Part shown: positions 1-64,000 of the stretch, piece by piece
Position numbering within the stretch: the stretch's first letter is position 1
How the letters are laid out: each line of letters begins with the position of its first letter
From: a virus
Strand: one strand, 5' to 3'
Virus record (IMG/VR): IMGVR_UViG_3300030117_006141
Location: 15,616 to 79,615 of that record
Length of the DNA stretch: 64,000 bases
Notes under the pieces: generated by a model
Seen by the model: the letters and a program-made list of their open reading frames with translations, nothing else
The model's database searches: none
Told to the model about the DNA's origin: nothing
Position numbers and translations under genes: made by a program

Positions 1-1072
1 TGGCTTTTACTAAATGTGGAACCAGGGCCGCATTGTTTATATCCCTCTGATCACTAAATCCACCATTGTCAGTGTTATCCCGCGATGTTATTACATCCGG
101 AAATATTTTTTCTACCTCCTGCGCTATATGTCCTATATGTATAATGGATGAATCTTTGTTAGTTTTTTCATTCCAATTAAATGACACGGGTCTTAGTTTG
201 CAAACTTTTTCCAGAATATCATCCCCAAGACTAATTACATTTTTCTTTAATCTACCATCAGAGGAAGAAAATGTCCCATTACCATAAAACGCTCCATTTG
301 ATTGGATATAGGCATTTTCGGAATTATTGTCACGAAAGGCTAACATTTTTACCTTAGTATTTGAATCATCATTCTGTATCACACCCACATATGACCAATC
401 ACTATCTCTATCGCAGTATACATGAAATGGATAACTTGGATCGGAGGTTATTGAATCCACTGTTGTGTTAAATCTAATACCATCGCTATTATCCATTCTC
501 ACAACTTCGTGGCCACCACTTTTAAGTGTTAATCTTTTAGAACCACCACTATTAAATGTAGATTCTATAATAGCACCATCATCATCTTTAGCTTCCAATC
601 TCAGTCTAGACCTTTTAGTGGCGTCGGCCGAATAAATTCTTATCATGGAATTATGTCCATCACAATATCCAACACGAAATTCGTCTTCTAAAAATCTAAA
701 TGTGGGTACGGATCCAAAAGATGTTCCATTATGTAATATAAATTCGCCATCATAACTTGCACCTAGGCCCATCGACCAATTGTCTTGATTTTTTTCATTT
801 CGAAATTCTATTCTTGTATCGGAACTCGTACTTTTTCGCGGATTATGTATGTATACTATCTCTTGGGCATGTGAATTGGAATTACCGGCCAATATAATAG
901 GGGCTTGTGAATATACGCTTAATCTTCCATCACCATTCGAGGCAGATACAGTCAGGTCATTGTGGATAAACTTGGGTGCACCCGCGCTATCAGTCGATGA
1001 TACTATAACAGGTATATTATCTTGTTTTGCTAAAGTATACGAGTGTCCATTTCCTAATTTAATTTGAGCCAT
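1..1072 (-). CDS. Tail fibre/spike protein with C-terminal intramolecular chaperone (Peptidase S74) domain; 3' end runs off window
   Basis: Not in the ORF track (no stop in window). ATG at 1072 (MAQIKLGNG...). Manual translation near 290-1 gives SSSDGRLKKNV...KLRPVSFNWN...IGHIAQEVEKIFPDV, the S74 chaperone signature. Confidence 0.85.
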   Translation of the reverse strand, partial: MAQIKLGNGHSYTLAKQDNIPVIVSSTDSAGAPKFIHNDLTVSASNGDGRLSVYSQAPIILAGNSNSHAQEIVYIHNPRKSTSSDTRIEFRNEKNQDNWSMGLGASYDGEFILHNGTSFGSVPTFRFLEDEFRVGYCDGHNSMIRIYSADATKRSRLRLEAKDDDGAIIESTFNSGGSKRLTLKSGGHEVVRMDNSDGIRFNTTVDSITSDPSYPFHVYCDRDSDWSYVGVIQNDDSNTKVKMLAFRDNNSENAYIQSNGAFYGNGTFSSSDGRLKKNVISLGDDILEKVCKLRPVSFNWNEKTNKDSSIIHIGHIAQEVEKIFPDVITSRDNTDNGGFSDQRDINNAALVPHLVKA

Positions 1073-1084
1073 TTTTTATTCTCC

Positions 1085-4000
1085 TTAATTTCTTCCCATT
1101 AGATTAGGTGCACCGGCAATATCACCATCGTCTAATGTAACCCCGGCAACATTTACTAATAATTGACAGTGTGTAACAATCCCTGTACCTTGACTTGGTA
1201 ATTTAATATCACCAATTTGATAATCTGGTGCAACATCTATTTGTAAGTTTAATGTAACATCTCCTCCTAGAGAACCATCACAAATTATTCTAGTTCGGTT
1301 TCCTCCGTCACTATAATTTTCATAATATTGGGCTTTATTCCCTGATGTAATTATTGTATATTTTTCACTAAAGTTCGTAGCAGACACTAATCCATCTGCC
1401 GTAACCTTAAATGATGATGTAGCAGAACCACCAAATGTTATTGTTCCTGCATCTAAATCTATTTCTCCACCCGCATCAGTACCATAATTTTTTGATTGTA
1501 TTTGACCAGTTTTTATTCTACCACCTTCTATAATTGTGCTAGCCGGTGATGCGGCTCCTGCGGGAACTCCAAATAGACCTTTAATTTCATTTTCAGAAAG
1601 TGCTTTTCCATAATATATTCTAAGTTCATCTATTGAACCAGTGTACGGTGCTTGGCCGGTATCAAATGTTGGTGCAGAATAAGGATTTTCGTTATTGGAA
1701 ACCAATCTGACATCATTGTAACAGGCGCCTACTCCCATTCTTCCAGTATATGTTAGTGCATATGAATTTTTACTATAATTTTCTTTATAGTCTACCCGTC
1801 TTCCATCTAACCACAAACTAGATGTTCCTTTTGCATAAACCCCAGCTGCATGATACCATTTACTTGATGTAATACTAGACGATACAACTACCTGTTCATT
1901 TGCCTGATCGCCACTATTGTCATAGCTAGTATAATATAACATTGATCTTGATACAAAAGCTGCTTGTGCTGCTGTATTTCCACCAACTTCCCAAATTATC
2001 TGTGGTTCGGTATGAGCTACGTTTTTAGCCTTAAACCAAACAGAAAAACTTTGGGAGAAAACATTAGCGGCTGATCCACCAGGTGCCCAAGCCTCTCTAT
2101 CTTCGACCTGAATATAACAATTATTGCCCTCATCTAATTTTAATGAGGTTCCGGTTACTGCATCGCTTCCAGAACCATATAATACCGTTCCTTGTATTGA
2201 ACCTGAATACATAGTCCAATTGTCAGCAGGTGCTGCCTGATTGATAACCGTACTTCCTGTTCCCGCTGCAAAATTGTAATGTATTATCTCTTCATCAGAT
2301 ACAAACGGGGCTGATGGTATTGATGCTACTTCTATTTTTCCTTTGAAATATCCGTTTGAAGTGTATATTCCATGACCTGTTACACCATCAGAAAAATCAT
2401 TATCCGTTATTCCTGATAAATCTCCAACTCTGGCGGTAATATTTGTATCATTATAGCCCGAGCCTGTTCTTTCAACTATATCCATATAAGGAGTATTAGC
2501 ATTCGATGGTGAAGCATTCATGTGGATATACCCAGTTCCACTAGAACCTAATGAAACCAGAGTTTGGCCGGCTGACATGGATGGGATTATGTTGTTATTT
2601 TGGCCTCTAGTAAGGGTCAATGTGTTTGCATTTTTTACAGTGCTAGTAGCAGTGACCTTCATTATTTCTTCCGTAAATCCATTAGAAGAAGTAGCCTTAG
2701 CCATTACATATTCGTTTGCTATAAATCCGGATGCGTTATCTACAGGAACTACACAAGATACACCTGCTGAGATAATTGCGCCGGTAGTGGAACCAGTAAT
2801 ATTACTACCAGTTACAGCCGTAGCATTAGCTATTATTAATTGTCCCCCTACTGCCGATACTGTGTCTTTTTCAAACACGGCTGTAGATAAGGTTCCCCTA
2901 ATTTTTGCTTCTTCAAATTCCGCCTTTCCATCAGATGAAATTTTCCAACCCTTTCCGGTTCCAAATTCCGATGATTGAAAGTCTATAGTTTTTATAGTGC
3001 CACTAGATGATAATACTAAATTACTAGATGATATCTGAGAATGGTTGAATGACCATCCTCCTATTTGGTTTGTAGAACCCGCTTGAAAAACATTTGCTCC
3101 ATTTACGTGTGCTGTAAATCCATTATCGGTTGCGCTTGCATAATGTATTTTTATAAAATTATCATCATCTCGTCTTACTAATATTTGAGGAGTGGATGTA
3201 TCCCCATCTAATCTAATTCCTGCGTTGCCTCCATAACCTAATGATTGTAATTCATCTCCGTTAATTTTCCACCCAGCAATCTTACCAGCACTAGCCGTCA
3301 TTCTTCCATCAGCTGATACTTTAAATGCTGATGAGCTTATGAATCCTACGGGATCATTATTATCTGTGGATGATGATATATGCCAATTATTAGAAGATGA
3401 AATAAATCCACCCTTATTTAATACAAGATTTCCTCCCGTGAGTTTTTCACTGTCAAATCTCCACCCAGCTATACTATTTCCTTGGTTTAATGGGTTACCG
3501 AGTTCGAATTCAACTTTGCTATCCTTTCTACCAACTATTCCCCATAAAAAATCACTACTATAATATTGTAAAATACTATCAGCTGAATCTCCAGCTACTT
3601 TATAAATAGAAATATTATCACCTGTAGCTGTAGAACTAAATCGAATTCTTCCATCTGCTGATTCTAGCTTAGTGTTTGAGATGGTCCATCCACCTATTGT
3701 ACCTTTAGATGCTGTTAGATAACCTTGCATGTTTACCGCAAATGGTGGTGGATCAAGTACGTCTATACCATCCCTACCTACCCACAAGCCTTCATCAGCA
3801 TCGGCTACAATTACATCATCCCCAGAACCTAGTGTAATTCTTTTATCTGATGAATCTATAGTAAAATTAGTTGCGGTTAAATCATTTGTGCCAATAGTAA
3901 ATCCACCAATGGTACCTCCAGCTTCTGCTGTAATAGTTCCCTGCATTGTAACATTACCATCTGTTCCTAATTCAAAATTAGAGGATGATATAGCTATAGT

Positions 4001-6406
4001 TCCATCACCCGAACCTGATATAAAAGATGTTCTTTCACTACCTAAGAAAAATTTGTCTGTTGTGATATCTAATTCACCACCTGCTCCTGCGCTTGAACCT
4101 GTTTTAGTTCTAAATCTTATCCATGATGAAGATCCGACTAATTCCATACCCACCCCATAATAAGGTTGGCCTGCATATTCTTTGCCGTCAGCTCCAATAG
4201 ACCCTGACCATATTATTATACCACCACCGCCTGAACCTGTTGCTTGATTAAATCCTGGATATGTTGGGTTTGTTGTTCTCAGTATAGCAGAACTCATACC
4301 TGAAAATGAAAATCCAACATCAGTCGCGTCAGGTCCTATATTAAATACTCCTGGTAATAATGCTTCTTCTATGTATGTATTGGAACCTGAGAAGTGCATA
4401 CTGTGTGTAACCAAATATACATTATTTTTGTTTCCTTCACCGTCGTAAAATTCCCATTTGAAATCTAATAAATCATTCATTTTTTCATTCGGAATGTGAC
4501 TTAATAAAAATGTATGATTTGGTGTAAATCCAGGTAATGCTACTGATTTAATAGATAATTTACTTATATCCCACATCCCAGCTTTAACTTGAAAGACGGG
4601 AACACCTGTTCCATTTCTGTCTGCCTTAAATGTATAAGTTTGGGTTTGAGGATCCGGAATAATGTTTGCACCAGCTACAGACCAGAAGGTTTTACCGGAT
4701 TGTTGTTGATTTGTACTTGTCTGTCCCGAAAATGCCGGACTCGCTGCCAAACCTCCATTATTATTAGCCATATTATTTGAATCAAACGTCCAATTGCCTG
4801 TCTCATCAGCCGTTATCCCAAGGCCTGGAATAAAGTTTGGATTTGTTAGTGTTTCTGCGACCTGTTCTTGCCAAGTACTAAATGTATTTTCTTCTCCGAG
4901 TGATACTATTTTTTTACCTAATGTTGGATCCGTAATCTGCCCATTCGCATCAACATTATCAAATGAAGATCCTGACATGAAAACAATCATTTCAGGTGGA
5001 AATCCATCATATAGATCCGTGGTGTGGGCATAATTAAATGATATTTGATAATCACACCCAGCATAAAATGTTAATGGTATAGTGCAGTTTGTTCTAATAT
5101 ATGCATTTTCTCTATCCGCGGCGGTAACTAATCCATCTGATAATTCTTCACTACCAGATATCCTAAGAGAATCCATCATGGACGAAGATTGTCTACTTAA
5201 AAACGGTTTGCCGAAAGAATTATCATACCCCACTCCTGAAGATGTCCAATATGTATTTACAGTATATTCATCAGCAAAGAATCCCATTTTTTTAGTTAAT
5301 TCGTGGGAGTTCCCATCTATAAGTAATTCTTTAAAATTTAGATTATCATCACCAATTTTTTCCCATTCTGTAAATCCAGCGGATCTCATTTTAGTTGTGA
5401 CCCTTTCCACATCACCAGCAATTGGTTCTAAATTAGCTAAAGTTACTAAGGCATAAGATTCAACATTTCCAGAACCTGTTGTATATGTTGGCGTTTGAAT
5501 ATAATCTAATGTAAATGCACTGGGTAAAACAGTATTTACCAAATAAGAAGCATGTTGTGTTGTATCGTATATGGGAACTTGGTAAGAGAACCACCCCCCA
5601 CCAGTAAAATACCCTGCAATAAATGTTTCTGATACATTTAGCAATTCATATGGATGATTAACTATTGCCTGACTCGAGTTGATAACTTGTTGGATGTATC
5701 CATCGTATGCCTGTGGTGTGTTTGATGAACCGTCTGGGGCTGTTGCGTCTAGAGCAAAACCACTAGGTAAATTATAAATTGGATTTTGTATTATTAAATG
5801 TCCACCCTCGTGTTCTGAAGTCCAGTTAAATCCAATCGCGTATGCATGTGTTGTTGTCACGCCGTTTGCAATAGTAGTCACCAACTCAACAGTTCCTGTA
5901 GAAATCTGGGTTTCTGCTGTATTTCCTACGGCATATCCTTGATTAAGAAATTCCTTACGCTTTTCTTGCACGAATGCTTTTGGTTTTCTACCAAATACGA
6001 TAGGGGTGATGTTTGGGCTATAAGGATCTATCTGTATTAATCTTTTCCATCTTACAGTTCGTCCACTTCGAAGTTTAGCAACTAACGTAATAATACCATT
6101 ACCTATAGGGGTCCATGGGTATACCCATAAAGTTAACATTCTATTACCAGAAACGCCATACCAATTAGGCACCTCCATATAGACGTTACTCCCATCAACA
6201 GCTACGCATTCAAATTTGATTTCAGAATTTGGTTTAAATGCTAAACTATTTCCGGCTAATAAAAAGGCATTCTTTCCAGCAGTAAGTTTTTTAGGAAATT
6301 GAGTTATCCTAAAATAATCGGGTGAGTTAAAAGAAGTGTCTTCTATTAAATCACTATACTTCTGAAGATGTAGTCCTTGATATTTGCTTTTTTTGATAAA
6401 TCCCAT
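1085..6406 (-). CDS. Large tail fibre/spike protein with beta-repeat stalk and LamG/concanavalin-like domain
   Basis: 1773 aa, G/S/T-rich. Repeated GxI(G/A)G(W/F)xI units. LamG-like SFSVWFK...KWYHAAGVY...LWLDG...YTGSIDELRIY. Confidence 0.75.
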   Translation of the reverse strand: MGFIKKSKYQGLHLQKYSDLIEDTSFNSPDYFRITQFPKKLTAGKNAFLLAGNSLAFKPNSEIKFECVAVDGSNVYMEVPNWYGVSGNRMLTLWVYPWTPIGNGIITLVAKLRSGRTVRWKRLIQIDPYSPNITPIVFGRKPKAFVQEKRKEFLNQGYAVGNTAETQISTGTVELVTTIANGVTTTHAYAIGFNWTSEHEGGHLIIQNPIYNLPSGFALDATAPDGSSNTPQAYDGYIQQVINSSQAIVNHPYELLNVSETFIAGYFTGGGWFSYQVPIYDTTQHASYLVNTVLPSAFTLDYIQTPTYTTGSGNVESYALVTLANLEPIAGDVERVTTKMRSAGFTEWEKIGDDNLNFKELLIDGNSHELTKKMGFFADEYTVNTYWTSSGVGYDNSFGKPFLSRQSSSMMDSLRISGSEELSDGLVTAADRENAYIRTNCTIPLTFYAGCDYQISFNYAHTTDLYDGFPPEMIVFMSGSSFDNVDANGQITDPTLGKKIVSLGEENTFSTWQEQVAETLTNPNFIPGLGITADETGNWTFDSNNMANNNGGLAASPAFSGQTSTNQQQSGKTFWSVAGANIIPDPQTQTYTFKADRNGTGVPVFQVKAGMWDISKLSIKSVALPGFTPNHTFLLSHIPNEKMNDLLDFKWEFYDGEGNKNNVYLVTHSMHFSGSNTYIEEALLPGVFNIGPDATDVGFSFSGMSSAILRTTNPTYPGFNQATGSGGGGIIIWSGSIGADGKEYAGQPYYGVGMELVGSSSWIRFRTKTGSSAGAGGELDITTDKFFLGSERTSFISGSGDGTIAISSSNFELGTDGNVTMQGTITAEAGGTIGGFTIGTNDLTATNFTIDSSDKRITLGSGDDVIVADADEGLWVGRDGIDVLDPPPFAVNMQGYLTASKGTIGGWTISNTKLESADGRIRFSSTATGDNISIYKVAGDSADSILQYYSSDFLWGIVGRKDSKVEFELGNPLNQGNSIAGWRFDSEKLTGGNLVLNKGGFISSSNNWHISSSTDNNDPVGFISSSAFKVSADGRMTASAGKIAGWKINGDELQSLGYGGNAGIRLDGDTSTPQILVRRDDDNFIKIHYASATDNGFTAHVNGANVFQAGSTNQIGGWSFNHSQISSSNLVLSSSGTIKTIDFQSSEFGTGKGWKISSDGKAEFEEAKIRGTLSTAVFEKDTVSAVGGQLIIANATAVTGSNITGSTTGAIISAGVSCVVPVDNASGFIANEYVMAKATSSNGFTEEIMKVTATSTVKNANTLTLTRGQNNNIIPSMSAGQTLVSLGSSGTGYIHMNASPSNANTPYMDIVERTGSGYNDTNITARVGDLSGITDNDFSDGVTGHGIYTSNGYFKGKIEVASIPSAPFVSDEEIIHYNFAAGTGSTVINQAAPADNWTMYSGSIQGTVLYGSGSDAVTGTSLKLDEGNNCYIQVEDREAWAPGGSAANVFSQSFSVWFKAKNVAHTEPQIIWEVGGNTAAQAAFVSRSMLYYTSYDNSGDQANEQVVVSSSITSSKWYHAAGVYAKGTSSLWLDGRRVDYKENYSKNSYALTYTGRMGVGACYNDVRLVSNNENPYSAPTFDTGQAPYTGSIDELRIYYGKALSENEIKGLFGVPAGAASPASTIIEGGRIKTGQIQSKNYGTDAGGEIDLDAGTITFGGSATSSFKVTADGLVSATNFSEKYTIITSGNKAQYYENYSDGGNRTRIICDGSLGGDVTLNLQIDVAPDYQIGDIKLPSQGTGIVTHCQLLVNVAGVTLDDGDIAGAPNLMGRN

Positions 6407-6436
6407 TTAGTTTCCCTTTATCTACAATTATTCAAA

Positions 6437-6444
6437 TATAAATA
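6437..6444 (-). promoter_or_regulatory. Putative late promoter TATTTATA (exemplar)
   Basis: Same motif without a -33 TTTG upstream of genes at 12828, 14593, 26755, 30661, 37833, 38091, 51469. Confidence 0.55.
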
Positions 6445-6449
6445 TGTAG

Positions 6450-9400
6450 CTAGAGAATTACTTTGCTAAATCCGCTATCTTTCTTGATATCTATCAGACT
6501 GTCTACCACATCCCTAACAGAATCTAAATGCGATATTACCATTAAAAATTCAAATTGAGATTTTAAGTATTCGAATAGCATAAACATTGAATTAAGATTC
6601 TCAGAATCGAGATTTCCTAATCCTTCATCTATTGCTAAAAAGTTTGGTCTAGATAAATTTGAAATATTAATTAAAGCCGTTCTAATTGCGATAGAAGATA
6701 TAAACTTTTCCATACCAGATGTCAATTCCAATGGCCAAACTTTATCATCACCATAAGTAATATAAGTATTAATATTTTTACCATCTAAATTAAACAAAAT
6801 ATTAAATTCAACAATTCTATTTAATATATCATTTACTTCATCTTCAACAATTGGAATTATTTTGGATATCAATTCATATGGGACACCATCTCTTTGAATT
6901 GCATCTAAATAATATTCATATGCCTTATACTTGTCCTGCAAACTTTCTGCGCGTTTTATTGAGTCTAAGATAGTTTTCTTTGTGTTTAACGCGACTTCTA
7001 TACTACCGTGGATAGTTAACAACTCGTCCTCTTTGACTTCTATTTCATTTTCCAAAAGTATTTTTTGATTGCCCAAATCATTTAATATATCATTTATTTT
7101 TTGATTATGAATTATATCCTTTTTATTTTGGTGATATTTAGATATTTCTGCATTTATTTGTTCTATTGTTTGCTCTGTCTTATTTAACTTTTCCTTTGCT
7201 TTATAATATTCTATCCTTCCAATATTCCTTTCAGATTCTATTCGTTGTATTGTAGAATTATATTTTTGTGCTTCAATAAGTGCATCCGAATATTTTTTAT
7301 TTTTATCCATTATATTATTGGATTCTTCTAAGTCACTTATCAATCTTTTAGCCTTTATTTTATCTGTTTCTAAATCATCTTTGGTTTTTTTAGCATCCAA
7401 AACAAATGGGTTGTTTATGCAATATTTACAGTTAGGATCATACTCATGTTTATCCAAGTGCTTTAATTTATCCAATTTATTTTTAACAATTATTTTAATC
7501 TTTTCAATTTCATTTTTAAGATTATTACTATTTTTTTCAGCTTCTATATATTTTTTATTTCCGTCTTCTATATCCTTAATATCACCCAACTTTGTCAATT
7601 TATTATTTGTTTCTGCTAAAATTACTTTATTATTTTTTGATGTTTGTTCGTCTCGTCTAAGCCTTTCTTCTATATTTTTCTTAATATCTTCATTATGTAA
7701 GCGATCAAATTCTAGACCTTCAATATCTTCATTTACGTGGCCAATTTTAACAAGTTTGTCCTCATTTTTTGTAATTCTCTTTTCTAATGTCTTTAGTCTA
7801 TTTGTTGCAGATGTCTTCTCTTTTTTTGCATCCACTTTTAGATTTTTATTTTCATCAATATTTGCTTCCGCATCTGCTAATTGTTGTGTAAAATCGGTTT
7901 TTTTGAATTCATCAAGAATCGCAGAAACGCCCTTTATCTCATTATTTGCTAAAGTATATAATTCTTCAAAAACAGAGATATCAAGAAATTGGGCTAAAAG
8001 GTCTTTTCGCTCAGATTGTGATTTTTCAATAAACGCAGTATTGTTGTTTTGCACAGATAAAGTTGTTAAAATAAAATCATCATATGTTCCAACATAATTA
8101 CGAATATTTTTATTTGTATCATATCTTTGCTCACCATTTAATGATTCTTCTTGTCCATCGTCATTTATGGTCCAAAAGTTAACTTTCACGGTAACTTTGC
8201 CTTTATGATATCCCTTCAATACTCTATGTGCTTTTCTTTCTATAAAATAATCCTGGCCGTCTATTCTATATTGAAGCTTACAACTGAAGTTATTTTTCTT
8301 ATTATTCATAACATCATTTGCGCTCGAAGATCTACTACATCTATCAAATAAACAAAAACATATCGCGTCTAGTAGGGCTGATTTTCCGCTTGCGTTAGCC
8401 GCAAATAGTCCGTAGGTTCCTTTGCAATTTTCAAAATCTAATTCATTATCGGGTCCATATGAAAACATGTTACCAAAAGTAAATTTTATTGGTTTCCATC
8501 TAAGATTTCTAGCAACCTCTACCTGATTCATCTGACCATTTAATTCCTTATTAATCTTAAAAATTTCTTTTGTAATGGAGTCATCTACAACATAATTTCT
8601 ATCTAAATAGTCCTTAATTAATTCATTTTGAAAACTGACGTTTCTTACATCACCAATACCATTTTTTAAATCCCTATTACCTATTTTAGTTTGAGATAAT
8701 CTATCATTACGCAATACCGTCACATCTTTTAATTTACATTTCTTGCGAACTATTGTTAATAATTTTTTTAATGTTGGTTCATCTGTATTTGTCAGTCTTA
8801 CCCTTAATCTTGGTCTTTTGGGGATATGTGTCAGATCGGGTAGTTTACCATCTACAATATCTAATGTGTAGTATGCTTGATCATTCACAATGCGCTTGAA
8901 TTCCGATTTTCCATTTGACATATCCCATAACAAATATCCATGATCTATAGGATGTTCTCCAAAATTTTGACAAACAGTCGAACCGGCATATGCAATTGTT
9001 TTTTTGCTATTCAAATATTGATGCTTATGTATATCGCCCAACAAGGTAAAATCATACCCATCAAATGCATTTGTTTTAACATCACCCGGCAATCTAAATC
9101 CTGCATCTGTTTGTGCATCTGAAACGCATCCGTGGTAAAGAGCAATTTTTTTATTATCGCCCTTTATGTCTGATGCTTTTATATAATTCTCAGGCTCATC
9201 GAATACTGAGAATACAGTAAAGTCTATATCAGCCATAGTATATACACCCGAATCTTTTAGATAATAAAAATTGTCCAAATTCAGGGAATCCACTATCGGT
9301 GTTAATGCATCGAGTCTACTTGCATTATTCAAATTACAATCATGATTTCCTGCTATAAGGATGGTTGGTCTAATTTTAGATAAATTAGTAAATAGTTCAG

Positions 9401-9617
9401 ATACCATCCTAATCAGCTCAGGTGACATTTCTGTTTTAGCATGAACGATATCGCCTGCTAAATATATCACACTATTTGGATCCAAACTATCCTTTAGATC
9501 CTTATATAATTTCTTAAATACATTTCGATATTCACCATGTCTTTTCAAATTTCTAATGTGAACATCCGCTATATGTGCTATATGTTTTATGTTTTCAAAT
9601 CCAATATCAATTTTCAA
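6450..9617 (-). CDS. Fused Mre11/SbcD nuclease - Rad50/SbcC ATPase (T4 gp47-gp46-like)
   Basis: N-terminal phosphoesterase motifs ADVH, GDIVH, GNHD, LGDIH. Walker A ANASGKS, coiled coil with CKYC zinc hook, signature SGME, Walker B/D-loop AIDEGLGNLD, H-loop VISH. Confidence 0.93.
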   Translation of the reverse strand: MKIDIGFENIKHIAHIADVHIRNLKRHGEYRNVFKKLYKDLKDSLDPNSVIYLAGDIVHAKTEMSPELIRMVSELFTNLSKIRPTILIAGNHDCNLNNASRLDALTPIVDSLNLDNFYYLKDSGVYTMADIDFTVFSVFDEPENYIKASDIKGDNKKIALYHGCVSDAQTDAGFRLPGDVKTNAFDGYDFTLLGDIHKHQYLNSKKTIAYAGSTVCQNFGEHPIDHGYLLWDMSNGKSEFKRIVNDQAYYTLDIVDGKLPDLTHIPKRPRLRVRLTNTDEPTLKKLLTIVRKKCKLKDVTVLRNDRLSQTKIGNRDLKNGIGDVRNVSFQNELIKDYLDRNYVVDDSITKEIFKINKELNGQMNQVEVARNLRWKPIKFTFGNMFSYGPDNELDFENCKGTYGLFAANASGKSALLDAICFCLFDRCSRSSSANDVMNNKKNNFSCKLQYRIDGQDYFIERKAHRVLKGYHKGKVTVKVNFWTINDDGQEESLNGEQRYDTNKNIRNYVGTYDDFILTTLSVQNNNTAFIEKSQSERKDLLAQFLDISVFEELYTLANNEIKGVSAILDEFKKTDFTQQLADAEANIDENKNLKVDAKKEKTSATNRLKTLEKRITKNEDKLVKIGHVNEDIEGLEFDRLHNEDIKKNIEERLRRDEQTSKNNKVILAETNNKLTKLGDIKDIEDGNKKYIEAEKNSNNLKNEIEKIKIIVKNKLDKLKHLDKHEYDPNCKYCINNPFVLDAKKTKDDLETDKIKAKRLISDLEESNNIMDKNKKYSDALIEAQKYNSTIQRIESERNIGRIEYYKAKEKLNKTEQTIEQINAEISKYHQNKKDIIHNQKINDILNDLGNQKILLENEIEVKEDELLTIHGSIEVALNTKKTILDSIKRAESLQDKYKAYEYYLDAIQRDGVPYELISKIIPIVEDEVNDILNRIVEFNILFNLDGKNINTYITYGDDKVWPLELTSGMEKFISSIAIRTALINISNLSRPNFLAIDEGLGNLDSENLNSMFMLFEYLKSQFEFLMVISHLDSVRDVVDSLIDIKKDSGFSKVIL

Positions 9618-10534
9618 AACAATTTCCCCATAATTCTTTTTTCCATTAACGAACTTCCAGTTAATGGTCTTGTTTCATGTAACATTTTATTAAATATCGA
9701 AAATCCTAAATCACTTGGGTCTTTATCCTGCATTTCAACCAAATGAACTCTGATTCCATGATTCAAAAAATAATCACAAATATCTAATGCCTTAATCAGT
9801 GCATCTTTATCTAGTGCTATGTATAATTTTTTAACACGTTTTTCTATAATCTTTTTACGTAATTTATCTAGAACAATTTTACCAAATAATGGAATTGCAT
9901 TTCTTTTTACAGCAATCGCATCGAATGCACCTTCTACAATTGTAATAGGTTCATTCCAATTAATCATTAAATCAAACCCAATAATATCCTTTGAAACCTG
10001 TGGATTTTTGTGCTTAAAGTCTGTATTATAATATGCTCTGCCAGTAAAAAAGTTTAATGTTCCTGCTTCATCATAACTTGGAATTATTATCTTACCCTTA
10101 TATTGTCCCCTACTACAAAATCCTATATTATATTTTATAATATCCATATCATCAATACCGCGATTATTTAAGTAATGCAGTGCATTTCTAACTTCCGGGT
10201 TTTTTATTGATGCATTGTATAGTGGTTCAAATTCATCAGGCAATGATAAAGTATCATACTTTTTTTCTATGTGTTTAGGAATATAATCGCCTATACACTC
10301 ATTTAATTCCTTTATTTGATTTTGTGAAGCATTTGCTTTTTTAAATAATGAGTATAATTTTCTTCCCTTTGCACCGCATACCCAACATTGCCACAATTGG
10401 GTTAGTAAATTAACCTGTAGCTTTCTTTTATGATGTCTACAAAAGGGGCAGTAAAATGATGACTCGCTATTTCTTAATTGTTTACTTTTACCTATAACCC
10501 TTTCGATTATATTTAATAAAGATAAATTACCCAT
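9614..10534 (-). CDS. DNA primase (Zn finger + TOPRIM)
   Basis: CPFC...CWVC zinc finger, IIIP...FFTGR, TOPRIM IVEGAFDA and LDKDA, KDP. Confidence 0.9.
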   Translation of the reverse strand: MGNLSLLNIIERVIGKSKQLRNSESSFYCPFCRHHKRKLQVNLLTQLWQCWVCGAKGRKLYSLFKKANASQNQIKELNECIGDYIPKHIEKKYDTLSLPDEFEPLYNASIKNPEVRNALHYLNNRGIDDMDIIKYNIGFCSRGQYKGKIIIPSYDEAGTLNFFTGRAYYNTDFKHKNPQVSKDIIGFDLMINWNEPITIVEGAFDAIAVKRNAIPLFGKIVLDKLRKKIIEKRVKKLYIALDKDALIKALDICDYFLNHGIRVHLVEMQDKDPSDLGFSIFNKMLHETRPLTGSSLMEKRIMGKLF

Positions 10535-10871
10535 TCGCTTTTTTTATCAAATCTACAAAAGTTTCAAAAGGAATTGCCACGTATGTTTTAGTTCTATTTC
10601 TCTTAAAAACAACAGCTGGATCATATCCTTGATCGTTAGCTTCAGCTTGTTTAATTGCAGACCATATATTTAATTTTTCTTGATTTTTACACTCGAAAGA
10701 AAAAGGTATATGTCTTCTTGCTAACGGGCTCATTTGTAAATCTTCACCCGATTGTCCCATTGCCGTTGATCTAATATCATCGGGTAATAATTCAGTAAAG
10801 GCTTCAACTAATAAGGCTCTAACCTCCTGTTGTAACCTTCTACCTTTAGCTTTTGCAGATGATGTCTTCAT
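10527..10871 (-). CDS. PD-(D/E)xK nuclease, probable Holliday junction resolvase
   Basis: SAKAKGRRLQ...GEDL...FECKNQE...VVFKRNR. Next to primase and recombination genes. Confidence 0.7.
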   Translation of the reverse strand: MKTSSAKAKGRRLQQEVRALLVEAFTELLPDDIRSTAMGQSGEDLQMSPLARRHIPFSFECKNQEKLNIWSAIKQAEANDQGYDPAVVFKRNRTKTYVAIPFETFVDLIKKANG

Positions 10872-10933
10872 ACATAACTCCTTAATTTTTTTCCTTATTT
10901 TAATATAAGAAAATTATTTGAATTAACCAAATT

Positions 10934-12793
10934 TTATCGATCAAATCTTATAACTATTGTAGTGTCCATATTTTTAGGTTTTTTTATTGGTGTCGCCATT
11001 TTAGCAACTGCTAATAAATCAAATTCATCATTATATAATCCAACGGATGTTATGTACGGTGAAAAATTTGAAGATGATGCAAATCCTTTCATTCTATAAT
11101 CTTTTATAGAATTATCTATTCTAAGAGTCGGGTTCATTGATGATTCAAATTCATCATCCTTAATATGACAATAATATTCCGATTCATATATAGTGTGTTT
11201 ATTTTGGAAGTTTATATACCATTTAGATGTATCACTAAACATATTAGTATAAGGTTCTCTTGGATCAGTAATCACCGCTAAACCATAATCATAAAAAATA
11301 TTACCTACTATATTTGTATTGGTAATACTAGATGATAATATCTGTAATGATGCTGATGGTATGGCTGAGTTATATAATCTTAGTTCATCTATAGAGCCCG
11401 TAAATGGTCGTATCATATTTTCCACGCTCGTTTTATATTTTATTCCTCCTCCCATTGAATCTCTATATACCATCGGTTCATAATCACTTAACAACTCAGC
11501 ACTGCCTTCCAAAAGACCCGGTCTAGATGAATAAAATGATTCATATGCTGGGATGTGTCTTGCTGCGCCTATTTGGATTGGTGCATCCGATATTGTCGAT
11601 AAAGATGTGTCAGTAAAATCATTCACTAGTCCCTTTCTTTGACCATTACAATACATTTCCAATTTAGAGCCTGTTTTTTGAAACAAAAAATGTCTCCAAG
11701 TATTATCATTATATTTATCAGCAGATATAATTGTTTTTGTGGTAACACCTGTTGATCTTCTAAAGATAATTTTACCATCATTTGAACCCCATGAATTACC
11801 TACTGAAATTTCAAATGGATACGGAAGACCGTCTTTTTGTTTCTTAGAAATAATTACATTTTCTGTATGATTACTTAATGGTCTTCTTTTTACAAAATAC
11901 GTGTTACCGTCTCCAGCTGGTAGGTTTTTGTAGGATTCAAAGGCTCCTTCTCTACTTTGACTAACAGACTGACTTGTTGGTATTTTCAACCACATTCCAA
12001 TTGCAAATTCTTGATCAATCCCCAGTCTTGTTTGTTCAGGGCCCTGTCTTTTTGCTAATACATAACTTCCACTTACACCTTGCGTATTTAATGCATACCC
12101 ATTCATTCCCTTTTTATATTTTACCTTATGAGATGATACATTATATGGATAGGGGCCTTTATAATCTAATCCACGTTTTTCACCATAATATCTACCTTGA
12201 GATATAGGGTTGTCAACAGGATTGTCATATCTAAATCCATCACTAAAGGGTATATGAATCATTAAATTTTCTTTACCAACCATACTACTTGTAGATATTG
12301 TTTTGTCTATCAAATTAGTATATCCATCATCCTCTAATCTTATTGTTGGGGTCACTCCACTATCCATTATTTTTATAGTATTAGCTTTTATACCTTCTCC
12401 CCATAATGATTGGGGAATTGATATTATATGGGCTTGTGAATGCAAATCTCTATGTTGTCTACCGGGATCATTCATTTGACATGGTTGGGCATTTACATCA
12501 TTTTCCATGCCTCTAGAGTTATATCTATAAAACAATTGGTCTATATTAGAATGTAATATAAATTTATAACGTGTATTCGATACAGGTTCAGATGATGATG
12601 CTGATATAAATGAATTCTTAGAAGCAGAAGAAAAAGATGCTATATAATGATTAGAACCAGTAATTAGACTTCCCGTTAATTGTATCGATGCATTTAACGC
12701 TCCGCCTGTTACAGTCCAAACCTTATTAGCCACAAATGGTTGAAGAGATACATCTTCTGGTTTGAATGATTTAAAATATCCTATTTTTGCCAT
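10934..12793 (-). CDS. Virion baseplate/tail protein with LamG domain and tail-collar-like C-terminus
   Basis: LamG-like FAIGMWLK...WRHF...FTGSIDELRLYN. C-terminal PYITSVGLYN...LLAVAK shared with 12873-13907. Confidence 0.65.
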   Translation of the reverse strand: MAKIGYFKSFKPEDVSLQPFVANKVWTVTGGALNASIQLTGSLITGSNHYIASFSSASKNSFISASSSEPVSNTRYKFILHSNIDQLFYRYNSRGMENDVNAQPCQMNDPGRQHRDLHSQAHIISIPQSLWGEGIKANTIKIMDSGVTPTIRLEDDGYTNLIDKTISTSSMVGKENLMIHIPFSDGFRYDNPVDNPISQGRYYGEKRGLDYKGPYPYNVSSHKVKYKKGMNGYALNTQGVSGSYVLAKRQGPEQTRLGIDQEFAIGMWLKIPTSQSVSQSREGAFESYKNLPAGDGNTYFVKRRPLSNHTENVIISKKQKDGLPYPFEISVGNSWGSNDGKIIFRRSTGVTTKTIISADKYNDNTWRHFLFQKTGSKLEMYCNGQRKGLVNDFTDTSLSTISDAPIQIGAARHIPAYESFYSSRPGLLEGSAELLSDYEPMVYRDSMGGGIKYKTSVENMIRPFTGSIDELRLYNSAIPSASLQILSSSITNTNIVGNIFYDYGLAVITDPREPYTNMFSDTSKWYINFQNKHTIYESEYYCHIKDDEFESSMNPTLRIDNSIKDYRMKGFASSSNFSPYITSVGLYNDEFDLLAVAKMATPIKKPKNMDTTIVIRFDR

Positions 12794-12807
12794 ATATTGA
12801 TTTCCTT

Positions 12808-12844
12808 AAAATAAAAGCTTCTCTATAATAAATATAAAGAAGCC
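12808..12844 (-). terminator. Intrinsic terminator with a TATTTAT promoter-like motif in its loop
   Basis: Minus strand GGCTTCTTTATA-TTTAT-TATAGAGAAGCT followed by TTTATTTT. Confidence 0.65.
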
Positions 12845-12872
12845 ATATTTTTTAAGAATTATATAACTATAA

Positions 12873-13907
12873 TTAGTATTCTAATTTTACTTTAATTAAA
12901 GCTTCTCTTGAAAAACTTTTTAGTAATGGTTTACTAAGCTTGGCTACGGCAAGTAATTCATTTGCATTATTATACATACCAACTGTTGTAATATAAACTT
13001 GTGGGTTTTGCTTCATTGTCGCATGTTTTAGACTTCCATTAGAACCAGTAACAAATGAAGGATTATTACTATAATTATAATCTTTATTTTTTACTCTTAC
13101 AAAATAATATGCACATGTTAATTGTTGAGCGTTTCTAGCTTTAAACGATGCTCCTCCTTTTACGTGATTATAAAATTTAGCCGGTTCTGCTGGTGTATCT
13201 GCCGTATTAGATCCACTTCTTCTACCCCTAGTAGCTACAATACCCATAGAACTAGATGAAATCAATCCTGCATCAAATATTAAAATTCCTTGTTCAGGAT
13301 ACACCTTTCCGTATCTAGTTTTATTGTTTGTATGAGCTCCAGTTGTTCCTATTGAACCACTAATAATATCATAACTAGCTCCTGCAGTTCCAATTTCTCC
13401 TGCTGCATCTGCACTGTTATCTATAAATTTTACGGGTGCTTTACCAACTGAACCTGATAATGTTAGTTCCCAATTTCCTGGGTCTAGTGCTTCTTTTGCC
13501 CTAGCTCTATTGAAATTAATAACAAATATTTCTTTAACGGATCTTGTATTTCCGGCACCATCAGTTGTTGTCCAAGTAGTTGTTCCATCATCTAATAATA
13601 ATTGTTTATATTGCGAGAATATAGCTTTTGTTGGAGAATCTCCAGCTCGTCCACCTGTTGTTTTATATGATCCACTGCCGTCTATATTTCCATATGCCAC
13701 AGAAAATTGAGGTACAGCTGTAGTATCTGAATTGATATCTTTATCATATATTTCTAAGTAATAATTACCTGAGCTACCGCTCTGTGTAGATGATGTAAAA
13801 AATGTTGCTAGTGTAGCACTATTATCTGACCATGCTGTTGATGTAACTATTTCCTGTTTTCCATAAATTGTGTCATCGCTCGTAAATGCTTGATATATCT
13901 TAGCCAT
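12873..13907 (-). CDS. Virion baseplate/tail-collar-like structural protein
   Basis: C-terminal VYITTVGMYN...LLAVAKLSKP resembles the tail-collar fibre (DUF3751-like) C-terminal half. Structural gene context. Confidence 0.6.
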   Translation of the reverse strand: MAKIYQAFTSDDTIYGKQEIVTSTAWSDNSATLATFFTSSTQSGSSGNYYLEIYDKDINSDTTAVPQFSVAYGNIDGSGSYKTTGGRAGDSPTKAIFSQYKQLLLDDGTTTWTTTDGAGNTRSVKEIFVINFNRARAKEALDPGNWELTLSGSVGKAPVKFIDNSADAAGEIGTAGASYDIISGSIGTTGAHTNNKTRYGKVYPEQGILIFDAGLISSSSMGIVATRGRRSGSNTADTPAEPAKFYNHVKGGASFKARNAQQLTCAYYFVRVKNKDYNYSNNPSFVTGSNGSLKHATMKQNPQVYITTVGMYNNANELLAVAKLSKPLLKSFSREALIKVKLEY

Positions 13908-13920
13908 TTTTTAATTTCTC

Positions 13921-14568
13921 CTATTTATTTGGGTCCAAGTTTACAGCAAGAGATACTGTTAATGAACCTCCTGTTTCATTACCTATAAATGTAACAGTTG
14001 CTGATCCTGCTGCAGATAACGATTTAGCTGTGATTCTAAATGAATTTCCAGATACAGTTACTGTATTATTAACAGGAGTTCCTTCGGTTGTTGTATTATA
14101 TACATTAGAATATGAACCTCCAGTTGTTGCTGAACCTACTACATCCAAAAATGCTATATCTGAATCTGATAATATCGCGGTATAACCTGCCGTTCCATTT
14201 GAGCCGGGTAAGTTAGGTGTTGATGGACTTATGACAATTGATTGTCCCTGGTCTAAAGGTCCTAGTGCAGTGCTTCCAATATTAATTATAGGTAATTTAG
14301 TTGTATTTTGTCCAAGTGAAACTAGTTTATGTTTCATTACATGTTGTTGATTAGGTGATGCCTCAACTACAGGCATACTTTCTATCACTGTTCCATAATA
14401 GTTACTACCTAACTCATGTGCCGGATTCCAAAGGTTATAATCCACTTCATCATCCGCTAAGGCAAATTTTGTAATTTGAAAAGAACCGTCACCTTTTGCT
14501 AAAAGTTCCCTTCCCTTTTTTGTTAATATTGCGTCCACTGTAATTGAACTATTGTCTAAATATCCCAT
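13921..14568 (-). CDS. Virion structural protein, tail-collar (DUF3751-like) N-terminal half
   Basis: AILTKKGRELLA...ITKFALAD motif. Preceded by a TATTTATA motif. Confidence 0.55.
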   Translation of the reverse strand: MGYLDNSSITVDAILTKKGRELLAKGDGSFQITKFALADDEVDYNLWNPAHELGSNYYGTVIESMPVVEASPNQQHVMKHKLVSLGQNTTKLPIINIGSTALGPLDQGQSIVISPSTPNLPGSNGTAGYTAILSDSDIAFLDVVGSATTGGSYSNVYNTTTEGTPVNNTVTVSGNSFRITAKSLSAAGSATVTFIGNETGGSLTVSLAVNLDPNK

Positions 14569-14662
14569 AATTTTTCCTCTTATTATTCTACATATAAATA
14601 TATACTTATAGTAAAAAGCTGTCCTTTATTATAATTATATGTTGCTCTAAATATTCTTTCAT

Positions 14663-17600
14663 TTATTTTCCTGATTTACCACCTGCCCAAGATGTATTAG
14701 GTGGGCTTGCTGTTATCCAAACCATTTCATACCCATTATTTAACCAATATCCATTTGTTTGACCCTGAGGTCCTGGTTGTTGAGAACCTGGAATTATATC
14801 ACCCTTTTGACCGCCCATAACAGATACTTCTGCAGGCAATTCACCGGATAATAGCAACTCACCTTTACCTGCCTGGGCTTCTGCTGCGCTAAATAATAAA
14901 TTAGGATTTGTTTCAAAATATTCTACTACTGCATTTCCATCAGGTGTTTGGGAACTTGGTATATTGAAATCCGCTCCACGCATTTGAGCTCCCATGAATG
15001 ATAGTAATTGTATTCCAGTATTGTCATCAATATTAACTTCCGCAAATTTTATTGAACTAGAATACGCCTGTTTTTTATATGAACCCAGGTGTGCGCCAAA
15101 TTGACCATTGGGTGTTTTTCTATATGGTTGTTTAGGGTTTCTAGCATACTCAAATGGCCCTCTCCAAGATCCCGCATCTAAGTATAACATATGATTAGAT
15201 GCACTTATAGAAGAACTATAAAAATATTGTTTTGTTTTATAAATACTAGATACTCTCGATGCTGTAATTGCGGGATTGGTTCCTTCTCTAGAAATTATGC
15301 TAGCTAATTGTATAGATGAGGATCCTTTCGTATATGAATCTGTTCCTTTATGTATAACAGTTTGTGTTTGCAAATATCTAGAACCATCTTCTCTTATATT
15401 ATATCCATGTCTGCTATGGATAGGTCCAGTTCCAACAATCGACATTTCCCAAGGAACTCCTGCGCTTCCTGTTTTATATACTACATCATTTGAAGACGTA
15501 AAATGATAAATAATATTTTCCGTTTGGTTAATATTTTTTAAGCTTCCTGATGTCATAATGTATTCACCATATATTTTTGCATGTGATGATGTTACAAATA
15601 TATCATTAGGAGTTGTTGTATTATAATCCATTTTTATGGTAGCCGGATCCTTAAATTGGTCTTCCGACAGAACAGGTTGTGCTCTTTCAATTTTAGTTCT
15701 TTCTAATATTGTTGGCTCTATTAATAACCCTGATAATTCGTTAGCTTTACTCGGAATAAATTTATTAATTATCTTAAATAGAGAACCATCAAAAAACTCT
15801 ATCTGCCTGATATAATCCCAAAGATTTTTTCCTGATGAATATTTTTTAAAGTATTCGTTGCGAATATTATTTAATTGTGTATATTCATTTTTATATTGAT
15901 CTCTCGGATCGCCAACGAATTGATCTAATCGTGTTTGGCCTATTGAGTTTGCTATATCTATGTTTACGTCATTTGTTGGTGACAAATATATACCTATCTT
16001 ATTGGTATCTATAGGCGCAGTGTCTAACGATGATTGTTCCTTTCGAGTATGCCTTGAAAGTATTGAGTACTTTTCCCCATCAGCTGCAGTCTCTTGTGGT
16101 AATTTATTATCTTCTATTCTAATCTTATTACTAGTAGGACTGTTTCCAACCGTACTTGGCATATTAATATAATACACCTCTTCTACGTCTTCATAATCAT
16201 TACCATATTTACTAAATCCTGAACCTGAAGCGTATCCGTATTGTAATCCGCCGTTAGTAGACCAGTCTACATATTTATGAGCAGAAGGATGACTACTAGA
16301 TATTATCTTATTTCCCGATGAACTATGATCATATGTTTTTAAATCCGTTCCTAATCGGAATCTAGTTACTAAATCATAATATGATGACGAATAATTATTA
16401 CCAACAATACTTTGAGGATTTTGGATATGTTGATCAAATGCCCCGACTGATAGTCTATTTATCCACAATCTATATTCTTGCATTGACCCACTAAATCCAT
16501 AATCTTCCGGCCATGCCGCTTTAATGTCAGCAGGGCAACCATTTGTTGAATCCCATTCATCTGGTCTAAGTCCTATAGTTTGATTCTGGACGCCCGCTTT
16601 TATCCAATGATTTTGATTAACTGATCCGGATATTGTTCTGGTGCTAGCTGATACCGCATGCGTTATTCTACCCTGGGAATGATCTGCTGATTTTTTTGCA
16701 AATACGTCAAATGTTACAGGTTGTAATTTTTGGTGAGCTGGAGTTCCAGAACCTGTAGGCATTGTTCGTCTTAACATTATATTCCACCAATCTCCGTCGT
16801 ATAGCGGAGTCCAAGCTGTGGAGCAAGATACAATTCCCCCTTGGCCGTTATTCTCTATACTACCCGAAGCCCAGTATTTTAATCTTCCATATGGAGATTT
16901 ACCAACCTTATAAGTTAAATGTGCGGAAGAACTGTGTTCTAATACAAGACCTCTGCTGCTTTGGATATCCGCCCATAATACCTGATTCCTTTTGTATGAA
17001 GTTTTAATTCTCATTTCCATTGTATTTGGAAAGAAATTCATATGTGAATTAGGGTGGTGTTTATCTATTTTTGTCCAGTCATGTGTTATCTTATCTGTTC
17101 CTGAAAATCTTAGTGCGTTAGCATATCTATTGATCGCAAATTGGGAATTTTGACCTTCTAAATCCGGTCCACCAAATTCTACAATTCTTAAAATTGAAGA
17201 TGGTATACCATAACAATTTACAAGTGCTCTAATACTTCTTTCAGTTCCTTTCGTTTTTAATAACGAAGGTAAATTATTGATTATTCTATTCCATATCTCA
17301 GTCGTTCTATCATAACCCGAAATTGTAGGCAATGATCCTGATGTTGTTCCTAACCCAGTTTGTAATGTTGTTCCGGACTGATTTGTTCCTAGTGCATAGG
17401 ACCAAAGATCTTCATTAACGTTACCATTAAATAATTGGGTTCCCAATGATTGGGCTATATCATATAATAGTTCTTTAGGTGCACCAATATTTGGGTCCTC
17501 TTCCCTGCTATGAATACTTGTTAGATTTTGTATATAATTAAATAGGATATCATAATGCTGACCTAACATATGTGTATAGGTAAACATTGTACTATTTTGT

Positions 17601-18934
17601 GGGTCGTCCAATATAAATGTTGGAAGAGCTTTTAATAGCATATCCTGATTATCCCTATCATGCATAGATGCAGAATATACTTGACCTCCAAAAAATGGAC
17701 TACTTGTGCTTGTGTTACCAAACCATTTTTTAACAACAGTATCTGAAGATGATACATTGCAGTATGGTTTTGTATTATTATATTTGGGCCATGTTGATGG
17801 TTCGTATTTTATATTTCCGTCATCTCCTGAACCTGAGCCATAGTACAAAAATCTTTCATATCCATCAAATCCATTTAACAAGGCATCTATTTGTTGTTTT
17901 TTTATTTGTATATTTCCAGTAGCTTCCGTTCCGGCTCCTGATAAATTATTTAGATCATTAATATCCGATCTATAATCTTCTATGAGGGTCATTTTATAAT
18001 GAAAATTTCTTAATCTTTCTTCTGCAGAACTAAAATGTATAAAATTATTAAAATCCCTATAATCAATATTTAATTCAACACCTTCTCCCCAACTTCCACT
18101 AACAAATTTAGATATTAATTGCTGGGATGTTTCTTGACCAGATCCTAGTATTTCATCCCATGTCTTTTCAGCAGTACCATAAGATTTTACACCGTCTAAA
18201 TTTAATTCAAAATTAGGATGAAGTAATCTAAACCCCTCAGAGGCAACTGGTGTCTGTAAGTTAATATTAATATCTACTATATCTGAACATAATACAGAAA
18301 TGTTAATAACCGATTGGCCTTCTGTTTTTAATGGGGTAAGTAATTTTAGATAAACATTTTTATTATCATCTAAAGCGGCACCGCCCTCAGCATATAAATT
18401 TATAACATGAGATACATCACCTTTACCTTCTTCAATAATAAGAGGCAAGGTAAACATACTACCAGGGTCATCGCCTATATATCGAACTTCATGCAATCTA
18501 TATATCGCGGACCAAAGCATATGGTATTTTGATGCATATTGTTGACCAGCAATTTCTGGATCATTATTTAACTGTTCTATAGTTTCACCTGTAATTTTTA
18601 TTTCTTTGAAATCTTCTGATATTTCATCAATCGGTATTCCTGTTAAGTGGTTTCTAACGAAAAGTAATTTTACATTAAATTCGCCTGATGAGAATCCAGC
18701 CTTTGTTAGTGCGGCCTCTATATCTACTAATGTGGCGCCTGAAGTTTTTTCTGGGATGGACCCATCAGAATTTGTGCTAGAAGTATACCAATCCCCGGGA
18801 TCCACAACAGTAGATATTATAAAATTACCCGCGGTATTATATACATGCATAATAACGCGATCATCACTAGATACGCCGAAGTTTGTTAAAAACTTGCGTC
18901 CTGGTAAATTTGGTGTTAATGTTATTCTAGCCAT
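14663..18934 (-). CDS. Large baseplate wedge protein (gp7/P2 gpI-like core)
   Basis: LLYDIAQSLG...IWNRIINNLPSLLKTKGTERSIRALVNCYG motif. LamG-like segment. Baseplate context. Confidence 0.6.
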   Translation of the reverse strand: MARITLTPNLPGRKFLTNFGVSSDDRVIMHVYNTAGNFIISTVVDPGDWYTSSTNSDGSIPEKTSGATLVDIEAALTKAGFSSGEFNVKLLFVRNHLTGIPIDEISEDFKEIKITGETIEQLNNDPEIAGQQYASKYHMLWSAIYRLHEVRYIGDDPGSMFTLPLIIEEGKGDVSHVINLYAEGGAALDDNKNVYLKLLTPLKTEGQSVINISVLCSDIVDININLQTPVASEGFRLLHPNFELNLDGVKSYGTAEKTWDEILGSGQETSQQLISKFVSGSWGEGVELNIDYRDFNNFIHFSSAEERLRNFHYKMTLIEDYRSDINDLNNLSGAGTEATGNIQIKKQQIDALLNGFDGYERFLYYGSGSGDDGNIKYEPSTWPKYNNTKPYCNVSSSDTVVKKWFGNTSTSSPFFGGQVYSASMHDRDNQDMLLKALPTFILDDPQNSTMFTYTHMLGQHYDILFNYIQNLTSIHSREEDPNIGAPKELLYDIAQSLGTQLFNGNVNEDLWSYALGTNQSGTTLQTGLGTTSGSLPTISGYDRTTEIWNRIINNLPSLLKTKGTERSIRALVNCYGIPSSILRIVEFGGPDLEGQNSQFAINRYANALRFSGTDKITHDWTKIDKHHPNSHMNFFPNTMEMRIKTSYKRNQVLWADIQSSRGLVLEHSSSAHLTYKVGKSPYGRLKYWASGSIENNGQGGIVSCSTAWTPLYDGDWWNIMLRRTMPTGSGTPAHQKLQPVTFDVFAKKSADHSQGRITHAVSASTRTISGSVNQNHWIKAGVQNQTIGLRPDEWDSTNGCPADIKAAWPEDYGFSGSMQEYRLWINRLSVGAFDQHIQNPQSIVGNNYSSSYYDLVTRFRLGTDLKTYDHSSSGNKIISSSHPSAHKYVDWSTNGGLQYGYASGSGFSKYGNDYEDVEEVYYINMPSTVGNSPTSNKIRIEDNKLPQETAADGEKYSILSRHTRKEQSSLDTAPIDTNKIGIYLSPTNDVNIDIANSIGQTRLDQFVGDPRDQYKNEYTQLNNIRNEYFKKYSSGKNLWDYIRQIEFFDGSLFKIINKFIPSKANELSGLLIEPTILERTKIERAQPVLSEDQFKDPATIKMDYNTTTPNDIFVTSSHAKIYGEYIMTSGSLKNINQTENIIYHFTSSNDVVYKTGSAGVPWEMSIVGTGPIHSRHGYNIREDGSRYLQTQTVIHKGTDSYTKGSSSIQLASIISREGTNPAITASRVSSIYKTKQYFYSSSISASNHMLYLDAGSWRGPFEYARNPKQPYRKTPNGQFGAHLGSYKKQAYSSSIKFAEVNIDDNTGIQLLSFMGAQMRGADFNIPSSQTPDGNAVVEYFETNPNLLFSAAEAQAGKGELLLSGELPAEVSVMGGQKGDIIPGSQQPGPQGQTNGYWLNNGYEMVWITASPPNTSWAGGKSGK

Positions 18935-18948
18935 TTATATTTTTCCTA

Positions 18949-21345
18949 TTAATCCGGTGAATATCCAAAATTATTTCTAGGTGATTCAGTTACTGCCTTA
19001 CTATGACCATAATTTCTTGCATCTTTATAATGGCCACTATATTCTTCCGATTTCATTCTTTCCAACATAGCCCTAAAAGCACAGTCCAGTAAATGAAAAG
19101 TTAAACGTTGTTTTATCATATTTTTTATTTGTTCTTCCTTAGCACTAAATACTTCTTCAGGAACTTGTGTCTGAGCTTGTAGTATTTGATATATTTTATT
19201 CCAATTCATGGTATCTTCTAAAGTAACTTTAATTTCACTAATATCATCTTCACTGATTCCTGTAATTGATATATCCTGTGGATTGTAGTCCATCATAAAC
19301 CAATATAAACCGCACAGACCCCAATACATATTAGGCAGGACATAATTATCACTAGGATCATTTAAAAAGTCATCAAAATCAGACCAATGTTGTGTCCCGG
19401 AAATACCACTATGAGTAATTTGCTTGAATACATCGTATATTGGTCTTTTTAGAAAAGTATAATCTCCATCCTCAAAAGACCATGCTCCCTGCATAGTTTC
19501 TAATTTGTTTAGATGGGGTTTGAAGTTATCAGTATTTTTATGAACCTCATAAATAGCATCATCTATATCTTCGTATAATAATTTTTGTCTAATAACAGGA
19601 ATTATATTAGCTCCAGCCATAACCAGAATTCTTCTTTTTGTCATAACAGAACTCAGATCCTCCTGATCTCTAGTTAATGCCGGTATGCTAAATTGGAAAT
19701 ATATAGCCGATTTACCATCCCTATCCATTTGATTATTATTAAAATCCTTGAGCCATTCTAAATTCATTCTCTTTACATTCAGTGCTGCCATTGCCGCATG
19801 TCTAACCATAATCGGTTTGCCAAAATAAATATCCTCTGCATCATCCATGTCCGGCCGACTAGTTTTTGACGTTTTACTATACCCAACCCAAGAGCTCCAA
19901 GGCAGATTATGATCCCACGAAGATTCTGGTTCGATTCCCGTATTGGGTCTATAAATATTAAAACATATATGTTTATTTCTTATCCCTTCTTCTTCATTTG
20001 GCCATCTATAAAAATCTTTGACAGAGCCTACCCAGGTGGATAATGGGTATGCGGTATCTCTTACTGCACCCATACTTCCATTCCCCCAAGTTGCTCTTTC
20101 ATTCCATTCCTCTAATTGACTCCACTCTGTAAATTTATATTTTAATACAGCGGGGTTTAGAGCTGCTCTACGAGGCATTTCCCATGTTTCATATTGTCTA
20201 TTAAAATCATCACCCAATCTATTTACAATAATTCTAGCATTTATTCCCCAACAACCAGTAAGAATAGATTTAAATCTTATGTCGTTCATTGATCTATCCC
20301 AAGCCCTACTACCGTCTCTATGAGCTACTAATTCCACTCTTAATTTTCTGGCCCCGATCGGCATTCCTATTCTTCTGTGCTTGAAACACATTAAGGTTCT
20401 TTGATAACTATTTCGTGTATTACTTAACTGAACTCTTCTTATTTCATCGTCCCTATCATTGAATAAAATAAAATTTATTCTAATCATATCATTTATAAAT
20501 GCTTGTTTGATATGCCAAAAAGCCGGGTGATCATTTCTCTCGTGGGAGGAATCATCTGATGCAATACCCCTTCTCCAGTTAACATCCCCATCATCATCTA
20601 TTTTAGTATAACAGTGAGTATCATGCACATGAAATCTTTTTCCCACTAACCAAGCACCGCATCTAAGATCAACTTCCTCTATACCTTCTATTTTTCTATC
20701 TATCACATCTTTTATTTGTGTTAAATCTATTTCCTGATGTAGTTTTATTTCATTATGTAAATTTCTATTAGCAAACGGACCTAATACCCTATCACCTTTG
20801 TCTGGTTTTGGGTATATTTCTTGATCGATTATGTGACGAGTTGATGGTGACATATCCCATGTAGATACCCATCCTAATTTTTTATTACTATCCCAAAAAT
20901 AGGGAGCTACTTGTTCCATGGAACCCTCTATTACTGACCATCCCGCATCTCCTAATCTTTGTTCTCCATTTTGAACTATATTCTTCGTTAATAAATTATT
21001 TTCCAAAACATCCAAAACTTCTACGGTTGTTGGCTCAGATGTCACTGTCCCGAACTGATTGGAGATTTCACACTGATATATTCCAGCGTCATCTACTCGT
21101 ATATCATTAAGTTCAATAGATGGTCTATCCCACCAAGATCTGGGTCTTTTATAATCATGATATGCAAGATCGCCTTCCTCTGTTCCAAAGGGAATACCAT
21201 CTTTGGTCCATAGATAATGTAATGTATTATCATTTGCAGAATTAACAAAAGAATTATGTGTCACACCAACGCTCAATATTAAATTAGAGCCCTGGACGAC
21301 TGTTCTGATATTATCTTTTACATATATCGTTTTGGTTTCTGACAT
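18949..21345 (-). CDS. Virion protein with N-terminal Ig-like (I-set) domain and probable carbohydrate-binding domain
   Basis: YLWTKDG...DDAGIYQCEISNQFGTVTS is an Ig signature, followed by NIVQNG...GWSV. Confidence 0.65.
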   Translation of the reverse strand: MSETKTIYVKDNIRTVVQGSNLILSVGVTHNSFVNSANDNTLHYLWTKDGIPFGTEEGDLAYHDYKRPRSWWDRPSIELNDIRVDDAGIYQCEISNQFGTVTSEPTTVEVLDVLENNLLTKNIVQNGEQRLGDAGWSVIEGSMEQVAPYFWDSNKKLGWVSTWDMSPSTRHIIDQEIYPKPDKGDRVLGPFANRNLHNEIKLHQEIDLTQIKDVIDRKIEGIEEVDLRCGAWLVGKRFHVHDTHCYTKIDDDGDVNWRRGIASDDSSHERNDHPAFWHIKQAFINDMIRINFILFNDRDDEIRRVQLSNTRNSYQRTLMCFKHRRIGMPIGARKLRVELVAHRDGSRAWDRSMNDIRFKSILTGCWGINARIIVNRLGDDFNRQYETWEMPRRAALNPAVLKYKFTEWSQLEEWNERATWGNGSMGAVRDTAYPLSTWVGSVKDFYRWPNEEEGIRNKHICFNIYRPNTGIEPESSWDHNLPWSSWVGYSKTSKTSRPDMDDAEDIYFGKPIMVRHAAMAALNVKRMNLEWLKDFNNNQMDRDGKSAIYFQFSIPALTRDQEDLSSVMTKRRILVMAGANIIPVIRQKLLYEDIDDAIYEVHKNTDNFKPHLNKLETMQGAWSFEDGDYTFLKRPIYDVFKQITHSGISGTQHWSDFDDFLNDPSDNYVLPNMYWGLCGLYWFMMDYNPQDISITGISEDDISEIKVTLEDTMNWNKIYQILQAQTQVPEEVFSAKEEQIKNMIKQRLTFHLLDCAFRAMLERMKSEEYSGHYKDARNYGHSKAVTESPRNNFGYSPD

Positions 21346-22502
21346 TATTCTCTTCCTGCTACTTCATCTCTATTTAATGCAACCGGGAGATTGTTTTCGC
21401 CCGGAGGTGCTTGGCCTGGATCATCACTAAATTCTATAGTATTAAGATCCGAGGTAATCTTAGGTTTAGAACCATATATACCTGGTGATTTTGTTTCATC
21501 TTCTATTAAATGATTAAATTCATAATCTGTTTGTTCTAATATAGCTACGGACTCGGCTGCAGTTACCAAATTATCAAAAGCTATAAAATCCCTATTTTGT
21601 CCAGCTGTGGTTGTATCTACTATAGCTGTAAAATTGGTAATATCACTTTGGTTGTTCAAATTTTCTCCTAATGATGTAGTATCTATACCATCAGCTATGA
21701 TAAGATCATACCAATGTCTCATACTTTGGCCTTCTAGTTCTGTTACATCCTCACCTGCATTATATGCTAAGAACCTATTTGCGGGATCTACTGGTAATAA
21801 CACAGCGTTGTTTCCTGTAAATGTTCTTCCTGCCATTATGGTTCCTGCAGTTATGAGTTCGCCTGTTGATGTTGTTGGCAAGTCTCCCGGGCCATGAACA
21901 TGATAGTAACCCTGATATTCTTGATTATTAGAAGCTAATATTAATTCTCCACCTGTTGTATGCAAATTGTTCATTGTTTGATCTGGTATCTGTCCTAAAA
22001 AATATCCAGGAACTACCCAACATGAACCATCATCTTCATCAGCCATTGGGTTATAATTCCATGCATTCGGATTTGTACATCCTTTAATAACAGGTGCATC
22101 TAAGGCGCCCAGTGCTTCCAATAAACCATATTTTTCAAACCATTTTCTTTTTGTGTATAATGGAGGACCATCATATTCTATATCTTTATGTTCTGTAGGA
22201 ATTATAGTTTCATATTGAGTGCCAAAATTTCTAATATGATACCACCCAGAATATGAATTTAATTCTGTTAAGCTATCCACACCCGGATTTTGATCTAAAT
22301 TCCAAACATCTACTTCTTCAGACCATAGCTCATTACCATCAGTATGTAGATAACTTCTATAAGGACCAAAGTCATCCGGGCCGAATTGTAACAAATCGAC
22401 AGCTTCTTCTTCTATCAACTCAGCAACTTCACCATCAGTTAAAACTTGCCCGCTTTCTAGTTCGTCTAGTTGTTCTTGTAATCTTTCTAAATCGTCTGGC
22501 AT
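21345..22502 (-). CDS. Acidic hypothetical virion protein with GCTxxxAxNYN...DDGSC motif
   Basis: GCTNPNAWNYNPMADEDDGSC. Two YxG(W/Y)YH motifs. Confidence 0.5.
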   Translation of the reverse strand: MPDDLERLQEQLDELESGQVLTDGEVAELIEEEAVDLLQFGPDDFGPYRSYLHTDGNELWSEEVDVWNLDQNPGVDSLTELNSYSGWYHIRNFGTQYETIIPTEHKDIEYDGPPLYTKRKWFEKYGLLEALGALDAPVIKGCTNPNAWNYNPMADEDDGSCWVVPGYFLGQIPDQTMNNLHTTGGELILASNNQEYQGYYHVHGPGDLPTTSTGELITAGTIMAGRTFTGNNAVLLPVDPANRFLAYNAGEDVTELEGQSMRHWYDLIIADGIDTTSLGENLNNQSDITNFTAIVDTTTAGQNRDFIAFDNLVTAAESVAILEQTDYEFNHLIEDETKSPGIYGSKPKITSDLNTIEFSDDPGQAPPGENNLPVALNRDEVAGRE

Positions 22503-22508
22503 GGTTTA

Positions 22509-23684
22509 TTATCTCACAACTTTAAATAAATAATCTTTATCATAAAACTCTACTCTACTACCTGATACTACTTTATACACAAATCTATAATATCTTTCAG
22601 GCTGTAAACCATCCATATATAAATCAAAATAATTACCATTCGAATCACATGATAGTGCTGTATATTTTGTATCAAAAGGAACCACAACTTCTTCTGTGTG
22701 GGCATCTTTAATTGAATAATAACTGCTGCTAGGTAAGTATTTAACCGTTAGTGCTGCTGATTTTGTTGCGAATGTTTTAGCAGGATATTTTTCTCTACCA
22801 TAAACTCTAAATCTTGTTCTAGAATTTTCTTTATATTGACCGCTATTATTATTCATATACACTATATTATCTTTATCTAAGATATCCAAAGGATCCAATG
22901 ATCCTGTAGAAAAGTTTCTGTCTGTCCAACAAATTTCTAATCTAGGAGAATATATTGTGTGAGTGTCTCTAGAAAAGAATTTTAGAGAACCCCTATCCTT
23001 AGAATCTCTTTCTTCCGAACCACTTCTTTTTAGTATCAGCCCATGGTTTGGAATACTTCCAGACATCCATTTTTTGCACATATTAGTAATGTCCATTCTA
23101 ACATCATTAGATTGATATGTAAAAGTTTGTGAAGCATAATAATTAGAATCAGTATACCAAGTTCCTCCACCAGCTACAGTTACTCCTTCTCCTGAATTTC
23201 CTGCACCAGATTTATCACCTACAGTTTCATTGTAAGAAGCTGTGGTCCAACTACCGGTTGATGATGCTGCCCAGGAAGACGTAGTCCAACTATTGCCTGC
23301 ATTGGCGCCATCTCTATATGTCCAACTAGCTCCCTCTTTTGTTGTGGGATAATGATTTTTTCTACCAATACCCATTTCCCAAGATTCAGATACTGCTCGT
23401 GTCTCTAATCCATAACTATATGGTAAGTCAGATGCTTCAGATATAAATAAATTTAAATAAAATTTTAGATTACTTTTACCAATAACTCCATCTACTATAG
23501 ATTGTGATATAGCTGCCATATCAAATTGCATTAATGTTCTTGAGTTATAAATCTTATCACCGTATGGTTCAGCCGATTGTGATATTAATTTAGTTATTTC
23601 TAATATCTCATCTATACCAGTATTCATCGAAGCTGAATTTTCGTATATTGTTGTGTCTTTTGTTGGAAATACGCTATATATCAT
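22509..23684 (-). CDS. Virion structural protein, DNRLRE-like domain
   Basis: PTKDTTIYE...RTLMQFD...WMSGSIPNHGLILK...FFSRD...PRLEI pattern. Confidence 0.55.
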   Translation of the reverse strand: MIYSVFPTKDTTIYENSASMNTGIDEILEITKLISQSAEPYGDKIYNSRTLMQFDMAAISQSIVDGVIGKSNLKFYLNLFISEASDLPYSYGLETRAVSESWEMGIGRKNHYPTTKEGASWTYRDGANAGNSWTTSSWAASSTGSWTTASYNETVGDKSGAGNSGEGVTVAGGGTWYTDSNYYASQTFTYQSNDVRMDITNMCKKWMSGSIPNHGLILKRSGSEERDSKDRGSLKFFSRDTHTIYSPRLEICWTDRNFSTGSLDPLDILDKDNIVYMNNNSGQYKENSRTRFRVYGREKYPAKTFATKSAALTVKYLPSSSYYSIKDAHTEEVVVPFDTKYTALSCDSNGNYFDLYMDGLQPERYYRFVYKVVSGSRVEFYDKDYLFKVVR

Positions 23685-23694
23685 TTTTTAGCTC

Positions 23695-25587
23695 CTAATA
23701 CGTTGATATCTTACCCGAAATATCTTTTGTCGGGAATCTTAATTCAAATATTGCTGGATCGATTGATGGGTATATTATACCATTTTTAGTAGCAGTTACT
23801 ATATCATATTTATTACCCGAGTACCCGGCTGATGCTCTCCATTTATTTTTTATCTCTAGATTTTGAACTGATTGTACTCCTTCAACATTTGCTATTTTTG
23901 TAATTATTTTGTTAATTGTAATATGTTCTCCAAACTGCCATCTATCTATATCAAAATGGCCTCTAATTACAGATATGCATTTTAACAATACCTCATTATT
24001 ATTATAATTCGGTAAAGGAATGATATCAAAAACTACAGCTATGTTTATTACAAACCCATTTTTTATATTAATAGAATCCGTCAACATTCTGTATGGTGTT
24101 AGATATGTTTTTAAGTTTTCTTTGGTAGCTTGATTGACATTAGTTAATATTTTATTTTTATCATATCCTAAAACATATATATTTGTGGCATTACTGTTTG
24201 ATACGGATTGATATTCTTCCGAATCAGCTACTTTTTGTAATATAGTATCAGGTGCTACGTATGCTTTAGATATTGAACCATATCTTGGAGGCATAGAATA
24301 AACCCTACCCAAATAATCCTCTTTAGTCACTATTCTATTCTGTGCTTGGAAATATGCCAAAGCATTTCTTTTTATTTCAGATGGTGTTTCCGGGCCTGAT
24401 CCTCCCTGTGCTGCTTCCTGATTTTCCACAGCCAATGAATTTTTTACATCATTAAGTAATCCTTCGGATAAGTCAACACTTGCATTAGACCAATTAGCAG
24501 TTACAACCGAATTGATTGTATTAGCCGAAACATTAGATACTGATCCCCCACCTATTTTATATTTAATGGTTAATGTTGTATTTGATGGTGCCTGACCATA
24601 TGTTTTAGTATGTAAAAAATTAGATGGGTCAAAGGCTCTATCTAATTTACTTACCCCATCCGGATTGTTACCACCAACATTTTCGGGATTAGGTATGATT
24701 AATTCATCTGCAACGGTATTAATTCCCGAACCAAAAACCAATACGGTTTTATTGTTGGGGGTCGTTCTTGTGATAAATCTTTTAGAAGTCTTTTTTAATT
24801 TTAATAAATAAGGTGCGGACCCTGCTCCATCACTTAACACACTATCAATTTCAGATGTATTGTTTCTATCTATAAATACGGTTTCCTGGGCTAGGTATGG
24901 AACCTCATGCCATGTGTTACCTGATGAGTCTTTTACAGATTCTATTTCAACAACATTTGTTTCCGGCAATTCAACTTTTCTGTATCGTTGGGTATCATTT
25001 CCTATTACAATATCAGTAGATTTTCTAGTCCCGTTTATTGCATTAACATCTTTTTTTACTAAAAAATATGATGGTAATTGGGTTGTTGAGTTTATCTTAT
25101 AAACAGTTGTTGTTGTTGGATCTAGTGATGAAGAATGTCTAAAATCAACATCTCTGGTTGTTGTAAATGTTTGATTGGCATCTGAGGATTGAAATACACT
25201 ATCCTGAATTAAAGTTGGTGCATATTTCCAATCAGGACTTCCTGCAGTGTTTGCTGGTATAATAATAAAGGTGGTCACTTTAGCTTGTGATACTTTTGTT
25301 GGCGATACTTTATACCCTAACGTAGTTGCCATATTAACAATATTAGATCTTTCCTTTGCAAATGGAAGTAAATTTTCCTTTAATTGACTATCCATGTAAT
25401 ATGACAAAACGTCACCCACATATGATGCTATTTCTATAAACATCGTTCCAGGTGAAGCTGTCGAAAAATCATTATAAATTGTCGGGAAATATGTTTTAGC
25501 AAATTCCGTAAGATTATTCTTAAAACTATTAAAATCCTTACCTAAATAGTTTATATCTTTATTTTCTATGTCATTATTATAAGCCAT
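23695..25587 (-). CDS. Baseplate wedge subunit (T4 gp6/baseplate J-like)
   Basis: YLGKDFNSFKNNL...GDVLSYY...LGYK. AQGGSGPET...QNRIVTKEDY. Confidence 0.88.
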   Translation of the reverse strand: MAYNNDIENKDINYLGKDFNSFKNNLTEFAKTYFPTIYNDFSTASPGTMFIEIASYVGDVLSYYMDSQLKENLLPFAKERSNIVNMATTLGYKVSPTKVSQAKVTTFIIIPANTAGSPDWKYAPTLIQDSVFQSSDANQTFTTTRDVDFRHSSSLDPTTTTVYKINSTTQLPSYFLVKKDVNAINGTRKSTDIVIGNDTQRYRKVELPETNVVEIESVKDSSGNTWHEVPYLAQETVFIDRNNTSEIDSVLSDGAGSAPYLLKLKKTSKRFITRTTPNNKTVLVFGSGINTVADELIIPNPENVGGNNPDGVSKLDRAFDPSNFLHTKTYGQAPSNTTLTIKYKIGGGSVSNVSANTINSVVTANWSNASVDLSEGLLNDVKNSLAVENQEAAQGGSGPETPSEIKRNALAYFQAQNRIVTKEDYLGRVYSMPPRYGSISKAYVAPDTILQKVADSEEYQSVSNSNATNIYVLGYDKNKILTNVNQATKENLKTYLTPYRMLTDSINIKNGFVINIAVVFDIIPLPNYNNNEVLLKCISVIRGHFDIDRWQFGEHITINKIITKIANVEGVQSVQNLEIKNKWRASAGYSGNKYDIVTATKNGIIYPSIDPAIFELRFPTKDISGKISTY

Positions 25588-25600
25588 AATATTATATTCC

Positions 25601-26254
25601 CTATACTACAAATTCATCATCATCATAACCATTATCTATTTTAACAGGGTCTTCACCATCCTGCCAATTTGCTGGTTTACCGTAGTTCCAAAGGTTATCA
25701 CTTGTAGTAGAATATGATGCAAAAATTGGACCATCATTTCTATTCATTAATGTTGTTAATATTTCTTGTATATCTCCCAATACTCGATATTTAATCTGTA
25801 TAGTTATTCCATGCCCTTCTTTACCATCTTCATTATATCTATTTACATTCAAAGATATAATTTGGACTCCGATTTGAGTTTCAGTTTCATATTTTTGAAA
25901 TGCACCTCTTATTTCTTCTTCTATTAAAGGAACTATTTCCGAGGTGTTTTGTCTAAATAAAAACTTGTGTAAATTGGTTCCAAATTCTTTATTACTATAT
26001 CTTTCACCCTTCTGTGTTAATATTAAGTTAATCAAATCAGATTGTACCGCCTGTGCAGTGCTATATGCTAATTTCATTCCATATGGACTATGTTCATCAG
26101 GGTTAAATGGAAGTGTAATACCAACACCATAATTAGATACTGCATCTTGTATTACTTGTAAGCCACCACCATTTTCTGCTATTCTTGATTGGTAGGTTGC
26201 CGAACTACCATATAGCCGATCATTATTCATTTGCCAATTTGGAACATTAGACAT
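25601..26254 (-). CDS. Baseplate wedge subunit gp25-like
   Basis: AVQSDLINLILTQKGER...FGTNLHKFLF gp25 motif. Confidence 0.85.
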   Translation of the reverse strand: MSNVPNWQMNNDRLYGSSATYQSRIAENGGGLQVIQDAVSNYGVGITLPFNPDEHSPYGMKLAYSTAQAVQSDLINLILTQKGERYSNKEFGTNLHKFLFRQNTSEIVPLIEEEIRGAFQKYETETQIGVQIISLNVNRYNEDGKEGHGITIQIKYRVLGDIQEILTTLMNRNDGPIFASYSTTSDNLWNYGKPANWQDGEDPVKIDNGYDDDEFVV

Positions 26255-26256
26255 AA

Positions 26257-26736
26257 TTATTTACCTCTCTTTTTATTTACTGCTTTCATCAAACCACTAT
26301 AATCCCTAGTTAATGCTTTAGAAACAGCGTCTGGAATTGGTGCACCTTGTCTGTCTGCTGGTACCATTTCTTGTATAGTAGTAGGTCCTGCATTTTGATT
26401 TAATGATGGTAACCCCATTGCAGCTGCTAGTGCTGATTTGCCACCTACTGCATCTGCTGCTGATAATTGTCTTCCAGCAGTCGGATAAGCTTGCATATCA
26501 TTTGCTGTTTCATTTAATAATTCATTTAATGTGGAATTTTTAGTATATTCGACATTTGATTTTGGAGTGGCTTCTGCCTGTCTATGCATTTGCACACCAT
26601 TTTGGATCTGTTCATTAAATGTATCTACACTGTTATCTCTAGGATTTAGAATTTCATTTAGTTCTGTTCTTATAGAACGTCTAACTTCCTTTGATACAGT
26701 TTCCCTAATTAATTTAACAAATTCATTCTTTTTCAT
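26257..26736 (-). CDS. Hypothetical protein (possible head-associated protein)
   Basis: 159-aa ORF. KLIRE and LNELLNE motifs. TATTTATA upstream. Confidence 0.5.
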   Translation of the reverse strand: MKKNEFVKLIRETVSKEVRRSIRTELNEILNPRDNSVDTFNEQIQNGVQMHRQAEATPKSNVEYTKNSTLNELLNETANDMQAYPTAGRQLSAADAVGGKSALAAAMGLPSLNQNAGPTTIQEMVPADRQGAPIPDAVSKALTRDYSGLMKAVNKKRGK

Positions 26737-26776
26737 GTTAACTCTCCATTCTAATATAAATATTTGTAACCTTAAA

Positions 26777-28930
26777 TTATCCGTAAGAAATCCATGGTGT
26801 TAATACAGGTCCACCAGGTGTTGGCATCATCCATGTTCCCGTTACGGTTTTTGCGTGCACGTCGAAAACATTAGCTAATGTTCTCATTTTATCAGCATTA
26901 TCCATCTCACTATCTTTATTAAACACTTTAGCTACCGCTTCTACAGCCGGTTCACCATCTAAGGTTTTTAATGATTGTAGTGGTAATCCAGGAAAGGTAA
27001 TCATACCTCCCGGTAATGCTACTTGGCCTGCAGTCCAATAAGTAATTAATCCTACTGATAGTGCCGATGCGATTAATTTTCCCGATGGAGTTACTTCTGC
27101 TGGTACAGGTGGTTTAGCTATTTTAGTAACAAACGATTTATACCTTTCTAACCTTTCCTCTATCGGTTTCATTTTTTCCTCGATACGTGCCTTTGCTTTT
27201 TCTAATTTTTTTTCATACTTTTCTAATTTTTTTTGATTCTTTTCCTTTATTTTATCAACTCTTTTCATTATAGCTTTTTTTAACTGTTCCTCATTAGTAA
27301 ATGTATCCTTTTCTTCCTTCAGCTTATCAAATCCAGGAATTGTTGGACTTTCAAATGGTTTAGCTCCCTCATCGATTGCGGTCATATAATTTTTAACACC
27401 ACCCTGTTTTACCAAATCAATTATAGCCATTATTGCTTTACCTCTTGCTATTAATTTTTTTATTTGTTCAATTCGTTTTACAACCTCTTCTTCCACCTGT
27501 TCTTTTAATTTTTTTATTTTGGCTAATAACTCTTTTATCTTTTTTTGTTTCTCCTTGATTATTTTAGCCTTAGCTGTTGGATCCTTGTCCCCCGGTGGTA
27601 TCATTTTTTTTAATAATTTTTTTCCTGCAGCAATAGCTTTCTTTTTTATTTCTTTAATTTTGTCTTCGATTTTTTTCTTTAATTCATCTATCTTAGCTTG
27701 AATCTTTTCTAGTTTAGCTTCTATTTTCTTTTTAGTTTTATCTATCTTGGCTTCCAATTTAGCTGTTTTTCTTTTTAGATCGGGATTATTTTTAACAGCA
27801 TCTACACCTTTCTCCTTTAATTCTTCAACTAATGAAGTTACATCTGGTGGGTCGGGTAACTCGGGTAATTCAAATTCCTTAGATCTTATATCCAAATTCA
27901 TCTTCCCAAAACCTAATATGTTACCTCCTGGTAAATTTGGTGGTGGTGGTGGAGAAGGTGGTTTTAATAAATCCTTAAGCGCTGGTATGTTTTTTGAAAA
28001 TTCTTTTAATTTATTAATAAATAATTTTAATCCCTTTACCCATGCTACAATTTTAATCCCGTTCGCAACCATTATTTTTATTTTTTTTACCATTTCCTTA
28101 GCTGCGGCTATTTTTTGTTTGGCTAGAGCTATATTAGCCTCAACAGTTTGGACATAACTCATTGAAGCCGCTTTAGCAGTGTCGGCAGCTAGCTTAGCTT
28201 TTTTCATTTGAGCTTCAGCTATTTTTTTAGTTATCTTTTGAGTTACTCTATTTATTAAATCCTTAATTTTCTTTTCTATTTCATCAAGTTTTTTTTGAAT
28301 TTTTAATTTTAATGGTTCTAATTTTTTTAATTGTTTCTGTTTTTCTTTTTCTATTTTTTTATTTATTTCTTTTTTAATTTCGGGTTCTGTTAAATCATCT
28401 GCCTTTTCTTTAAGTTTATCGAACCCGGGAATTAAAGGACTTTCGAATTCCTTAGCTCCAGCATCTATTGCTCCCCTATAATCCAAGGCTTTCGATTTAT
28501 CATATACATCTTTTATACCCTTTAATTTATCAGCAATCTGTTTACTCTTTTTAATTAAGGGTTCTAATTTTTCCCTTTTCTCATTTAACTTATCAATTTT
28601 ATCTTTATTTTTTTTCATAGCTTTAGCTAAGGCCTTTTCCGCTAAAACTAATGGTGGGGTAGTAACTAAATTTAATACCTCGGATGCCTTTAATCCTACA
28701 AAAAATGATGTTTGGAATAATGGTGTTTTACCCGTTGTCATGGGTGCTGGGGGTGTTGGTCCAGTGGGTGGAAAATTGCAAGCTCCTGTTTTAATAACAG
28801 AATCATAATGTTGGGATATTAATTGACATAGATGTAATGTGCCCTTAACTTGTCCCATATCCATTTGCTGTGCAATTGGTTGTACAAAAAGGGCTTCCCA
28901 AGCTAATCGTGATTTTATTACTACAGGCAT
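26777..28930 (-). CDS. Lys/Glu-rich coiled-coil protein with internal duplication, baseplate-hub region
   Basis: 717 aa. Duplicated AID(A/E)GAK(E/P)FESPxIPGFDKLKE. Pro-rich hinge. Confidence 0.55.
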   Translation of the reverse strand: MPVVIKSRLAWEALFVQPIAQQMDMGQVKGTLHLCQLISQHYDSVIKTGACNFPPTGPTPPAPMTTGKTPLFQTSFFVGLKASEVLNLVTTPPLVLAEKALAKAMKKNKDKIDKLNEKREKLEPLIKKSKQIADKLKGIKDVYDKSKALDYRGAIDAGAKEFESPLIPGFDKLKEKADDLTEPEIKKEINKKIEKEKQKQLKKLEPLKLKIQKKLDEIEKKIKDLINRVTQKITKKIAEAQMKKAKLAADTAKAASMSYVQTVEANIALAKQKIAAAKEMVKKIKIMVANGIKIVAWVKGLKLFINKLKEFSKNIPALKDLLKPPSPPPPPNLPGGNILGFGKMNLDIRSKEFELPELPDPPDVTSLVEELKEKGVDAVKNNPDLKRKTAKLEAKIDKTKKKIEAKLEKIQAKIDELKKKIEDKIKEIKKKAIAAGKKLLKKMIPPGDKDPTAKAKIIKEKQKKIKELLAKIKKLKEQVEEEVVKRIEQIKKLIARGKAIMAIIDLVKQGGVKNYMTAIDEGAKPFESPTIPGFDKLKEEKDTFTNEEQLKKAIMKRVDKIKEKNQKKLEKYEKKLEKAKARIEEKMKPIEERLERYKSFVTKIAKPPVPAEVTPSGKLIASALSVGLITYWTAGQVALPGGMITFPGLPLQSLKTLDGEPAVEAVAKVFNKDSEMDNADKMRTLANVFDVHAKTVTGTWMMPTPGGPVLTPWISYG

Positions 28931-28942
28931 TTTATTACTCCA

Positions 28943-30283
28943 TTAAGCCTGATCTTCACCGCTAGATAAAGCATCTGCCAATTTATCTTTTATGCTTTGT
29001 ATAGAAGGACTCGGATTAGCAGTCCCTGGGCCTGTTGCTGTAATAACACTTAGGCCCATAATTTCATCACACAAGTCTTCTAGTAGTTCTACTAATTTTT
29101 CACCATTTATTGCTTTACCACCACCTACTCCATATTTTACTTCCCCTGCGAGTTCTATAACAGGAGCACTAATTGTTATGGTATCATTGGATTCAATTAC
29201 AATATCATTATCAGCAGCTAGCCCAATTCCATTTTTACCAAATAATAATATCTCATCATCCTTTGCAGCAAAAATTATTCTATCGGATGTTATTATAACC
29301 TGTGGGGTTGCTTTTCCAAAATCAGTGTATACGTTTCCTAATCCGTTAGCCTTAATTTGTGATGTTGTCATTACACCAGAGCCGTCTTCTGTTGCGTCAT
29401 TTAATAATTCAGATAATGAATTTATGGTCTGTCCATCTGTTAACCATATACTGCTTTTATCATCCTTTAAATTTTCAAACATAGGAAGCAGTGCTTCGGG
29501 ACTTGTGTGAATCACATCTCTAGATTCATCACTTTGACCATTTCTTATTATTAATATAGGATCCTCACCAACATTATTTTCATTATCAGACCACGGATTG
29601 TCCAAATATCCCTTTGTTTCATCCAATTCCTGATAGCCCGATGGGTTTGGTTGTGATGTACTAAATCTAATGCTATTGCCATATCTACCATTTATTATTG
29701 TGTCGCCCTCTAAAGGCTGTAATGGGTATATACTAGATGCTCGGACAAAGGAATATCCATATTTGTTTAATACGAAATCCGCCTGTTCCGATGTGGGATC
29801 CGAATTACTTTCCCTTACATAATTGTCCGCAGGATTTCCCGAACTAAGATTTATATCAGTTTCTAGTACCTGACTTATTGCATTTTCATTTACAGCATTT
29901 TTATAATTAAATGGTCCTATATAATAAAATGCACACATCTTAACATCTCCATCGTGATAATAATCAGATGGGGCTGATGGTCCTTTAGAGACCAAAACCA
30001 TTTCCCCCTTTACCGGATATGTGGTCATATTATTTAATGGCATCGCCCATTCCAAATTACTTTCTGGGGTACCTCTATCAGTTTCGAGTCTTCTAAACTT
30101 TACCCAACCTAGTCCTATTTCGGGATTGTTGCCGAGAATATCTTCCCCGTAGTTCATTTTGATATCTACGATCAAAGCTGTTTCCCAACTTGCAGGTATA
30201 TTAGTCTTTAGATTAGCTGCATTAGCAGATTCATTTATTCGATTCTGTGCCTGACTCGCGTTCTGTCTGTTCCACTTTGCCAT
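28943..30283 (-). CDS. Baseplate hub/central spike (gp5-like)
   Basis: OB-fold-like WAMPL...YPVKGEMV, EGDTIINGRYGNSIRFS, C-terminal beta-helix IIFAAKDDEILLF. Confidence 0.65.
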   Translation of the reverse strand: MAKWNRQNASQAQNRINESANAANLKTNIPASWETALIVDIKMNYGEDILGNNPEIGLGWVKFRRLETDRGTPESNLEWAMPLNNMTTYPVKGEMVLVSKGPSAPSDYYHDGDVKMCAFYYIGPFNYKNAVNENAISQVLETDINLSSGNPADNYVRESNSDPTSEQADFVLNKYGYSFVRASSIYPLQPLEGDTIINGRYGNSIRFSTSQPNPSGYQELDETKGYLDNPWSDNENNVGEDPILIIRNGQSDESRDVIHTSPEALLPMFENLKDDKSSIWLTDGQTINSLSELLNDATEDGSGVMTTSQIKANGLGNVYTDFGKATPQVIITSDRIIFAAKDDEILLFGKNGIGLAADNDIVIESNDTITISAPVIELAGEVKYGVGGGKAINGEKLVELLEDLCDEIMGLSVITATGPGTANPSPSIQSIKDKLADALSSGEDQA

Positions 30284-30644
30284 CTATTTTTTCCTCTTTT
30301 TTGGATTCGGGTTCTTTTTCCACTTCAGTAATCGTTTCCATTAATTGTTTTTTCTCATCTTCCGTAAGCAGTAATGCGTCTAATTCTCCGGAATCATTTC
30401 TGGCCATTGCTCGCTGAACTATAGCTGCCATTCTAACTAATGCATCGTCATTCTTTACTGCAACATCCAAATACTCTTTTATAAGTGGGACTATGATAGT
30501 TGCATCACCGATATTTGATATCAGTGGTTTAAGTTCAGATATTAATGTATTTATCTGAATCTCTTTTTTCTTGGAATTTTTGTATATGTCTTCCAATAAA
30601 TTTGAAAATGATTTGCCCTCAAATAATTCTTTATCAAAACTCAT
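30231..30644 (-). CDS. Conserved-looking hypothetical phage protein
   Basis: 137-aa helical ORF. TATTTATA at 30661-30668 upstream. Confidence 0.55.
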   Translation of the reverse strand: MSFDKELFEGKSFSNLLEDIYKNSKKKEIQINTLISELKPLISNIGDATIIVPLIKEYLDVAVKNDDALVRMAAIVQRAMARNDSGELDALLLTEDEKKQLMETITEVEKEPESKKEEKIDGKVEQTERESGTESNK

Positions 30645-30685
30645 TAGTTTCTCCCTTTAATATAAATATAGTGGAGGTGAAAATA

Positions 30686-31528
30686 TTAGTTGAGGAATGA
30701 AGATTTAGGCATCGTTATCTGACCACGTTTTTCATATTCCAAGTATAGCTCTGCATAACTTTTCTTCAAACAATTTATAACCCTAGTTATATATAATGTC
30801 TTAACGTCAGTCATTTCTCTTATGACTATATATAATGCCTTTTTATTAAAATTTTCTATATTATGTCTCTCCCTGAATAGGGTCAATATTGCATCTACTA
30901 TTTTCAGGTCTCTCTGTTTGGTATATGTATTATACATATGTACCTCCCAATATGATATGAATTGATTCATGAAATTATACTGATCATCCATAATACCTTC
31001 TCTAACTATCTCATTAGTCAGATCGCGCTGTGTATCTATTTTTAATATAGGGGCTTTATTAATTAATTTTTTATAATTTTTATTATTATTAATAATCAAA
31101 TAGTGTTTAGCCACTATACTAAAATATGAAAATGCCTTACCTTTATCAGGTGTAAACTTGTGCATCTTTTCTAATAGGAAAGAAACCACCTCATGTTTAA
31201 GTTGTGTTGCTGTACAATTAAAATGATACAACTTAAATGTATGTATTATATTTTCAGATAGTTTAAGAAATGCTTTGTAAATATACTCGTTAAATACTTT
31301 GTTGCGTAGCCTATCATTTGTATCATTATTATACGCGATAATAGCATCCTGCGTGTCATCAGTAAAATAATATTTTTTCTTAGGCCGTCCTCTTTTTCTC
31401 TTCGACTTCTGATATGCTCTTTTTTCTTCAGGCGATAAAGAGTCATAATATTTTTGTCTTTCCGCTTCTTCCTTAGCCCGCTTTTCAAGTCTAATATAAA
31501 ATTGTTCTATAGCCGATTCTTTATTCAT
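30686..31528 (-). CDS. Phage sigma factor (gp55-like, late transcription)
   Basis: YF...AI..YN...FLKLSENII...EVVSFLLEKMHKFTPDKGKAFSYFSIVAK resembles sigma region 2 (FDP.K...FSYF). Confidence 0.7.
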   Translation of the reverse strand: MNKESAIEQFYIRLEKRAKEEAERQKYYDSLSPEEKRAYQKSKRKRGRPKKKYYFTDDTQDAIIAYNNDTNDRLRNKVFNEYIYKAFLKLSENIIHTFKLYHFNCTATQLKHEVVSFLLEKMHKFTPDKGKAFSYFSIVAKHYLIINNNKNYKKLINKAPILKIDTQRDLTNEIVREGIMDDQYNFMNQFISYWEVHMYNTYTKQRDLKIVDAILTLFRERHNIENFNKKALYIVIREMTDVKTLYITRVINCLKKSYAELYLEYEKRGQITMPKSSFLN

Positions 31529-31531
31529 AGA

Positions 31532-31810
31532 TTACTCATTAACCTTCACTATTAAATTTTCTAATGTTTCTATAATTTTTTTTAACTCACTATATAATGA
31601 TCCAACTTCATCATCCTTCTCAAACATTCCCCTTCTATCTATGGAACGTGCTTTTCTTAAAACGTCATTGGTTCTAGTGCTGATATCATTCATCCATGTA
31701 TTCATAAATTCAATATCATCTTCCTGTGCTTCATTTTTTCTGAGCAAATTCCAATTAGCAAATAAACTAACACATAATAGAATGCTCAATATTATTATAG
31801 CAATTAACAT
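31532..31810 (-). CDS. Small membrane-anchored protein
   Basis: N-terminal hydrophobic helix, then coiled coil. Confidence 0.5.
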   Translation of the reverse strand: MLIAIIILSILLCVSLFANWNLLRKNEAQEDDIEFMNTWMNDISTRTNDVLRKARSIDRRGMFEKDDEVGSLYSELKKIIETLENLIVKVNE

Positions 31811-32568
31811 TATTTATCTCCAAACAAATCACTAAAAATTTTATCAGTATTAATTGATTTTTTAGGATCCGAAATTGTATTAGATTTTTTATAAGTGGAT
31901 TTTGACACAGTCGGGTTATCCGATTTATTTTTTAACCATTTCTCGTATTCAATTCTAGACGCCATCATATCAGCATGGTGCAATACATAAGGTAGATTTA
32001 TTTGTAATCGTGTTGAAGGATTGTAGCCTATAAAATATGGTTTATTGGCATCATCAAACATACCGTCATGTGTTTTGATTCCCAGGAATTCATTAAAACT
32101 ATATTTAATACCAAACTGATTTAATAAAAACAGACTCCTATCCGGAACCATAGAGAATGGTACTTCCGGGTTAGGTATGTATAATGCGCCCTGATTCTTT
32201 CTGTGCCATTCACTAGGGTTTGGAATATATGCAGGTCCCTCCATATCACCTACTTTACCTAAGTCATGATTAAGGGCAGAGAATATTAATTCTTCCCGAG
32301 TATATCCTTCACATTCCGATCCTAATGTTTTCCATAGCGCGTATGTTTGATCTGCACAGTTTATAACATTTAATACATGATCTACGTAACCGCCAATAAA
32401 ACAATTATGGAAATGTTCCTTAGAACTTGCAGGTGCATACATCATTCTATCTTGCATATGATTATATAATTCTACAAGTTTATCCTGTCGCTCGCCGCTA
32501 AATTCGGTAGCGATACATTCCATTAATTTATTCCAGTTGTCTAATAATTGTTGTTCGTCTAATTTCAT
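31810..32568 (-). CDS. HD-domain phosphohydrolase
   Basis: HNCFIGGYVDHV, LNHDLGK, THDG, HHAD. Confidence 0.85.
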   Translation of the reverse strand: MKLDEQQLLDNWNKLMECIATEFSGERQDKLVELYNHMQDRMMYAPASSKEHFHNCFIGGYVDHVLNVINCADQTYALWKTLGSECEGYTREELIFSALNHDLGKVGDMEGPAYIPNPSEWHRKNQGALYIPNPEVPFSMVPDRSLFLLNQFGIKYSFNEFLGIKTHDGMFDDANKPYFIGYNPSTRLQINLPYVLHHADMMASRIEYEKWLKNKSDNPTVSKSTYKKSNTISDPKKSINTDKIFSDLFGDK

Positions 32569-32569
32569 A

Positions 32570-32818
32570 TTATGATTTTTTTTGTGTAACCCTTAAATAT
32601 TTTTTACCTATCTGTCTAACTTCGTATCTGAATCCTTGGTTTGTATTTATATTCATTATTTCCAAAAATTCATTTGCCGATTCTTTGCTATCAAACTCTA
32701 ATGGATCTCCATGCGAGTCCAACATTAATACAGGCAAGTGTTTTTTCTTTCCAACCTCATTTGTAGTTGGATTGTAATGCCATTTTATTACAATATAAAA
32801 TTCATTATGTCTACTCAT
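32570..32818 (-). CDS. Hypothetical protein
   Basis: Tightly packed 82-aa ORF. Confidence 0.5.
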   Translation of the reverse strand: MSRHNEFYIVIKWHYNPTTNEVGKKKHLPVLMLDSHGDPLEFDSKESANEFLEIMNINTNQGFRYEVRQIGKKYLRVTQKKS

Positions 32819-33407
32819 TCGATGCTAATATATCTTCTACCTTATTCCAGTAGCCCATTGTGTATGGGTTATTAATTCCTCTTGGGCCTCCATTCCAACA
32901 TCTTGCCATTTCTTCTGCTGTTGTTAATCCATAATATTCACAAAAGATTCTAAACATCTCATGCGATTTTTGTACATCCCACCTGTCTCCATAAGAATAT
33001 CTTACATATGATTTTCTTCTTTCTAGAATTCTATTTACATCATCAACCATACACTTTCTAATCTGTAATATACCGACCGCATCTTCTTTTGGATTATATG
33101 CATTTGAATCACCACTACTCTCTACTTCCATTATAGCGTTGATTATATCTATCATATTACGTGCTGGTGGGGTTTCAAATATTTGATATCTATTATTAAG
33201 TGAATCTAATTGTGACTCGAGTTCTTCCTGATATCTGTTATTAAATTCATCAAGTGCTTCATAGCATTCTACTTCTTCAGTAAGGGTTTCTATCTTTGTA
33301 TTCAATCTTTCAATATTTCTGTTATATCTAAATGAGTTTAGAAACATGTATGCCATTAAGACAATCATTATAACAGTAAACGATGTATTATAATTTTTCT
33401 TATTCAT
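32811..33407 (-). CDS. Membrane-anchored lytic transglycosylase/lysozyme-like protein
   Basis: N-terminal TM, coiled coil, AIMEVESSG...AVGILQI...ARCWNGGP. Confidence 0.75.
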   Translation of the reverse strand: MNKKNYNTSFTVIMIVLMAYMFLNSFRYNRNIERLNTKIETLTEEVECYEALDEFNNRYQEELESQLDSLNNRYQIFETPPARNMIDIINAIMEVESSGDSNAYNPKEDAVGILQIRKCMVDDVNRILERRKSYVRYSYGDRWDVQKSHEMFRIFCEYYGLTTAEEMARCWNGGPRGINNPYTMGYWNKVEDILASNE

Positions 33408-33417
33408 AATTATTTAT

Positions 33418-33675
33418 TTATTCAAATTCACCATATAGGTTATATCTTTTCGGTGGTTCTGGTTCCGGTTCTGATATGTCTTGTTCGTGGTATATGTATA
33501 CCTTTCCCTCGCCTGCCTTTATCACATAATCTTTTTCCTTCGTTTGCTGGAAGACCCATTCTATGCCTGCAGTCAATGATTCAAATATCGTATTATCATT
33601 ATCAGCAGGAGTCCATCTATCACCCGGAGGGAATCTCTTTAATACCAATTTTAATTTAATATCTTTTTCTGCCAT
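33418..33675 (-). CDS. Hypothetical protein
   Basis: 85-aa ORF in operon. Confidence 0.5.
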   Translation of the reverse strand: MAEKDIKLKLVLKRFPPGDRWTPADNDNTIFESLTAGIEWVFQQTKEKDYVIKAGEGKVYIYHEQDISEPEPEPPKRYNLYGEFE

Positions 33676-33676
33676 A

Positions 33677-33895
33677 TTAATCTTTCAATAACCGTTTAAT
33701 ATCTTTTTCTTTTGATGAAGGATTTTCACCAAATGCTTCTTCGATGCTTTTATTATTATATCCCAAAGCACCAGCTAGTCTCTTACATATCATTTTGAAA
33801 TCCCATATATCCAAATTTTCTCTGACGTCCATCTCTATCTTCTGTGCTTCTTTAGAATATGTTCCTCTTGTATAAATGATCTTATCCATCTCCAT
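33677..33895 (-). CDS. Hypothetical protein
   Basis: 72-aa ORF in operon. Confidence 0.5.
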   Translation of the reverse strand: MEMDKIIYTRGTYSKEAQKIEMDVRENLDIWDFKMICKRLAGALGYNNKSIEEAFGENPSSKEKDIKRLLKD

Positions 33896-34127
33896 CTCTC
33901 CCAGCTAGATAATTTAATGTGGCTCCTATTAAAGCTAAACCCAACACTGATAATAATAATATTTTTAAACAAAATGTATACGTTATTTTTGCCATGAACA
34001 ATCCAAATGAAAAGTTCCACCCTATCATTAATGGTCCTGCTAGCATTGCACAAAAAATAAAAGTACATGCTAATATAAATAATAAAGCCGTTGCCTTATA
34101 TACGATTGGTTGTAATTTTTCTTTCAT
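33882..34127 (-). CDS. Small membrane protein
   Basis: Two hydrophobic segments. Promoter at 34131-34162. Confidence 0.5.
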   Translation of the reverse strand: MKEKLQPIVYKATALLFILACTFIFCAMLAGPLMIGWNFSFGLFMAKITYTFCLKILLLSVLGLALIGATLNYLAGRDGDG

Positions 34128-34162
34128 ACTATATTATACAAAAATTATTTGAATTATCCAAA

Positions 34163-34672
34163 TTATTTGAATTTTTTTAATTCACGTTCGATTTTTCTAA
34201 TGGATACACCTATAGCTTTAATATCTTTCTTAAGCTTGGCCTTATTTTGTTTCTTCTTCAACTTATGTAACTCGACCATTAACCTATTACGCTTATCCGC
34301 TTTTTGGAATTTATTTAATTTTCTTTCCTGCTTTTTCTTCTTCTTTATTTTAGTAATAGGTAATGTTCCTTTAAGATCAGGTTGCTCAACACCCTTATGA
34401 TATACAGTGCCATCCTTGTGAACATATACATTCATAAAATGCCAACCCGGTGGCTTATCAGACTTTTTCTTTGTAATAATATTAGGGGGTTCCGTCATAT
34501 TATGGACACATATATAACATGTGACTGCAGTAGCATCTTCACCTACTTCAGTTAATGCTCCACATTCCCTGCATTCCATATGTCTGTATTTAACATCAGG
34601 GAGCCTATTCCATCTGTTAATTTTTAAATACTTAACTTCATAATTTATCTTATCTTTAGTCTTTGTTGCCAT
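34163..34672 (-). CDS. Basic protein with Zn-ribbon
   Basis: CRECG...CYIC. Lys-rich C-terminus. Confidence 0.55.
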   Translation of the reverse strand: MATKTKDKINYEVKYLKINRWNRLPDVKYRHMECRECGALTEVGEDATAVTCYICVHNMTEPPNIITKKKSDKPPGWHFMNVYVHKDGTVYHKGVEQPDLKGTLPITKIKKKKKQERKLNKFQKADKRNRLMVELHKLKKKQNKAKLKKDIKAIGVSIRKIERELKKFK

Positions 34673-34684
34673 ATATAAAATTTA

Positions 34685-35869
34685 TTAGTTTAATGGTTTA
34701 GGCCTTTTCTTATCGGCCTTTTTTTCTTGTACAGCATTTGATTTTTTTACAAATACCTTCTCTTGTTCTGGTTCTCCATATACTTTATAAGTATCAACCT
34801 CTTTCATTTCCAAACCTGACTTATCAGATGGATTGTCTTTGTTCTCAGGTATAAAAGATTCTAAGTCACTAAAATAATCTTCTTCACCATCACCCCACTT
34901 TTCTTTTAATTCATCCAAAGTATATGGTGTGTCAAATTCCAATCCAGGTGGGCAAGATGCTTTAACTTGCTCATCAAAATCCATCGCAGGCTCTGATGAA
35001 TATATAAACTCCTCACCATCTGGTATATCTTTAATATCATCTTTGTTGGTTACAACTCTTATACCATCTTTTTTAATTTGGGAAAATGCAAAGTTGGCTG
35101 CTACGACCATCGCAATCGCCAATGGATCAAATACAAATATAATTAATAATAAAAACCAATTAACAACTTGACCCATATCCTTACCAGTTGTTTCTGATAG
35201 ATATTTTAATGGACCCAGTTCTCTTTGTTCTTCATTACCAATTTCTAATTCTAGTAGTTCTGTATCAATCCTCATCACAGAATCCATTACAGCTTCTAAT
35301 CTTAGATTTACATTATCCCTATCAACAATTGTTGATTCTAATTCTTTTTGTAATGCTCTTCTTGTAGAACTAGACGTTGTTGTAATTACCTGCTGTGCAG
35401 TCTCATCCCAATAGGATACGGATGTCGGATTTGAAAGTGATGTCCTCAGATCAGATATAGTTGTATTTAATTGTGTCTTCTCTATATTAAGATCAGTCTT
35501 CTGTTCTTCAAACCTATTTTGTTTAGTTTGCAATACAGCTAATGACTTATCTAAAAATTCGGACTTGGTGGCAGTTTCTTGGTATGCCCCGGATAAGAAT
35601 CCGTATATACCACCACTCGTAATTACCATCAAAACAAATACAGCTATCGACAAATAAAATCGTAACCACTTATTAATAGTCCCCCAATATTGATATAATA
35701 AAGAAGCCACCACAAGTTTTGCAAACTCGAGTGACCCAGCCATTATGATTACTTGGGTTGATGCTCCCGCGAATAGTTTACTCAATCCGAACACAGAATA
35801 AAATGCCGCAGATCCAGAAACCAATAAAGCCGCGAGGCCTATTAATAATGGAAACAATCTTTTTTTCAT
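34685..35869 (-). CDS. Membrane protein with extramembrane coiled coil
   Basis: Three N-terminal TMs, coiled coil, then TM WFLLLIIFVFDPLAI. Confidence 0.6.
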   Translation of the reverse strand: MKKRLFPLLIGLAALLVSGSAAFYSVFGLSKLFAGASTQVIIMAGSLEFAKLVVASLLYQYWGTINKWLRFYLSIAVFVLMVITSGGIYGFLSGAYQETATKSEFLDKSLAVLQTKQNRFEEQKTDLNIEKTQLNTTISDLRTSLSNPTSVSYWDETAQQVITTTSSSTRRALQKELESTIVDRDNVNLRLEAVMDSVMRIDTELLELEIGNEEQRELGPLKYLSETTGKDMGQVVNWFLLLIIFVFDPLAIAMVVAANFAFSQIKKDGIRVVTNKDDIKDIPDGEEFIYSSEPAMDFDEQVKASCPPGLEFDTPYTLDELKEKWGDGEEDYFSDLESFIPENKDNPSDKSGLEMKEVDTYKVYGEPEQEKVFVKKSNAVQEKKADKKRPKPLN

Positions 35870-36054
35870 TATTGTGCGCTATCGTAATTTAATGATATCT
35901 TTTGTTGAACCTCTAAAATATGTTCTTTAGCTTGTGCAATTCTTTTCATCGCCTCAGGTGCACTAATATGAGACTTGTCAATTCCTTGGTATGTCGACTC
36001 TAATAAATTAGTAGCTTTCTCCAAGTTGTTCTCGATCATTTGTTTATACTTCAT
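35869..36054 (-). CDS. Hypothetical protein
   Basis: 61-aa ORF with AAGGAG upstream. Confidence 0.5.
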   Translation of the reverse strand: MKYKQMIENNLEKATNLLESTYQGIDKSHISAPEAMKRIAQAKEHILEVQQKISLNYDSAQ

Positions 36055-36206
36055 GTAGTATTCTCCTTAATAATATATTAATAATTATATAATAATAATA
36101 AAATATAATAAATAATAAAATAATTATATTATATACTATATTACATATTATATTATATGTTTATTAATATAATAAAAATTTTTCATAAAAGCAACCTTTT
36201 ACGCAA

Positions 36207-36440
36207 TTATTTTTCAATTATTTTTGCCTCTTCAATAACCTCACAAATTAAGTATTGTTCTGTCATTGCCGTGCGCATTACATGATTACCACCAATATGA
36301 TCCCTCCAAGCCTGTAATATTTTCATTCTATTCTCGTGGGTGTCTGATACACCATATGGTCTAGGATCTAAATTGTGTTCTTTAATCTTTCTCAAGATTC
36401 TATATGCTTTGCCGTTATTATAAAATATGTTTTCGTACAT
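36207..36440 (-). CDS. Hypothetical protein
   Basis: 77-aa ORF directly downstream of hsp20. Confidence 0.5.
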   Translation of the reverse strand: MYENIFYNNGKAYRILRKIKEHNLDPRPYGVSDTHENRMKILQAWRDHIGGNHVMRTAMTEQYLICEVIEEAKIIEK

Positions 36441-36473
36441 AACTAGGGTGGACTGGAATTACCTAAATATAAC

Positions 36474-36908
36474 CTACTTGATTGTTATAGTCTTTGGTTT
36501 GCTTTCTTCAGACACAGGCACCTGTATCATTAATAAACCATTTTGCATTGATGCATTGATTGTGGTAAGATCATACTTTGGACTTACCTTCCATCCCATA
36601 TCAAAACTTCTTCTAGCTATACCCTTATGGATATAATCATTAGCTTCTATATTTGAAGGGTTTGATTCAACTGATGGTTTTTTATAAGCAACCTTCAAAG
36701 TATTGCCTTCAGTTGTAATACTGATATCGTCTTTCTCTAATCCAACGCAAGCGATATCAAAACATAATTCACCCATATCATTAGTATAAATGTCTACAGG
36801 GTAATTAGGTTTCTGTTCCACAAATGATTGGAACATTGATTCATTGTCAAAAAAATTTCTGAATAATAGGTCCGTTGGTAAGAACCTCTCTTGTAAGAAT
36901 GTTGTCAT
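36474..36908 (-). CDS. hsp20: Small heat-shock protein (Hsp20/alpha-crystallin)
   Basis: YPVDI...IACVGLEKDDISI...YIHKGIARRSF...ASMQNGLLMI. Confidence 0.92.
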   Translation of the reverse strand: MTTFLQERFLPTDLLFRNFFDNESMFQSFVEQKPNYPVDIYTNDMGELCFDIACVGLEKDDISITTEGNTLKVAYKKPSVESNPSNIEANDYIHKGIARRSFDMGWKVSPKYDLTTINASMQNGLLMIQVPVSEESKPKTITIK

Positions 36909-36986
36909 AATTAAATCTCCTTAAATAATTTAATGTTAATATAAGGCGTCATCCAGTCCACCTTTATTATAATTATATGTTAACCT

Positions 36987-37583
36987 CTATTTTAGATCAA
37001 ATATGTAAGTATGCAATTCTTCTCCTTCTCTCATAGTAGTTCTATACTCATAAGAAGTTACGCCTCTCACAGCTTCAATCATTTCTTTTGCTTTATCTAA
37101 TATTGTTATCTCATTTGAAGACAAAGCTAATTTGTCATTTATAACAGTCATTTGGAGTGAACCTGTTTTAGAACCCGGGGTGTCAACAAGATCATCGGGT
37201 AATAACGATTTGCCCTTCTCCAGTCTATCCGTATAATAATGTTTTAGTTTAATAGACAATGATTCCCACCATTTTGCAAATTCGGGTTTAGAGTTCTTAA
37301 ACCATTCAGCTGCTTCATCGTCAGTCAATGCATCCCATACCTCATTAACGTCTGGTAGATTGTGTTCGAGGTGTTTGAACCAATTTATAATCCTATCATA
37401 AGCTTTCTTTTCACTAGATAACCCTGTTGTGTATATAGCATTATATGGTCTGGTAGGATCGAACGTCATCCGTTTATTTGGGTAAGACTTCTTTGGATTA
37501 ATATACTCAACAAAAGTCCAATCCTTATATTTGAATTTGTTTAACATATTATCTTCCCATGTTCCGTTATTATCTGTTATCAT
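36987..37583 (-). CDS. Hypothetical protein
   Basis: 198-aa ORF immediately downstream of the tmRNA. Confidence 0.55.
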   Translation of the reverse strand: MITDNNGTWEDNMLNKFKYKDWTFVEYINPKKSYPNKRMTFDPTRPYNAIYTTGLSSEKKAYDRIINWFKHLEHNLPDVNEVWDALTDDEAAEWFKNSKPEFAKWWESLSIKLKHYYTDRLEKGKSLLPDDLVDTPGSKTGSLQMTVINDKLALSSNEITILDKAKEMIEAVRGVTSYEYRTTMREGEELHTYIFDLK

Positions 37584-37599
37584 ACGCAGTAAATTTTAA

Positions 37600-37830
37600 C
37601 CTCTAGCCTCCGGGATTTTGACGACATGATCCCTGTTCGCCGTTGGGTCAGGGTGCCTATCAGGCAGCCATCGCCATTTCAACTTGTTCGCCAGTTGTTA
37701 CGGTGACCTTCCTTATATCCTTATCATCCTGTCAAATCCGATCATCCCCATGTCGTAAATATCTTTTAGTGGAGATGGAGGGAATCGAACCCTCGTCCAA
37801 GAATGTAGCTAATACAAGTACTAGCGGTCA
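37600..37830 (-). ncRNA. ssrA: Circularly permuted (two-piece) tmRNA
   Basis: Minus strand order: T-arm GAGGGTTCGATTCCCTC + CATCTCC-A (ends 37770), 20-nt intervening segment, 5' end GGGGATG...GGATTTGAC (starts 37749, G3-U70 pair), then tag GGC GAA CAA GTT GAA ATG GCG ATG GCT GCC TGA TAG (37692-37660) = GEQVEMAMAA. Outer ends approximate. Confidence 0.9.
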
Positions 37831-37841
37831 TATATAAATAT

Positions 37842-38084
37842 CTACTTCTTCCTTAATAATTTAACTAGTTTGGCACATTTTTCATATTCCTCTGTTCCGG
37901 TAAAGTAATCTATTAAACTATTAATAGCCTCTTTACCCTCCGGATCGTCTAACATCCAATACGCTTCAGGTAGGCTGTCCCAGTCATAACCTTTAATTAT
38001 AAAGTCATATGTATTACGCATTGCTTCATCAGCCAATTCCTGATCAAGCTCATTATTCTCCATGTCTTTATAAAAGTCTTCCAT
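37842..38084 (-). CDS. Small protein with UVR-like (UvrB/C) motif
   Basis: C-terminal LIDYFTGTEEYEKCAKL. Confidence 0.55.
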   Translation of the reverse strand: MEDFYKDMENNELDQELADEAMRNTYDFIIKGYDWDSLPEAYWMLDDPEGKEAINSLIDYFTGTEEYEKCAKLVKLLRKK

Positions 38085-38097
38085 ATATTAATAAATA

Positions 38098-38502
38098 TTA
38101 AGTAAGTAGTTTATTTACACCATTATGTTTTTTATATATAGCATTAATTTTTTGTAAGCTAGATTTACTAAAAACCTCATGGCTTTTGTTTCCTAAGAAA
38201 CTTTGCATAAGAAATAATATATCTGATAATTCCTTTCTATCATTTTTATATTCATCTATATCAAAATTATTATGCCCCTCGGCTAATATAATATTTTTCT
38301 TTACTAATGATATAGCCTTTTTAGTCTTATCAATATATTCATTCGTACTTAAATCGGGTGAGGCAAATGAATCCAGGATCCCATTTACAGAATCACTGAA
38401 TCCACTACCCGTATTTATATTAGATAAAGCATCTGCTTTATCCTGTGCCTCTAACATCTTATCAGCGAGCCTAGTTAACTTTTTTCTTTTTTGCTCTTCC
38501 AT
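38098..38502 (-). CDS. Hypothetical protein
   Basis: 134-aa ORF. Confidence 0.5.
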   Translation of the reverse strand: MEEQKRKKLTRLADKMLEAQDKADALSNINTGSGFSDSVNGILDSFASPDLSTNEYIDKTKKAISLVKKNIILAEGHNNFDIDEYKNDRKELSDILFLMQSFLGNKSHEVFSKSSLQKINAIYKKHNGVNKLLT

Positions 38503-38686
38503 TGTATCTCTTCTTATAAGGCTTATTACTTCTTTTAGGTAACTGCTCTTTAATAAGCTTAGTGATTAATGTTTTATCTAATAAGTCTGCTTGTAGCATT
38601 CCCATCTTCTTACGGACATAAACTGCTACTGCTATTGCTCCTGCAATAAATCCAATTATAAATAATAAAATATAATTTAGTATCAT
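38471..38686 (-). CDS. Small membrane protein
   Basis: N-terminal TM, basic tail. Confidence 0.5.
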   Translation of the reverse strand: MILNYILLFIIGFIAGAIAVAVYVRKKMGMLQADLLDKTLITKLIKEQLPKRSNKPYKKRYNGRAKKKKVN

Positions 38687-38705
38687 ATCATTCTAACTCC
38701 TTTCT

Positions 38706-39056
38706 TTAAAAATTAAACGTTCCTCCAGTAGGCATCTCAGATCTTTTATCTTCGATGATTCCCATTCTCTTGGCTTTAGCATAAACATCTTTGAGTGCAT
38801 GACATGCCTCCATAATTTTATTAGCCTCTGTCCAAGTTACTTCATGCTTCTTACCATCTATTAATATATAACCCATAGTTGGTTGTGTAGCATCTCCCAT
38901 AGGAGTTTGGTTTCCATATCTTAATTTGTATCCAATGGAACTCCATAGTTTACCATACCTCCCAGGATTGAATGGTTTCTTTTGATTGTGTTTAATTGGT
39001 AGTCTACTTCCTGGTCCTCTACCTTCTCTTCTGATTCGATTATTATATCTCTTCAT
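38706..39056 (-). CDS. Hypothetical basic protein
   Basis: 116-aa ORF. Promoter at 39105-39136. Confidence 0.5.
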   Translation of the reverse strand: MKRYNNRIRREGRGPGSRLPIKHNQKKPFNPGRYGKLWSSIGYKLRYGNQTPMGDATQPTMGYILIDGKKHEVTWTEANKIMEACHALKDVYAKAKRMGIIEDKRSEMPTGGTFNF

Positions 39057-39138
39057 CTTATTTTAGCATTAAGGGGGCAAGCCGGTCTTAGTTAATAATA
39101 TATTTTAATATAAAAAATTTTTTTGAATTATCCAAATT

Positions 39139-39453
39139 TTATTTGACTTTTCTTGATATACTATCTAAGTCAAACATCTTGGAATTTCTTTTGATTGTGT
39201 GCTGGGCGTGACAACATACGGATGCATTTCGCCATGCCTCAAATACGGAATTAAATTTATTGGGGAACCCCTCATCTGAATCCGTTATGATATTTTTTCC
39301 ATTCTCCGTTATGAAGAATCTTCCGTCCGGTGTTCCTTGTGTTGCAGCATTTGGGAATTTTCTTAATACTGCTTTCTTGTACAATTCGAATTGCGCTCTT
39401 TTGTCTATTTCATTAGAACGTCTTCCTAAAAACCTTAAATTTCTTTTTTTCAT
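39139..39453 (-). CDS. Hypothetical protein
   Basis: 104-aa ORF. Confidence 0.5.
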   Translation of the reverse strand: MKKRNLRFLGRRSNEIDKRAQFELYKKAVLRKFPNAATQGTPDGRFFITENGKNIITDSDEGFPNKFNSVFEAWRNASVCCHAQHTIKRNSKMFDLDSISRKVK

Positions 39454-39468
39454 ATTTATTTATTTTGT

Positions 39469-39503
39469 GGTATTACCCCCCACCAATAGATGGGGGGCTT
39501 TAC
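39469..39503. other. Strong GC hairpin downstream of the omp/membrane-protein pair (terminator or mRNA stabiliser)
   Basis: CCCCCC-ACCAATAGAT-GGGGGG. No clear U-tract on the minus strand. Confidence 0.55.
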
Positions 39504-39517
39504 CTATTTAATATTCA

Positions 39518-39742
39518 TTACTTCTTCGTGAAGAATGAAGCTAGTATAACTAGTACGACTAGTCCGATGAATCCACCATTACCTAAAGTAGTTAACAGTG
39601 AAGTCATATTACCGACTACGTCCATTCCTAGAACACTAGTCCCAGTCAATACGTACCATAAAATTGCTAGCGGTATTAATCCCATAAAGATTGTTCCCAA
39701 TCCTGAGAAGAAACCATTTACCATTTTAAATACTGAATCCAT
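39518..39742 (-). CDS. Small inner-membrane protein
   Basis: Likely start MDSVFK at 39742 with AAGGAG upstream. Two hydrophobic Gly-rich helices. Confidence 0.65.
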   Translation of the reverse strand: MDSVFKMVNGFFSGLGTIFMGLIPLAILWYVLTGTSVLGMDVVGNMTSLLTTLGNGGFIGLVVLVILASFFTKK

Positions 39743-39804
39743 AATAATTCTCCTTTTGTTTTTCAAATTAATAATTAATGAAGAGCATTAAATTATTTAT
39801 TTAA

Positions 39805-40215
39805 TTAAAACTTAAAACCAAACCCTAATGTAAGGTTTGTAGTTTTAGTTCCCGTGTTATAAACGACTTTTGGATCTACGTAAATGTTACTTCTTAAAGT
39901 AAATAATTTACCAGCTCCGAATGACATACCATCCGTAGATAGTCCGTCAGTTTCTAAATAAGCAAAATATCCTTTCACAAAATATCTTGCGTGGAAATCT
40001 ACATCCATATCCACTGTCGAATCCGCTTGGCTTACTGAAGCACCTACCATAAGGTTTTCCATTACACCGTAGCCGATTGTTGGAGATACTGACCACTCAG
40101 TCCAAGCTGTATTAGCTACATCACCTGTTCCCACGTACCAGTCTCCTGCTGTTTGTGCTTGTGCACCGATTAACGTCGCAATTGTTAATGCGAATGTTAA
40201 AATTAAGTTTCTCAT
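39805..40215 (-). CDS. Outer-membrane beta-barrel protein
   Basis: Signal peptide ending AQA, alternating beta-strands, C-terminal LGFGFKF (terminal Phe BAM signal). Confidence 0.8.
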   Translation of the reverse strand: MRNLILTFALTIATLIGAQAQTAGDWYVGTGDVANTAWTEWSVSPTIGYGVMENLMVGASVSQADSTVDMDVDFHARYFVKGYFAYLETDGLSTDGMSFGAGKLFTLRSNIYVDPKVVYNTGTKTTNLTLGFGFKF

Positions 40216-40410
40216 ATTTGTTCTCCTAATTTCTTTTTACTTGTTTTGTCGCTCTTCATTTTTAATGTCAATACCATACTTTCTTATAAACTAACCTGAT
40301 TAATAAAACATTGATTATTCCCTACACACTGGTTGATACACCGAATAAATTGTGTGTTTCGGTTTTAGAATTTATGATATATATTTTTCATCTATTATAC
40401 ATATATAGAC

Positions 40411-40650
40411 TTATTTTTTAATATTCGTTTTGTTATTATCTTTTATAAATTTTTCTATCATTTCTGATACACGTAACCATAATTTGTCATCCCGTTTACT
40501 ATTCAAAACCTCATTACATACTTCAGATGCCAAGCTATCATCGGACACATATGCGTCAGCTGTAAAGATATTTTTTATACTATCTATACCATGTGTCTGA
40601 TATTTCTCTATCATTGTATCAGTCATTACCCACCTTTTATGAAAGCCCAT
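40411..40650 (-). CDS. Hypothetical protein
   Basis: 79-aa ORF (MGFHKR...). Confidence 0.5.
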   Translation of the reverse strand: MGFHKRWVMTDTMIEKYQTHGIDSIKNIFTADAYVSDDSLASEVCNEVLNSKRDDKLWLRVSEMIEKFIKDNNKTNIKK

Positions 40651-40897
40651 AATACTTCTCCTTCATTTGTTTAAGCTTACCACATTTCTCATACTCTTCG
40701 GTCTTTATGAAATACTCCATTAGATTATTCAATTCCTTTCTTACCTTATATGGGCCACCCTTAATGATATCCACTTTACCATTCTGATCATATTCCTCAA
40801 CCAGGATATCATATAGTTGATTATTGATTTCATATACCGCTTCGTCTATTGAGTTCAGCAGATCCTCGTGTGTTATATTTTTACCGTTTATATTCAT
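40637..40897 (-). CDS. Small protein with UVR-like motif (paralog of 37842-38084)
   Basis: LMEYFIKTEEYEKCGKL. Confidence 0.55.
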   Translation of the reverse strand: MNINGKNITHEDLLNSIDEAVYEINNQLYDILVEEYDQNGKVDIIKGGPYKVRKELNNLMEYFIKTEEYEKCGKLKQMKEKYYGLS

Positions 40898-41147
40898 ATC
40901 CTTCCTTCTTCATAAAAGTTAATATCTTCTTACCAATATACGAATCGATATCCACCATATTCTGATCTTCATTATCATTGAATATCACTCTATCTACATT
41001 CCCATCTTCATCGCGATAGTCTGTAACTAGGTATTTAACATCTACACCATCTGCGTCCTCTAATAGGATACGATAATCAGTATTATAGTGGGCTTCTGAT
41101 GAAGTCCATTTATCTGTTAATGTAAATTTTGCTTTTCTTGTAATCAT
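40881..41147 (-). CDS. Hypothetical protein
   Basis: 88-aa ORF. Confidence 0.5.
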   Translation of the reverse strand: MITRKAKFTLTDKWTSSEAHYNTDYRILLEDADGVDVKYLVTDYRDEDGNVDRVIFNDNEDQNMVDIDSYIGKKILTFMKKEGYEYKR

Positions 41148-41151
41148 ATTA

Positions 41152-43224
41152 TTATTTTTTTAGAAATAGTTTATTAAGTGTTTTGGCTAATTGAATTAAC
41201 GCATTAACATCAATCGTCTCTGCATCTCTCCCATACATCATTTGGAAGTTTCGAGATCCATAATCTCCTCTTGAAGATATAAAGTAACTTAATACTTTAA
41301 TACCCATCTTTTTAATATCGTTAACCCTTTTTCTTGTATGCTCTGCAGCAGGCTCTCCACCATAGTAGAATCCTTTTGGATTAGCATAAGGCTCTCCATC
41401 ACTAAAGTTAATAAAGTAACTATCCATGTTAGCAGAACTCTGAACCATTATATCTTTAATGGCCTCAAAACATAAACCTTCAGGTGTTAATCCACCAGGA
41501 GATAAATGCTTAAATAATCTTTGGATCTTATTAACATTGTCTGTTCTAGAATCATAGGCCATAAGAACCAATGGAACTTGATTCTGAGTAGTTCTGTAAG
41601 ATATCTGAACATGAATGTTATCGATCATAGAAGCAGCCTTAGCAATAGCTACAGCAGCGATCTGTGTCTTTTCCCATTTAGTTCCACCCATCGATCCACT
41701 AGCATCAATACTAAGGTGAATGTTGGCTGGATTATATTTATCACACATTGTCTGTGTAAAGATTCTCTCTGCGCCAAATCCTAAACTAGCAATTAATCTC
41801 TTATCAATCTTACCAGACTCTAATCTTGTAAACTTAGTGTTTCTTTCTTCACTTCTAACTTTAAGCTTCTTACCAAGCATACGACCCAATCTAAGACCGG
41901 CATTAATATTACCTTGCATATCTTCTCTTTCATATGTTCGAGATACTATATTACTAATAGTTCCTGAATCGATTACTCTCTGACTAAAGTTCTTAATAAC
42001 GATAACATCAGTAGAGCTACCCTTAGAGTGATAGTAGCTTTCATAGTCTTTACCAACTTCTTTAATCTCTGATCCAGATTCTTCTAACGATTGTAATTTT
42101 TTATAATCAGCCTTAGTAATTTTTTTCTTTCTAATATCACCATCTAAGAAATCTTCTTGTTTCTTTATAGCTCTTTTTACTTTAGATTTTTGTGCATCAG
42201 ACAATTCAGGTAAATCATCTGTAGGTGTACACCCGCCTCTTTGGCCTCCACTACTCTTCTTAGCTTCACCTCCCTCAGCTTTGGATCCATCATCATTAGA
42301 TTGACCTTCTGGAGTTTTAGCTTCTTTAGTTCCATTTGGATTAGAACAACTAGCACCTTCTCCCTGACAATCTTTTTCCTCTTCACCTTCTCCCTGACAA
42401 TCTGTATCTTCAGTTGTAGGTGTAGGTAAGTTTCTTTCTACTATTCTAAATATATCAAATGCAACCTCTAATGCTTCATCAGAATTCTTTAATCTACTAA
42501 TACATCTTAAATTAATAGTATTCCAGATATTCATAAATCCAGGTAATGCATTTAGATCACGATTCTCATTTGTGATATTACATATTCTAAACATATAAGA
42601 ATCCCAAGTAAGCTCTCTATACTCTTTAGAAGCTAGAGCTTTATCAATCGACTTATCATTAAAGTATTTATTATATAATGCATGATAGTATCCTTTATAA
42701 CCAGGAGCCGATGTAAATATAAAATTATCAATACGTCTATCTTCTATAATATTTAATAACTGTCTAACTTTACTTACAATATAATTCTCAACCATCCATT
42801 TAGCATCGCTATCATCCTTATCTGAAAAGTATTTATCTTTAATCATTTCCTTAATAGAATTTGGAATAACCATATCCGAGCTTTGTATCAAATCTCTTAA
42901 TGTATTAAAGTTAGTTAACTTAATATGAGAACCCTCATGTAAAGCTAAACCAACAGCAGAATCAAATTCCTTCTCATTTAGATTAGCAGATATAACTACT
43001 CTCTCACCATCAGTATAAGAATCACCACGTTGATCAAATGTAACAGGTATATCTTTACCCGTAACTAAATTTACGAAATTAGCAATAGCTCTTCTATAAC
43101 TAGCTAATCTAATTAAGTGAGCAGTATTATCTTTTGATACTTCTCCAGTTAATACATCGATATCATCATTTAGAAAGTTATCGCTTAACCAGAAACTTGA
43201 ATTGTTGTAATTTGTGTTTAACAT
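41152..43224 (-). CDS. HExxH metallopeptidase-like + vWA domain protein (CobT-like MoxR partner)
   Basis: LALHEGSH, NIIEDRRID, acidic/Gly linker, MIDAS IDASGSM, TPEG, FSDGEP. Confidence 0.85.
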   Translation of the reverse strand: MLNTNYNNSSFWLSDNFLNDDIDVLTGEVSKDNTAHLIRLASYRRAIANFVNLVTGKDIPVTFDQRGDSYTDGERVVISANLNEKEFDSAVGLALHEGSHIKLTNFNTLRDLIQSSDMVIPNSIKEMIKDKYFSDKDDSDAKWMVENYIVSKVRQLLNIIEDRRIDNFIFTSAPGYKGYYHALYNKYFNDKSIDKALASKEYRELTWDSYMFRICNITNENRDLNALPGFMNIWNTINLRCISRLKNSDEALEVAFDIFRIVERNLPTPTTEDTDCQGEGEEEKDCQGEGASCSNPNGTKEAKTPEGQSNDDGSKAEGGEAKKSSGGQRGGCTPTDDLPELSDAQKSKVKRAIKKQEDFLDGDIRKKKITKADYKKLQSLEESGSEIKEVGKDYESYYHSKGSSTDVIVIKNFSQRVIDSGTISNIVSRTYEREDMQGNINAGLRLGRMLGKKLKVRSEERNTKFTRLESGKIDKRLIASLGFGAERIFTQTMCDKYNPANIHLSIDASGSMGGTKWEKTQIAAVAIAKAASMIDNIHVQISYRTTQNQVPLVLMAYDSRTDNVNKIQRLFKHLSPGGLTPEGLCFEAIKDIMVQSSANMDSYFINFSDGEPYANPKGFYYGGEPAAEHTRKRVNDIKKMGIKVLSYFISSRGDYGSRNFQMMYGRDAETIDVNALIQLAKTLNKLFLKK

Positions 43225-43258
43225 ATCTTATTTATTTATATAATAAATATACGAACTA

Positions 43259-43381
43259 TTATTGACTTTTCCTACCGATTCCATAAAAAGTTATGAACAA
43301 TACTACGATAAATACTACTACCTTTAGTACTATTCTTAATTCGTTTACCTGTAGGCCTGGATCTCCGTTTAATTCAAACAT
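43259..43381 (-). CDS. Small membrane peptide (40 aa)
   Basis: Manual translation MFELNGDPGLQVNELRIVLKVVVFIVVLFITFYGIGRKSQ. Own promoter at 43403-43434. Confidence 0.4.
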   Translation of the reverse strand: MFELNGDPGLQVNELRIVLKVVVFIVVLFITFYGIGRKSQ

Positions 43382-43512
43382 ATTTATTAATTATTTATAA
43401 TATAAATATACGTAAAATATTTCACTTTTCCAAATATTTTCGCAGGTTTTTTCGGGTGGCGAGGCGAAAGTTATGAACCGCGCGGAGCGCGCCGTAAGCC
43501 CCGACGTATATA

Positions 43513-43710
43513 TTATTTATCATTATGATAATATCCTTCGGGTTCGTTCTCCATTCTTATAAATTCTCCGAGGGATACCATTACTTGAACATACTCATTA
43601 GGTTCATACATATCCTTAAATTTATTATTGGTAGTATGGTATTCAGTGATGTTATTATTAATAAGATCCTCCTTGAGAACCCATATAACTACTTGTTTAA
43701 TATTCGCCAT
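43513..43710 (-). CDS. Hypothetical protein
   Basis: 65-aa ORF. Confidence 0.45.
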   Translation of the reverse strand: MANIKQVVIWVLKEDLINNNITEYHTTNNKFKDMYEPNEYVQVMVSLGEFIRMENEPEGYYHNDK

Positions 43711-43964
43711 ATCTTATTTAATTCTTTCATTTGGTATTTTAATAAACTGGAACTACTTGATGAGAACAAGACCTCTCTACATTCATGGAATAAATCTGGT
43801 ATAGTATCTACATCATATTCGGCACTACTCATTTTATCAGGATTATCTATTATATACGACCATATACGTAATAACTTCATATATTGATTAGAGTTATTAT
43901 ATATAGGAGTACCTACAGACATAGGAGGTTTAATAGTATGATCTTGTTTAATATACTTACTCAT
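43689..43964 (-). CDS. Hypothetical protein
   Basis: 91-aa ORF. Confidence 0.45.
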   Translation of the reverse strand: MSKYIKQDHTIKPPMSVGTPIYNNSNQYMKLLRIWSYIIDNPDKMSSAEYDVDTIPDLFHECREVLFSSSSSSLLKYQMKELNKIWRILNK

Positions 43965-44139
43965 CTTTATTATCTTTACTACCTGTAATATTATTAAGAG
44001 CCTTCTCGAATAGGTCTCTAGTCTCCATATGGGGATGTTCGTCCCTTAGCCTATTAGTCTCTTTATCAAATTGCTTATTGACGCCAAGGCGATTCACTTC
44101 CTCCATAATGTGTATTAATTTATCTTCCCAATGTCCCAT
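43957..44139 (-). CDS. Hypothetical protein
   Basis: Likely start MGHWED at 44139. Confidence 0.45.
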   Translation of the reverse strand: MGHWEDKLIHIMEEVNRLGVNKQFDKETNRLRDEHPHMETRDLFEKALNNITGSKDNKDE

Positions 44140-44222
44140 TAATAGTTTCCTTCTCCGTAGGTATATACTTCCCACATACGCAAGACGACATACTACCTAC
44201 TATTATTAATATCGTTATTATT

Positions 44223-44414
44223 CTAATCATTATCTTTTATTTTATTCCAAACCCTTTCATGTATATAATACATTAAAGCACCTGTTACATTCATTATAAG
44301 AGCGTTCCATAAAGGACTGGATGTTAGCAAAGCTGCTAGGATCAAATAACTATTTATTATAGCTATTATTCTCCAACTTACCGTCTTAGAGAAACTCCTC
44401 TTTCTACTATCCAC
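44223..44414 (-). CDS. DUF2061-like membrane protein
   Basis: RKRSFSKTVSWRIIA...YYIHERVWNKI. Confidence 0.7.
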   Translation of the reverse strand: MDSRKRSFSKTVSWRIIAIINSYLILAALLTSSPLWNALIMNVTGALMYYIHERVWNKIKDND

Positions 44415-44695
44415 TATTTGTATTGTTTATACATTCTATTCATTGCAATTAAGTCTTCCTTAGCTACCCTATGATGTACTCCGTATCTCTTTATATCCCT
44501 TAATACACGCTTAACGAAACCACAAGGTCCATTCCTTTCCCTTAATAGAGAATATAACATTGTGATCTTTTCATATAGAGGATGGAATTCATGTGTTATA
44601 TCCCTAGCTACAGTATCTCCATAATCTCCTGGTCCACTAGTGTAGGTGTAGTATCTTCCTACCCTTCCTAGTTCTAAATCGCTCTTTGTTTCCAT
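44414..44695 (-). CDS. Hypothetical protein
   Basis: 93-aa ORF. Promoter at 44702-44733. Confidence 0.5.
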   Translation of the reverse strand: METKSDLELGRVGRYYTYTSGPGDYGDTVARDITHEFHPLYEKITMLYSLLRERNGPCGFVKRVLRDIKRYGVHHRVAKEDLIAMNRMYKQYK

Positions 44696-45077
44696 AGTTG
44701 ATTAATATACAAAATTTATTTTAATTATCCAACACTATTGTTGTTTTTCTTATACTCACACATACTATGTGTAATGTGTGTATGAAACCCATTTGGCAAA
44801 AAAATAGGTTCGCGATATGAATCGGTCAGTGCCTCAAAAAATTTATAAAAACTTTTGGGATGACCCGATAACCTCCCCCACGCGCGAGCTAGGAACTGAA
44901 GTAACCCCTACCCGGGTGAAGTAAATTAACTGTTCATAACTTTTCATATCTTTTTTTATTTATGAATACTTACGAACCACCCTATTGTTCATTACTATAA
45001 TAATGAAGTAGGAAAGGTGAAGTACTATACTGTCTATCTCTATATCGTATGTACTCCACCTCTAGAGTGTTAATCAC

Positions 45078-46229
45078 CTACTCCGCGTCCTCCATATCTT
45101 CGGTATTAAATAGATCCTCATTAGATCCATCGTCACAGTACTTCTGAACTAATTGCTTAACAAACGTTCTCTCACTATCTACTCCTCCGTCGTTACTATA
45201 TTGAGGGTATATAGTTATCTCTGCTGCCTCTCCTAATGTAAAGCCATCATATAGTAGTCCTGCTATCTCTACGGCAGTTCTAGTAGATACCCCAGACTCT
45301 ATACGTCCAGTCTCATTAGCTGCCTCTATACGTGTGTTAGTACATATCTCAGCTACATTATCTAATACCTTACTATCTACCCTTGGATATAATGATTGTA
45401 ATAGATCAGACTCTTCGTCCTTACCTAGTAGGTCTACCTCTATAATAGTAAATCTATCTACTAAGGCTTTATCCATTACTCTAGTACTAGTATATTCGTT
45501 ACCTATATTAGCAGTCGCTATAAAGGTTACTCCGTCAGCTACTTTAATAGTTTCCTGACCTTCAGATTCATCTAGTCTAAGATATCTCTGTCCATAGTCT
45601 AATACAGTCATTAGGATATTCCAAGCATCAGGATGTGCCCTTGATAACTCGTCCATTAGGATTACAGCGTTAGGTGTCTGGATCGCCTTAACGAATAAAG
45701 ACTCGCTAAAGTGTGTGCCCTTCTCCTTGTCGAATTGAACATTACCGATTAGGGTAGCACGAGGATCTTGAGTAGCTCCTAGATTGAAATAGAAGTCAGG
45801 TCGATCCAGACCATTAACTAATGCCTTTGCAGCTAGTGTTTTACCACATCCTGCCGGTCCTACCATCATAATATTCTTACCTCTTACGGCACTTCTTATA
45901 AGGTATTTCCACTTTAACTCAGGCATTTTTAGTGTATTAGGCTTTAGGTCATAAGACGTATTAATGAAATTCATTACCTCTAATTGCTCTTGAGGCACTT
46001 TTTCCGTCTTAGCTGACTCACGATTATGAGCTTTTACAGCCTTATTATACACTGACATTGGTACTTGTTTCCATGTAGTACCTGTAAATTCGATGGCATT
46101 TCCATTATCAGCCACCTTAGATTTCATTTGCGAATACAGTTTTCCTGGTAAACTAGATACAAAATTACCTGTTGCATCCTTTACTTGATACTTACCATCT
46201 ACTCTTTCGACTTTAAATACATTTAACAT
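45078..46229 (-). CDS. MoxR/CobS-like AAA+ ATPase
   Basis: Walker A GPAGCGKT, Walker B ILMDELSRA, FIATAN, MDKALVDRF, STR. Confidence 0.9.
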   Translation of the reverse strand: MLNVFKVERVDGKYQVKDATGNFVSSLPGKLYSQMKSKVADNGNAIEFTGTTWKQVPMSVYNKAVKAHNRESAKTEKVPQEQLEVMNFINTSYDLKPNTLKMPELKWKYLIRSAVRGKNIMMVGPAGCGKTLAAKALVNGLDRPDFYFNLGATQDPRATLIGNVQFDKEKGTHFSESLFVKAIQTPNAVILMDELSRAHPDAWNILMTVLDYGQRYLRLDESEGQETIKVADGVTFIATANIGNEYTSTRVMDKALVDRFTIIEVDLLGKDEESDLLQSLYPRVDSKVLDNVAEICTNTRIEAANETGRIESGVSTRTAVEIAGLLYDGFTLGEAAEITIYPQYSNDGGVDSERTFVKQLVQKYCDDGSNEDLFNTEDMEDAE

Positions 46230-46259
46230 ACACTCTATTTTTTAATTTAACACTCTTTA

Positions 46260-46396
46260 ATAAGAACAGGACCGGGCGCAATTGAGATTTTATGCTAGAT
46301 TAAATTTCTCCTTTTAGCTGTTAGACTCGTCGTCGTGAGCTCCTTTGGCGCATTATTGAGATTTTGCTATTGAATCCTCCCGGATCCCTTTCTTAT
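46260..46396 (-). ncRNA. Candidate structured leader/sRNA upstream of the AAA+ gene
   Basis: Closing stem ATAAGAAAGGGATCCGGG / CCCGGTCCTGTTCTTAT. Two internal copies of TAGCA..AAAATCTCAAT..TGCGCC. Starts just downstream of promoter 46405-46436. Confidence 0.55.
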
Positions 46397-46404
46397 TTAT
46401 ATTA

Positions 46405-46765
46405 TAAATATACGAACTTTTTCGCACATATACAACCTTTTTCTCAGTTATTTTTATAAAGTTATGAACAATCCGAATATAATAACCACTACTCCGAGGG
46501 TCATATATAGCCTATTCATCTCTTTTTTTCCCTGGTTTAGGTCATCTTCTGTGACTAATGGTGGGAATGGGTTTCTATAGTTTGTAATCATAACTTTAAA
46601 TCTTTATATCTTATATATAAAGATACGTAAAATTTTCCAATTATCCAAATTTTTTGACAGGTTTTTTCAGATTTTTTTGTAATTGTTCATAACTTTTTAT
46701 TATTATTATAGGAATAGTCCTCCCAATATAATATAAATATACGAAAAATAAACGTAATTTCCAAA
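46405..46765 (-). promoter_or_regulatory. Three tandem host-type promoters
   Basis: GTTG-N20-TATATTTA (46405-46436), TTTG-N20-TATCTTTA (46618-46649), TTTG-N20-TATATTTA (46734-46765). Confidence 0.75.
46455..46592 (-). CDS. Small membrane peptide (45 aa)
   Basis: Manual translation MITNYRNPFPP...LGVVVIIFGLFITL. Promoter at 46618-46649. Confidence 0.4.
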
Positions 46766-47248
46766 TTTTTTTGCATAAATCGGCCTGCGATCTACCCTAT
46801 CTTAGACAGTCTAGGACAGGCAATAACACGGGTTGGGTGAATAAGTATACGTCTGGAAGGAGATCTCGCAGTATATCGCCTCTAAATAGCCTTAAATTGA
46901 ATGGATTATAGGACAGGAAGTCCCACCATAAAAAAAAGTTACGAACAATTATTCATAACTTTGTATAGGGTTTTGCTGGGAGGAAAAATGAAAAGGGAGG
47001 GAGGCATGCGTGTGTCAAAATATCAAAAATCTTACATACTAGATACCAAAAATACGTAGATAAGTATCTGGTTTATCATATTATCGTATACATTGTAATT
47101 AGGGATCCTAAATAGCTAGGAGGAATATAGCTATCATCATTATGATATAGATGGCTGGTGTTATGTCTATCTTATTAGTCTCGTTCATGTATATAAATAG
47201 GCAGAATGGTTGCTAGGCTGATGACCTAAACATGAAATTTACATGAAT

Positions 47249-47389
47249 TTAATGGTTCGGGTTCTTCAGGTATTCTCTTATTATATAGATACAGTATGTA
47301 AGGGCTGGTGATCCCATAGCTAATAACCATAGGATTGAGGGATGTCCTTCCCCACATGCTCCGGTAAAGTGTCTTAAAAATTCTATCAT
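47249..47389 (-). CDS. Small membrane peptide (46 aa)
   Basis: Manual translation MIEFLRHFTGACGEGHPSILWLLAM...; overlaps the stop of the upstream ORF (ATGA). Confidence 0.45.
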   Translation of the reverse strand: MIEFLRHFTGACGEGHPSILWLLAMGSPALTYCIYIIREYLKNPNH

Positions 47390-47568
47390 TTGTGTACGTC
47401 CATAAAGTTCTTAACTAATACATATAGTGCCCAAGGCCATGCTAATACTATGAAGAGTCGTTCTCTCCATCCTAGGTAATGCTTTGGGTTATCAGGTTCT
47501 AGGTATAACCAATGTAATATATCTACTATACCCATAAATACTACACCTAATATTAAATATGCTGTCAT
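47386..47568 (-). CDS. Small membrane protein
   Basis: Two hydrophobic segments, WP motif. Confidence 0.5.
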   Translation of the reverse strand: MTAYLILGVVFMGIVDILHWLYLEPDNPKHYLGWRERLFIVLAWPWALYVLVKNFMDVHK

Positions 47569-47814
47569 TTCTTATTTCTTTCTTTTTCTTCTAACTTCTT
47601 TATATTATCTAATAACTTATCATTACTGTCATCACTCATATAACTGGATAGGATTGCCACTACTCCAAATGAGATGATTCCTATTGTTATTATTATTAAT
47701 ATATTTTCCATTATTTTCTCTTTGTGTTCTTATCTATATGTCTTTCTATCTGACTCGATATATACATTCCTAACGCTACTCCTGCGCATAAGATAGTTAA
47801 ATGTGATATTACCA

Positions 47815-48027
47815 TTACTTCCATGATTTAATTATTTCCTTTAGTTTATCTATTAATTCTAATACTTCCTCGGGTTCCATCGTTATCGCACAACATACGT
47901 TAACGTTCTCCTCTATTTCCTCGAGTAATTTTAATGCTTCTTCTTTCATATTATACGGACAATTAGTACATCCATTCTTACAACAATAACCTCTATTTAA
48001 TAAGAATTCCCTGCTTAAAGGTTCCAT
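47815..48027 (-). CDS. DUF5522-like Cys-rich protein
   Basis: FLLNRGYCCKNGCTNCPY. Confidence 0.6.
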   Translation of the reverse strand: MEPLSREFLLNRGYCCKNGCTNCPYNMKEEALKLLEEIEENVNVCCAITMEPEEVLELIDKLKEIIKSWK

Positions 48028-48278
48028 TATATATCAAGATCATCATCTACTTGTCTAATGATATGGTCGTAAACGAATTTACTCCAACATTTCTTTATTT
48101 TATTATATAGTCTTCTCATTTATCTATACTCAAATATAATACGATAGATGCCACAAATAAACAACCACATAAATACAATACTAATCCCATTTATCTTGAT
48201 CTTTCTTTGCTTTATATAACAATAGTCCTATTATAGTAGGGATGGCTAACATTGTTACCACCATTAATATATCTTCTA

Positions 48279-48752
48279 TTATTCCCATATTGTATCTCCA
48301 TCATTACCTATCCACATCTTCTCTTCATCGGACTCTAATAAATCATATAAATCTGATCTATTCCAATCTCTGTCGGAAGGTTCATATTGTCCATACTCAC
48401 TCTTACCTTCTTTACCATGATACTCTTCTTTAACATGATATACATGCCATATTGTATCTCCGTAGATATCTAACCATATTTTTCTTCCATCCTTATAGAA
48501 GGAGGAAAGGAAGGTGGTATCTTCCCATTCTTCATACACACCATCACCATCGATATCTATTATATTACCATAACTTACCGAATCCACCGCAATAACGCTG
48601 TCAAGCGTAGGGGCGAGATTTTTCGGGGCTTCCGGTTTTCGATGAGCCTCGCACGAATGCTTGCAACTTGTCATCATAATTAGCATCATAGTAAAAAATA
48701 CTATTGCAATTAATAAAAATACCTGTACCGAATTTTTTAATAACTTTCTCAT
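48279..48752 (-). CDS. Putative lipoprotein
   Basis: Basic N-terminus, hydrophobic stretch, lipobox-like MTSC. DIDGDG Ca-binding-like loop. Confidence 0.55.
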   Translation of the reverse strand: MRKLLKNSVQVFLLIAIVFFTMMLIMMTSCKHSCEAHRKPEAPKNLAPTLDSVIAVDSVSYGNIIDIDGDGVYEEWEDTTFLSSFYKDGRKIWLDIYGDTIWHVYHVKEEYHGKEGKSEYGQYEPSDRDWNRSDLYDLLESDEEKMWIGNDGDTIWE

Positions 48753-48825
48753 AATCTTATCTTATTTATTTATATAATAAATATACGTAAAATAAATGAC
48801 TTATCCAAATATTTTCGCAGGTTTT

Positions 48826-48981
48826 TTAGAAAGACCAACCAAAATTTAAGACAATGAATCTACCCTTACCTGAGCTGAAATCTACCTTAAATTCTAGAAT
48901 TGTAAATCTACCTAGTCTAATCTCTAATGAGATAACGTCGTCTTGTTTGTTACCTTTTCTCCAAGAATTAATCCAATTCAT
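48826..48981 (-). CDS. Small hypothetical protein (51 aa)
   Basis: Manual translation MNWINSWRKGNKQDD...FIVLNFGWSF. Confidence 0.45.
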   Translation of the reverse strand: MNWINSWRKGNKQDDVISLEIRLGRFTILEFKVDFSSGKGRFIVLNFGWSF

Positions 48982-48985
48982 AATT

Positions 48986-49348
48986 TTACTCCTTTTTATC
49001 TGTTATTGTTTCTATTTCTAACTGACTATCTTCGTTAGTATATTTATCTTTTACTATATCTGCATCTTGTAACATATCTTCTAATGACCAACCATCAGGT
49101 CCATCGATATCATCAAGTGTTCCTTCGTTATATTTATCATCTATTAATTGTATGATTTCATCTTCCGATAATCCCTTAAACTCTGGATAATCCTCTGTGT
49201 TGATCTCCAATACTCTCCAAGATGTATTTGTATACCACTCTGTCTTTATTAATTTTAATTTTGTCATAACTATCTCATTTCCATAATCTCCCGCCTCTCT
49301 GGATCTTATTATTCCTGTATCGGGATTTCGTTCATAAATTTTTGCCAT
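48986..49348 (-). CDS. Hypothetical acidic protein
   Basis: 120 aa, N-terminal KIYERNPDTG. Confidence 0.5.
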   Translation of the reverse strand: MAKIYERNPDTGIIRSREAGDYGNEIVMTKLKLIKTEWYTNTSWRVLEINTEDYPEFKGLSEDEIIQLIDDKYNEGTLDDIDGPDGWSLEDMLQDADIVKDKYTNEDSQLEIETITDKKE

Positions 49349-49369
49349 AAGTAACCGTGCTATATTATA

Positions 49370-49696
49370 TTAGTCTTCTATTGTTAAACTACCTTTATTC
49401 TTCCAACTGTCCCACGCCTTATCAAATCGTCTATCCGTTGATGATATAACACCATTTACACGATCTATATATTCCTTCCTCTGTTCATCTAATTTTCTGT
49501 AGATATCATTTTGAACTTCGTTTCTTTCCCTAACACAATCCTCTATAATTCTTTTGATCTCTACATCATGATCTATAAGTTCCATTCTTAGATCATCTAC
49601 TTCGTTAATTTTTCTTTCCAACCTAACCACTCCAAAAAACGCGTAGCATATTGCACACACTAGTAAAGTAATCAGCACTGTTAAAATTATATCCAT
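49370..49696 (-). CDS. Membrane-anchored coiled-coil protein
   Basis: N-terminal TM, coiled coil. Bracketed by a 16-bp inverted repeat. Confidence 0.55.
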   Translation of the reverse strand: MDIILTVLITLLVCAICYAFFGVVRLERKINEVDDLRMELIDHDVEIKRIIEDCVRERNEVQNDIYRKLDEQRKEYIDRVNGVISSTDRRFDKAWDSWKNKGSLTIED

Positions 49697-49704
49697 ATCT
49701 TTTC

Positions 49705-49928
49705 TCCGTATTATTTAAGCACGGCTACTTATGTTAAAAATAAAGGCTCTTGGTCGGTTAAATAAGCCAATTAGCATTGTGAGGACTTTTAACCTTAACA
49801 TCCTATACCACGTGAAGGTGGCCTTTGTCATAGGACTACGGAAGTCTGATTGGTGTGAGGCTGCTTTCAGCTGATGCCGGTCTTAGCCATACTGACACAC
49901 TCTTTTTCACGTCCCTTCCGTATTATTT
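49705..49928 (-). ncRNA. Candidate structured cis-regulatory RNA / ncRNA
   Basis: GC-richer intergenic segment with nested stems TACGGAAG/CTTCCGTA, GTGTG/CACAC, CCTAT/ATAGG, CCAC/GTGG, ATGTTAA/TTAACAT, GGTTAAA/TTTAACC. Confidence 0.5.
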
Positions 49929-49932
49929 TTTA

Positions 49933-50118
49933 TTATTCAGGGCGCTTGCTATCATACTCTTCCTGAACTTCATCGAATTTTTCTTTCCATGCAGCTTGTT
50001 CTATAGGACTCATTCCCTCAAACCAATCACTCCAGTCTCCTGCTTTAGTATCCCTATATACTTTCCATATATTAGATTTCAACTGTTCTATTAAGAATTT
50101 ATTCGATTTTATTTCCAT
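49933..50118 (-). CDS. Hypothetical protein
   Basis: 61-aa ORF. Confidence 0.45.
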   Translation of the reverse strand: MEIKSNKFLIEQLKSNIWKVYRDTKAGDWSDWFEGMSPIEQAAWKEKFDEVQEEYDSKRPE

Positions 50119-50121
50119 ATA

Positions 50122-50508
50122 CTATTTCCCTTTGTCTAAATAATTCTGCCACCAACCAGTGAATGCAAATAATGCAGTAAAACTACCAAACATATATAAT
50201 ACGAACCAAGGTGTGTAAGTCATATCGCCATGCCATATAACTGGTGCTGCCATAACAACCATCCATAATAAAAAGAAAATAAGTGGGTTTCTTTCCATTT
50301 TCTTTTCAATTTTAATTGTTCTTTCCGTATTGATTAATCTAGATAATGCATCCTGCATATCCTTACCATAACATGGTTGTGTATGCTTAGTTCCATCCTT
50401 TTCCAATATCGTTACTTGATATTTTAGATAACCTGGATTAGATTTACTTTTCTCAATCAATCTGCAGTCTACTGCTCTTCTTCTAGTGTATTTACTCTTT
50501 TTACTCAT
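50122..50508 (-). CDS. Membrane protein
   Basis: Two C-terminal TMs. Promoter at 50523-50554. Confidence 0.55.
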   Translation of the reverse strand: MSKKSKYTRRRAVDCRLIEKSKSNPGYLKYQVTILEKDGTKHTQPCYGKDMQDALSRLINTERTIKIEKKMERNPLIFFLLWMVVMAAPVIWHGDMTYTPWFVLYMFGSFTALFAFTGWWQNYLDKGK

Positions 50509-50553
50509 AACTTATTTTTTATTTAATATACAACTTATTTTTCAATTATCCAA

Positions 50554-51432
50554 CTATAAACAGGAAAAATATCGTTCTCCTCTGTCACATAGTATTGTTA
50601 TAGCATTCTGTTTATCATTATCCCTTAGCCATTCAAATGCTGCTTTAACATTAGCTCCCGCGCTTATTCCTACAAATAGACCTTTTTTTAAAGCCAAATG
50701 TTTTGCGACTGCTTTTGCACAATCTGTTTTTACTGTCTTTATCTCGTCTACGAAATCTAGATTTACTAGGAATTTGGATCCATCTCCTATTCCCTGTATC
50801 CCATGAAGTCCTGGTTGACCTCCTGACATGACCGCACTCTCCTCCGGCTCTACGGCAATAATCTTCGTATCCTTCCAGAACTCTTTGAAGCGTTTTCCGC
50901 AACCCATTAAAGTTCCTCCTGTGCCTGTACCTAAAATAAATGCGTCTGGCGCTGTTAATTTTTTCCATTGTTTCCAAATTTCTATACTTGTCGTATTATA
51001 ATGTGCTAATATATTTAATGGATTATGAAATTGATTGCAATTAAACCAATTGTTTTCTTTACATAACCTATCTCTTAATTCTATAGCTCCATCAAAATCC
51101 CCATCCTCTACTTCTATCAATTCTGAGCCGTAATACTCAAACATCTTTTTCCTTTCGACGCTCATATTAGAAGGCATAACAATTTTCATTCTATACCCTC
51201 TTTCTGCCGCTAACATTGCAAATGCTATTCCAGTGTTACCTGATGTTGCTTCGCAAAGAGTATCACCTCTTTTTATTTTATTATTTGCTTCTGCATCATT
51301 TATTATATAAGTTGCCATTCGATCTTTAACAGATCCTCCCGGATTCATAAATTCAGCTTTGCCCCAGACTGTCAGCTCTCCTAATGTAATAGGAATTAGT
51401 GGTGTGTTGCCAACATAACTGGATAGTCTCAT
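50554..51432 (-). CDS. cysK: Cysteine synthase (PLP-dependent, CysK/CysM family), auxiliary metabolic gene
   Basis: VGNTPL, NPGGSVKDR (PLP lysine), EATSGNTG, GTGTGGT, HGIQGIG. Likely start MRLSSY at 51432. Confidence 0.93.
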   Translation of the reverse strand: MRLSSYVGNTPLIPITLGELTVWGKAEFMNPGGSVKDRMATYIINDAEANNKIKRGDTLCEATSGNTGIAFAMLAAERGYRMKIVMPSNMSVERKKMFEYYGSELIEVEDGDFDGAIELRDRLCKENNWFNCNQFHNPLNILAHYNTTSIEIWKQWKKLTAPDAFILGTGTGGTLMGCGKRFKEFWKDTKIIAVEPEESAVMSGGQPGLHGIQGIGDGSKFLVNLDFVDEIKTVKTDCAKAVAKHLALKKGLFVGISAGANVKAAFEWLRDNDKQNAITILCDRGERYFSCL

Positions 51433-51616
51433 TTTACGTTTTCCCTGAACCTTTATAACGTTTACTATTATAAATATGTCGCACCAGTGCAAATAGAGCA
51501 GCACAAATCGCTACCATAAATCCACCTATTATATTATATATAAAATAAGCTCCTCGCATACCCCAATATATAAATCCTAGACATAATATTATACTTATCA
51601 TTTAATTTTATTTTTG

Positions 51617-51690
51617 TGGAGAATATCGGAGTCGAACCGATGACCTCTTGGATGCAAACCAAGCGCTCTAGCCAGCTGAGCTAATTCCCC
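51617..51690 (-). tRNA. tRNA-Ala(UGC)
   Basis: GGGGAATTAGCTCAGCTGGCTAGAGCGCTTGGTTTGCATCCAAGAGGTCATCGGTTCGACTCCGATATTCTCCA. G3-U70, anticodon TGC, CCA not fully encoded. Confidence 0.95.
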
Positions 51691-52067
51691 ATTATTTCTA
51701 ATTTAATTTCTTTTACATGTTTACAATCAGTATGTGGTCTATACATAGCAGATGGGCAAGAACACTTTAAGGATCCTGTGGCATCTGCTTTAATAATATA
51801 TTCCTTATCACCTTTACTAGATAATACCTTATATTCTTTATCAGAGCTAACCTTAACCTCTTTTTCTTTAGGTTCCCATGGTATATGTTTAATATCTTCT
51901 CTCTTAACATCTTCATCAGGACCTAATTCATACCAAGCAGGCATTATATATCTTTTACCATTTAATTCCATAATACCTGGTGGATATATACTATCTATAA
52001 GAGTATAAGTCCTCTCGGGCTTATCCATACCATATTGAAACCATTCTGATACTACTACCTTAGCCAT
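51681..52067 (-). CDS. SWIM zinc-finger protein
   Basis: CSCPS...CKHV. Last codons overlap the tRNA 5' end. Confidence 0.7.
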   Translation of the reverse strand: MAKVVVSEWFQYGMDKPERTYTLIDSIYPPGIMELNGKRYIMPAWYELGPDEDVKREDIKHIPWEPKEKEVKVSSDKEYKVLSSKGDKEYIIKADATGSLKCSCPSAMYRPHTDCKHVKEIKLEIMGN

Positions 52068-52068
52068 A

Positions 52069-52365
52069 TTATAGAAACATTTTATGAACCTCTTTTACTG
52101 CCCATTTACCATTATCCTTCTTAACCAACCATCTATATCTTCCATCAAACACTCTTTTACGTGGTTCTTTTAAGCTTTTTAAGTGGTGACAAAAACTACC
52201 ACCTCTATTTTTAACAGGATCATATTCCTTATACTCATGTATATCTTGGTGATAAAATCTATTCATCTCTGTGAATGTTGCTTCACCTAAAAATTCCACA
52301 TAATCTAATATAGATGATGTAATTTCTCCCGTCTTCCACTTTACTACTCCGTTAACTGTTATCAT
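52069..52365 (-). CDS. Hypothetical protein
   Basis: 98-aa ORF with own promoter (52392-52423). Confidence 0.5.
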   Translation of the reverse strand: MITVNGVVKWKTGEITSSILDYVEFLGEATFTEMNRFYHQDIHEYKEYDPVKNRGGSFCHHLKSLKEPRKRVFDGRYRWLVKKDNGKWAVKEVHKMFL

Positions 52366-52448
52366 ATTATTTTATTTTTTTATTTATAATATAAAAATAC
52401 GTAAATTAATTGAATTATACACGCTTTTTCATAAAAAGTTATGAACAA

Positions 52449-53735
52449 TTATACTGTTCTACCATTTTCGTAAATATGTTTTACTGTTGGAAATCTTAAT
52501 GATATTCCACCATCTTGATTCTTTGTCTCTTCAAAGTATTGAACCGTAATAGTCTTACCCAAGATCTTACTATGATCTTTACCGAACTCTTTTCTTTGTT
52601 CTAAAGAGAATCCTGATCCAACTCCAACCTGATGACCTTTATGTTTAATCATAATTTGGCTTAAAGCATTTATAGTCTTTTCTTTACCTTCTGATACTAT
52701 TCTAATATCTCCATTAGTAGCTCCCATAACCGTATATTCTTCATCATGGAACTTCTTAACCTTTAATAGATTATTAGATCTCTTACCTTCATATGCTACA
52801 TTCTTTCTTAACATAACACCTTCCCAATTATTATCAGCAGACATTTGAACCCATGTATCAAAATGATCATCACCTGTTATAACAAATTGCTGTAGATATT
52901 CTATATACGTAGAATCGGTTCTACTAATCCAAGATCTTAACATATGTAATCTATCTTCTAAATTAATAGATTCATCACCATTAAATACATTTAAAGATAC
53001 CATATCAAATATCTTAAATACTGGATTCTCGATAGTGTGATCTTTCTTTTTAATCTGTTTCATCACACTTTGAAAATCTTCATTACCATTTTCATCTACT
53101 AAACATATCTCACCATCAAATACAACATTAATAATATTAGTATCTTCAATAGCTTTCTTTACATTATCTAATGTAGTAAATTCATTTCCTTGTCTAGAAT
53201 ATAATTTACAATTACCTTCTTCATCGACAATAGCTAAACATCTTACACCATCTAATTTTCTAGAAGCATACCAAGTATCATTCCAATCTACTAACTTAGG
53301 ATTATATGAATTAGCTAAAGCTACTTTGAATTCAGGTATTAAATTAGGTATAACCTTATTAATAACAGATTCAGATGCTCTTAATTCTATATTTCTATCT
53401 AATATATTATAGATTAAATCGGCATAATCTTTATTAGCCGTTACGAAACCATTTACCAATGCTATAGCATCATGACCTGTATATTTTCTATTTCTCAGAT
53501 CGTCTAACATATCAAAAATATTTTCATATACATTATACTTAAATAATCCAGAATTTTTCTTACAATTCTTACTTGTAACATGATATTTGAAATATGGATT
53601 ATAAGTGTAGTGTAATACTTTTGTAATAAACGAATCATCTTTTATAGATTTGATGATTTCTTTTTTCTCATTCAGAGATGATGTAGATTTCATTTTATCT
53701 ACAAATTCCTGTAACCTTTTTAATTCTTTTAGCAT
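52449..53735 (-). CDS. lig: ATP-dependent DNA ligase
   Basis: KLDGVR, FDGEI, IFD, EGVMLR, LLKVK, GVGSGF, SLRFP. Likely start MLKELK at 53735. Confidence 0.93.
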   Translation of the reverse strand: MLKELKRLQEFVDKMKSTSSLNEKKEIIKSIKDDSFITKVLHYTYNPYFKYHVTSKNCKKNSGLFKYNVYENIFDMLDDLRNRKYTGHDAIALVNGFVTANKDYADLIYNILDRNIELRASESVINKVIPNLIPEFKVALANSYNPKLVDWNDTWYASRKLDGVRCLAIVDEEGNCKLYSRQGNEFTTLDNVKKAIEDTNIINVVFDGEICLVDENGNEDFQSVMKQIKKKDHTIENPVFKIFDMVSLNVFNGDESINLEDRLHMLRSWISRTDSTYIEYLQQFVITGDDHFDTWVQMSADNNWEGVMLRKNVAYEGKRSNNLLKVKKFHDEEYTVMGATNGDIRIVSEGKEKTINALSQIMIKHKGHQVGVGSGFSLEQRKEFGKDHSKILGKTITVQYFEETKNQDGGISLRFPTVKHIYENGRTV

Positions 53736-53770
53736 ATCTATATCTTTAATTAACACTCTTATTTATAATA

Positions 53771-53835
53771 TAAATATACGTAAAATAATTGAATTATCCA
53801 AATATTTTAACAGGTTTTTTCAAAAGTTATGAACA
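53771..53835 (-). promoter_or_regulatory. Host-type (Bacteroidota -33/-7) promoter plus upstream TGTTCATAAC box; exemplar of a 15-copy family
   Basis: TTTG-N20-TATATTTA. Same spacing at 10900, 34131, 36164, 39105, 43244, 43403, 44702, 46405, 46618, 46734, 48778, 50523, 52392, 54592. Confidence 0.8.
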
Positions 53836-53839
53836 ATTT

Positions 53840-54334
53840 TTATAATTTTCTATGCTTTTTACCTATAGGATTTCCTACTGTTAAGTAGTAACAATTATAA
53901 CATAATAGCTGTAAATTATCTAATACATGATTAGTTACATCACCATCTTTATGATCTAATAGTAATGGAACAGTCATATCTGTAATTCTTTTCTCTTCCA
54001 TACCACACGTAACACATTTTTCTTCTAGTAGAGCTTCTCTAATTAGTCTGAATTTTAATTTAGATGTTGGGTATTTAGGATGTTTACCTTCTATTATCTC
54101 TTGTAATGGATATTTGGCTTTATCACCCTTCTGGATCTTACGTAAACCTTTTCCTGATTGATTCTTATGTTTTTCGAATAGGGAATTGCCATCTTTATCT
54201 TTATATAAAGATGCATACTTTTTATATGTGTCGTAATGAACTCTAAGAAATCTCGATGCCTCTAAATTAGACTGAGTATTCTTTATAGCTCGTTCGACAT
54301 CACTTTGTAATAATATTTTTGGCTTTCTTGGCAT
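53840..54334 (-). CDS. HNH endonuclease-like protein
   Basis: CVTC...LDHKDGDVTNHVLDNLQLLCYNC. HTH-like N-terminus. Confidence 0.8.
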   Translation of the reverse strand: MPRKPKILLQSDVERAIKNTQSNLEASRFLRVHYDTYKKYASLYKDKDGNSLFEKHKNQSGKGLRKIQKGDKAKYPLQEIIEGKHPKYPTSKLKFRLIREALLEEKCVTCGMEEKRITDMTVPLLLDHKDGDVTNHVLDNLQLLCYNCYYLTVGNPIGKKHRKL

Positions 54335-54389
54335 AATATATAATTAATTTCGTAACCTTCTCCTGCTGTTGTTGTCGTTGTCCACATTT

Positions 54390-54587
54390 CTATAACCCTC
54401 TATTTACTATAGTTCTTTTAGTAGAACATATATGTCTTAATTTTTTAGCTATTTCTTCTTCATTGAATACTTTTCTGAAATTATCTATATAATTGTAAGC
54501 ACATGTAACATGATCATTAGTCTTACAGCTATTAATTATAGCCAAAGCTTTATTAAATGCAGCTCGTTTCTTCTCTCTAGTATTCAT
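54390..54587 (-). CDS. Hypothetical protein
   Basis: Likely start MNTREK just after promoter 54592-54623. Confidence 0.5.
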   Translation of the reverse strand: MNTREKKRAAFNKALAIINSCKTNDHVTCAYNYIDNFRKVFNEEEIAKKLRHICSTKRTIVNRGL

Positions 54588-54624
54588 GATATTAATATAC
54601 AAAAAATAATTTAATTATACAAAT

Positions 54625-54846
54625 TTATATATATTTTTGTGATTTTAAGTATTTAGACAATTTAAGCATAGCTTTACCAACATCCGTGACATGTTTTTTG
54701 TATTGCTTATCATCTACTAAATATCTTTTAGATAGTTCTAGCATGTCATGATATGCTACATCCAATTCCAGATGGGCTTTATTTACCCTACTATCCATTT
54801 TGGATCCACCCGACCTTTGTTCTTTTAATATGTTTTTTAATTTCAT
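54625..54846 (-). CDS. Putative internal head protein
   Basis: N-terminus MKLKNILKEQ shared with neighbours. Confidence 0.45.
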   Translation of the reverse strand: MKLKNILKEQRSGGSKMDSRVNKAHLELDVAYHDMLELSKRYLVDDKQYKKHVTDVGKAMLKLSKYLKSQKYI

Positions 54847-54855
54847 ATCTATCCC

Positions 54856-57534
54856 CTATTTAATAGTTTTACCGTTGATTTTTTTAATAGGATCTTGTCT
54901 AAGATCTAATTCTGGTCCCTTGTCTAGGAATACAGTATATTCTCTAACAGCTACTACTTTAGCAGTTACATTTTTAGATACCTTTCCAAATTGAAAGTGT
55001 TGATCATATGTTATTTTATCACCTTTTTTAAGCTTCAATTTACCTGAAAGAAATTTAGTTTGACTTGGTGTCATTTGTTCCTTTATTTCCTTTTTGATCA
55101 TAATATCGATAACAGAATCAGTAGGTTCTGGTTTAGGTTCATACCATCTATCTTCAGTCTTTTCAATATCTTGAACCTTTGGTTCATCATTACCCGTAAA
55201 TTTATCTATTAGTGGTTTTACTGTTTTCTTTATAAAATTAGCCATTTTTAATAGACCTTGTTCATCTAATTTGCGTTCCTTATATATCTTAATAGCTTCT
55301 TCTGCGATCATTCTATCTAACGACTCATTTTGCTGCTTATTTTGTTTTTTCCATGCATCTTCCCAATCTTCCTCACCTTGCTGTACCTGTATTTTCTTAC
55401 CTTCTTCCTCACCAGCAGTTTTCCCTTTTTCAAATGCATCATCAACAGCATCTTTATGATATTTATGGATATCTGAAACGGTCAAAGCTATATTTCCTAT
55501 AGGATTCGTCCTCATAAGCGCATTTCCTAACCATCTGCCGGCCGTCTCGTACCATTTTGGCTCTTGATCTTTGAATTTCTGATATTGACTAATTATTTTA
55601 GCTGTTTCTGCATCCTTCATCATATCTTGTATATTTTCATATTCCTGTTCAATCATTAGATCTAATGATTCAGGAAGTGTATTTTGTCTAATCCACTCTT
55701 CATCCCATTCCTTTTCTGCCTGTTTCTTCTTTGCAATTTCTTCAGGATCAGGAAAATTAAAAACTTTCACAATTTCGTCTGCAGAAAGATTTCCGCCCCT
55801 GTCTGATTTAGGTTTATTACTTATAGCATAATTTCTATCAAATTTCAATTCTAGCTGTTCAATCATTTTATCTAATGATTCATTTTTTTTCTTTTTATTT
55901 TGCCTTATCCACTCGTCCTGAAAATCTTCATCGCTTTGGTCTATTTGTTTATTGACACCGTCTTCATATCCCTTATCATAAACTTTTTTTGCCTTGTCAT
56001 GAATTTTATCAGCTACTGTCTTTACTCCACCTATCATCATATTATTAAGCCACATCTGTTCCTTAACCGTTATCTTATGACTAGGACTAGAATTTTTGGC
56101 AATTAAAACATTTTCTTTTTTTAACATTATAGCTAATGCTCTACCAAACTTTTGCCTATCTGTTATTCTAGAGAATTCTTTATTATTAGTTTTCTTAGCC
56201 CATTCCATCCATATATCACTTAATTTATTCCAAAGTTTACCTGGACTATCTTTGTGTTTTAATAGTTCTTTCTTAAGTCTTCCTCTATTCTTGTATGCCC
56301 ATTTCTTAAAATCAAAAAATACAAATTCATTTGGTGTTGTTTGTGGGAATGGAACACCTTCGTTTATCGCACCTTCTTTAATCTGAACTCTGTTATGGTT
56401 TTTTAATTTCTCATCAAGTTCAGAATTGGATAGTGCATCTCCCTTAACACCTTCACCATATGTAGCCTTCCACGATAATGGAGTCCATTTTTCCCACGTC
56501 TCACCTTTAGCTCCTGATTTATGTCCTGTAAAGTGTATCATTGCACCCACCTTAGCTTTCTCTGCAAATTTTCTTGGTGGCTTTTGAATTTTATATTTTC
56601 TATAATCTTTCCACATTCCTTGAGAAGAAAGTTTTACTTGTTCGTTTATCGCACCTTCTTTAATCTTAGATACTATATTTTTCCATTCTTGTTTTAATTT
56701 ACTAGAGCTTGCTCTTCTCCCCTTGAAGAATCTTTCAATACCCCAAGCATTAGCTGGTTTAATTAAAGCATGGATTCTACCTTTTAATATTTGTTTTCCA
56801 TACTTTCTACCAAAAGATGAACTCTTTATCCAATCCATAATAGCTTCTGCCATATCCTTAGATATTTTGAAACCTTCTATAGATGTTGTTCTTCCTTTGA
56901 TTACATCTTCTAATCCTGCTTTTACAGATATCTCATTTAATTTGCCTTCATTAATAAATGACATCCAATTATATCCTGCGATGCCCAATACTGTTGGTGC
57001 ATTTGTTTGACGACCATCATCATCATACTTATATAATTTACTTACAGCTTTTTTTATCTTTGCACGATCTGCATATTTTGTATATGCTACAAATAATTTA
57101 TTATCTTTTACATTTGCATTTTCTACAGACTTGATAGGCTTTAATAACTTTAGAACTTTGCTAGCATCTTTCATAGTTAATTTAGCTTCATCTAATTTGC
57201 CTTCTGATAATATAGATTTAGTATTGCTAATCATTCTAATAGACTCCTTAACCTTCTTTTTATCATAATCCTTATTAACCTGTTTAAGTAATTCCTTAAA
57301 TTCCTTTCCCAGTTCATCAAGATCGTTCATTACCTTTTTATGAAGCTGTCTTTGTTGAGATGTATTTAGATCCGGAAATATACTTCTGAAATTTTTATGT
57401 AGGTTTTTATAATCTTTTGCAGCTGCTTTATATAATTTTTTGCTTTTTCTAGGGATAGGTAAAGCTATACCTATATCTAGTAAACCAAATAATAATGCTA
57501 ATATGTCCTCATTTAATACTTGCTTATTGTTCAT
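54856..57534 (-). CDS. Modular putative internal head (poly)protein
   Basis: 892 aa with repeated linkers EGKL(D/N)E, IKEGAINE, ESLDxMI and EWIRQN. Confidence 0.5.
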   Translation of the reverse strand: MNNKQVLNEDILALLFGLLDIGIALPIPRKSKKLYKAAAKDYKNLHKNFRSIFPDLNTSQQRQLHKKVMNDLDELGKEFKELLKQVNKDYDKKKVKESIRMISNTKSILSEGKLDEAKLTMKDASKVLKLLKPIKSVENANVKDNKLFVAYTKYADRAKIKKAVSKLYKYDDDGRQTNAPTVLGIAGYNWMSFINEGKLNEISVKAGLEDVIKGRTTSIEGFKISKDMAEAIMDWIKSSSFGRKYGKQILKGRIHALIKPANAWGIERFFKGRRASSSKLKQEWKNIVSKIKEGAINEQVKLSSQGMWKDYRKYKIQKPPRKFAEKAKVGAMIHFTGHKSGAKGETWEKWTPLSWKATYGEGVKGDALSNSELDEKLKNHNRVQIKEGAINEGVPFPQTTPNEFVFFDFKKWAYKNRGRLKKELLKHKDSPGKLWNKLSDIWMEWAKKTNNKEFSRITDRQKFGRALAIMLKKENVLIAKNSSPSHKITVKEQMWLNNMMIGGVKTVADKIHDKAKKVYDKGYEDGVNKQIDQSDEDFQDEWIRQNKKKKNESLDKMIEQLELKFDRNYAISNKPKSDRGGNLSADEIVKVFNFPDPEEIAKKKQAEKEWDEEWIRQNTLPESLDLMIEQEYENIQDMMKDAETAKIISQYQKFKDQEPKWYETAGRWLGNALMRTNPIGNIALTVSDIHKYHKDAVDDAFEKGKTAGEEEGKKIQVQQGEEDWEDAWKKQNKQQNESLDRMIAEEAIKIYKERKLDEQGLLKMANFIKKTVKPLIDKFTGNDEPKVQDIEKTEDRWYEPKPEPTDSVIDIMIKKEIKEQMTPSQTKFLSGKLKLKKGDKITYDQHFQFGKVSKNVTAKVVAVREYTVFLDKGPELDLRQDPIKKINGKTIK
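56360..56666. repeat. About 25-bp direct repeat encoding IKEGAINE within the 892-aa ORF
   Basis: tcgtttatcgcaccttctttaatct at about 56360 and about 56642. Confidence 0.75.
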
Positions 57535-57946
57535 CTATCATACTCGCATTATACTCATTAAACTTTACACCATTTCTATATTCAAACTGTTTTATACCCA
57601 ACTTAGCTGAATCTTTATATCCCTTATCCCATAAATAACATACAGCCCACCAATCAGCCATAGTCTCATCTCTATTTTCTGGAGTATGTCCCATTCTTAG
57701 ATGTGCTATTTCATGGGCCTGTACAAATAGAAAATGGTCGTTAGACCACCCCTCTCTTTCTGCTTCTTCTCCATCTATATAAATTATTCTACTATCTATA
57801 TCTATAAATGCCTCACCATGTTTGCTAAAAATATGTTTTATTTTTTTATATATAGGATCCCCCTTCTTAGTGATTATCATCTTAATTGATGCATCTAATT
57901 CACTAGGTTCTTCTTTATACTCATATAATCTTTTTAGGCTAATCAT
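57524..57946 (-). CDS. HExxH metallopeptidase-like protein
   Basis: FVQAHEIAH...ETMAD. N-terminus MISLKRLYE. Confidence 0.6.
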   Translation of the reverse strand: MISLKRLYEYKEEPSELDASIKMIITKKGDPIYKKIKHIFSKHGEAFIDIDSRIIYIDGEEAEREGWSNDHFLFVQAHEIAHLRMGHTPENRDETMADWWAVCYLWDKGYKDSAKLGIKQFEYRNGVKFNEYNASMIDEQ

Positions 57947-58593
57947 CTGTTACCTGCCCTAAGACCGCTCATTAAAGCATCATCTAATTTTAATTCCTTT
58001 CTTTTGAGTTGCTCGTATTCTAATTTAGCGTCTTTAACAGTCCTTTCCATAGAGTCCCATCTTGCTTCTAATTTTCTTTGTTGATTTTCTACCTTATGTA
58101 ATTGTTTAGCATATTCTGCTACAGGACCTTTATTACCTATGCTCGGTTCTTTAATAACGTCTGGATCATTTTCCATATCATTCATTATTCGATCTCGCTG
58201 TGCAGATAGGTCTTCTAGTTTCTTTTTTATGGTTACTTTTGAATTATCCCATTTTTGATCTATTCCAACCCACCTATGGAAAGCTGCTTGTCTTTCTTTA
58301 CGAGCTTTACCAACCATTTTAACTAATCCATTAATCGATACCCTTTCATTAAGAATACCTTCGTGCATACCTTTCATTTCATAATTACTTAAATAGTCTT
58401 TAACTTTATTCATGTAGTCAGATGCTAATGTTATTTTAGCTTCTAACCATTCTGGTAGATTATCACCATCACCAATCATACGACATACATCTTCAGCATC
58501 TTTCATAAGCTCATATGCTTGAGCTTTAGCCATTTTGCCTTCTTCATGTCCCGGCTCGTGTAATTCTGATAATATGTTTTTAAGTTTAATCAT
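57943..58593 (-). CDS. Putative internal head protein
   Basis: MIKLKNILSE. EGKMAK...DNLPEWLEAKITLASDY module recalled from T4-like phage proteins. C-terminal coiled coil. Confidence 0.5.
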   Translation of the reverse strand: MIKLKNILSELHEPGHEEGKMAKAQAYELMKDAEDVCRMIGDGDNLPEWLEAKITLASDYMNKVKDYLSNYEMKGMHEGILNERVSINGLVKMVGKARKERQAAFHRWVGIDQKWDNSKVTIKKKLEDLSAQRDRIMNDMENDPDVIKEPSIGNKGPVAEYAKQLHKVENQQRKLEARWDSMERTVKDAKLEYEQLKRKELKLDDALMSGLRAGNR

Positions 58594-58856
58594 TATCTAA
58601 CTGCTTTCTTATATAGCATTTTGACTTCACCTCTTACTATAAGACCTAAAAAGTCCTGAATATCGCCTTCATCATATCCATCATCTGCTAATTCAAATAC
58701 AACTGAACGAATAATATTTTTCAAATCAGATTTGTCTTTATTTTTTATTAACCCTAAAGCTCTTCTGTCTAATCCACTTGCTTGGAATTGTTCGTTAATG
58801 TTATTTTTAGATGTATTGTCTAATAAATATCTTGATAATAGTTCTTTTTTATTCAT
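58593..58856 (-). CDS. Hypothetical protein
   Basis: 87 aa, NINEQ motif. Confidence 0.45.
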   Translation of the reverse strand: MNKKELLSRYLLDNTSKNNINEQFQASGLDRRALGLIKNKDKSDLKNIIRSVVFELADDGYDEGDIQDFLGLIVRGEVKMLYKKAVR

Positions 58857-58858
58857 AA

Positions 58859-59224
58859 TTAGTTCCCCGGTATTCCTGTAATATCTTTTCTAGGCTTAGT
58901 TCTTAAAATAGCTTTTACCTTTCCTGGTATTGAGCCCTTTTTTAGATTTTTAGGATATAATTTTTTGAATTGAGCTGGTGCGTATTTTTCCCATATCTTT
59001 TTGAAGTCATTTCGATCATCAGAATCACCATTATTATTTATCCAAGCTATATATCCCCTAATTTCATCCATATGCGCTCTGCCCTTTATCATCTTTGGCT
59101 CGTCAGCAAATGCGTGAAACCAATCATGAGATTTTATTTCTTTCACATATTCAGTATGTATATCTACTATATGCGATGGTGCTTGTTTTGCTTCCGACAA
59201 TAAATTTTTTAACCATATTTTCAT
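58859..59224 (-). CDS. Putative internal head protein
   Basis: MKIWLKNLLSEA. Confidence 0.45.
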   Translation of the reverse strand: MKIWLKNLLSEAKQAPSHIVDIHTEYVKEIKSHDWFHAFADEPKMIKGRAHMDEIRGYIAWINNNGDSDDRNDFKKIWEKYAPAQFKKLYPKNLKKGSIPGKVKAILRTKPRKDITGIPGN

Positions 59225-59234
59225 AATTTCTCTC

Positions 59235-60938
59235 CTAGATTTTTGGTCCCATTGGCCATGGATTTACGCTTGGATCTTGTTGTGGGAACTGCACGTTTGA
59301 TAGAGCATCCCAAATTCCAGATGCTGCATTTACACCTTTTTTAGCTAAGCCTTTGGCTGGTGATAATAAATTTACGCCACCGACTTCTGGTTTATAATCT
59401 TGAAGCCCTGCCAAGTCCATAACTCGATCTCCTTTAGTCCATATTTTTTTAGATAATTTAGTTCTAATATTTTTACCAAGCTGATCCGTTACAGCTTTTT
59501 GAGATAAGTCCTGACCGACTTTCGGGAAAAGTGTTGTCATACTTGCCCTACTAGGGAAAACGTGACCACTTGTTCCTAATCTGGAAGTATATTGACTAAC
59601 TGATTTAGGTCCAGTCATCGCTTTAGTTACAACATTACCTAGTGGAGTTTTCATTATTCCCTGTGCCGCCAAATCTGTTCCTTTATCAATAGCACCTTTA
59701 ATTCCTTTTGCGCCTGCTTGTACAGTTTTTCCTAATCCTGTTTGTGCTAATTTTGCTCCACCTTTTGAAAATCCTTTTGCAATACTAGGTGCTACATTCT
59801 TAATTATTCTTGATCCTAATTTTGCACCACCAACTGCTAAACCTGCTCCGGGTATCATTGCAGCTGCATTTACTGCCATATTAGCTAAATGCTTTTTTCT
59901 TGCTTCGGGTGAGCTAGCCATTGCTGCCCTTCCTGCTGACCAAGCTGTATTTGCGGCATCGAATACATTACCTACAATTGGTATCATACCACCAACCATA
60001 AGAGCATCTTGACCAAAATCCGCAAGCTTGCTAGCATTTTTACTTGCCCAATCACCGGCCTTTTTAAGCCCCTTCTTTGCTGGATCAACTATATTCGATT
60101 TTGCCCAATCACCGGCTTGTTTTAACTTTTCCTTTCCTGGATCAATTATATTCTTTTTTGTCCAATCTTTAGCTTGTCCGACTTTTTTCTTTCCGTAATC
60201 TACTGCTTGTTTTGCTTTTTTTCCTACATAATTAGCGGCTTTCTTAACATGTTTGTCAAGTCTCCACCACTGTTCCATGAACGGTTGTAACTCGCCACCC
60301 TCCATTAGAATATTACATCTGTTATTTATATATGCTTCTAACATTTTTCTTTTAGGTAATTTATCTACATCATATCTTTTACCTTCATATAATATAGATA
60401 CTTTATTACCAACATGTTGGTTACTTTCATTAAGAACTTTAGAAACACCGAATTTTAATTCTGAATAACTACTTTCCTGTAATTTTAATTTATTACTAGG
60501 GGTATTCATTATACTTTCTTCTAATAAAGCTGCTTTATGTTTAACATATTCATCTACACGAGCTTTGATTGCGGCTTTTCTTCTGATTTCCTTTAATTCC
60601 TTTTTTGTAAATTTAGGAAATGAATTTTTTTGTTTAACATTTTCAGTTAATAAAGATTTGCCCGACAATACGGCCTCATTTAATTTTTTCTTATATATAG
60701 CTTCAGTAGGAGCTGGATATTGTTTCTGTAATCCTTCTACTACCTTTTTCCAATTCTTTTTATAGTCTGCTTTATTATGTGGAGGAATTTGACCCTTCAT
60801 ATAATATACAAAAGACATAAGTTTTTCTTTTGGTTCCATCCACCATTTAGACATATTTGGAAATGGGTTAGGATCGCTGACTCTTATATCTCTTGCAGCT
60901 TTTTTACTTTCTGCTGATTGTTCTCTTAGTTTTTTCAT
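59235..60938 (-). CDS. Putative ejected/internal protein with pre-toxin TG-like domain
   Basis: DALMVGGMIPIVGNVFDAAN...AAAMIPGAG. AGDWAK amphipathic repeats. Multiple LxE motifs. Confidence 0.55.
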   Translation of the reverse strand: MKKLREQSAESKKAARDIRVSDPNPFPNMSKWWMEPKEKLMSFVYYMKGQIPPHNKADYKKNWKKVVEGLQKQYPAPTEAIYKKKLNEAVLSGKSLLTENVKQKNSFPKFTKKELKEIRRKAAIKARVDEYVKHKAALLEESIMNTPSNKLKLQESSYSELKFGVSKVLNESNQHVGNKVSILYEGKRYDVDKLPKRKMLEAYINNRCNILMEGGELQPFMEQWWRLDKHVKKAANYVGKKAKQAVDYGKKKVGQAKDWTKKNIIDPGKEKLKQAGDWAKSNIVDPAKKGLKKAGDWASKNASKLADFGQDALMVGGMIPIVGNVFDAANTAWSAGRAAMASSPEARKKHLANMAVNAAAMIPGAGLAVGGAKLGSRIIKNVAPSIAKGFSKGGAKLAQTGLGKTVQAGAKGIKGAIDKGTDLAAQGIMKTPLGNVVTKAMTGPKSVSQYTSRLGTSGHVFPSRASMTTLFPKVGQDLSQKAVTDQLGKNIRTKLSKKIWTKGDRVMDLAGLQDYKPEVGGVNLLSPAKGLAKKGVNAASGIWDALSNVQFPQQDPSVNPWPMGPKI

Positions 60939-60939
60939 A

Positions 60940-61962
60940 TTAATACCTCGACTCTATTTTTTTCCACATCTTTTTATCTTTTGCTTGAGTTTTTAATTGC
61001 TTCCAAGTTTTCTTAAAGTTTTTATATTCTTGATGCATGGATCTAGCTGCAGCATCTTTAGAATCCTTATAATAAGAATCTGGATATTTTTTGTCGTGTT
61101 CAACTTGTTCCATAAATTCTTTTAAGTAACGGAACATATCATCGAATGCCCTAGAAGCCGCTGATAAATTAGTAGTCCAACCAGGATTAACGAATCCATC
61201 TTTAAGCTTACTTGTTGCTTCTACTATAGCTTCCTGATATAGTTTAGAAACTTCTTCAAACATTTTTTTAAGAGGTTCTACACCCTTAGCACCAGCTGCT
61301 TTTTTCATTATATCTTTATATCTTCTTTTGTTGTCAGCTGAAACTTCACCTGCAGATTTAAGTGCTAATGCACCAGCTCTTGCTTCTTCTCTGGATGCTC
61401 TAAGTTCTCCTGCATCTCCTCCTGCTTTATAATCTATATGAAGAACTATTGGTTTTATATCACCCAATTTCATTAATTGGTCTAATTTATTATGACCTCT
61501 AACATCTAAACCAAAGTTACCTTGTCTTGAACCTTGACCAGTTCTAGCTGTTTTATTATAATATCCGCCTCCCATCCATACTCTCTTGCCGTTCATAGAT
61601 ACACCTAACATTTGACCTTTCTGAAAGAATCCTGAACTTCTCCAACCACTTGTAGGAGAAACCGATCCATCTTTTTGTGCAACAATTATTTCGAGACCTT
61701 TTCCTGTTAATTTATTGCTCTTTTTGATGTCTTTATCTGTAATTTTATCCCACATAATATCATATGCCTTAGATAAAGCCTTAAATGCAGCTTTATTATT
61801 ATGCTTATTATCTAGCCACTGTCGCCCTTCTGCGCCTTTCCTTCTTTCCTGTGTGGCTGTATGAAGTTTTGATAGTATCTGACTACCAAATCTTTCGGTA
61901 ATTAGAGCTTTTATTATTTCTTCCCTAATAACCTTCCTTAATTTTTTTTCAATCGGTCTCAT
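60940..61962 (-). CDS. Putative internal head protein
   Basis: KLRKVIREEI...LITE N-terminus. Confidence 0.45.
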   Translation of the reverse strand: MRPIEKKLRKVIREEIIKALITERFGSQILSKLHTATQERRKGAEGRQWLDNKHNNKAAFKALSKAYDIMWDKITDKDIKKSNKLTGKGLEIIVAQKDGSVSPTSGWRSSGFFQKGQMLGVSMNGKRVWMGGGYYNKTARTGQGSRQGNFGLDVRGHNKLDQLMKLGDIKPIVLHIDYKAGGDAGELRASREEARAGALALKSAGEVSADNKRRYKDIMKKAAGAKGVEPLKKMFEEVSKLYQEAIVEATSKLKDGFVNPGWTTNLSAASRAFDDMFRYLKEFMEQVEHDKKYPDSYYKDSKDAAARSMHQEYKNFKKTWKQLKTQAKDKKMWKKIESRY

Positions 61963-61981
61963 AATTGTTCTTCCTATAATT

Positions 61982-62293
61982 TTACATTCCCTGTGTATAT
62001 TTTAACATTAATTGTGCTGTGTCGGCATAATACGGGTGTTCTTTATCAGGCCACGATTCTAGCATTGCTCCCATATCAGCTAATAAAGCTTCCATTGGAT
62101 CTGCTGGTGCAGCCATTTCAGGTGCAGCTGCAGGTGCCTCTTGCTCTCTTAATGTTTTACCCGTAACAGGATTCCATTTCATTTTCATAAGTTTAGAAGA
62201 AGGTAATTGACCTAATCCTAATACGTGATTTTCTAATAATTTTGCCCTTCTGTTTACAGCAGATTCAATGAGCCTTCTTTTTTTTGCTTTCAT
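61982..62293 (-). CDS. Hypothetical protein
   Basis: 103 aa with LIE, LLE, LRE motifs and an Ala/Pro linker. Confidence 0.45.
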   Translation of the reverse strand: MKAKKRRLIESAVNRRAKLLENHVLGLGQLPSSKLMKMKWNPVTGKTLREQEAPAAAPEMAAPADPMEALLADMGAMLESWPDKEHPYYADTAQLMLKYTQGM

Positions 62294-62295
62294 AA

Positions 62296-62685
62296 TTATC
62301 CCACAAATACTTTTTTAGTTCCACCCTCATATGCATAAGCATGGCCCTCTTTAATTAATGTTTCATTTACGTTATATTGTTTACCTTCCTTATCTAATAT
62401 AAATATCTCCCCGAGCACTCTTCCATATTTTCCTACGCCATAAGATTTTAACCTAAAGTATCCAGATTTACCTGAAATTTCTTCTAGTAATTCTCTATTT
62501 CTTTCTTTAGCCGCTAATCCTTTCTTTTTCTCTTCAAGATCTCTAGTTCTAGATTCCCAAGTATCAATTCCTTTATATCGGATTCTTTTCTTAAACCAAA
62601 TATCGAATCCAACATCAATAAGAGCATCAATGGTATCACCATCAACTATCTTAACTAACTTTGCTCTGTATATATACTTTTCCAT
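62296..62685 (-). CDS. Thermonuclease (staphylococcal nuclease family)
   Basis: KIVDGDTID...RIRYKGIDTWE...GKYGRVLG...VNETLIKEGHA. Likely start MEKYIY at 62685. Confidence 0.88.
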   Translation of the reverse strand: MEKYIYRAKLVKIVDGDTIDALIDVGFDIWFKKRIRYKGIDTWESRTRDLEEKKKGLAAKERNRELLEEISGKSGYFRLKSYGVGKYGRVLGEIFILDKEGKQYNVNETLIKEGHAYAYEGGTKKVFVG

Positions 62686-62686
62686 A

Positions 62687-64000
62687 CTATCTTCCGTATA
62701 AATTAGCCGGTAATACATTGCCTTGCGAATCTACATAAGCATTAGTATTTTTTATCGGTTTATTTAATAAATCAGTCATCTGAATATTACCTGCATCATT
62801 ATTCTTATTCTTATTCTTATTCTGGTTCTTATAGTCCTTTTTAAGATTCATTTTGTTAACAGCTTTTTTATCTGTTTTATATAAATTCTTTTGATGTTTT
62901 TTATGAACCTTAGCTGTTTGCTTATTGAATTTCTTCATAGCTTTATCATACTGTTTAGTTCCTGGTTTTAGGTTAGGAAAATTATCCTTTAAATAAGCTT
63001 CACCCTCAGTAGTATAGGTTGACCAACCTGTTTTCTTCTGACCTACAGTATTGCCGTCGTCATCTTTAATATCTGTAGTAGAATGTTTCATATTGAAAGC
63101 TCTTTTATCAGGATTAAGTTCAATAGCACCCTCAGTATCTGGATCTACAGGTTGATAGTATACAGGATCGACCCAGATGTCTGTTTGTCTATATCCTCTA
63201 TTGTCTTTATTTGGATTATATTCTTTAGGGGCAGGTGGTTCATAAGGCCCATCATCATCTTTATTGTCTTGATTCTTATTCTTATTGAATATATTTATTT
63301 TTTTCTTTTTATTTTGATTATTAGAACCACTACCATCACTAGCATCAGAACCACTATCATCACTAACAGTACCATCAGTAGGAGTGTCTACAACAAACGG
63401 AGTTGAGTCAACATATGATGCATAGTTATCTATATTAGTATTATGCGTATTTACAGCGTCTATCTCCGATTGATTATTAGTAAAAGCATTATTAACGAAG
63501 CTCATATTTGGACCGGTTGTGTTTTGAATATTAGATTGGGTATTTTCAATATTTTCCGGGTTTGTAAGGAAGTCTATTGCTGCATCTGAATATGCAGTAG
63601 ATGTACCTTCTTCTCCAAGACCATCGTCCATTTTACCCCCACCAGATTTATCTACTGTTTTAAGATGATCATTAACCTTTGTTAATAATTCTTCATTCCC
63701 TGACATATGAAGCCATTTTCTTACCGCGCCTGGATTGGTTTTCAAAAGTGTATTTAGATCTTTACTCATATCCCCAGTTGCATCTTCAATATCTAAGGTT
63801 GTTTTTAATTCAGGAACATCCTGCTTTTCAGCATTTGGATCAAAGTTTGGATCCGCATTATAAAAATTTTGCATATTATCTAATGAAGTGATCATAGCTG
63901 AAGTGTCTTGATCATTATTTTCTGCATTTATTACCATATCCAAATATGCATCATCTACATTAGGATATGTTGTTTTTAATTCAGCTTTTCTTTCCACCGC
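62687..64000 (-). CDS. Large Asn/Asp/Lys-rich hypothetical protein, 5' end outside window
   Basis: Open frame to the window edge. Low-complexity NK and SD tracts. Confidence 0.55.
   Translation of the reverse strand, partial: AVERKAELKTTYPNVDDAYLDMVINAENNDQDTSAMITSLDNMQNFYNADPNFDPNAEKQDVPELKTTLDIEDATGDMSKDLNTLLKTNPGAVRKWLHMSGNEELLTKVNDHLKTVDKSGGGKMDDGLGEEGTSTAYSDAAIDFLTNPENIENTQSNIQNTTGPNMSFVNNAFTNNQSEIDAVNTHNTNIDNYASYVDSTPFVVDTPTDGTVSDDSGSDASDGSGSNNQNKKKKINIFNKNKNQDNKDDDGPYEPPAPKEYNPNKDNRGYRQTDIWVDPVYYQPVDPDTEGAIELNPDKRAFNMKHSTTDIKDDDGNTVGQKKTGWSTYTTEGEAYLKDNFPNLKPGTKQYDKAMKKFNKQTAKVHKKHQKNLYKTDKKAVNKMNLKKDYKNQNKNKNKNNDAGNIQMTDLLNKPIKNTNAYVDSQGNVLPANLYGR

Follow-up and report, generated by a model that had tools for sequence, protein, structure and literature searches.

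To our knowledge, few bacterial messages have been described whose two ends pair intramolecularly, and each of these comes from a single organism. In the hok mRNA of plasmid R1, a toxin message, the fold-back element (tac/fbi) pairs the 5' end with the 3' end so that the whole mRNA is closed; this structure is backed by covariation across homologues, and trimming of the 3' end triggers refolding and antisense control. The flanks of a whole functional RNA also pair over a long distance in the RNase III stalks of rRNA operons, and the early mRNAs of phage T7 are cut at double-stranded sites which are local hairpins between genes. [quoted passage not shown] 2013, PMC3868564). The PeSL cassettes of T4-type phages consist of a promoter and a local hairpin, and are repeated to either side of genes as similar copies that recombine (Arbiol et al. 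2010, PMC2839356; Comeau et al. 2014, PMC4122927). In this study, we have explored an uncultured marine phage and its relatives, in which we found, as in hbs and icaR, complementary leader and post-stop segments of the same gene; their pairing is kept here by compensatory change. Based on our results, we consider it likely that these conserved, gene-specific helices between the 5' leader and the 3' flank of the mRNA control the stability or processing of the message and, in the case of moxR, its translation as well.

Four arm pairs and their chance baseline

The window is a stretch of 64,000 nucleotides from the 79.6-kb genome of this phage, a 43%-complete fragment whose host is probably a member of the Bacteroidota. 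The four arm pairs listed in the initial annotation were all found on the minus (mRNA) strand, exactly where it had placed them (Table 1). They amount to 11 bp for hsp20, 10 bp and a G-U for the omp-like gene (hereafter omp), 16 bp including one G-U for a gene of 108 aa, and 10 bp for moxR. The arm sequence differs for each pair, neither arm folds locally, and no repeat family was seen among the pairs, in agreement with the earlier view that they are not a mobile repeat.

Table 1. Genes, arms and associated elements on the minus strand of the window
Feature	Coordinates	Strand	Basis
hsp20 coding sequence, 144 aa	36474..36908	-	ORF list; Pfam HSP20 E=8e-13; PHROG 432
hsp20 5' arm GGUGGACUGGA, 43 nt upstream of AUG	36952..36962	-	sequence; MFE and centroid fold of whole message; covarying arms at homologous position in relatives
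hsp20 3' arm UCCAGUCCACC, 16 nt past stop, 6 nt before AUG of next ORF	36447..36457	-	sequence, folds, relatives
GCCU, predicted extension of hsp20 closing helix with AGGU at 36461-36464 over an internal loop	36944..36947	-	MFE and centroid structures (prediction only)
Putative promoter-like site TTGATC-17-TATAAT, then a second TATAAT, ending a few nt before hsp20 5' arm	36966..37000	-	consensus scan
omp-like gene, 136 aa, signal peptide, no family match	39805..40215	-	ORF list, sequence, family searches
omp 5' arm AAUGAAGAGC(G)	40250..40260	-	sequence; same relative position, other sequences in relatives
omp 3' arm (U)GCUCUUCAUU	39777..39787	-	sequence, relatives
moxR, MoxR/AAA_5-type ATPase gene, 383 aa	45078..46229	-	family search
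moxR proximal 5' partner AUAGAGUGUA, last base is the A of AUG; pairing kept in relatives	46229..46238	-	sequence, relatives
moxR distal 5' arm AGAGUGUUAA (arm of the initial annotation), second AGAGUGU copy, could compete for the same 3' arm	46247..46256	-	sequence
moxR 3' arm UUAACACUCUA, 4-7 nt past stop	45063..45073	-	sequence, relatives
108-aa gene, N-terminal hydrophobic helix, no known family	49370..49696	-	ORF list, family searches, 203 homologues
108-aa gene 5' arm CAUAAGUAGCCGUGCU, begins 2 nt past U-run of a conserved upstream non-coding element	49718..49733	-	sequence, fold
108-aa gene 3' arm AGCACGGUUACUUAUG, contains AUG of ORF 48986-49348	49346..49361	-	sequence, fold; E=-30.1, beyond all 8190 mismatched pairs

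For every gene, we set the pairing energy between its own 60-nt upstream and 40-nt downstream flanks against that of 8190 mismatched pairs in the 79.6-kb genome. Most of the 91 genes follow this null; hsp20 and the 108-aa gene alone are outliers, at -30.1 kcal/mol each, where the lowest mismatched pair reaches -25.3, and the closing stem is present in the MFE and centroid folds of both messages of the window. Those of omp and moxR stand at the 1.7th percentile of this mismatched set, which is expected by chance among 91 genes, and they do not rise above it when judged within this genome alone. Pairing of start regions showed no genome-wide enrichment in this genome. Taken by gene, only hsp20 exceeds the null in three large relative contigs; in the present genome it is joined by the 108-aa gene and, marginally, by moxR. 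A survey of 1075 ORFs from related loci showed recurrent GC-containing clamps only in hsp20, in omp and in a small number of moxR genes, and no further gene with flanking pairing turned up in these ORFs or in the three large relative contigs. The feature is gene-specific and restricted to a few genes; it is not a genome-wide strategy that closes each cistron, as had been proposed.

Pairing in the relatives

Complementarity of the arms is kept through compensatory change in many relatives, as the initial annotation had anticipated, and this comparison supports conserved pairing for hsp20, omp and the 108-aa gene. In 65 of 88 distinct related loci overall, and in 39 of the 42 loci from IMG/VR, hsp20 is flanked by perfect arms no shorter than 10 bp (10-18 bp in the 65 loci); the helices of hsp20 measure 11-20 bp. 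These loci carry at least nine unrelated families of arm sequence, with compensatory changes inside clades. RNAalifold predicted the closing stem unprompted from whole-message alignments of two hsp20 clades, and the covariation was stronger than in 500 of 500 shuffles and in all slid controls. In a syntenic genome pair with Hsp20 proteins 73% identical, the arms are wholly different, as are the immediate neighbour genes. Homologues of the 108-aa gene at 34-46% identity have helices of ~30 bp with a different sequence (-26 to -36 kcal/mol), within which T-A to G-C compensation is seen. The transcript records of relatives consist of metatranscriptome contigs, a type of record from which RNA ends cannot be read.

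The two remaining genes show shorter pairings (8-13 bp across about 450 nt) which are thermodynamically marginal. In the relatives of omp, short arms occupy conserved positions in at least eight sequence versions, and in 33% of 54 loci the gene's own pair ranks with the top 5% of unrelated pairs. A conserved hairpin with a U-rich tail lies at the end of the omp coding sequence and could terminate transcripts ahead of the 3' arm. For moxR, covariation concerns another pair than the one first listed: the relatives conserve pairing of the SD-to-AUG region (46238-46229) with the 3' flank (45070-45063) through the AUG-adjacent AGAGTGT copy, this pairing tracks the spacer sequence, and the own start region and own 3' flank fall in the best 2%, as compared with the 3' flanks of other genes, in 39% of 54 loci. 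No counterpart of the distal arm was found in relatives, and chance is the simplest reading for it. Finally, the helix is dispensable, since arms are missing from roughly one in four hsp20 loci and from omp homologues at greater distance.

The initial annotation had also argued, from G-U positions, for selection at the RNA level. Selection on complementarity is supported, and is most simply understood as acting on RNA of the mRNA strand; the G-U argument is weak when taken alone, because any transition mismatch is a G-U on one strand or the other, and it holds only in the 108-aa family. There, G-U makes up 43 of 265 pairs (16%), in 9 of 9 loci the sense strand has an advantage of 13 kcal/mol over the antisense strand, and the helix collapses on the opposite strand or as DNA. 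For hsp20, wobble counts among distinct arms (5 G-U versus 2 A-C) leave the strand undecided, and the energy gap between sense and antisense is not above that of mismatched controls.

A proposed role for the helices and its alternatives

Since the arms stay pairable while their letters change in dozens of relatives, they most likely tie the ends of the message into an RNA helix. The stretch in the leader would pair with the stretch just past the stop of the same gene, and the whole cistron would therefore become the loop of a helix; we infer that the two arms share a transcript and pair in vivo, as well as what the helix does. Two forms occur. In the first (hsp20, omp and the 108-aa gene), the 5' arm lies upstream of the ribosome-binding site and the 3' arm 3-20 nt past the stop, and the helix may protect or define both ends of the message, either as a shield against end-dependent nucleases or as a double-stranded processing site, and would therefore set the lifetime of the message. 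In most hsp20 families the 5' arm stands a few nt past a promoter-like box, close to the presumed 5' end of the message: such a box ends 3-16 nt ahead of the 5' arm in 34 of 64 loci. This placement is not general, because in the largest hsp20 clade the 5' arm directly abuts the upstream gene, without a promoter-like box. Promoter-like consensus sites were not in excess over shuffles in our scan, and the motif ACATATAATTATAATAAAGG from the hsp20 site also precedes another gene. In the second form (moxR), the 3' flank would pair with the SD-to-AUG region, which should hold back translation and could create a site for RNase III, as in icaR.

A T-run directly succeeds the 3' arm in the two largest hsp20 clades, ahead of the promoter-like box of the next gene, and the helix may also help to end transcription there. 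Taken as the main function, this would make the arms the halves of a split intrinsic terminator with the gene in its loop, perhaps inserted there at some time, whose job is to end transcription after the gene. That the 5' arm is often preceded by A's, and that at least six T lie within the 8 nt past the 3' arm in 25 of 64 hsp20 loci, fits this idea, which we nevertheless regard as unlikely: the remaining arm families, that of the window included, are without a T-run, at least two of them (L005 and L123) have a normal local terminator past the 3' arm, and a search for "empty" hairpins built from the same arms gave only unrelated hairpins in unrelated large contigs. An intrinsic (Rho-independent) terminator as such was rejected on account of a loop of ~450-500 nt, far beyond the range of these elements, a U-run confined to two hsp20 clades, and a scan that placed no canonical terminator at the arms.

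Another possibility would be a translation switch, in which the helix decides whether ribosomes reach the enclosed gene, or makes the downstream gene depend on it by hiding that next gene's start codon. The moxR pairing is of this kind, the 3' arm of the 108-aa gene in the window includes the AUG of the next ORF, and a terminating ribosome, given its footprint, would open 3' arms that begin 3-10 nt past the stop. Against it, over 33 arm types the predicted accessibility of the hsp20 SD-to-AUG region stays the same whether the helix is present (0.49), the 3' arm is mutated (0.48) or a 5' fragment is folded (0.51), and the majority of hsp20 and omp loci have the next start at least 30 nt past the 3' arm, behind its own promoter-like box; we hold such a switch to be improbable. 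We are equally doubtful of a more far-reaching reading, in which a dedicated RNA-processing route of the phage would recognize its targets by these helices: selected accessory cistrons would be cut from longer transcripts at the helix and kept as end-paired, or even end-joined, long-lived messages, with a double-strand-specific nuclease and possibly a ligase-like enzyme encoded elsewhere on this genome as the agents. If true, the phage would possess a system that privileges particular messages.

A feature of the DNA itself is very improbable, whether the arms are taken as terminal inverted repeats of a small mobile cassette, as the limits of an invertible segment or as two sites bound by a DNA-looping protein. 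A gene set between inverted repeats is what one classically expects of such elements, and hsp20 does lie in a variable region whose neighbours differ among genomes. However, a site recognized by a protein would keep its sequence, and one gene family is surrounded here by at least nine unrelated arm sequences with base-by-base compensation; hsp20 has the same orientation as its neighbours in 51 of 51 loci; the G-U content and strand preference of the 108-aa helices point to RNA; and no transposase or invertase gene was noted among the hsp20-adjacent ORFs, as compared between genomes rather than screened against family libraries. Transposon terminal inverted repeats and an invertible segment were rejected on the diversity of the arms and the constant orientation of the loci. 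Lastly, chance complementarity of AT-rich intergenic DNA, which would account for the percentile of the omp and moxR pairs, for overall own-flank energies equal to the null and for start regions without enrichment, is scarcely credible as a whole, being refuted for hsp20 and contradicted by the two outliers and by pairing of all four gene families in relatives despite changed sequences.

Relation to described systems

A helix that probably acts on message stability or processing would mean that phage accessory genes can bring along their own post-transcriptional control. Compensatory evolution has kept the same architecture in three or four unrelated gene families and at more than 100 loci of uncultured phages, and the loci of the relatives form a natural mutational series in which to test the effect of end-pairing on a prokaryotic mRNA. 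Such elements are missed by genome annotation and RNA family libraries because their arms have no conserved sequence and stand ~500 nt apart.

We found no published report of the hsp20 helix for a DNA phage. The initial annotation went too far in knowing of no similar named system, in view of the intramolecular 5'/3'-UTR pairing of hbs and icaR, and of that in the hok mRNA. The PeSL cassettes resemble the present case in that regulatory motifs frame single accessory genes located in the variable parts of large phage genomes; they were rejected as an identification, the arm pairs here being unique and complementary across the gene, without local folding or a repeat family. The stalks of rRNA operons are longer than the helices described here (8-20 bp, and ~30 bp in the 108-aa relatives). 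An RNase III stalk calls for roughly two helical turns of double-stranded RNA, to be compared with 11-20 bp in hsp20 and ~30 bp in the 108-aa relatives; our search of this 43%-complete fragment gave no phage RNase III. As in hok, the 5' and 3' ends of the message would pair, with the support of covariation; unlike hok, nothing in the gene products (Hsp20, a putative barrel, a membrane protein and an ATPase) hints at a toxin-antitoxin system, nor is an antisense RNA evident. The likeness to icaR is found, at the sequence level, in the pairing of the moxR start region with its 3' flank, whereas the 5' arms of hsp20, omp and the 108-aa gene sit upstream of the SD, with the predicted SD accessibility of hsp20 unchanged. 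The hbs mRNA is, with icaR, the closest described case: there, a ~14-bp helix joins the leader of a single short monocistronic transcript to its 3' UTR, and affects access of a nuclease and not the ribosome-binding site. A distinction is that hbs is a single cellular gene with an experimentally proven helix, whereas the pairings described here are known from sequence, in several unrelated phage genes whose arms are wholly different between relatives.

Flank pairing in the window and its distribution among genes

The virus record is linear, 79.6 kb long and an estimated 43% complete, with a G+C content of 33% and nearly all of its genes on the minus strand. The initial annotation had described arms (a leader stretch and its reverse complement past the stop of the same gene) around hsp20, an omp-like gene, a MoxR-type ATPase gene and a gene for a 108-aa membrane protein, and had proposed a phage strategy in which each cistron is closed into a loop. 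All four arm pairs are present in the sequence at the positions described, each does have its own sequence, and no arm has a local partner. For 91 minus-strand genes, we paired the 60-nt stretch upstream of the start codon with the 40-nt stretch downstream of the stop; mismatched pairs drawn from other genes (8190 in total) served as a control that retains the real composition. In bulk, the two sets of duplex energies coincide (mean -9.5 vs. -9.2 kcal/mol), the exceptions being hsp20 and the 108-aa gene, at -30.1 kcal/mol each against -25.3 kcal/mol for the best mismatched pair. The omp and moxR pairs lie at the 1.7th percentile of mismatched pairs; as this is the chance expectation for 91 genes, only the hsp20 and 108-aa pairs would count as real within this genome alone. 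With two outliers here, and with hsp20 as the sole gene to pass the 1% null on three contigs of relatives (75-86 kb), closure of each cistron is ruled out as a genome-wide strategy. Pairing of the start region with the gene's own 3' flank is likewise not enriched across this genome.

Features of the window (- denotes the minus strand)
Feature	Position	Strand	Basis
Promoter-like modules, intergenic (examples)	34128-34162, 43382-43512, 48753-48825, 53757-53839		
hsp20 (144 aa)	36474-36908	-	
Circularly permuted (two-piece) tmRNA, two genes upstream of hsp20	37569-37861	-	ARAGORN and Rfam
omp-like gene (omp)	39805-40215	-	
Hairpin in last omp codons, with U-rich tail overlapping the stop	39819-39839	-	
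MoxR/AAA_5-type ATPase gene (moxR)	45078-46229	-	
108-aa gene	49370-49696	-	
G+C-rich non-coding element	~49735-49930	-	
tRNA-Ala (UGC)	51616-51690	-	ARAGORN and Rfam

The same restriction to a few genes is seen across related loci. Among 382 ORFs of the first 42 loci, arms of at least 12 bp occur around hsp20 only, and when all loci are taken together (1075 distinct ORFs), arms that reach 9 bp and contain four or more G/C number 78 where 3.5 are expected, belonging to hsp20 (63/104), omp (13/57) and moxR (2/66) and to no other gene. The clamp is not a universal property of phage hsp20 either: flanking arms are absent from the hsp20 genes of pelagiphage HTVC115P and cyanophages P-SSM4, S-PM2 and S-H9-1 (L316-L319), whose leaders share the motif ACUCGCUUA (GUCGCUUA in S-H9-1), located some 10-15 nt upstream of the ribosome-binding site. 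The GenBank phage collection yielded no cultured phage relative. A 44% identical hsp20 is present on a 425-kb contig labelled as a Candidatus Pacearchaeota MAG (L123, JBBACR010000001.1); it is flanked by a 12-bp arm pair of its own, and its 3' arm is followed by a canonical terminator. Despite the archaeal binning, the contig more probably represents a large phage or was mis-binned.

Covariation and context of the hsp20 arms

From IMG/VR and marine metagenomes (the latter represented by the best 80 of 529 relatives), we collected 122 hsp20 loci at 52-97% protein identity, giving 88 distinct flank sets. Perfect Watson-Crick arms of 10-18 bp are present in 65 of the 88, lying 28-78 nt upstream of the AUG and 2-21 nt downstream of the stop, and they comprise at least nine unrelated sequences; two syntenic genomes whose Hsp20 proteins share 73% identity carry wholly different arms. 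Covariation of the arms, which had been suggested as a check, is borne out for hsp20. Within clades, compensation proceeds base by base, for example G-C in 10 sequences vs. A-U in 7, and single-mismatch intermediates also occur. When whole message alignments of about 560 nt were given to RNAalifold, the closing stem was predicted unprompted in both large clades; the observed covariation was reached by none of 500 shuffles of these alignments, and sliding the partner by 1-3 columns lowered pairing from 93-98% to 24-56%. The window's own message likewise shows the stem, in both its minimum-energy and its centroid fold. The helix can be lost, since three loci keep the 5' arm before a different downstream region without a 3' arm and about a quarter of the loci have no arms. 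Contigs from close hsp20 relatives are present in one marine metatranscriptome, though contigs cannot show RNA ends.

A recurrent promoter-like box (TATTTATAT or TATAAT-type) lies upstream of the 5' arm in 34 of the 64 hsp20 loci with arms, its end 3-16 nt away from the arm; for the TTGATC-17-TATAAT match of the window, this distance is 9 nt. In those families the arm would therefore open the message. In the largest clade, the 5' arm instead comes straight after the upstream gene's stop codon. Many genes of this genome have the same promoter-like box 15-30 nt from their AUG. A longer intergenic module also recurs (TTTGGATAATT, about 13 nt, TTTTACGTATATTTATATTATAAATAA) and agrees with the -33/-7 promoter type of Bacteroidota (TTTG, about 20 nt, TAnnTTT); strong GGAG ribosome-binding sites are nevertheless common among the genes. 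Two genes upstream of hsp20, the permuted tmRNA encodes the tag peptide GEQVEMAMAA according to ARAGORN and scores 62.3 bits with Rfam tmRNA_permuted (gathering score 47).

On the downstream side, the 3' arm is followed in the two big hsp20 clades by a T-run and then by the promoter-like box of the next gene. For two clades it is possible that the arms originated from a split terminator, but a search for empty sites with the arms of one of the clades (clade A) returned only unrelated hairpins in unrelated large contigs. Such an origin is excluded for the other families, in which the 3' arm is followed at some distance by an ordinary local terminator or, in the window among others, by the next gene within 6-14 nt.

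Pairing around the 108-aa gene, omp and moxR

The 108-aa protein has 203 homologues, with close relatives at 74-89% identity. More distant loci, at 34-46% identity, came from a profile search of IMG/VR and numbered 18, nine of them distinct. In all nine, the two sides of the homologue can form a long-range duplex of about 30 bp (-26 to -36 kcal/mol), unrelated in sequence to the arms of the window. Its 5' strand reaches back into the final codons of the preceding gene, its 3' strand extends as far as the spacer within the promoter-like site that follows, and T-A to G-C compensation occurs among the loci. G-U accounts for 43 of 265 predicted pairs, and in all nine loci the mRNA strand is more stable than the opposite strand by 13 kcal/mol, the clearest sign of selection on the sense-strand RNA. 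The argument from G-U pairs put forward in the initial annotation thus stands for the 108-aa family; in hsp20 and omp, neither wobble pairs nor sense/antisense energies discriminate between the strands. The conserved G+C-rich element adjoining the gene upstream ends in AAGAGCC and a U-run, has no match in Rfam and, by alignment, immediately precedes the hsp20 cassette in several relatives (L023, L025, L039 and L041). The element could represent a small RNA of the phage or a leader travelling with clamped genes.

For omp, 74 loci were found. In those of similar genomic setting, complementarity of 8-13 bp links the leader (28-48 nt upstream of the start codon) to the 3' flank (14-20 nt downstream of the stop), in at least eight sequence versions, one of which shortens both arms by one base in step relative to the window. 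The gene's own pair falls within the best 5% of unrelated leaders and flanks of the set in 33% of 54 loci, and arms are absent from more distant homologues in other contexts. A single consensus fold for all relatives failed because leaders do not align between arm families. The hairpin in the last omp codons is kept in 21 relatives by paired synonymous third-position changes (A-U 11 vs. G-C 9; C-G 10 vs. U-A 7) and may be a terminator or stabiliser within coding sequence. Directly 3' of the 3' arm, most relatives (e.g., L143, L148 and L154) have a small conserved hairpin, GGCA-AUUU-UGCC, absent in the window, with variants that include UGCA...UGCA and GGCA-AUAC-UGCC.

In moxR, the distal arm originally proposed (46256-46247) has no counterpart in relatives, and a leader-vs-flank rank test was flat; we dropped it in favour of a start-region pairing. 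The motif AGAGUGU occurs twice in the moxR leader of the window, in the distal arm and directly before the AUG (46238-46229). In the nearest relatives, the pre-AUG stretch reads ACACACACU and can pair with AGUGUGUGU in the 3' flank, with four compensatory differences from the window. Testing positions -18 to +3 against the own 3' flank, with 3' flanks of other genes from the same loci as null, we found the own pair within the best 2% in 39% of 54 loci; the complementary stretch tracks the individual SD-spacer sequence, beyond a generic anti-SD. The natural reading for moxR is that the 3' flank would occlude the start region. In phages of apparently different hosts, the flank often contains UUCCUUU or CUCCUUU within a G+C-rich terminator-like hairpin (L222, L229-L232, L236, L244-L248, L256, L264 and L276), and by its sequence this motif would serve as an anti-SD for the ribosome-binding site of the same gene.

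Possible role of the helix and known systems

A switch of SD accessibility is ruled out in silico for hsp20, the predicted SD-to-AUG accessibility being the same with the helix (0.49), with a mutated 3' arm (0.48) and in a 5' fragment (0.51). Because the helix leaves it unaffected, our preferred reading is that the helix acts at the two message ends, where it could shield against end-dependent decay or form a double-stranded processing site, and could secondarily serve termination where a U-run follows. In the part of the genome covered by this fragment (an estimated 43%), no phage-encoded RNase III was found. A feature of the DNA instead of an RNA helix fits poorly, given the many unrelated arm sequences around one gene family, the single orientation of hsp20 (51/51 loci), the G-U-rich helix of the 108-aa family and the absence of any noted transposase or invertase in the hsp20-adjoining ORFs, as compared only between genomes. 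The favoured end-of-message role would follow the precedent of hbs, in which a 14-bp pairing between the 5'- and 3'-UTR modulates RNase Y cleavage (PMC5737220).

The window contributes, with the 108-aa family, a second and independent gene family with strong sense-strand G-U support, together with a correction of the moxR pairing from the distal arm to the start region. Our literature search yielded no description of end-paired messages for any DNA phage. Among bacterial mRNAs, intramolecular 5'/3' pairing is known from hbs, icaR and hok. The moxR pairing is arranged like that of icaR, whose 3'-UTR pairs with the SD (PMC3868564). PeSL cassettes also frame accessory genes, in T4-type phages (PMC2839356, PMC4122927), but these are local hairpins in repeated copies, whereas the arms described here pair across the gene.

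Follow-up and report, generated by a model that had tools for sequence, protein, structure and literature searches.

A compact, circularly permuted tmRNA gene without pseudoknot 1 in a large marine phage, one of a phage-borne family that is probably adapted to Bacteroidota hosts

Circularly permuted tmRNA genes are taught as a feature of three bacterial lineages and of organelles, and the betaproteobacterial type of two-piece tmRNA is said to go back to Sharkady and Williams in 2004. In the 2025 tmRNA database, permuted genes are sorted as alpha, beta or cyano (PMC11915505). Function was demonstrated for the two-piece tmRNA of Caulobacter by Keiler et al. 2000, as cited in PMC9004378 and PMC3968760. 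Pseudoknot 1 is near-universal in tmRNA, its helix 4 being missing in only two sequences of the 2005 collection of Burks et al., in which the shortest complete tmRNA with a tag frame is 250 nt (PMC1168896). This pseudoknot was long considered necessary for tagging in E. coli, yet it can be replaced by a hairpin (PMC3968760), so it is better regarded as typical of tmRNA than as strictly defining it.

Two-piece tmRNAs are already known from phages. Among 133 unique phage tmRNAs, ARAGORN classed 53 as two-piece, all but three of which (50/53) came from marine or aquatic phages (PMC9004378). Members from phages of Bacteroidota are annotated as "tmRNA" and not as a lineage of their own, and current schemes place them under alpha, beta or cyano, or simply under "tmRNA". 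In the literature that we searched, which took in few subscription journals, we found no description of a permuted lineage without pseudoknot 1 in Bacteroidota phages, and none of the form of crAss-like tmRNA. The genomes of Bacteroidota themselves have 24,380 tmRNAs of the standard form and 48 permuted ones (PMC11915505, supplementary table), so the permuted form is not the norm of these bacteria.

Here we describe a permuted tmRNA gene in a 64,000-nt stretch of viral DNA (the window), positions 15,616 to 79,615 of the 79.6-kb IMG/VR record IMGVR_UViG_3300030117_006141, for which CheckV completeness is 43%. All genes are on one strand and the GC content is about 33%. The encoded tail proteins, a gp25-like protein and a baseplate wedge protein, correspond to myovirus-type baseplate genes; other products are an SbcC-like nuclease subunit, a primase, an ATP-dependent ligase, Hsp20, a MoxR-like ATPase, a VWA protein and a PLP-dependent enzyme. 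Four public runs, from two studies, contain 50% or more of the words sampled from the stretch; all are marine metagenomes, and no RNA run is among them.

ARAGORN called a permuted tmRNA at 37569-37861 (-), with the tag GEQVEMAMAA followed by two stops, and, as the only other RNA gene of the window, a tRNA-Ala(UGC) at 51616-51690 (-). The Rfam release 15 model RF04321 (tmRNA_permuted), which expects the 3' half of the acceptor stem upstream of the 5' half, matched 37660-37819 (-) over model positions 1-213 with 62.3 bits (E 1e-9) against a gathering score of 47 bits, which with the permuted order places the gene in that family. The standard one-piece model, RF00023, reached 39.4 bits, below its cut-off of 47, and aligned to the 3' part alone. 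The tRNA-like domain is complete, with a 7-bp acceptor stem bearing G3-U70, a T arm with a GGUUCGAUUCC-type loop and a discriminator A; the features of a tag frame are likewise present, namely a resume codon, a hydrophobic ..AA end and a stop codon within helix 5. Pseudoknot 1, a mark of tmRNA in general, is lacking. As judged by both programs and by the layout of the locus, the window carries a genuine compact, circularly permuted tmRNA gene without pseudoknot 1, and an earlier sequence-only reading that had proposed such a gene is confirmed in this.

The gene lies on the (-) strand, and its parts follow one another in the order that this reading had described: the acceptor piece, a 20-nt spacer and then GGGGAUG. 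The acceptor piece (37770..37830; 61 nt plus CCA) was delimited by ARAGORN, Rfam and pair counts, its 5' end being placed from a promoter-like motif and from the point at which covariation stops. Along it lie the 3' strands of helices 2c (UGACC, 37830-37826), 2b (CUUGUAU, 37818-37812) and 2a (CAUUCU, 37805-37800), the T arm (GAGGG-UUCGAUU-CCCUC, 37794-37778), the acceptor 3' strand (CAUCUCC, 37777-37771) and the discriminator A (37770), after which the DNA encodes CUA, not CCA. The intervening segment of 20 nt (37750..37769), presumably removed at maturation, is not conserved in sequence among relatives. The coding piece, of about 149 nt (37601..37749, the 3' limit being approximate), starts at G1 (37749) with the acceptor 5' strand GGGGAUG (37749-37743), followed by a D-loop-like region containing UUUGAC (37742-37731) and by the 5' strands of helices 2a (AGGAUG, 37730-37725), 2b (AUAUAAG, 37718-37712) and 2c (GGUCA, 37708-37704). 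The two inter-piece helices that had been proposed earlier, AGGAUG/CAUUCU and GGUCA/UGACC, match in sequence and are supported by covariation; the third, helix 2b, had been overlooked.

Between helix 2c and the resume codon there is a linker of 11 nt, CCGUAACAACU (37703-37693). The tag reading frame (37657..37692), identified by ARAGORN and from the sequence, begins with the resume codon GGC (37692-37690) and runs for ten codons, GEQVEMAMAA, to the tandem stops UGA and UAG (37662-37657), which are enclosed by helix 5 (UGCCU/AGGCA, 37666-37662 / 37658-37654); the tag and its hairpin are as first read. On the 3' side of the tag lies an H-type pseudoknot (37612..37643), the only one of the RNA, consisting of stem 1 (ACGGC/GUCGU, 37643-37639 / 37625-37621) and stem 2 (GGGAU/AUCCC, 37633-37629 / 37616-37612). 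The mature RNA would be made up of an acceptor piece of ~64 nt, with CCA added, and a coding piece of ~150 nt, ~213 nt in total. The sequence-only reading was right about this size and about the absence of pseudoknot 1, but it had missed the pseudoknot 3' of the tag.

To place this structure in a comparative setting, relatives were collected with a pattern that combines the T arm with the acceptor strands in permuted order (29 specified nt), which found 21 contigs in IMG/VR, one of which, L017, was of the same compact type; a metagenome scan yielded four further relatives. In a set of six sequences, 98.9% of the cells were paired and 11 pairs showed double changes, against 0-2 in controls in which the partners were slid. 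The larger alignment, A2, comprises nineteen distinct sequences from marine phage contigs that share a common layout. Here 99.1% of the pair cells are standard and 19/45 pairs have changed on both sides, as against 1-4 when partners were shifted by 1-3 columns, with compensatory changes in seven of the eight helices. Covariation is seen in the T stem and in the acceptor stem. G3-U70, which had been noted as intact, is present in the window and in 19/19 relatives. Every pair of pseudoknot stem 2 (5/5) has changes on both sides. Stem 1 hardly varies and is partly fixed by the search pattern, so it has no independent support. Columns fixed by the patterns were uninformative; these are stem 1 of the pseudoknot and, for the first set, also the T arm and the acceptor arm.

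The distance from helix 2c to the resume codon is 9-14 nt in all 19 marine relatives. Since these few nucleotides are all that lies between helix 2 and the resume codon, pseudoknot 1 is absent. The tags of the 19 relatives follow the pattern G[EAT]QV[ES][MLY]AMAA, with synonymous codon changes. Energy-based co-folding recovered the acceptor stem and the T arm and missed helix 2, and the energy gain was no better than with shuffled acceptor pieces; the case for helix 2 is therefore that of its covariation. Two other pairings were considered and rejected. Pairing of ACGACAUG in the intervening segment with CAUGUCGU in the pseudoknot loop is possible in the window and L017, whereas L037 and L040 do not allow it. 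A second UGACC, 3' of the tag, is not conserved as a partner of GGUCA, while the partner in the acceptor piece covaries in L040.

A promoter-like motif, AUAUUUAUA (37833..37841, (-)), ends a few nucleotides short of where pairing in the acceptor piece begins, and it is kept upstream of the tmRNA in relatives. Within the window, 18 of the 22 copies of ATATTTAT(A/T) are on the gene strand and 13 of these 18 are intergenic as read from the ORF table, 11% of the window being non-coding. ATATTTATW is no more frequent in the window than expected by chance (22 copies vs 16 +/- 4), so the evidence for the motif consists of its bias in strand and position. Six copies, from 43250 to 53777, have TTTGGA about 18 nt upstream, a spacing that fits either a sigma-70 layout or the -33/-7 layout of Bacteroidota. 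The copies before tail and baseplate genes and the copy before the tmRNA are without an upstream box of the TTTGGA type; because this absence is shared, the label "late-type" that had been given to the motif directly upstream of the tmRNA is reasonable. We infer that AUAUUUAUA acts as a promoter. A scan at the window's gene for promoters and terminators returned no sigma-70 consensus promoter and no terminator. In two relatives, L080 and L150, a hairpin resembling an intrinsic terminator immediately follows the pseudoknot on its 3' side and so suggests that the 3' end of the coding piece is near the pseudoknot.

The anatomy, conservation and covariation of the gene are observed here; its processing, charging and tagging would follow established tmRNA biology. 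A single transcript is expected to begin just past AUAUUUAUA, so that the 5' end of the acceptor piece is probably the transcription start. RNase P would cut 5' of G1 (37749), and the acceptor piece would be trimmed after the discriminator A (37770); because CUA is encoded, CCA would need to be added by the host enzyme. The tRNA-Ala of the phage is followed by CAA and so likewise needs CCA addition. The pieces of 64 nt and ~150 nt would be held together by the 7-bp acceptor stem and the 18 bp of helix 2 (2a, 2b and 2c), charged with alanine by the host alanyl-tRNA synthetase through G3-U70, and delivered to stalled ribosomes by host SmpB and EF-Tu. We looked for an SmpB gene in this record and in five relatives (80-100% complete among them) and found none; the RNA would then have to use the SmpB of the host. 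Translation is predicted to resume at GGC, 11 nt past helix 2c and with no intervening pseudoknot 1, to add the tag (A)GEQVEMAMAA and to terminate at UGA UAG in helix 5. The role put forward by the sequence-only reading, that the RNA stands in when host tmRNA or tRNAs are cleaved by defence nucleases, is speculative.

The gene is one member of a widespread family and not a singular event. A second pattern, drawn from the coding part (UUUGACAG, 26-46 nt, AAC(U/C)GGC, 50-80 nt, AUGUCGU) and leaving no room for pseudoknot 1, matched at least 113 IMG/VR contigs, against a rough estimate of a handful of chance matches. The window has every feature by which this pattern delimits a compact permuted family. 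In 60 of these loci all the tmRNA calls made by ARAGORN were permuted, and some copies of the family were missed by this program. The architecture of the window's gene thus recurs in at least 113 IMG/VR contigs. 

Further members are to be found among named phages. A T-arm match led to RefSeq features of crAss-like phages that are annotated as "tmRNA, SsrA" and start with the T arm; ARAGORN calls these permuted, and RF04321 gives 60.3 and 46.3 bits. The carriers named are cr125_1, cr114_1, cr52_1, cr115_1, cr60_1 and cr50_1. The RNA of cr125_1 has a three-part helix 2, no pseudoknot 1, a linker ending in CAUAACU before GGC, a pseudoknot like that of the window (AACGGC ... AAUGUCGUAAAA) and an intervening segment of about 166 nt; it matches eleven RefSeq crAss-like records and three records of uncultured human-faecal phages. 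The cultured Maribacter phage Panino (PP540027; host Maribacter halichondriae, Flavobacteriaceae) also has a gene that is permuted by ARAGORN (RF04321, 62.2 bits), with UUUGAC, CUA after the discriminator, a Gly resume codon, a 39-nt intervening segment and no room for pseudoknot 1; in its record a false ORF is annotated over the tmRNA, and the paper on Panino refers to one SsrA gene and says nothing of its form.

The RNAs of the crAss-like phages and Panino, with RF04321 scores of 46-62 bits, are like that of the window in having the acceptor piece first, UUUGAC, a three-part helix 2, no pseudoknot 1 and a short, A-rich linker that ends in AACU before a Gly resume codon. The distance from helix 2 to this codon is similarly short in the crAss-like clade, and the crAss-like copies share the pseudoknot after the tag (AACGGC ... 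AUGUCGU). They differ in the spacer (69-166 nt in crAss-like phages, where it sometimes holds a tRNA gene, and 39 nt in Panino, against 20 in the window), in their longer and dissimilar tags (GNFYVTDYTRIAA, GNTSYVTDYTRLVA, GKVMNVSFAPTVRQFA) and in their carriers, which are podoviruses, whereas the phage of the window has myovirus-type baseplate genes. Their records annotate "tmRNA" only. In a joint alignment of 64 distinct permuted copies, drawn from IMG/VR and from the other loci collected, for each of which the upstream T stem and acceptor complementarity were verified, two clades emerged, one marine with spacers of 16-21 nt and one of gut crAss-like phages with spacers of 69-166 nt. Since the same architecture is found in IMG/VR contigs, RefSeq crAss-like phages and Panino, it is not the invention of one phage. 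We regard the locus as probably a working two-piece tmRNA gene of a large marine phage, belonging to a phage-borne family adapted to Bacteroidota hosts.

When the RNA is set against the described lineages, none of the lineage models reaches its cut-off in the window: alpha_tmRNA (RF01849) scores 26.7 bits over positions 82-177 of 355 (cut-off 50), beta_tmRNA (RF01850) 49.1 bits over positions 76-168 of 331 (cut-off 84) and cyano_tmRNA (RF01851) 44.4 bits over positions 39-136 of 288 (cut-off 70), and all three match the tRNA-like core only. With the two-piece tmRNA of Alphaproteobacteria (Caulobacter, RF01849) the window shares the permuted gene, G3-U70 and the tag frame, and the joining of the pieces by acceptor stem and helix 2 that is seen there is predicted here as well; the alphaproteobacterial RNA, however, has retained pseudoknot 1, and its D-loop region reads CGAC; the window has neither. 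The two-piece tmRNAs of marine myophages (OM43 phage Melnitz, pelagimyophages and cyanophages; PMC9004378) are phage-encoded, permuted and aquatic like that of the window, but they group with alpha, beta/gamma or cyanobacterial hosts, while the window passes no lineage model. The tmRNA of Melnitz carries a glutamine riboswitch, whereas Rfam found no riboswitch at the window's tmRNA.

The signatures of the RNA point instead to the one-piece tmRNAs of Bacteroidota (Bacteroides, Porphyromonas, Tannerella, Prevotella and Cytophaga), which share UUUGAC and GGC-GAA with the window and have tags of nine or ten residues with an ALAA or AMAA end, as the window does; the T stem of Bacteroides and Porphyromonas, GAGGG/CCCUC, is also that of the window. 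The alignment of Burks et al. 2005 (PMC1168896, additional files) contains six rows from Bacteroidota; each of them has u-UGaC, a state seen 12 times as against 149 for u-CGaC, and all six resume with GGC GA, with tags such as GENNYALAA and GETNYALAA and, in Cytophaga, GEESYAMAA; the alphaproteobacterial and cyanobacterial two-piece rows have CGAC. The one-piece RNAs nevertheless have the normal order, pseudoknot 1 and more pseudoknots, and a length of about 400 nt, in all of which the window differs. The link to Bacteroidota drawn by the sequence-only reading is upheld both by these signatures and by the related copies that crAss-like phages and a cultured phage of Flavobacteriaceae carry.

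Since the signatures point to descent from a Bacteroidota-type tmRNA, we lean slightly towards a permutation event separate from the alphaproteobacterial, betaproteobacterial and cyanobacterial ones. This event may, with about an even chance, have been a further permutation in a phage-borne Bacteroidota-type ssrA that led to a minimal tmRNA of ~210 nt without pseudoknot 1, which then spread among unrelated phages (marine myovirus-like phages, gut Crassvirales and flavobacterial podoviruses). The earlier suggestion of an independent permutation in a phage is accordingly retained as to a separate event, which is favoured, and not as to its being the work of a single phage, the family being present in at least 113 IMG/VR contigs.

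The principal alternative, which we consider unlikely, is that the family descends from a phage-borne betaproteobacterial two-piece tmRNA that lost pseudoknot 1 and whose tag and D-loop became adapted to Bacteroidota. The tRNA-like core is identical in three other IMG/VR groups, which are of the beta type and match RF01850 over its full length with 93-173 bits, and in these freshwater phage contigs the T arm, acceptor stem and gene order are identical to those of the window. The 29 identical nucleotides (T arm, acceptor strands and order) were, however, the search criterion itself, and conservation of the tRNA-like domain is common to all tmRNAs. Of the three lineage models, beta gives the highest score in the window (49.1 bits, with cyano at 44.4 and alpha at 26.7), but that match is confined to the tRNA-like core and does not reach the cut-off of 84. 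When the coding piece is used as a sequence profile, one beta-type group scores 13-19 bits and the crAss-like copies 18-23, so that the two are separated weakly. The beta-type copies retain pseudoknot 1 and differ further in having UUCGAC, an acceptor piece that is longer in its 5' part, and tags of the form AND... or GTYN...; UUUGAC, GGC-GAA and AMAA, on the other hand, point to the one-piece tmRNAs of Bacteroidota.

As to the host, the phage is likely to infect a member of the Bacteroidota, because its tmRNA family is shared with crAss-like phages and with Maribacter phage Panino; Crassvirales are described as infecting Bacteroidota (PMC6235969). The neighbourhood of the tmRNA (hsp20, a 394-aa ORF, the MoxR-like ATPase and the VWA protein) is conserved in related marine contigs, so these tmRNA relatives belong to the same kind of phage. 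The distant nearest relatives are Microcystis phage Mel-JY01 (as labelled), the closest isolate by baseplate wedge and MoxR-like ATPase at 47-51% identity, Flavobacterium phage immuto, the second-closest at 41%, and an uncultured 484-kb phage. None of the three has the window's type of tmRNA, and in Mel-JY01 and immuto no tmRNA match exceeded any cut-off; in the huge phage LR756508 the tmRNA gene is of the standard one-piece kind. There was no match to the 4-kb neighbourhood by blastn among 50,697 phage records, blastn of the RNA alone matched T arms only, a search for related loci with the flanking 198-aa ORF found none, and the exact T-arm/acceptor pattern in permuted order had no match in 185,579 species genomes. 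Searches by tblastn with the DNA ligase and a 717-aa structural protein gave no pointer to the host. The best match of the PLP-dependent enzyme (72%) is on a 15-kb contig binned with an archaeal MAG; this contig is probably a stray phage contig, so the match is uninformative on the host.

That the host is not one of the Bacteroidota but, for example, a cyanobacterium, the Bacteroidota-like marks being convergent or inherited from an earlier host, seems to us quite improbable. The closest isolate is indeed labelled as a Microcystis phage, a Shine-Dalgarno core upstream of 36% of the genes against a background of 13% is ambiguous, being neither clearly high nor absent, and a GC content of 33% does not separate the candidate hosts. 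A tmRNA must, however, suit the SmpB, synthetase and proteases of its host, and this one bears the marks of Bacteroidota, belongs to a family common to Crassvirales and a cultured Flavobacteriaceae phage, and is unlike the two-piece tmRNAs of marine picocyanobacteria, which have UUUCGAC and frames that do not start with GGC GAA; the second-closest isolate, moreover, infects Flavobacterium.

A similarly small probability attaches to a main function other than ribosome rescue for proteolysis, in which the RNA competes with host tmRNA for SmpB, or adds an altered degron that host proteases read differently, to the benefit of the phage. There is a precedent in the minimised phage tmRNA relative of mycobacteriophage DS6A, whose tRNA-like-domain RNA is reported to inhibit host tmRNA on expression in E. 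coli (PMC11915505, PMC4131195). That RNA is without a tag frame, however, whereas the window's RNA keeps a conserved one, and its coding part, helix-5 stops and resume context are conserved although a pure decoy would not need them. The tags of crAss-like phages end in RLVA, RIAA, GIAA or RLSA, unlike the ALAA of Bacteroides, and no phage SmpB was found, both of which would suit such a role; the tag of the window nonetheless retains a hydrophobic ..AMAA end, as in Cytophaga hutchinsonii. Finally, although the coding piece folds by itself no more stably than shuffled sequence (z -0.62), it is scarcely credible that a functionless relic or false call would show compensatory changes in 7/8 helices, a conserved tag, an invariant G3-U70 and synteny across many contigs.

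A working, Bacteroidota-adapted two-piece tmRNA, if this reading is true, would represent an additional phage-borne lineage of permuted tmRNA, linked to Bacteroidota and common in the crAss-like phages that are very abundant in the human gut, and would alter the three-lineage picture. For annotation, it means that lineage-specific models miss the family, that ARAGORN misses some of its members and that gene callers overlay them with false ORFs. On this reading lytic phages would carry a tmRNA of their own and yet depend on the SmpB of the host. As a set of conserved tmRNAs of ~210 nt in which the resume codon comes directly after helix 2, it may serve as a natural test of pseudoknot 1, and would bear on the setting of the reading frame and on what trans-translation minimally requires.

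Near the tmRNA gene of the window lies a 394-aa ORF (34685-35869, minus strand); 10 of 18 related loci have this ORF beside their tmRNA as well, with identities of 51-83%. Searches with this ORF gave no match in Pfam, PHROG or PDB, and its look-alikes in the Atlas were viral hypothetical proteins only. The window also encodes a tRNA-Ala(UGC) (51616-51690, minus strand) that is followed directly on its 3' side by CAA rather than CCA, so that CCA addition by the host is needed here too. The gene for a PLP-dependent enzyme (50554-51504, minus strand; PALP, 231 bits) has a copy of 72% identity on L042. This contig, 15 kb long and assigned to a 'Candidatus Nitrosopelagicus' MAG, is probably a mis-binned phage contig.

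Six genes of the window are preceded on the minus strand (at 43250, 43409, 46411, 46740, 48784 and 53777) by a long promoter-like consensus, composed of TTTGGA, about 18 nt and TATATTTAT(A/T)(T/A)TATAAATAA. This consensus is compatible with a sigma-70 layout and with the Bacteroidota TTTG-N20-TAnnTTT(G) layout alike. The tail and baseplate genes are preceded by a shorter promoter-like form that does not have the upstream box.

The tmRNA of the cultured Bacteroidota phage Calle_2, a Cellulophaga phage (MT732433; L049, 872-1233), also has UUUUGACAGG; its gene is one-piece (RF00023, 86.6 bits), and the tag predicted for it by ARAGORN is an odd one of 22 residues. In the record of Maribacter phage Panino (L164), a CDS annotated as a 'hypothetical protein' (670-819) falls within the tmRNA gene on the opposite strand and is probably a false gene call across the tmRNA.

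Beta-type two-piece tmRNAs were also observed on IMG/VR phage contigs, among them L016, L018, L021, L022 and L030. These phage copies have a single tRNA-like core in common, but their tags fall into three families that are unrelated to one another (ANDELFALAA, ANDAFYGEDRLAA and G(T/A)YN(T/A)PLALAA). Four of the copies (L018, L019, L024 and L025) were missed by ARAGORN.

Two IMG/VR gut contigs of ~75-104 kb, L053 and L062, carry a tmRNA coding piece that begins GGGGCUAAACGG; the tags encoded are GNTSYVMDYTGIAA and GNTSYVTDYTRLVA. ARAGORN made no tmRNA call on either contig, and no acceptor piece was found in the 450 nt upstream of the coding pieces; either the halves are far apart in the genome, or else the acceptor half cannot be recognised.

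Two crAss-like phages have an RNA matched by Rfam upstream of their permuted tmRNA gene: RAGATH-22 in cr50_1 (L050, 554-720, 155.6 bits) and RAGATH-9 in cr125_1 (L051, 985-1153, 154.4 bits), the latter match directly adjoining the annotated tmRNA. Among crAss-like copies, the intervening segment can contain a tRNA gene, such as the tRNA-His in L103, and a tRNA or tRNA-like minihelix can come directly after the pseudoknot; such arrangements are seen in L103 (70-512), in L050 (1573-1644), and 3' of the pseudoknot in L072 and L053. With such elements within or beside the tmRNA, the ends of the crAss-like pieces could be set by tRNA-processing enzymes.

Follow-up and report, generated by a model that had tools for sequence, protein, structure and literature searches.

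On its minus strand, the window (the whole 64-kb stretch of viral DNA that was analyzed) carries a structured RNA element at 46397–46259, directly 3′ of a promoter. Comparison with other contigs indicates that this element is a conserved folded RNA and a movable cassette of marine phages that has apparently spread laterally among them. Its closing stem, P1, carries a largely unpaired and almost invariant interior, in which a variable hairpin, P3, lies between two facing modules of ~30 nt. About 25 homologues, covariation in P1 and P3, and the stability of cognate P1 duplexes place the element beyond chance, the statistics of the single sequence being weak. An earlier note on this DNA had proposed a structured RNA, not yet annotated, whose closing stem bears two equivalent modules, and the comparative data uphold that description and point to selection on the fold. 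As to what the element does, we tentatively favor, at somewhat less than even confidence, an accessory RNA cassette exchanged between phages, whose invariant loops, displayed on a stable stem, bind a trans-acting factor, probably one of the host.

Organization of the element

Read along the minus strand, the element consists of P1, two near-identical modules of the form UAGCA..AAAAUCUCAAU..UGC, and the middle hairpin P3. The 5′ arm of P1 (46379–46397), recognized from an inverted repeat, contains the core CCGGG (46383–46379), and its outer part pairs with the leader sequence AAUAAG. Module 1 (46349–46378) begins with the head AGGAUUCAA and continues with UAGC, AAAAUCUC, and AAUAAUGCG. It is followed by P3 (46310–46348), which is closed by CC/GG, and by module 2 (46277–46309), comprising the head AGAAAUUUAAUC, UAGC, AUAAAAUCUC, and AAUUGCG. 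The 3′ arm of P1 (46259–46276), assigned from the inverted repeat and from covariation, reads CCCGG (46276–46272) and then UCCUGUUCUUAUU. Over its 18 nt, the closing inverted repeat (46397–46380 with 46276–46259) is 78% complementary. The repeat copies themselves are UAGCAAAAUCUCAAUAAUGCGCC (46369–46347) and UAGCAUAAAAUCUCAAUUGCGCC (46297–46275), which share an exact 11-mer at a spacing of 74, and the window copy also has three GGAG motifs and, in the linker between the modules, one hairpin. The element, its repeat copies, the GGAG motifs, and the linker hairpin had all been placed correctly in the earlier note, on the minus strand.

Folding of the window sequence alone gave an MFE z-score of −1.37, a weak value, and the 11-mer of the module is not enriched within the 64-kb window. 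A terminator scan of the window found no intrinsic terminator at 46259, the 3′ flank being UUAAAGAG. No hammerhead core (CUGANGA, GAAA, and a UH cleavage site) was found around the window copy; such cores are present only around copies in relatives. No contig from two RNA libraries lies over the element, which, for assembled contigs as opposed to reads, is evidence neither way.

Searches against known RNA families returned nothing that accounts for the element. With Rfam 15, the whole window at gathering threshold yielded only tRNA and a permuted tmRNA, with nothing at the element; 1 kb around the element at E ≤ 10 yielded one chance match to a snoRNA (20.8 bits against a threshold of 60); and the relatives L087 and L092, together with 12 more loci, yielded only tRNAs. 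ARAGORN also reported nothing at the element, and its unannotated status stands. A 2023 catalogue of viral structured RNAs comprises 8,495 unnamed candidates, which may or may not include the element (PMC10690425). Two other RNA genes were noted in the window. A tRNA-Ala(UGC) (51616–51690, minus strand) is 5 kb away from the element, in contrast to the adjacent tRNA genes of the tRNA-linked relatives. At 37569–37861 lies a tmRNA gene of the circularly permuted, two-piece type (minus strand; ARAGORN tag GEQVEMAMAA; Rfam RF04321, 62.3 bits against a threshold of 47).

Comparative evidence for the fold

Exact-pattern scans with parts of the module core recovered, beside chance hits, about 25 true relatives in marine viral and metagenome contigs. 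Their shared plan is P1, module 1, P3, module 2, and P1′, and their length is about 60–140 nt across one- and two-module forms. L099 and L105 carry a single module in a hairpin loop. In L107 and L109, module 1 is followed by a short hairpin, whose GGU/ACC or AGU/ACU pairing is compensated, and then by no more than the 3′ part of module 2. The alignment comprised 18 distinct two-module sequences.

In the model-fitted alignment of these sequences, compensatory changes occur at all seven pairs of P1 and at both base pairs of P3. Pairs occupy 97% of the pairing cells, compared with 82% in shuffles and 33–50% with the partners slid, and the covariation score was reached by none of 500 shuffles. A measure independent of the alignment agrees, cognate P1 duplexes standing at −14.5 kcal/mol and non-cognate ones at −7.9 kcal/mol. 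The RNAalifold prediction comprises P1 and the basal part of P3, together with two GCA/UGC stems. Across the relatives, P1 spans 7–18 bp, with energies of −7 to −19 kcal/mol.

P3 is highly variable and alternates between tetraloops typical of RNA and long hairpins, occurring as CC-UUCG-GG, CC-GAAA-GG, forms with CAAG or UUAG loops, ACUC-AAUA-GAGU, and hairpins of 24–39 nt; in a contig of marine DNA run X1 that matches the window, CGAA (UUCG on the strand of the element) replaces 35 nt between 46311 and 46347. The P3 lengths of 8, 10, 12, 24, 27, 28, 29, and 39 nt shift the reading frame. No frame is kept across the homologues, and the AUG in module 1 opens different frames of 10–27 codons in different loci. 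Because these length changes break any frame, a translated peptide, which the earlier note had set against its RNA reading, does not explain the repeat. Part of the diversity of P1 could be due not to selection on pairing but to insertion of the element into various hairpins that already existed; the variation of P3 is not explicable in this way.

Within the interior, UAGCAUAAA and UCAAUUGC of module 2 are invariant in the 18 sequences, and module 2 was not required by the patterns that found most of the relatives. The invariance of module 1 is partly an artifact, since its core was demanded by the search patterns. The GCA/UGC stems never vary and thus give no covariation signal for or against them. 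Candidate pseudoknot helices, in which AGAUU or GAGA of the head would pair with AAUCU or UCUC of the core, show no compensation and are broken in three to six of the 18 sequences. A rod model that pairs GCAA of module 1 with UUGC of module 2, and AUGC with GCAU, lies within 1–2.5 kcal/mol of a two-hairpin model, and only the rod fits L107 and L109; in this model, a pseudo-symmetric internal loop would bring the two AAUCUCAA strands face to face. The interior of the compact relative L117 folds no better than shuffled sequence (z = +0.25), although it is the conserved part.

Promoter and insertion into a standard leader

The promoter (46405–46436, minus strand) comprises GTTG (46436–46433), a 20-nt spacer, and TATATTTA (46412–46405), and its position right before the closing stem is as the earlier note had described. 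It is credible as a promoter, being one of seven copies of an early-type promoter–leader consensus of ~45 nt, all on the minus strand (53780, 48787, 46743, 46627, 46414, 43412, and 43253) and each ahead of a gene, with the consensus TTTGGA, a spacer, CGTATATTTA, and then AUAAAUAA. Genes behind this unit include those for a DNA ligase (52449–53756), a CobT-like vWA protein (41152–43224), and MoxR. A sigma-70 scan alone did not list the promoter of the element; the same promoter box is found ahead of MoxR in related phages. Its layout (TTTG, ~20 nt, TAnnTTTA) suggests the Bacteroidota type (−33 TTTG/−7 TAnnTTTG), and the carriers are probably phages of Bacteroidota.

The standard leader starts with the conserved AUAAAUAAG (46392–46400, minus strand); this 9-mer also stands behind the box at 53780, and the other paralogous promoters have close variants of it in that place. 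We infer a transcription start at about 46392–46400. In the leader at 53780, AUAAAUAAG is joined directly to AGUGUUAA, and the MoxR leader is identical except that 46391–46255 lies in between. The MoxR leader of L002 is without the inserted block. By this comparison of leaders, the element is a clean 137-nt insertion (46255–46391, minus strand) into the standard seven-copy promoter–leader unit, with borders that are ambiguous by 3 nt (AAG on both sides). The metagenome contigs L121 and L122 are nearly the same as the window, promoter included, and in L122 the MoxR gene is seen downstream as well.

One contig from an oligo-dT RNA library (run X19) is 96% identical to the 5′ end of MoxR, and the match ends exactly at 46259. 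Upstream of 46259/46260, in gene orientation, this contig has CUGAGGGUCUACCAUA instead of the element, and as it departs at the 3′ border of the element, a close relative has other sequence at that site. GUC-UA within CUGAGGGUCUACCAUA recalls a hammerhead cleavage site; 16 nt are too short to show one.

Relationship to the MoxR gene

The gene downstream of the element (45078–46229, minus strand) encodes an AAA+ ATPase of the MoxR/CobS type (Pfam AAA_5, bpMoxR, and CbbQ_C), a protein with only distant cultured relatives. The earlier note had linked the element to this gene. As a statement of position this is right; as a specific link it fails, since the element was absent, by BLAST and covariance model, from 80 MoxR loci of related phages, where the promoter box is present and the leader is only 20–45 nt, and since the five other records carrying the element have no MoxR match. 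The suggestion of an autoregulatory leader falls on the same two observations. The covariation analysis upstream of moxR genes that the earlier note had suggested is impossible for these 80 homologues, because the element is not there. MoxR thus appears, from these sequence comparisons, to be a neighbor of the element rather than its partner, and for annotation the long MoxR leader of this phage would be read as an inserted RNA gene and not as a control region of MoxR. The CobT-like vWA protein mentioned above (minus strand; PHROG 'cobalamin biosynthesis protein', E = 2.6e-10) is encoded 2 kb downstream of the MoxR/CobS-like ATPase. Such pairs of a MoxR/CobS-like ATPase and a CobT-like vWA protein are usual in marine phages.

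Distribution and genomic contexts

The element occurs as one copy per record in six records, namely the 79.6-kb record of the window and five others; a weak second match in G002 proved to be coding sequence. BLASTP at 1e-6 found no protein common to all six carrier records, which are fragments 22–88% complete. G000 and G002 are kin, G001, G003, and G005 have a single protein in common, and none of the clusters listed links G004 to another record. Clustering of neighboring genes revealed no common neighbor among the loci, ORFs clustering only within subgroups. Six carriers without a common protein, five of them without a MoxR match, argue for lateral spread and for a partner that is not encoded beside the element. 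Neither the region nor a compact relative matched any of 50,697 GenBank phage records by BLAST.

The element invariably runs in the same direction as the genes on either side. In all contexts but that of the window lineage, where it follows a promoter, a device that forms 3′ ends (a hammerhead cleavage site, tRNA 5′ end, U-run, or terminator) lies within 0–25 nt. In at least eight distinct relatives, among them L087 (with its duplicates L125 and L132), L099, L107, L115, L118, L131, and L133, the element forms the distal stem III of a complete type I hammerhead. The parts follow in the order stem I (AGUAAUA/UAUUACU), CUGANGA, stem II, GAAA, stem III, GUC, and the stem I partner, and RNAfold returned the three-way junction as the minimum-energy structure. 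Rfam at E ≤ 0.01–0.1 did not report the hammerheads of L087, L099, L107, L115, L118, and L131. Other copies (L092, L113, L114, L119, L120, and L129) lie 8–15 nt 5′ of a tRNA-Glu(UUC) or a tRNA read as Arg(UCU), and P1 is a perfect 10-bp helix in most of these tRNA-linked copies. A U-run follows the element in L105, L109, and L236, and a GUAA-loop terminator follows it in L126 and L128.

A hammerhead family of marine phages with a near-fixed stem I (AGUAAUA/UAUUACU) was observed in at least 120 viral contigs (L261–L377; L107:12353–12408). Stem III in this family is usually 13–22 nt long, often with a UUCG loop, and occasionally contains unrelated inserts of 41–90 nt; the element was found in it only in L087 among the matches listed. 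Given this rarity in an abundant family, the ribozyme is better regarded as a permissive host of the element than as its partner. Other passenger inserts in stem III, apparently structured, occur in L285 and L330 (45 nt) and in L261, L377, L322, and L279 (57–89 nt). Those of L285 and L330 have common ends, CUAGA...UCGAUGGUC, and perhaps represent another small motif.

In L092, L113, L117, L119, and L120, P1 reads AGUAA-AGGAG/CUCCU-UUACU. The P1 of tRNA-linked copies resembles a hammerhead that has lost its catalytic core, with stem I (AGUAA/UUACU) joined to stem III. This is a hint that the hammerhead and tRNA contexts derive from one another.

Proposed function and alternatives

We see the element as a self-contained structured RNA of about 85–140 nt and propose that its helices serve only as a scaffold and that it works through the invariant A-rich UCUC loops; a P1 so long and stable suggests a scaffold rather than a switch. 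What these loops would bind is most likely a trans factor, probably some conserved protein of the host. That the carriers share no protein makes a host factor the more likely, and the pseudo-two-fold layout suggests that the partner is possibly a dimer. A protein, perhaps a dimer, would be the simplest partner, and a small-molecule ligand or a base-pairing target may take its place. Bound to such a factor, the RNA would serve as a decoy, as a recruitment platform, or perhaps in another capacity. In the phage of the window, the cassette would have been inserted a few bases past the start of a standard early-type transcript, and from this location the element would form the 5′ end of the MoxR mRNA. 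In the other phages, it would be left at the 3′ end of an RNA by self-cleavage of the hammerhead, by an RNase P cut at the adjoining tRNA, or by termination. Its action would not concern MoxR.

Since the element always sits at or near a predicted RNA end, it could instead be a purely structural module, a compact and stable domain that has no specific partner and either shields the ends of transcripts (5′ in this phage, 3′ in others) from ribonucleases or marks sites of processing. The long and stable P1 would suit such a role, as would the tolerance of hammerhead stem III for many unrelated inserts of 41–90 nt. We consider this unlikely, because a simple hairpin would suffice for the purpose and because ~20 invariant unpaired nt per module, kept across unrelated phages, imply sequence-specific recognition.

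Quite unlikely, too, is a cis-acting regulatory leader, either a riboswitch or a protein-dependent attenuator, in which folding of the interior decides the formation of P1 and hence MoxR read-through, hammerhead cleavage, or termination. P1 is physically identical with hammerhead stem III, and in L105, L109, and L236 with the stem before the U-runs. Conserved loops and variable helices are typical of aptamers, and, as in riboswitches, invariant cores are held here by covarying helices (P1 and P3). The purine-rich GAGA/GGAG strand can also pair alternatively with UCUC of the core, this 4-bp GAGA:UCUC pairing being the one alternative that exists. However, the head-to-core helices lack compensation, and P1, although shared with stem III or the stem of a U-run, is at 7–18 bp and −7 to −19 kcal/mol too stable for ligand dependence. 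The downstream genes also differ between loci (MoxR, tRNA-Glu/Arg, and various ORFs that cluster only within subgroups), so that recurrent association with the genes of one pathway, as expected of a riboswitch, is absent. No terminator-like site follows the window copy, and no riboswitch family matches. It is chiefly the stability of P1 and the variety of gene contexts that make a riboswitch-like switch unlikely.

Invariant, pyrimidine-containing loops presented on stems would also be expected of a base-pairing small RNA whose exposed AAUCUCAA loops act as seeds against purine-rich GAGA or Shine-Dalgarno-like sites in host or phage mRNAs. Such an RNA would carry two seeds, and several relatives have a terminator-like 3′ end. 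We assign this a low probability; complementary sites are not enriched in the window, where five matches were found against 5.4 expected.

Equally improbable is a selfish cassette that confers no benefit on the phage and spreads by inserting itself into hairpin loops and leaders. The clean 137-nt insertion with its 3-nt ambiguous border, the patchy occurrence across lineages, and the location in permissive sites such as the loop of hammerhead stem III are all in keeping with it. The single copy per record speaks against it, as do the lack of conserved terminal repeats, the arms of P1 differing between loci, and the lack of a common neighbor in the clustering of neighboring genes; moreover, the covariation of the internal P3 shows selection on an RNA fold. 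A MITE or DNA transposon remnant was rejected, there being one copy in each of six records and terminal arms that differ between loci.

Least probable, and very unlikely in our view, is mimicry of a specific host RNA repeat, whether that of a ToxI-like type III antitoxin or that of a CRISPR array (as in an RNA anti-CRISPR), which the earlier note had entertained. The element has two direct repeats with a period of 41–74 nt behind a promoter, and its 9-nt AGAAAUUCA may resemble the ToxI cleavage junction. Phage RNA decoys of this kind are known (PMC3475682). The exact 20-nt core, however, had no match in one genome each of 185,579 prokaryote species except a single hit, which was presumed to be due to chance and was not inspected. 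This argues against the repeat of a sampled host, although the repeat of an unsampled host may remain. The two repeats do not lie directly upstream of a gene for a ToxN/AbiQ-type endoribonuclease, as they would in a type III toxin–antitoxin locus, the neighboring gene encoding an AAA+ ATPase and the next gene differing at other loci. A closing stem and middle hairpin are foreign to such arrays, and single-module forms exist.

The earlier idea of a bivalent decoy or anti-defense RNA fits the patchy distribution across lineages and the invariant loops. Taken to its furthest extent, this reading would make the element a new class of horizontally exchanged phage RNA, a pseudo-two-fold-symmetric decoy that traps a dimeric factor of the host (a defense nuclease or an RNA-binding regulator, for instance) and is plugged into permissive RNA sites, namely hammerhead stem III, transcript starts, and tRNA leaders. 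So specific a proposal is unlikely to hold in full; if true, it would describe an RNA-only counter-defense or host-takeover gene that copies no host repeat. More generally, should the loops bind a host factor, marine phages would possess an RNA-only tool of host manipulation or anti-defense. Phage non-coding RNAs with proven roles are few, and the element is a compact candidate (60–140 nt) with clear comparative support. Its small size, its natural one- and two-module forms, and its fusions to a self-cleaving ribozyme make it easy to synthesize and probe. In addition, stem III of the abundant marine hammerhead family serves as a docking site for other RNA domains.

Comparison with known RNAs

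The species 1 and 2 RNAs of phage T4 (RNA C and D) are small stable RNAs encoded in phage tRNA clusters. Like them, the element is a phage-encoded non-coding RNA, which at ~100–140 nt may lie beside tRNA genes, where tRNA processing would set one end; the likeness is one of description only, and the element differs in occurring also without tRNAs (in the window and in hammerhead contexts) and in having two-module repeats. GOLLD and ROOL are large prophage RNAs of 400–800 nt, both in Rfam. They resemble the element as orphan structured phage RNAs, often located by tRNA genes, with conserved loops and variable helices, whereas the element is only 60–140 nt long and has no Rfam match. A further comparison is with preQ1-I, a small pseudoknot aptamer, which is similar in module size, in a possible H-type topology (head AGAUU with AAUCU, and GCA with UGC), and in the UAGC tetranucleotide. 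In contrast to preQ1-I, the element has no Rfam match at E ≤ 10 over 1 kb, its corresponding helices are uncompensated, a long P1 encloses it, and it has no consistent gene association.

RNA anti-CRISPRs are phage RNA decoys. So is pseudo-ToxI of phage phiTE (PMC3475682). Decoys of these kinds are short repeated phage RNA units of patchy distribution that titrate a host protein, which the element may do as well; they differ in that they copy a host repeat, whereas no host-like sequence was found for the element, which is held by a closing stem and a middle hairpin that covary. Type I hammerhead ribozymes occur in phages (PMC3088659), and in at least eight distinct relatives the element makes up the distal part of stem III within a complete one. 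The window copy, by contrast, has no hammerhead core, and the marine family mostly has a plain stem III of 13–22 nt. By the analogy of their behavior, the nearest counterparts of the element would be the small RNAs of the T4 tRNA cluster and the tRNA-adjacent GOLLD and ROOL RNAs, with the phage RNA decoys as a further possible analogue.
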